Positions 1 through 20,970 of a stretch of 20,970 nt of DNA are shown here, one piece after another. The position numbers were made by a program, and so were the translations under genes. The notes under the pieces are model-generated. The model saw only the letters and a list, made by a program, of their open reading frames with translations. It searched no databases and was not told the DNA's origin. Position 1 is the first letter of the stretch, and every line of letters begins with the position of its first letter. Source of the stretch: Candidatus Methylomirabilota bacterium (GTDB lineage Bacteria > Methylomirabilota > Methylomirabilia > Rokubacteriales > CSP1-6); NCBI GenBank assembly GCA_046726415.1, contig JBKPAK010000077.1:1-20970 (forward strand). The letters run 5' to 3'.

Positions 1-1540
1 GCGAGCGCGTAATAGCCCTCGCTCTCCATCCAGAAGTCGCGCTCGAACCTCTCGCGGAGCCGGCGCGCACGTTCCCGCCACGGCGTCACTCGGTCGCGCC
101 GATCGAGGACGTCGGCGACGTCGGCGGCGCCGACGAGCGCCGCGTACAGATACGCCTGCACCTCGACGAGCGCGATCGGAGAGCCGGCGAGCCGGCCGTC
201 CGCGTGCATCACGGCGTCGAAGCTGTCCTTCCAGCCCTGGTTGGCGAGCCCCCGCGAGGAGCGACACACATATCGAAGGTAATCGTCGTCGCCGAGGCGC
301 CCCGGTCCCGTCATCCACTCGAGCGCGCGCTCAAGGACGGGCCACAGCTCGAGCGCCAGCGCGCAGTCGTGCGTCCACTTCAGATATTCGGCGAGGAGGA
401 TCACGAAGAGCGGCGTCGCATCGACGGAGCCGTAGTACGGGATGAAGGCGATCTCCCGGCACGCCGCCAGCTCGCCCCCGCGCAGCTCATGGAGGATCTT
501 GCCCGGCTCCTGGTCAGTGAAGTCGTCGATCTGCCGGCCCTGGTGCGCGGCGAGGAAGCGGAGCGTCCCGCGGGCGATCTCTGGCTCGAACGGCAGGAGC
601 TGGAGCGCCACGATGATGCTGTCGCGCCCGAACGGCGCCACGTACCAGGGGATGCCCGCGTACGTGATCGGGCCCTGCGGCGTGTCGGTCAGCAGCATGT
701 GCAGATCGCTGCGGGATCGCGCGAGCCACTCGTTCACGTACTCGTGATCCGTGCGATCTGCGCTGTTGCCGCCGTGTGCCGTTCGCGTCCCTCGCGCCGG
801 CGGCTCATGACCTCGTGGTGACCGAGCGACGACGGCACGGAGCTCGGGGCGACGACGGCCGAGACGGTCAGGCCAAGGTCGACCCGCGCCCCCGGCCGCA
901 GCGCCAGTCGGTGCACGGCGCGCGTGGGCGACAGCTCGCTCGGCGCGGGGTCGAACAGCAAGTGCGATGTCCGGAGCACGCCGTCGCAGCCGCGATACGA
1001 CAACCGCACGGCGGAGGTAGTGTGCTCGACGGGGAGCAGCGTGCCGCGCGTCTCGCGGCGGAACCCGCGCACCTCGAAGACGTCGGCGAAGTCCGACTCG
1101 AAGTCCCAGCTCAGCACCAGCTCGTGCGGCGTCTCGGCGAAGCTCTCCACCGTGAACGTCTGGTAGAGCTGGTTCTGGTACATGGTCATCCGGCGCGCGA
1201 GCCTGACGGTGCGGCCGAGCAACGCGATGCGATCCCCCTCCACGACGTCGGGGTTGGCCAGGTCGACCGCGACCTCCAACGTGTCGGCGGAGAGCGAGGA
1301 GTTCAGTACGGCGGGCCACTGGCCCTCCAGACGCAGCTCGAGGCGAGCGAGGAACCGCGTGCCGTCGACGTAGAAGCCGAATTCGCTGCCCGGCAGGTTG
1401 GGGAAATCACCTCGCGGATCCGCGACGAAGAAGCTGTCCTGATGCTTCAGGACCAGCTTCGGGAGGTCGGCGGCCACGCCGGCCGCGACGATGTAGTACG
1501 GATCGCCGCCGGGAGCTGCCCCTTCCGGATGCTCGATCAT
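1..1540 (-). pseudogene. Amylo-alpha-1,6-glucosidase / glycogen debranching enzyme family protein, one frameshift near 752-756, runs off the left edge
   Basis: The N-terminal frame reads MIEHPEG...LVLKHQDSFFV...DGTRFL...DFADVFEVRG. After a 1-nt loss the other frame reads TDHEYVNEWLARSRSDLHML...YAGIPWYVAPFGRDS...EPGKILHELR...PYYGSVDATPLF...GLANQGWKDS...IALVEVQAY, which are hallmark motifs of this family. Confidence 0.9.
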
Positions 1541-1547
1541 CGCGGCG

Positions 1548-2592
1548 TCACGCGGCGCTCGCGCGCACGAGGAGTCGCCGGTATACCGCCTCATAGTTGA
1601 GGGCCATCCGCTCGACCGTGAACCACTCCTCGGCGTGGCGGCGGCATGCGGCACGGCTGATCGTGTCCACGCACTCGACCGCGGCCGCGAGCTCGTCCAG
1701 CGTGTCGCCGATCAGCCCCGTCCGCCCCGGGACGATCACCTCGGGGACCGATCCGCACGCGCGAGCGATCACGGGCGTCCCGCACGCCATGGCCTCGATC
1801 ATCGCGAGGCCGAAGGGCTCGGGCCAGTCGATCGGGAAGAGCAGCGCCCGCGCGCCGCCGAGAAAGCTCGGCGTCTCGTCCTGGCCGATCTCGCCGATGA
1901 ACTCGATCAGCGGGTGATCGAGAAGTGGCGCGATCTCGCGGTCGAAGTAGTCGCGGTCGACGGCATCCACCTTGGCGGCGATCTTGAGCGGCAACCCGGC
2001 CCGCCGGGCGATCGCGATGGCGAGGTCCGGTCGCTTCTCGGGGGAGATGCGGCCGAGGAACGCGAGATAGGGCCCGCCGGCGTGCGAGTACGGATACTCC
2101 TCGAGCGGCAGCCCGTGGTGGATGGTGGCGGTCCAGCGAACGCCGAGCCCGTCGAGCGGCCGGCGCTGGGCGTCGCTGATCGACACCATCGGAATGCCGT
2201 GGAAGTGCCGGAACAGCGGCGGCAAGCTCGGCAGGTCCAGCCGGCCGTGCAGCGTATGCACCGTCGGTGTTCGCACGAGCCGCGTATAGGGGAACGCAAG
2301 GTAATCGACGTGACAGTGGATCGCGGCGAAGTCCGCCGCGTTGCTCGAAGACCCGGGCCAGCGCGAGGACGTGCGCCGCGATGGGATCGCGCGGCTCGGG
2401 GTCGAGCCGGAGCGCCCGCGGCGTCACCGCGACCAGCTCGGCGTGCGTGCACGAGTCACCGCTCGCGAAGAGCGTGACCGCATGCCCGCGCCGCGCCAGC
2501 TCGTCGCAGAGGTACGCGACGACGCGCTCGGTGCCGCCGTAGCGACGGGGCGGGACCCGCTCGTACAGAGGCGAGACCTGAGCGATCCGCAT
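1548..2592 (-). pseudogene. Glycosyltransferase family 4 (GT-B), one frameshift near 2338-2342
   Basis: MRIAQVSPLYERVPPRRYGGTERVV...GHAVTLFASGDS, then a frame change to DFAAIHCHVDY...HTLHGRLD...FLGRISPEK...FPIDWPEPFGLAMIEAMACGTPVIA (EX7E motif). It stops 7 nt before the glucosidase ATG. Confidence 0.9.
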
Positions 2593-2704
2593 GAGCCGTG
2601 ACTCCAGCGTGGTGCCGGGGGGGCCGCAGCGCGGCCTTTGATCTCGTAGTAACACGGAGATCGCGCGCGTCAAGGCGACGCGCGGTAGACTCAGCCTCGT
2701 GACC

Positions 2705-3228
2705 GTCGCCGGCACCGACCGCGCCATCGCCGTCGACGCCATTCCCGAGCGGGTCTCGAGCTGGCGCGCGCCTTCGGCGCCGATGATGCCCTGAACCTGG
2801 CCGATCTCACGACACCCGGGGCGCGGGTTTCAGGCGGTGATGGACCTGACAGGAGGCTTCGGCGCGAACGTGGTGGCCGACTTCGTGGGGTACCCGGCGG
2901 TCATTCCGGAGGGCCTGCGGATGCTCCGCGCGCCGGCGGCTGCTACCTCGAGGTAGGCAGCACCGCGCCCGGCAACATCTTCTCCTACGATGCGACTGCC
3001 ATGGTGGGGGGCGCGGTGCGATTCGTGGCGTGCGCGAACTACTCGCCGGGGGCGCTCGCCCAGGCCCTGACCTTCCTGCGCCGGAACCTCACGCGCTTCC
3101 CGTTCCAGCGATTGGTCTCTCACGTCTTCCCGCTGGAGCGCATCAGCGAGGGCTTCCGCCATGCCGATTGGATGAATCGCCAGGGTGGCACCGCCCACGT
3201 CTCCCGCGCCGCGGTCGGGATGGGCTGA
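2705..3228 (+). pseudogene. C-terminal remnant of a zinc-binding (MDR) alcohol dehydrogenase, about 3 frameshifts, N-terminus missing
   Basis: The stitched translation is AIAVDAIPER/LELARAFGADDALN/QAVMDLTGGFGANVVADFVGYPAVIPEGLRMLR/GGCYLEVG...LVSHVFPLERISEGF, with breaks near 2753, 2830 and 2930. Confidence 0.8.
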
Positions 3229-3308
3229 GCGACTGTCTCATGACGTTCCGCCTCATTGGCTCTTGTCATCCGGTGAAGACCCCCATCCGGTCGCTGGCCG
3301 GACGGTTC

Positions 3309-4241
3309 CTACTTACCAGCGAGGCGGGCGACGACGGGCGCGAACGCGTTCACGTATGGCTCGAAGACGACGTAGTAGGAGATGTCCCAGCGCTCGCGGC
3401 GCCTCGTGAGATCTTCGACGAGCTCGTCCACGGTCCCGATAAGCACGTAGGGGCTCTGGAGGATTTCGTCGATGCTCAGCTGCTTCCACCGGCCCGCCAG
3501 CTCCTCGGCCGCCCGGCGGCGATCGTCCGTCACGATCACCCGTTGCACAAGCGCATTCAGCTCGAGACCGGCGTAGCGGACGCTGGCGGCCTCGCGCACA
3601 AGCTGGAAACGCTCGTCGACGGCCGCCATCCGCCACCCGGAGAGATCCGGCTCTTTTCCGCCACGCCGGAACGTGATCCCCGACAGGCCCACAATATCGG
3701 CTTCCTTCGCGGCAAGGGTCAGGAGCTGTTGGCCGTTGCCACCGATGAGGATGGGCGGATGCGGTCGCTGGACAGGGAGTGGATAGATCGTGTGGTTCGT
3801 CACTCGATAGTGCTGCCCGGTGAAGGTGACCGGCTGACCTTCGAGTAGCCCCTTGATGATGGCCACCGCCTCCGCGAGCCGCTCGACCCTGGTACCTCCG
3901 TGATCGAAGGAGAGCCCCGCCTCGTCATACTCGGACTTCATGTGCCCGGCGCCCACGCCGAGCTGAAGCCGACCGTCGGTCAGAAGATCCACCGTCGCCG
4001 CCTCGCGCGCGACCAGCACGGGGTGGCGGAAGTCATTGTTCAACACGTTTGTGCCGACCTGGAGGCGCTTCGTCGCCGCGGCGGCGGCGACGAGCGCAGG
4101 CATAGGGGCGAAGATGTCAGCGAGGTGATCGGGCACGGTCAGCGCGGAGTAGCCGAGATCCTCGAGCGTGCGGGCCTTGTCTGCCCACTCGGCCCGCGAG
4201 GGCGCGCTCCAAACGTTGACGCTGAACCGGAACGGCTTCAT
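3309..4241 (-). CDS. LLM-class (luciferase-like) oxidoreductase, probably F420-dependent
   Basis: Intact 310 aa with PDHL, VGTNVLNNDFRHPVLVAREAATVDLLTDGRLQLGVGAG, PVQRPHPPILIGG and SPYVLIGTVDE. Confidence 0.9.
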   Translation of the reverse strand: MKPFRFSVNVWSAPSRAEWADKARTLEDLGYSALTVPDHLADIFAPMPALVAAAAATKRLQVGTNVLNNDFRHPVLVAREAATVDLLTDGRLQLGVGAGHMKSEYDEAGLSFDHGGTRVERLAEAVAIIKGLLEGQPVTFTGQHYRVTNHTIYPLPVQRPHPPILIGGNGQQLLTLAAKEADIVGLSGITFRRGGKEPDLSGWRMAAVDERFQLVREAASVRYAGLELNALVQRVIVTDDRRRAAEELAGRWKQLSIDEILQSPYVLIGTVDELVEDLTRRRERWDISYYVVFEPYVNAFAPVVARLAGK

Positions 4242-4476
4242 CGCCAGGACACTCTAGGCCCTCATACGTCCGCGTTCAACGACGTCGCGAGGGTACGGGG
4301 ATAGCCACCCGAGCGAGATCGCCGCTCCTCAGCCAAATATGCCGATCGCCGGTCACCGGCGTCGCCGAGCGTCGGGCATAGGTTCGGGGGCGGCCGGCGT
4401 GGCGGCGGCTGACGTCGGCGACTCCCCGGGGCTCGCGCCGGAGCTTCTGCGCTGCGCGTTGGCTCGGACTTCGCCC

Positions 4477-4602
4477 CAGCGATAGCCCGTGGAGCTCGAT
4501 GACGTGGGCGGTGTGAATGAGCCGGTCGCAGATCGCGTCGGCAAGCGTGGGCTCCCCGATCACGTCATGCCAGGCCTTGACGGGGAGCTGACTGGTGATG
4601 AG
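4477..4602 (-). mobile_element. istB: IS21-family IstB helper ATPase C-terminal fragment (42 aa)
   Basis: LITSQLPVKAWHDVIGEPTLADAICDRLIHTAHVIELHGLSL matches the IstB consensus TSQLP..W...G..TLADAI.DRL.H....EL.G.S. Confidence 0.85.
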
Positions 4603-4650
4603 GCGCGGGGAGAGCTCCTTTCATTGGATTCGCGGGCGGCGGCCCCGCGG

Positions 4651-5910
4651 CTAGACGGCGTCGCTCGGTGTTCGCCGCGCGAGGAGGACGAACTCAAGCC
4701 GGCGATGGGCCTCTCGGAGCGCGGTCTCGACGCGCTCGGGCGACTCAGCGCGGGCGAAGATGAACCCGGGGTAGCTCGCGCCTTCCGGAAGCGGGATGAG
4801 GTCCTGGCCCGGATGGGCGGTGATGGCCACCTCGTCGATCCCCGGGACGACCTGGGCCTCTGCCTGGCCGCGGATCTCCTTCAGCACCCCGGCACGCGGG
4901 ATCGGGATCATCATCACGCCGACGGCCCGACGCTCCCGCTCGAACGAGGGGATCGCCATGCCGAGAGCCTGACGGAGGATCAGCTCCTCGAGCGACAGGC
5001 CGGTGCCGAAGCGGAGGGCGCGAGAGCACAGCCCGCCGATGGACCGCGCGGCCACCTCGATCACCCAGGGGCCGAGGCGATTGACCCTCAGTTCGGCGTG
5101 CACCGGGCCATCCCGGAGGCCCAGCGCGTGGGCTGCCCGTGCGGTACAGGCGGCGATCTGGGCCTGGACGGTGGACGGAAGGCGCGACGGTGTGATGTAG
5201 ATGGTTTCCTCGAAGAACGGGCCATCGAGGGGATCCGGCTTGTCGAAGAGGGCGAGCACATGGAGCGCGCCCCTCAGCAAGAGCCCTTCCAAGGCCACCT
5301 CCCGCCCGGGGATGAAGCCCTCCACGAGAAGCTGCCGGGCGGCGTCGCCGTCAGCGGCAGCAGCCTCCGGTGTCCGGAGGATGTTCTCGAGCCGACGGAC
5401 CGCGCCGACGAACTGGGCTTCGTCATCGGCTCGGATTACCCCGCGGCTCGCCGAGAGCGTGAGGGGTTTGACGACGCACAGGAACACCAGCCGCCGCGCC
5501 TCGACCACCGGGTCGTCGCCGAAGGAACGCAGGGCGTACGGCGGCACGGGAACGCCGCTCACGCGGAGCAGCGTTCGCATCCGGTACTTGTCGCGAGCGG
5601 CCGCGGTCGATCGCACGGCGTTGTGCGGGAGGTCCAGCGCGGTCGACAGTGCGGCGGCCAGGACGGCTGTCGCATCGTCCACGCCCACCACGGCGTCGAT
5701 CGGGCGCGTCGCGGCGAACGCGAGGACCTGGCGCGCAGCCTGGTCGTGATGGAGGAAGTCGAGCGAGAGGAAACGGCCTGGCTGCGCCTGCTGGAAGACG
5801 TGGGCCCGCTCTGAGGCCACGACGACCTCCACCCCGAGCTTCCGGGCCGCGCCGAGGAAGGCCTCCGTGCGGTACGTCGTGGTCGGCAGGAGCAGGAGAA
5901 GCCGCGGCAT
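4651..5910 (-). CDS. ATP-grasp domain-containing ligase
   Basis: 419 aa with ARDKYRMR, VVKPLTLSASRGVIRAD, LLVEGFIPGREVALEG, HAELR and VIEVAARSIGG. It starts 1 nt after the nfuA-like stop. Confidence 0.88.
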   Translation of the reverse strand: MPRLLLLLPTTTYRTEAFLGAARKLGVEVVVASERAHVFQQAQPGRFLSLDFLHHDQAARQVLAFAATRPIDAVVGVDDATAVLAAALSTALDLPHNAVRSTAAARDKYRMRTLLRVSGVPVPPYALRSFGDDPVVEARRLVFLCVVKPLTLSASRGVIRADDEAQFVGAVRRLENILRTPEAAAADGDAARQLLVEGFIPGREVALEGLLLRGALHVLALFDKPDPLDGPFFEETIYITPSRLPSTVQAQIAACTARAAHALGLRDGPVHAELRVNRLGPWVIEVAARSIGGLCSRALRFGTGLSLEELILRQALGMAIPSFERERRAVGVMMIPIPRAGVLKEIRGQAEAQVVPGIDEVAITAHPGQDLIPLPEGASYPGFIFARAESPERVETALREAHRRLEFVLLARRTPSDAV

Positions 5911-5911
5911 G

Positions 5912-6319
5912 CTACTTCTTCGAAGCCGCGGAGTACGGGTTCTGCCCAGCAGCGTGGTCGGTCACGTCGAGGATCTCGACGACCTCGGGAACCTCCTCCC
6001 GGATCATCGTCTCGATGCCCTGCTTCAGCGTGACGTCCGCCATCCCGCACCCCTGGCAGCCACCCCCCATCTGGAGGTAGACCATCCGCTCTCTCACGTC
6101 GAAGAGCGTGACGACGCCGCCGTGCCCAGCCACCGCGGGATTGATCGCGGTGTCGAGGAGCTGCTGCACCTTTTCCCTGATGAGGGCGTCGGGCTCCTTC
6201 CGCACGGCCGGCGTGGCGTGTTCCGGCGGGGGCGGAACCGATCCCGCGGCCGCAGAGCCCGCGGCGTGGTCAGCAGGCGCGGGGCTCGTGCCGAACCATC
6301 CCCGGACGATACGTAGCAT
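5912..6319 (-). CDS. NifU-C/NfuA-type Fe-S carrier (Nfu domain only)
   Basis: INPAVAGHGG...YLQMGGGCQGCGMADVTLKQGIE...DVTDHAAGQNPY, with the CxxC motif. Confidence 0.9.
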   Translation of the reverse strand: MLRIVRGWFGTSPAPADHAAGSAAAGSVPPPPEHATPAVRKEPDALIREKVQQLLDTAINPAVAGHGGVVTLFDVRERMVYLQMGGGCQGCGMADVTLKQGIETMIREEVPEVVEILDVTDHAAGQNPYSAASKK

Positions 6320-6365
6320 GTGCTCCCCCTCTCGATGGGATCGCCAAGATCGGGTCGGTGCTGAG

Positions 6366-6674
6366 CTAGAGTTCGAGCTCCACGTCCGTACCGGTCACGC
6401 GCACCGGATAGCTCCGCACGCCCCGGGGAGCCGGCGGGCTCAGCGCGGCACCCGTCCTGACGTCGAACGTGGCGCCGTGCCACGGGCAGACGATCTCGGT
6501 GCCCTCCAGCTCGCCCTCGCAGAGCGGGCCGCCCCGGTGGCTACAGGTGTTGCTGAGGGCGTAGAAGTCCGCCCCGAGGCGGAAGAGTGCGACTTTTTCG
6601 CCGTTGGCTTCGATCAACTTCACCGGGTGCTCCCCGAACTCCTCAATGGTTGCGACCCTCACGAAACCCGCCAT
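6366..6674 (-). CDS. Rieske [2Fe-2S] ferredoxin
   Basis: Ligand motifs CSHRGGPL and CPWHGATFD; GGAGG RBS upstream. Confidence 0.92.
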   Translation of the reverse strand: MAGFVRVATIEEFGEHPVKLIEANGEKVALFRLGADFYALSNTCSHRGGPLCEGELEGTEIVCPWHGATFDVRTGAALSPPAPRGVRSYPVRVTGTDVELEL

Positions 6675-6725
6675 GGTCGTTGCCTCCGCGATCCGGTCAG
6701 GCGCTGGGAGGCGCCGGGACCGGGA

Positions 6726-6992
6726 TCACTTCATCGTGGTCGGCTTGGCGTCCGGGTTGTCGACGAAGAACTGCCGGTTCAGCTGGATGAAGTGCTTCCA
6801 CTGCTCCGGCGTCTCATCCTCGACGAAAATTGCCTTCACCGGGCAGACCGGCTCACAGGCGCCGCAGTCGATGCACTCATCGGGGTGGATGAAAAGCTGG
6901 TCGGGGCCCTCGTAGATGCAGTCGACCGGGCAGACCTCAACGCAGGCTTTGTCCTTCACGTTGATGCAGGGCTCCGCGATCACGTACGCCAT
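6726..6992 (-). CDS. 7Fe (FdxA-type) ferredoxin, 88 aa
   Basis: MAYVIAEPCINVKDKACVEVCPVDCIY...IHPDECIDCGACEPVCPVKAIF. It has its own strong RBS (GGAGGAGGAG) before the ATG at 6992. Confidence 0.9.
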   Translation of the reverse strand: MAYVIAEPCINVKDKACVEVCPVDCIYEGPDQLFIHPDECIDCGACEPVCPVKAIFVEDETPEQWKHFIQLNRQFFVDNPDAKPTTMK

Positions 6993-7100
6993 AGTGAACT
7001 CCTCCTCCGGAGCCGAAGCCGCCGGAGGTTCGCTGTAGCTGTCCTGAAGCCAGCCCGCGCCGGCGCACGCCGGGAGCGCGACAGTCGCGGCGGCGCCGAC

Positions 7101-7482
7101 GGTCCCGTAGCGCTCCCGGAAGTCGGCGAGAGCCGCCTTGATCGCGTCCTCAGCGAGGACCGAGCAATGGGTCTTGACCGGTGGCAGCTTCAGTTCGGCC
7201 ACGATGTCAGTGTTCTTGACCTTGCCCGCCTCTTCGATCGTCTTGCCCTTCAGCCCCTCCGTGGCGAGGCTCGGTGACGCGATCGCGCCCCCGCAGCCGA
7301 AGGTCTTGAACCGGGTGTCCTCGATCACCCGGTCTCCGGGCTCACCTTGATCGGAAGCTTCATCACGTCCCCGCACTGGGCGCGCCGACGAGCCTCGTCC
7401 CGACGCCAGGCGTGTCCGCGCGGAAGGAGCCGCCGTTCCCGGGCTTGTCGTAGTGGTCAACGACCTTGGCGCTGTACGCCAT
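7101..7482 (-). pseudogene. iscU: IscU Fe-S scaffold, degraded (two 1-nt losses near 7376 and 7329; no stop before the ferredoxin)
   Basis: MAYSAKVVDHYDKPGN...LVGAP/CGDVMKLPIKV/VIEDTRFKTFGCGGAIAS...LPPVKTHCSVLAEDAIKAALADF; AAGGAG RBS upstream. Confidence 0.88.
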
Positions 7483-7929
7483 GGCCGGATCTCCTTGTCT
7501 GGCGATGCCGACTCCGTCTGAAAATATGGGCGAAATTTCTATCGGCGATAAGCTTCAGTCGCATTGTCTCAGGGGTTAGCGCTGAATCAAGCGGAGACGA
7601 TGTGCGCGATATTGAAATATATGGCTCGAAAGAAGCTGGAGAAGCGATGTTACCCACGACGCACCGCGTCGTTCAGATCGTCAAACGCGGCCTTGAGCAC
7701 GGAGCCGAGCGGCATCCGGCAAACCGAGATGGCTATGCCCCGCCGCCCCGGCAGAACGTGTCCTTCGCCTCATCGTCGGTGTCTTTGACGTCGTGACCTT
7801 CGTCATCGCACTCCGAGAGGCCAGGGGGCGCAGACGTCTCGAGGCGGTGGACGCCGCGCAGGTCCGCCACAACGTGCGAGCCTGCGCCGAGCCCGAGACG
7901 AAACGAACCGGGTCCGAGGGAGATCCCAC

Positions 7930-10740
<2,811 letters not shown>

Positions 10741-10999
10741 CTCGTGTGTGCTTCCTCCGAGAACCATCCCGCGGTGCAGCCGCGCTGACGGTCAAAGAGC
10801 CGAACGCCCACCCCGCACGGCGCAGGGAGGTCGCGATGATCGCCCATGGACCCCCCGAAGATCGAGAACGCGCCACCGTGCTCGCCCTGCGCCATCTCTG
10901 GGGCATTCTGCTCACCGGCGGAGACGATGAGTCGGGCCGACGGCAATGCCCCACCAGCGGGGGGCCCACTCCTCCTGCCTCGGCAGGATAGGCCCATTC

Positions 11000-11387
11000 G
11001 TGTCTGACTCGACTAGGGAGCACTGCGCCCAATACGGTAGCGTATGCTGACGGGGAGAACCACAAGCTAGTAGTGGAGTTCGCCATCCCAGGAGCGCCAA
11101 CGGATACCATCGATGTGAAGATCCTGGAAGACAGCATCCACCTGACAGCGCCAGCAAGGGATATCGAGTATGTTTCAGCACTGGCTTTAGCTTGGCAGGT
11201 GAAACCTAACAAAGCCGAAGCGACCCACGAGCACGGCCTGCTCCGAATCGAAGTGCCCTTCAAAGATCCGATGGAAGATGCTGTGAAGGTCGCCATCAAA
11301 GCACGTGGCGCGGAAACCAAAACCTGCGGGGCCTTTCCCAACGCTACCAGGTGTCCTTGCGGCAAGCCCGGCGATATGTCGACGTAG
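11000..11387 (+). pseudogene. Hsp20/alpha-crystallin small heat shock protein, frameshift near 11016, C-terminus possibly replaced
   Basis: GTG at 11000 gives VSDSTR, then a frame change to TAPNTVAYADGENHKLVVEFAIPGAPTDTIDVKI...AEATHEHGLLRIEVP (sHSP A..xxGLL.I.VP motif). GC is visibly lower than in the flanks. Confidence 0.75.
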
Positions 11388-11428
11388 CTCAGCACCATCC
11401 GTAGGGGGTGCCGGTCCCGGAGCCGACC

Positions 11429-11575
11429 GTGGTGTTCACCGTCAAGCTGCCCGTCGGGCTGGTGCGGCGCGTCCGGACCCACGCCCGCTCGACTGGCAGC
11501 AGCTTGAGCGCTCTCGTGGCACGGGCGCTCGAGAACTGGCTGGAGCGGGTCCGGCCAGGCCCCCGGGGTGGGTGA
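11429..11575 (+). CDS. Ribbon-helix-helix (CopG-like) DNA-binding protein, 48 aa (55 aa if it starts at GTG 11408); not in the ORF track
   Basis: MVFTVKLPVGLVRRVRTHARSTGSSLSALVARALENWLER shows an alternating beta strand ending in LP, a helix, then GSSLSALV..AL. GGAG lies 6 nt before the GTG, and the stop overlaps the next start (GTGGGTGA). Confidence 0.75.
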   Translation: MVFTVKLPVGLVRRVRTHARSTGSSLSALVARALENWLERVRPGPRGG

Positions 11576-11834
11576 GCGGCGCATCGAGCACAGCTATGTG
11601 TTTGATCGTCTGGGGAGCGAGCGCCTCACCCAGGCCTATAGGATTCTGATTCCTCACCGTCGCCGCAGTCTGAAGCCCAGGGCCGCGGTCGGCGCGGAAG
11701 GAGGCCCGTCACATGAAGACGGCGGCGATCTACGCGCGCGTCTCCTCGGACCGGCAGAAGGAGGAGCAGACGATCGCCAGCCAGACCAGCGCGCTGCGCG
11801 CCTACGCCGCCGCGCACGAGTATCTGGTCCCTGA
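11568..11834 (+). CDS. Small hypothetical protein overlapping the 5' end of the LSR by 122 nt
   Basis: The N-terminal half (RRIEHSYVFDRLGSERLTQAYRILIP) looks protein-like and is coupled to the RHH stop. The C-terminal half is an alternate frame of the LSR. Confidence 0.55.
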   Translation: MGERRIEHSYVFDRLGSERLTQAYRILIPHRRRSLKPRAAVGAEGGPSHEDGGDLRARLLGPAEGGADDRQPDQRAARLRRRARVSGP

Positions 11835-13392
11835 GGGCCACGTCTTCGAAGACGAGGGCTGGAGCGGGGCGACCCTCGTTCGGCCCGGCCTCGAGCGCCT
11901 CCGGGACCTGGCGGCCCAAGGGCAGATGGAAGTGGTGCTCGTCTACAGTCCCGACCGGCTCAGTCGCAAATATGCGTATCAGGTGCTGGTGCTGGAAGAG
12001 TTCGCCCGCCATGGGGTGGAGGTGGTGTTCCTCCGGAGCCCCCGGGCCGAAACCCCTGAGGACGTCCTGCTGCTCCAGTTCCAGGGCATGATCGCGGAGT
12101 ACGAGAAAGCCCAGATCAGCGAGCGCACGCGGCGGGGCAAGCGGCATCGCGCCCAAGCCGGCTTCGTCAACGCCCTCACGGGGGCGCCGTTCGGCTATCG
12201 CTACGTGCGCAAGGCCGAGGGTGCGCCCGCGCGGTATGAGGTGCTCGAGTCCGAGGCCCTCGTGGTGCGCGAGGTGTTCCGCCGGTACACCGAAGAAGGG
12301 AACTCGCTGGGCGCCCTCGCCCGCTGGCTGACCATGGCGGGGATCCGTACCCGCACCGGTCAGTCGCGATGGAATAAGAGCTCGGTCTGGGCCATGTTGC
12401 GCAATCCAGCGTATCGGGGCACGGCCTGTTTCCAGAAAACCCGGCAGGCTGAGCGGGAGCGCGTGAATCGCCGCCTGCGGCAGCGCGGCGGCATCCCCGC
12501 CCACCCGGTGTGCTCACGCCCTCGCCCGCGCGAAGAGTGGATCGAGATCCCGGTGCCTGCCCTGGTGTCCCCCACTCAGTTCGCCCTGGCCCAAGAACGC
12601 TTCGAACAGAACCGGCAGTTTTCAGCCCGGCACACCAAGCAGCCCTCGCTCCTCCAGGGCCTGCTGATCTGTCAGCTGTGCGGGTACGCGCTCTACCGGT
12701 ACTCGACCCGCACGACGTGCCGTCGACTCACCTATTATCGCTGTACGGGGACCGACGCCTATCGCTTCCCGGACGGCCGCCGCTGTACCAATCGCCCCGT
12801 CCGGCAAGACGCGGTGGAGGCGCTCGTCTGGGAGCACGTCATCCAGTTGCTCAGCAATCCCGCGCTCGTGCGCGCCGAACTTGATCGCCGGCTCATGGAG
12901 CTGCGCACCGACCATGTCGGGGACGTGCAGCGTGATGTCGCGACGAAGGAGCTGGCTCGCATTCGCGCCGGCGTCACCCGCTTGATCGAAGCCTACCAGG
13001 AGCAGCTGATCTCGCTCGATGAGCTCCGCATGCGGATGCCGCCTCTCCGCCAACGAGAAACGACCGTCCAGACCCAGCTCGCGACCCTGGAGGCGGAACT
13101 TCTCGACGCCGAGACGTATGTCGCCCTCGCCGAGAGCCTAGAAGGCTTTCTCGCCAAGCTCCATGATGCGGCCCAGACCCTCGAAGTTGCCGATCGCCAA
13201 CGCGTCCTCCGGCTGGTGGTCAAAGAGGTCCGGGTCGGGCCTGACTCCATCGTCATCAAGCACTCGATTCCGTTCCCTGGCCATCATCCGACCCCGGGTT
13301 ATCTATTGCGTCCAGGGGATCGTGATCAAGAAAATCGGCATCGTGATCACCGGGATCGGAGGATCGTGATCAGGGCGATGGCCGAAGCGTAG
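11713..13392 (+). CDS. Large serine recombinase (resolvase + recombinase + zinc ribbon + coiled coil)
   Basis: AAIYARVSS (catalytic Ser), DEGWSG, RPGLERL, PDRLSR, LRNPAYRG and LLQGLLICQLCG...YYRC...RC; AAGGAGG RBS. The last ~24 codons are read from the IS21 end. Confidence 0.95.
   Translation: MKTAAIYARVSSDRQKEEQTIASQTSALRAYAAAHEYLVPEGHVFEDEGWSGATLVRPGLERLRDLAAQGQMEVVLVYSPDRLSRKYAYQVLVLEEFARHGVEVVFLRSPRAETPEDVLLLQFQGMIAEYEKAQISERTRRGKRHRAQAGFVNALTGAPFGYRYVRKAEGAPARYEVLESEALVVREVFRRYTEEGNSLGALARWLTMAGIRTRTGQSRWNKSSVWAMLRNPAYRGTACFQKTRQAERERVNRRLRQRGGIPAHPVCSRPRPREEWIEIPVPALVSPTQFALAQERFEQNRQFSARHTKQPSLLQGLLICQLCGYALYRYSTRTTCRRLTYYRCTGTDAYRFPDGRRCTNRPVRQDAVEALVWEHVIQLLSNPALVRAELDRRLMELRTDHVGDVQRDVATKELARIRAGVTRLIEAYQEQLISLDELRMRMPPLRQRETTVQTQLATLEAELLDAETYVALAESLEGFLAKLHDAAQTLEVADRQRVLRLVVKEVRVGPDSIVIKHSIPFPGHHPTPGYLLRPGDRDQENRHRDHRDRRIVIRAMAEA
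13319..13372 (+). repeat. Three direct repeats ATCGTGATCA, IS21-family left-end transposase-binding repeats
   Basis: Copies at 13319-13328, 13340-13349 and 13363-13372 (21 and 23 nt spacing), 70 nt upstream of istA. Confidence 0.8.
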
Positions 13393-13441
13393 CGACGCTG
13401 GACCGTCGGCCGGGGCCGTCCGCCCCCCGAAAGGGGGAGGG

Positions 13442-14195
13442 ATGGCCACCGAGCGATTGTCCATGCGCCAGACACGGGAGATCCTGCGACAGAAGTGGAG
13501 CCTCGGGCGCACCCACCGGGAGGTGGCGCAGAGCCTGGGGATCAGCAGTGGTGCCGTCGGGACTCACGGTGCTGCGGGCCCGCGCGGCCGGGCTCGATTG
13601 GGTCTAGGTCGACACCCTCAGCGACGACGCGCTGCAGGCCCGCGTGTACGGGCCCCCGACCCCGCCCACGCATCATCGCGCCGTCCCCGACTTCGCCTCC
13701 CTGCATACCGAGCGGCGCAAGCCCGGGGTCACGCTCGAGCTGCTCCATCTCGAATATCTCGAGCAGCATCCGGACGGCTACCGCTACACCCAGTTCTGCG
13801 AGTTCTACCGCCGCTGGCTCCAGCGCCGGGGCCTCTCGATGCGCCAGGTTCACCGCGCCGGCGAGAAGTGCTTCGTCGACTACGCCGGCCAGAAGCCGAG
13901 GATCATCGACCCGGCCACCGGCGAGGTGATCGCGGTCGAACTCTTCGTCGCCGTGCTGGGGGCCTCGAACTACACCTACGCGGAAGCGACGCGCACCCAG
14001 CAGGTCCCGGATTGGATCGCGAGCCACCAACGCGCCTTCCAGTTCTTGGGGGGCGTCATCGAGGTCATCGTGCCCGATCAACTCAAGAGCGGCGTCGTCG
14101 TGCCGTGCCGCTACGAGCCCGGCGTGCAGCGGACCTACGACGATTTCGCCCAGCACTACGGCACCGTGATCCTGCCGGCGCGGCCGGCGAAACCA
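13442..14195 (+). pseudogene. istA: IS21-family IstA transposase: frameshift near 13565, in-frame TAG at 13605, truncated
   Basis: MATERLSMRQTREILR...GVTLELLHLEY...YRYTQFCEFY...MRQVHRAGEKCFVDYAG...LFVAVLGASNYTYAEAT...IVPDQLKSGV...FAQHYGTVILPARPAKP, after which similarity stops. Confidence 0.92.
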
Positions 14196-14366
14196 CTGGT
14201 GCCGCTCGTGATAGGGGCCATCTGGTCGCTCGTGGATCTGCTCCGCTCGCGATCCATCGTCGAGGAGATCAACAACCAGAAGGCCGCCGAGATCGCCCGC
14301 CAGATGGGCATCCGCGCCAAAATCCCGGTGGCGAAACTCTGCCGCCGCGGCGGCGCCGGACTGTGA
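14196..14366 (+). pseudogene. Unrelated C-terminal gene fragment fused in frame to istA, possibly TM2-domain-like
   Basis: LVPLVIGAIWSLVDLLRSRSIVEEINNQKAAEIA: a hydrophobic helix with a W.LVD motif followed by an amphipathic helix. Confidence 0.35.
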
Positions 14367-14367
14367 A

Positions 14368-14398
14368 GCGGCCCGGGTCACGACTCGACCCGGGCCGC
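14368..14398. terminator. Hairpin between convergent genes, downstream of groEL
   Basis: GCGGCCCGGGTC-ACGACTC-GACCCGGGCCGC, a perfect 12-bp stem with only a weak U-tract. Confidence 0.65.
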
Positions 14399-14426
14399 AG
14401 GGAAGACCCCCACCGAGGGTTACCGG

Positions 14427-16350
<1,924 letters not shown>

Positions 16351-16391
16351 ACGCTCCTCCTCCTGCGGTGGACTTCGCCCGGCCGTGCAGC

Positions 16392-16420
16392 GTGACCAGG
16401 TCGAGGCTCGACCTGGTCAC
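16392..16420. repeat. Perfect 29-bp palindrome upstream of groES
   Basis: GTGACCAGGTCGAG-G-CTCGACCTGGTCAC (14-bp arms, 1-nt centre). Confidence 0.85.
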
Positions 16421-16442
16421 CCGGGATGTGAGGTTCACGTTC

Positions 16443-16706
16443 CTAGGCGTGGGCTGGCCAGATCTTGTGCAGGGCGACAATCACGAGAGCCGCTCCGACG
16501 AACGCAACGACGGCCGTCGCGAACGTCGCCGTTCCCGGAGACCCGCCGCCCAGGACCGAAAAGATCGCGCTCGCCGCGCTGCTCCCGGCGAGTCCGAGGA
16601 TGAGGTTCCAGACCAGCCCATACCCTCCGTCCTTGATCACGAATCCGGCCAGCCAGCCGGCCAGAAGCCCCACGAGAACCGCCGTCGCGACCATCGCGAG
16701 ATCCAT
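16443..16706 (-). CDS. GlsB/YeaQ/YmgE family stress-response (transglycosylase-associated) membrane protein
   Basis: VGLLAGWLAGFVIKDGGYGLVWNLILGLAGS...VAFVGAALVI; three TM segments; GAAGGAG RBS. Confidence 0.88.
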   Translation of the reverse strand: MDLAMVATAVLVGLLAGWLAGFVIKDGGYGLVWNLILGLAGSSAASAIFSVLGGGSPGTATFATAVVAFVGAALVIVALHKIWPAHA

Positions 16707-16761
16707 GATTCTTCTCCTTCTCCGAGCGCCCTGGACTTCCGACTGCCCCTCCAGGTTTCAC

Positions 16762-16812
16762 TTGACTTGATATATATCACGTAATAGATTATATAACGAC
16801 TAGAGATTATAT
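16762..16812. promoter_or_regulatory. AT-rich divergent promoter region with candidate operator
   Basis: The plus strand has TTGACT(16762)-17 nt-TAGATT(16785). The minus strand has TATAAT at 16788-16793 and 16806-16811. The palindrome TGATATATATCA lies at 16768-16779. Confidence 0.7.
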
Positions 16813-16861
16813 GAGAATCGATCCCGACGGGCGGGCTGGTCGACACGGAACGGGAGGGGTG

Positions 16862-17107
16862 ATGTTGGCGAACAGGACCAGAGTCCTCCTCGTTCTCCCC
16901 GGGGATCTCCTGGACCGGGCCCGGGTCCTGGCGGGGAAGGCGATCATGGCGTTGAGGCTGCCCGTGAGCCTCCAGAGTGTCCTCCGGGCCCTGATCGGGG
17001 AGGGGCTGAAGCGGGCCGACGACCCCGCCCTCCTCGCCGACGTGGAGGGACAAGCCAAGGCGGTCCGCGATATCCGGAGCCGGGGCGCGTCGAGGCGGGC
17101 AAGCTGA
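16862..17107 (+). CDS. Small hypothetical protein, RHH-like
   Basis: GGAGG RBS; RTRVLLVLPGDLLDRARVLA...VSLQSVLRALIGEGL fits a strand-helix-helix pattern. Confidence 0.6.
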   Translation: MLANRTRVLLVLPGDLLDRARVLAGKAIMALRLPVSLQSVLRALIGEGLKRADDPALLADVEGQAKAVRDIRSRGASRRAS

Positions 17108-17241
17108 GGAGGAACGCGGAGATCGTTGGTCTGGAATCCGGCAGCGGCTGAGCGGTCGCGCGGAAGAGAGGCGCCGGAAGTGCTCCGCTCGGCCATCGTC
17201 CACACGGACTGAGCGCCTCGACGGGTGATCGGGAGAACACG

Positions 17242-17581
17242 ATGCACCAGTGCGTGGCCTCAAGGAGCTTCGCGGGCAGGGCAGGATGGCCTGGATCGAC
17301 GAGGAGCACGGATGGGTCGCCGCGCCCGAGGACATCATGAATGCCCTGTCGAGTGAGGGCTTCGAAGAATGCAAGCGCGAGATGACCACGAGCCGGCAGG
17401 ACGGCCGGCCGGCGGGCGGCGTACGGCAGGGCATCAACCCACGTACGGGATCCGTGGCTCAATGATCTGGGTGAATCGTCCGACCTCGCCGGACGCCATC
17501 GTGTTCATGGCGATCAATGGCGAGTCACTCACGGGTGCCGGCCCCCCGAGACCGGATTATATAGGGAGGACGGGGGGGTGA
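17242..17581 (+). pseudogene. Hypothetical protein split by frameshifts near 17249 and 17460
   Basis: GGGAG RBS and ATG at 17242. Protein-like text GLKELRGQGRMAWIDEEHGWVAAPE...GINPRTGSVA continues in another frame as MIWVNRPTSPDAIVFMAINGESL. Confidence 0.55.
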
Positions 17582-17653
17582 GGCCTAACGCCGCCGGCCT
17601 CGTCCGACGGCGCGCCGTGCGGCAGCCGACTGTCCGACAGAGCGGGCAGCCCT

Positions 17654-17995
17654 ATGACGCGTGAACAAGGCCGAGGGCGTGCGGCCGTGCTCCTGATCCT
17701 CACGGTGGTGCTCTGGTTCCATGCGTGGTTTCCAGCCCTCCTCGTGGTCGCGTTCGTGATCTGGGTCCTCCTCCACAAGCGGCTGGAGGGTGATCTCGGA
17801 CGAGCCCTCCTTCCTCTGTGGCGGCACGTCTGGCCGCCAGCACCCCTTGTGCTCGTTGCCCTTCTGGGCGCCGCCACCATGGCGTACTGGGTTTCAGACC
17901 AGCCGGTGTTGAGAAAGGTCATGCCGCTCACGCTCACCCTGTTCGCGCTGTCGATGATCCTGCTTGGGCGCTGGTGGAAGAGGGTCCCGCATTAG
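17654..17995 (+). CDS. Hypothetical membrane protein (about 4 TM)
   Basis: 113 aa with four hydrophobic stretches and a basic C-terminus. Confidence 0.7.
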   Translation: MTREQGRGRAAVLLILTVVLWFHAWFPALLVVAFVIWVLLHKRLEGDLGRALLPLWRHVWPPAPLVLVALLGAATMAYWVSDQPVLRKVMPLTLTLFALSMILLGRWWKRVPH

Positions 17996-18094
17996 AGGGG
18001 GCGCAACTCAGTCCATATCGGAATCCCGGCTCACGCCGACCAGGAGGCCGCGCGCTCACCTATCCGAGTGATAGACGCCAGGAGGTGTCCCCTC

Positions 18095-18514
18095 ATGATG
18101 ACGATCGTGACCCGTGTCACGTTGAAGGAAGCCAGCGCGCGCGAGTGGGATGCCGCCATGCGCGCGCGGCTGGACGCCGCTAAGCATCAGCCAGGCTGGA
18201 TCGCCGCCCAGCTCCTCATTCCGCTAGAAAGCCTCAACAAGAGCGTTCTCATTGGCGCCTGGCAGACACGCGCCGACTGGGAGGCCTGGCACGAGGACCT
18301 CGCGTTCGCCGAAACGCGCAAACGGCTGGAGGGATTGGAAGCGACACCGAGGGAGGAGTGGTGGCACGAAGTTGTCTTGGACATGTGGACAGGCTTTCGA
18401 GCACCGGTAGACCTCAGGGTGATCACGAGGCAGTTGGGGGATGCTCGGAAGCGCCTCGCGACGGCGCTGATCGCCACGGCGAACCGGCTCCGTTCAGGGG
18501 GACGGCGATCCTGA
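18095..18514 (+). CDS. Antibiotic biosynthesis monooxygenase (ABM) family protein with C-terminal extension
   Basis: AGGAGG RBS; MMTIVTRVTLK...QPGWIAAQLL...GAWQTRADWEAWHE..F. Confidence 0.82.
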   Translation: MMTIVTRVTLKEASAREWDAAMRARLDAAKHQPGWIAAQLLIPLESLNKSVLIGAWQTRADWEAWHEDLAFAETRKRLEGLEATPREEWWHEVVLDMWTGFRAPVDLRVITRQLGDARKRLATALIATANRLRSGGRRS

Positions 18515-18564
18515 CGACGTGCGGTCGAGCGGGGGCCAAGCGGGTGTCCCCGTTGTGCGGCAAC

Positions 18565-18655
18565 GCCCTCGACGCGCTCGTGGCCCGCGGCCTCAAGGCG
18601 CCGGTGCTGTGCATCATCGACGAGCATGCCGGCCTGCGGCGCGCCGTGGGGCTGG
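18565..18655 (+). mobile_element. IS256-family transposase internal fragment
   Basis: ALDALVARGLKAPVLCIIDEHAGLRRAV resembles the IS256 motif L..L..RGL....L.I.DG..GL..AV. Confidence 0.65.
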
Positions 18656-18789
18656 CGGGGCAACGGGCTCGGCAACCTGGAGCGAGCAACGGCTCATTGC
18701 TCCCGGTGCGCCAGGGCAGACCCCGTGGAGCAGGGGATCGGCTAAATCCGCCGCGAGTGCCTGGACCACTTCGTGATTCTGAGAGCGGA

Positions 18790-19176
18790 TCCCTGACCAG
18801 CCTGCAGCAGCGGCTCTTCAAGACCGGCGGGCGCCTCGTGCGACATGCCCGGTACTTCGGGCTTCAACTGGCCGGGAGCCACTTGACGCAGCGCCTGTCT
18901 GGGAAGATCCTCGGGCGCATCGAGCGACTCGCGTACCGTCTGACGCGATACAGGGATGGACGGGAATGGGCAGCGGGAGGCAACTCGGCGGCGATGTCTC
19001 TCAACGGCACACGGTCGGTGTGACCTAACCGGGAAGCACCGGTCACACAGGCCCCAGGGTTTTGCCCGAAGCATCGCCATCAACGTGTCGGGAGGGGTGA
19101 ACGAGTTGACGGACGGACGGTCCGCTCGGTGGACTCCGCCATGAGAGGCGGAATGGCTCCATATCGGGAATCCCGG
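18790..19176 (+). mobile_element. IS1380-family transposase C-terminal remnant with candidate right end
   Basis: SLTSLQQRLFKTGGRLVRHARYFGLQLAGSHLTQRLSGKILGRIERL; the segment ends in ATCGGGAATCCCGG. Confidence 0.75.
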
Positions 19177-19193
19177 TCTAGGAGGGCTTGCCA

Positions 19194-19544
19194 ATGAAGC
19201 CAGACACGGCAGCGAAGGTTAAGTACGGAGTTTGGGGCCTCATTTGTGGGGCAGTCATCGCCATGATCATCGGCTTTGTGTGGGGCGGCTGGACAACCTC
19301 CGGCACGACCCAAACGATGAGCCGAGAGGCGGTCTTGGCGAGTCAGGCGGCGATCTGCGTCGCCCAATTCATGAAACAACCGAACCCAGAAGAGAAACTG
19401 AAAGCACTCGGGGAAGTCAGTAGCTACCAGAGAGCGGAAGTCATCGAAAAAGGCGGCTGGGACAAGATGCCCGGGCAAGAAAAGGCTGGCTGGGCTGTAG
19501 CCCGAGCATGCGCCGATGGGCTTGAACTTCTTACCAAGAAATGA
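19194..19544 (+). CDS. Hypothetical membrane-anchored protein with two Cys
   Basis: AGGAGG RBS; N-terminal TM followed by GFVWGGWTT, AAICVAQF, IEKGGWDKMPG and VARACA. Confidence 0.8.
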   Translation: MKPDTAAKVKYGVWGLICGAVIAMIIGFVWGGWTTSGTTQTMSREAVLASQAAICVAQFMKQPNPEEKLKALGEVSSYQRAEVIEKGGWDKMPGQEKAGWAVARACADGLELLTKK

Positions 19545-20148
19545 GAGCACGGGCGGCGCCCCATTGCTCCGGTGCTTTCTGAGTAGCTAACTTTCTCAGG
19601 ATCGCATCGCCACGTTACTTCCTCTTCGATCTCTCGCGGTCGAGATCCCTTCGATATAGAGAACAAAGCCTAATGCTCGAGCCTTGTCCAAGTCTGACGC
19701 CTTGCTTCGGTACACGTTCATCGTGCCTCGATTTGAACCAGCGACGCCCGAGAGCTACGTGTTTTAGTCGCATCGTCTTTCTTGTGTAGACATGCGGTGT
19801 AAGCTTTCGAGATTCCTGGCGAAAACGTGATCGCGGCTGAAACACGGGTTCGGATCCGGTTGCACCCCCGCGCACGGAACGGCCCACGCCGAGATGTAAA
19901 CCTACGCCACTAAGGCCGGAGCCCAGCCCTGGAAACACAGGCAGCTCACGCGGCCAAGAAACACGTCCGTATGCCAAATCCCGTTGGGGAACCGAACGCG
20001 TGTTATCTGCTCCCATTTTGCTCCCACAACACCCCGAAACACGGCCAAGCAGGAAGGAGAACGACGTATCAAGAGATAACGTCGAACCCATTGCCGTAAC
20101 GTGCTTTTCCCGCGAGATCAGAGGGGTTACCGACATAGCCCGAGCGCA

Positions 20149-20193
20149 CTCATAACCCAAAGGTCGCTGGTTCAAATCCAGCCCCCGCAACCA
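20149..20193 (+). tRNA. 3' half of initiator tRNA-Met(CAT); att-site duplication, not a complete tRNA
   Basis: CTCATAACCCAAAGGTCGCTGGTTCAAATCCAGCCCCCGCAACCA contains the anticodon loop, T-arm and 3' acceptor strand with CCA. The 5' half (CGCGGGG..., D-arm) is absent upstream. Confidence 0.92.
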
Positions 20194-20196
20194 CGG

Positions 20197-20240
20197 GAAA
20201 CCCTCGGAAGAAAAGAGCCTTCCGGGGGTTTCGTGTTTCT
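20197..20240 (+). terminator. Rho-independent terminator after the tRNA fragment
   Basis: GAAACCCTCGGAAG-AAAAGAGC-CTTCCGGGGGTTTC, followed by GTGTTTCT. Confidence 0.8.
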
Positions 20241-20467
20241 GCTATTGGCGTCGTCATCCGGCGCTCATCCGGCAACTCGTGAAGCGGTCGCCCCCGGGGT
20301 GGAATTTGAGGCGGCGGGCGGGAACGTCGTTCCGCTTGCGACCTCGCGCGCGCCTGCATCGGCGCATGACGAAAGTTGACAGGCGGGGGTGCCCCCGAGC
20401 ATGGTAAGTAAACTCATGGGCCTGTCACGGAGCGTGCGACAGAGAGTCGCCCTGCTCGGCGGTTAGC

Positions 20468-20530
20468 ATGACTGTCCGCTTTCAGTTCGACTTCGAGAAG
20501 ACCCTGACGGCACTCCTCGCTGGCGGGTGA
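20468..20530 (+). pseudogene. 20-codon ORF resembling the N-terminus of Panacea/SocA (DUF4065) antitoxins
   Basis: MTVRFQFDFEKTLTALL then a stop. The resemblance is by eye only. Confidence 0.3.
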
Positions 20531-20856
20531 CAGAGTGAACGCCTAACGCGCGGGCGCTGACACCGGCGACGGGCACGCGGTCGCGCCGCGCCGGCCGCCG
20601 CGCGGGCATCGCTTCGGCGTCGGCCTTCCGGCATGAGATGGCGATTACTCGCGAGAAGGTCGTTGACGCGTCTGAAGGCGCCTGTTTCAGAATGTATCGC
20701 CACCGCGTACGTCTGCCTCCTCGGTGATGTTCCCCCCGAATGTCACGACGGGTCGCTCACCGTGCAGCGGCCTATCATCCCCTTACGTCTCGGGCCTTAG
20801 CTCTCTCCCTCCCCATGGCGACGCATCGAGGCCTAGACTGCACTGAGTCGCAAAGG

Positions 20857-20970
20857 TGTTGACACCCGCGACGGAAAAAGAAGAGGGCCATCTGCCCTAT
20901 CCTTCCCAGAGTGGAAGTCCCGCCAAGAACTCACCCTGGGGAGGATGGACCGATGACCCTGGACGACAGC
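20857..20970 (+). mobile_element. Left end of an IS481-like element, transposase starting at 20953 and running off the window
   Basis: A 5'-TGT start (TGTTGACAC), a hairpin CCTTCCCAGAGTG...CACCCTGGGGAGG covering the RBS, and ORF start MTLDDS. Confidence 0.5.

Follow-up and report, generated by a model that had tools for sequence, protein, structure and literature searches.

The window, by which we mean the whole 20,970-nucleotide stretch of DNA that was analysed, contains at 11323-13321 a 5′-truncated, dead copy of a mobile element of approximately 2.2 kb, which is built around a large serine recombinase (LSR) gene and is free of cargo. All of its genes lie on the forward strand. Gene 1 survives in two parts: a remnant of its N-terminal, HTH-like portion (11323-11403), which starts at about codon 32 and is ended by an in-frame TAG at 11401-11403, and its RHH half (11408-11575), a 55-amino-acid ORF that opens with GTG and matches Pfam RHH_1 (E = 1.6e-5). 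An earlier note on this DNA had listed an RHH gene here; the ORF is real, but it is only the 3′ part of a 115-amino-acid gene, which we found complete in the relatives L005, L004 and L100 when these were compared with the window. The AlphaFold model of the intact L100 gene 1 protein (mean pLDDT 89.7) has three N-terminal helices and an RHH-type helix pair. Its best fold matches were RHH repressors (the PutA DNA-binding domain, CopG, Arc and omega; TM approximately 0.7-0.86 by target length, with weak E values of at least 0.4), and the search returned small RHH domains only, with nothing at E ≤0.001.

Gene 2 is a small ORF (11568-11834). Its overlap is 8 nt with the RHH ORF and 122 nt with the start of the LSR gene, so that the small ORF and the intact LSR are chained as the earlier note had described. 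It has a conserved core of approximately 30 residues (..FDRL...LAQAY..LVP..), in which D, R, L and Y are invariant in an alignment of 30 sequences (A1), and it accompanies gene 1 in every element that allowed the two ORFs to be located (56 distinct sequences). Profile searches against Pfam and NCBIfam assigned it to no family, and its structure model, a single helix of low confidence (mean pLDDT 60.6), was too poor for a fold search. The LSR ORF (11713-13392, 559 amino acids) begins with MKTAAIYARVSSDRQ, which we take to be the catalytic-serine motif, and contains, in order, Resolvase (PF00239, 3e-35), Recombinase (PF07508, 4.5e-20) and Zn_ribbon_recom (PF13408, 4.3e-12) domains. We considered a fusion of gene 2 to the LSR by frameshifting and dropped it, as a ribosome-binding site of its own precedes the LSR, which opens directly with the catalytic strand. 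The recombinase is 80% identical to that of L100 and 74-75% identical to those of L005 and L004. The order and overlaps of the three genes match 56 distinct versions of the family, gene 1 of the window being truncated at its 5′ end, and no phage, conjugation or cargo genes were seen in the window, in agreement with the earlier note.

Edges of the window copy

The right junction is genuine, with the tip of the repeat at 13321. The right terminal inverted repeat (13299-13321, forward strand) matches the right repeat of the family and encodes ..YLLRPG(D), and complementarity to the L100 and L005 left ends is found at 18 of 30 bases. It is followed by GT at 13322-13323, the probable crossover dinucleotide, in register with L005, which has GT on both sides, and with L100, which has AC on both sides. 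Homology between the window and five relatives (L005, L100, L163, L139 and L004) starts at 11323-11360, with that of L005 beginning at 11323 itself, and ends at 13285-13328, which bears out the earlier observation that LSR-type sequence stops at GYLLRPG. The LSR ORF is native up to 13321 and continues for 71 nt beyond it; its last 23 codons and stop come from the crossover and from IS21 DNA, and the proposal that the ORF had borrowed its tail from the flank was therefore correct. The GGGG at 13315-13318, where the right crossover had been placed, is nearly right as a boundary, but the likely GT lies a few bases further right.

The right flank (13324-14194, forward strand) is a decayed IS21-family element, of which the inner portion of the left terminal repeat array and an interrupted istA remain; the outermost ~37 bp, the 3′ part of istA, istB and the right end are gone. 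The 10-mer ATCGTGATCA occurs there in three exact copies, at 13319, 13340 and 13363, a count that no shuffle reached. The rve domain of this istA scores just under the Pfam cut-off (E = 1.2e-7), and 13921-14194 is 91.6% identical to the istA at L100, whose neighbouring ORF is IstB_IS21 (E = 8.8e-73). IS21 copies of related genomes align with the window only from 13315-13318 rightward; they do not begin with LSR-tail sequence, as the earlier note would have expected had IS21 simply landed in the LSR gene. Complete IS21 ends in L097 and L098 extend approximately 40-60 bp outward past the junction, and contigs of the runs X2 and X3 have the same outer IS21 sequence immediately before 13318. Because these outermost ~37 bp are absent at the junction in the window, IS21 did not insert into the LSR tail.

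The left boundary at approximately 11323 is a truncation inside gene 1, not an attachment site. To its left lies an hsp20-like gene of low GC content (10992-11322, forward strand; 53-58% GC versus 65-73% in the surroundings), which matches the NCBIfam archaeal Hsp20 model NF041800 (E = 3.2e-10, profile positions 81-161 of 162) and is cut short at the breakpoint, its own last codons being gone. In other, deeper contigs of run X1 this gene is the same up to 11318/11319 and then has a different 3′ end and a stop. The intact elements at L100 (2213 bp) and L005 (2183 bp) both reach ~206 bp further left than the window copy, from which the left repeat and codons 1-31 of gene 1 are missing. No left-repeat-like sequence was found in the window between 9000 and 12000, and the left end of L100 has no match anywhere in the 98%-complete assembly, in which the only other trace of the element is a relic of ~220 bp on contig C101. 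We read the missing repeat as lost by deletion. As the left partner site is absent and the LSR tail is foreign, normal excision of the window copy is impossible. The junction at 11323 is spanned by contigs from two studies (11274-11581 in X1 and 11291-11581 in X2; uncovered parts in X2-X4 carry no meaning), and one X1 contig spans 12850-14565; X1 is possibly the sample from which the genome came and so does not count as independent support. The stretch 10741-11322, which includes the hsp20-like gene, is matched in none of 25 related genomes, so no empty site can be reconstructed.

Family architecture and targets

Relatives of the window copy occur in many phyla and share one plan; among the strains with an intact copy are Telmatobacter bradus DSM 23630 (L066), Embleya sp. 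NBC_00888 (L026) and Sinorhizobium psoraleae CCBAU 65732 (L031). They are bounded by terminal inverted repeats of ~23 bp and contain three chained genes, which encode an HTH+RHH DNA-binding protein, a small protein and an LSR, with no cargo; no phage genes were found inside the repeats of relatives. Of 80 genome loci, 67 had a pair of inverted repeats 2172-2305 bp apart, as had 56 of 80 metagenome loci. Seven pairs of copies, from the same genome or from near genomes, share just 2222-2262 bp at 98.7-100% identity, with sharp edges. Since copies within one genome share only ~2.2 kb, the family really is IS-sized, and at this level the description of a three-gene, cargo-free LSR element in the earlier note stands.

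The recombinase gene runs across the ends of the element: its frame is open to the last base in all 65 elements. When the right end was joined to the left end in silico, the LSR stopped after 25 or 30-32 residues in nearly all cases (outliers, L072 and L083); among 60 distinct left ends, the stop index was 24 in 11, 30 in 18 and 31 in 26, with another value in three and no stop in two. Diversity at the first, second and third codon positions past the repeat was 0.217, 0.179 and 0.457 in one group (n = 26) and 0.369, 0.330 and 0.581 in another (n = 18), and this third-position variation indicates that the tail, which only the circle would contain, behaves like coding sequence in these two groups; the group with 25-residue tails shows no third-position excess (0.227, 0.189 and 0.230; n = 11). 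In the circle the left end would supply the family tail motif N-F-x-F/W-x-R, which the tail of the window LSR lacks. Judged from these reading frames, the C-terminal tail of the LSR is predicted to differ between the integrated and circular states across the family, where the earlier proposal of a right junction inside the 3′ end of the recombinase, with a tail that differs by state, holds.

The main target of the family is DNA that encodes the PQGG-x-x-SP motif of group II intron reverse transcriptases (RTs), in either orientation. This RT motif is on at least one flank in 58 of 61 elements, and in 47 of 48 in a metagenome replicate; in 40 of the 61, both sides of the element carry it, consistently oriented (sense in 20, antisense in 20). 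All five right-flank ORFs tested begin at RVT_1 profile position 125-126, and four of them have a group II maturase domain. The dinucleotides that adjoin the two repeats on the outside agree with each other in 24 of the 61 elements and 34 of the 48, and differ in 37 and 14, respectively, which the canonical serine-integrase crossover does not predict. AT is the commonest crossover dinucleotide in the family, with GT in the window, AC in L100 and GA in 2 of 61 left junctions. A fixed TC crossover, offset from the centre of the palindrome, was also considered and was dropped, as several junctions misfit. Chimeric flanks at several loci, for example two N-terminal RT halves in L004, L018, L068 and L069, could represent rearrangement or assembly error.

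The window copy has an IS21 terminal repeat to its right and does not lie in a PQGG-x-x-SP motif. RT motifs are the sites of relatives at 70-74% identity (L139, L163, L184, L200, L204 and L205). The window copy, L100 and L005 have altered repeat tips and sites of the form GATC-RY-GATC (GATC-GT/AC-GATC), which lie in IS21 ends in two cases, the window copy and L100. L100 is inserted, with its AC on both sides, in the right-end terminal repeat of the same IS21 type that flanks the window copy; L005, with its GT on both sides, is in a response-regulator motif. This IS21-targeting branch comprises three members only, one of which, L005, lies outside IS21 and carries a frameshift in its LSR. A scan for further members with the right-end pattern returned L005 alone in genome contigs and nothing in viral contigs, and a left-end pattern gave 26 hits (approximately 17 estimated to be chance hits), six with an LSR, again including L004 and L005, and no new member. 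The window copy is a relic, and its value lies in exposing this branch, which, with its altered repeat tips and target core, is a natural experiment on shifts in attP/attB specificity.

Movement, history and rival explanations

Taken together, these observations favour a joint reading, to which we give a probability of roughly 0.85: the window holds a truncated, immobile copy of the family, with the architecture and targets described above and the movement and copy history that follow. The two repeats together would form a near-palindromic attP in the circular form. The element would most likely leave as a circle and, in that form, encode the full-length enzyme for its integration at another site. 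As judged from the anatomy of the locus, the original target of the window copy may have been an IS21-family element, more precisely the second repeat in the transposase-binding array of its left end. A later deletion would account for the absence of the IS21 outer end, of the left repeat with codons 1-31 of gene 1, and of the final codons of the hsp20-like gene, after which the right half of IS21 itself was probably lost. Assembled contigs from four soil runs, a form of data that cannot show rare circles, contained no circle, empty-site or excision joints.

The earlier note took the locus for a complete element of 1987 bp, with attL at GGGG 11328-11331, attR at GGGG 13315-13318 and a circular LSR that ends with a peptide read from 11332. 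As operations on the sequence, the arithmetic and the predicted tail hold, the frame stays open over the join and the right boundary is nearly right. The left end, however, is the deletion breakpoint: it splits gene 1 at codon 32, with a TAG after it, the inverted-repeat partner is absent, and five relatives share nothing to the left of 11323, yet hold ~206 bp more of the element there. The shared GGGG is no signal, as the two strands of the window together contain it 245 times, fewer than any of 100 shuffles (mean 325), and the predicted tail is the hsp20 frame running on, without the family tail motif; we give this model next to no credence. It is very improbable, too, that the LSR gene was truncated by transposition of IS21 into its 3′ end. 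IS21-type sequence does follow LSR-type sequence directly, but a transposing IS21 brings its whole end, and the ~37 bp missing here are present in L097, in L098 and in contigs of X2 and X3; the right repeat of the LSR element is complete to its tip, and L100 is the same kind of element, cleanly inside the other end of the same IS21 type and with matching dinucleotides.

The idea that the three genes form the integration module of what was a larger phage or integrative element, now mostly lost, gains something from L005, where the upstream gene encodes a tail-fibre-like protein with a Peptidase_S74 domain. That gene, however, is separated from gene 1 by the left repeat and a response-regulator fragment, the RT or IS21 halves adjoin both repeats directly and same-genome copies share only 2.2 kb, and we regard such an origin as extremely unlikely. 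Somewhat less remote, though still improbable, is an immobile copy whose LSR gene has been retained for a host function or acts in trans elsewhere, given that the 559-amino-acid ORF is uninterrupted despite the decayed left end and the IS21 around it. A recent deletion would also leave the ORF open, the assembly has no partner sites, second copy or invertible segment, and no orthologue was found at the same place in 25 relatives.

Beyond the truncated-copy reading, a more speculative one, which we consider possible rather than probable, joins two ideas: that the recombinase gene split by attP is a sensor of state, and that the window branch is a natural re-targeting. An integrated copy would make an enzyme with a random tail, enough for excision, and the circle alone would make the full-length enzyme with the conserved basic tail, leading to integration; direction would be set by the topology of the element, instead of or besides a separate directionality factor. 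Changed inverted-repeat tips would have made the transposase-binding repeats of IS21 the target in place of the intron RT motif. Control of direction by the tail, if it exists, would be a novel and highly compact mode of regulation for serine integrases, which are widely used genome-engineering tools; if the re-targeting is true, it reveals which few bases determine the choice of target.

Relation to known systems

Full-text searches of the literature, which reached mostly abstracts, returned no published name for a family of 2.2-kb LSR mini-elements and no description of an IS-sized, cargo-free LSR element whose recombinase is complete only in the circle and which sits inside other mobile elements in many phyla. 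The family resembles the multi-targeting LSRs of Durrant et al. 2022 (PMC10083194), in which, according to the accessible text, close LSR relatives are found at many places that share a motif; the motifs given there are AT-rich or other, with a TT core, and the term ‘reverse transcriptase’ is absent from the main text (supplements apart). The accessible text of the same paper (PMC10083194) reports DUF4368 in most LSRs of the TndX-like clade; in the window LSR, Pfam gave no match to DUF4368 at E ≤0.01. As in the IS607 family, an IS-sized element is moved by a serine recombinase, but IS607 elements have an enzyme of the small serine recombinase type and are without terminal inverted repeats, as far as the accessible part of the source describes them (PMC6188088). 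The NCBIfam IS607 model NF033518 scores the window LSR at 43.2 bits, against a cut-off of 110, and over the catalytic domain only. The flank of the window copy resembles the IS21 family in its end array of repeats ~21-23 bp apart, its istA with rve and, in the L100 copy, IstB; IS21 is here the target and not the element, and the IS21 of the window is truncated at both ends.

Genes that span attP, so that integration alters the C terminus of the protein, are known from the integrases of SSV1-type archaeal viruses and from the integration-dependent immunity of mycobacteriophages; these are viral tyrosine-recombinase systems, whereas an LSR in a 2.2-kb, cargo-free element is involved here. LSR-driven transposons as such are also known. 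The family is like Tn4451/Tn4453 (TnpX) and Tn5397 (TndX) in that the LSR serves as a transposase and not as a phage integrase, movement would be by a circle and there are many targets per genome. Those clostridial LSR transposons are at least 6 kb long and carry cargo, in contrast to the 2.2 kb and no cargo here, and TnpX/TndX elements have GA as the crossover dinucleotide, compared with GT, AC or mostly AT in the present family. The circle joint of Tn4451 makes the tnpX promoter, whereas the joint in the family described here would complete a coding sequence.

A compact recombinase element and its relatives

The window comprises the whole of contig C77, in a genome of 352 contigs that is 98% complete, and contains a ribbon-helix-helix (RHH) open reading frame (ORF) of 55 aa (Pfam RHH_1, E = 1.6e-5), a small ORF of 88 aa that overlaps it by 8 nt, and a large serine recombinase (LSR) ORF of 559 aa with Resolvase, Recombinase and Zn_ribbon_recom domains. 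A low-GC hsp20-like gene lies to the left; to the right is an IS21-type sequence, in which a 10-mer recurs in three exact copies at a spacing of about 22 bp ahead of an interrupted istA, with groEL and groES beyond it on the opposite strand. The earlier note had observed these features largely correctly, and its description of the RHH ORF, the small ORF, the LSR and the IS21 flank was accurate.

Its proposal of an IS-sized LSR element is true of the family to which this copy belongs. With one genome searched per species, at least 522 LSR relatives were found among the 603 pattern matches listed, and the best 80 were used. More than one copy per genome was frequent, and seven pairs of copies, from the same or near genomes, had only 2222-2262 bp in common, at 98.7-100% identity, the similarity breaking off sharply some 590-610 bp before the LSR start and shortly after the last conserved LSR residues. 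The termini are inverted repeats of about 23 bp, which occurred as pairs spaced 2172-2305 bp apart in 67 of these best 80 loci; an independent scan of metagenomes gave such pairs at 56 of 80 loci. Every element in which ORFs could be placed (56 distinct versions) had the same three genes and no cargo genes. Gene 1 encodes 109-115 aa, modelled (mean pLDDT 89.7) as three N-terminal helices and then a helix pair of RHH type; gene 2 is the small ORF, with a conserved core of about 30 residues that matched no known family; and gene 3 is the LSR. The copies at loci L078 and L081 had 5.2 kb rather than 2.2 kb in common, the extra upstream part containing internal repeats at an offset of about 1.77 kb.

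A recombinase gene split across the element ends

The earlier note had also suggested that the junction lies inside the recombinase gene, so that its tail depends on whether the element is integrated; this stands for the family, but not for the ends and circle proposed in the window. The LSR frame was open at the last base in 65 of 65 elements, and in the integrated state its stop is set by whatever the flank supplies. When a script joined each right end in silico to its own left end, the frame ran for a further 25 residues before closing in one clade and for 30-32 in most others; two elements were outliers. The resulting tail has a basic terminus and a conserved N-F-x-F/W-x-R motif. Past the repeat-encoded part, diversity at the three codon positions was 0.217, 0.179 and 0.457 (26 distinct left ends) or 0.369, 0.330 and 0.581 (18 left ends), a pattern of translated sequence; the third-position excess was absent in the 25-residue clade (11 left ends). 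The open frame in integrated copies and its closure on joining indicate that only the circle encodes the full-length LSR.

The window copy

Among the best 80 matches, the closest relatives by amino-acid identity are L100 (80%), L005 (75%), L004 (74%), L139 (73%) and L163 (71%), and the DNA of the window resembles theirs from 11323-11360 to 13285-13328. Gene 1 has 115 aa in L100, L005 and L004; the window retains it from about codon 32 only, with an in-frame TAG at 11401-11403 in the remnant. At the left, the intact elements L100 (2213 bp) and L005 (2183 bp) are longer by about 206 bp, a stretch that includes the left repeat. Nothing similar to this repeat was found in window 9000-12000, and the L100 left end had no match anywhere in the whole assembly. 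The 1987-bp circle that the note had drawn, joining GGGG at 13315-13318 to GGGG at 11328-11331, is therefore unsupported, because its left side is a truncation in gene 1 and the left repeat is absent; the shared GGGG offered as its junction is no commoner than expected by chance (found 245 times, less often than in all 100 shuffles). The end of the hsp20-like gene is also gone at the breakpoint: deeper contigs of soil metagenome X1 have this gene in common up to 11318/11319 and then continue with different sequence to a stop. Contigs of two studies span the truncation junction (X1, 11274-11581; X2, 11291-11581), which is thus no artefact of the genome assembly, X1 possibly being the source sample of the genome. 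We conclude that the window copy (11323-13321) is a dead relic.

On the right the repeat is complete, ending at 13321, and alignment in register with L005, flanked by GT at each end, and L100, flanked by AC at each end, places the crossover GT at 13322-13323. IS21 copies of two related genomes align to the window from 13315-13318 only and carry an additional 40-60 bp of end sequence absent from it, and the same outer sequence precedes 13318 in X2 and X3 contigs; since the window lacks this outer end, transposition of IS21 into the LSR tail is ruled out. The alignments instead locate the LSR element within the array of terminal repeats of IS21, in the second of them. L100 is an independent clean case: its intact element occupies the final repeat at the right end of an IS21 of this type (istA, 91.6% identity across 274 bp; IstB_IS21, E = 8.8e-73), and L005 lies in a response-regulator gene, in DNA with the same GATC-GT-GATC core.

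Several minor features were seen at these loci. The window istA is broken (13442-14366), its N-terminal HTH frame (from 13442) differing from the catalytic frame (13644-14366), and its likeness to the intact L100 istA ends at 14194. The hsp20-like stretch (10968-11369) has a GC content of 53-58%, against 65-73% in its surroundings, and in the soil runs its summed contig depth exceeds that of its neighbours about tenfold; it may be common to many organisms or itself mobile. Its native 3' end, seen where deeper contigs run on unaligned from 11318/11319, has a word of 11 bases in common with the IS21 end immediately to the right of the LSR junction (11316-11336 and 13326-13336), with an estimated chance of about 1 in 1000 for stretches of such size. 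The L005 LSR (1646-3375) consists of two overlapping ORFs (1646-1999 and 1924-3375), which indicates a frameshift or a sequencing error. Contig C101 of the same genome carries a second LSR gene (L002/L003, 13108-13324), a relic of about 220 bp with 83-85% identity to window 12583-12733 and 12909-12971, the intervening part being deleted.

Targets, described systems and crossover

Targets were counted in 61 elements with at least 45 bp of flank, scoring a motif of group II intron reverse transcriptase (RT) as PQG.. on one side and SP..AN on the other. The motif was present on at least one side in 58 of the 61 and on both sides in consistent orientation in 40 (20 sense and 20 antisense); L065, one of the three without it, has a variant visible by eye. 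The metagenome set had it in 47 of 48. All five right-flank ORFs tested start at RVT_1 profile position 125-126, and four have a group II intron maturase domain. Because slightly more distant relatives (L139, L163, L184, L200, L204 and L205) keep the usual repeat tips and sit in RT motifs, the window's branch appears to have changed both tips and target. With three members, and none added by two further scans, this re-targeted branch is a lead, not a rule.

We take the nearest described systems to be the clostridial LSR transposons Tn4451/Tn4453 and Tn5397. The window LSR differs from theirs in lacking DUF4368 and in a crossover that is not GA, and the window element is far smaller and without cargo. 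The Tn4451 circle reportedly completes a promoter, whereas the circle here completes a coding sequence. Also among the nearest are the LSRs with multiple targets described by Durrant et al. (PMC10083194). In full-text searches, judged by listings and abstracts, no such element was described, nor was an LSR gene that spans attP or any targeting of RT motifs or IS21 ends, and the supplements of PMC10083194 could list such LSRs.

The two bases directly outside the repeats, taken as the crossover, agreed between left and right in 24 of 61 and 34 of 48 elements; AT was the commonest, and matching AG, GT, GC, AC, CT, CA and AA pairs also occurred. The crossover bases of the two junctions were often unlike by one base, for which mismatch tolerance followed by segregation is one possibility. 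Copies at least 99% identical (L037/L039/L040 and others) had unlike junction dinucleotides, such as CT/TT, AT/TT and AT/AC, at odds with strict matching of crossover bases. Chimeric flanks were seen at L004, L018, L068 and L069 and at L038 and L077, with two N-terminal RT halves pointing inward or two C-terminal halves, and the two flanks of L018 are exact reverse complements of each other; these could reflect an error of assembly, an inversion at a crossover that is palindromic, or recombination between copies that lie in separate introns.
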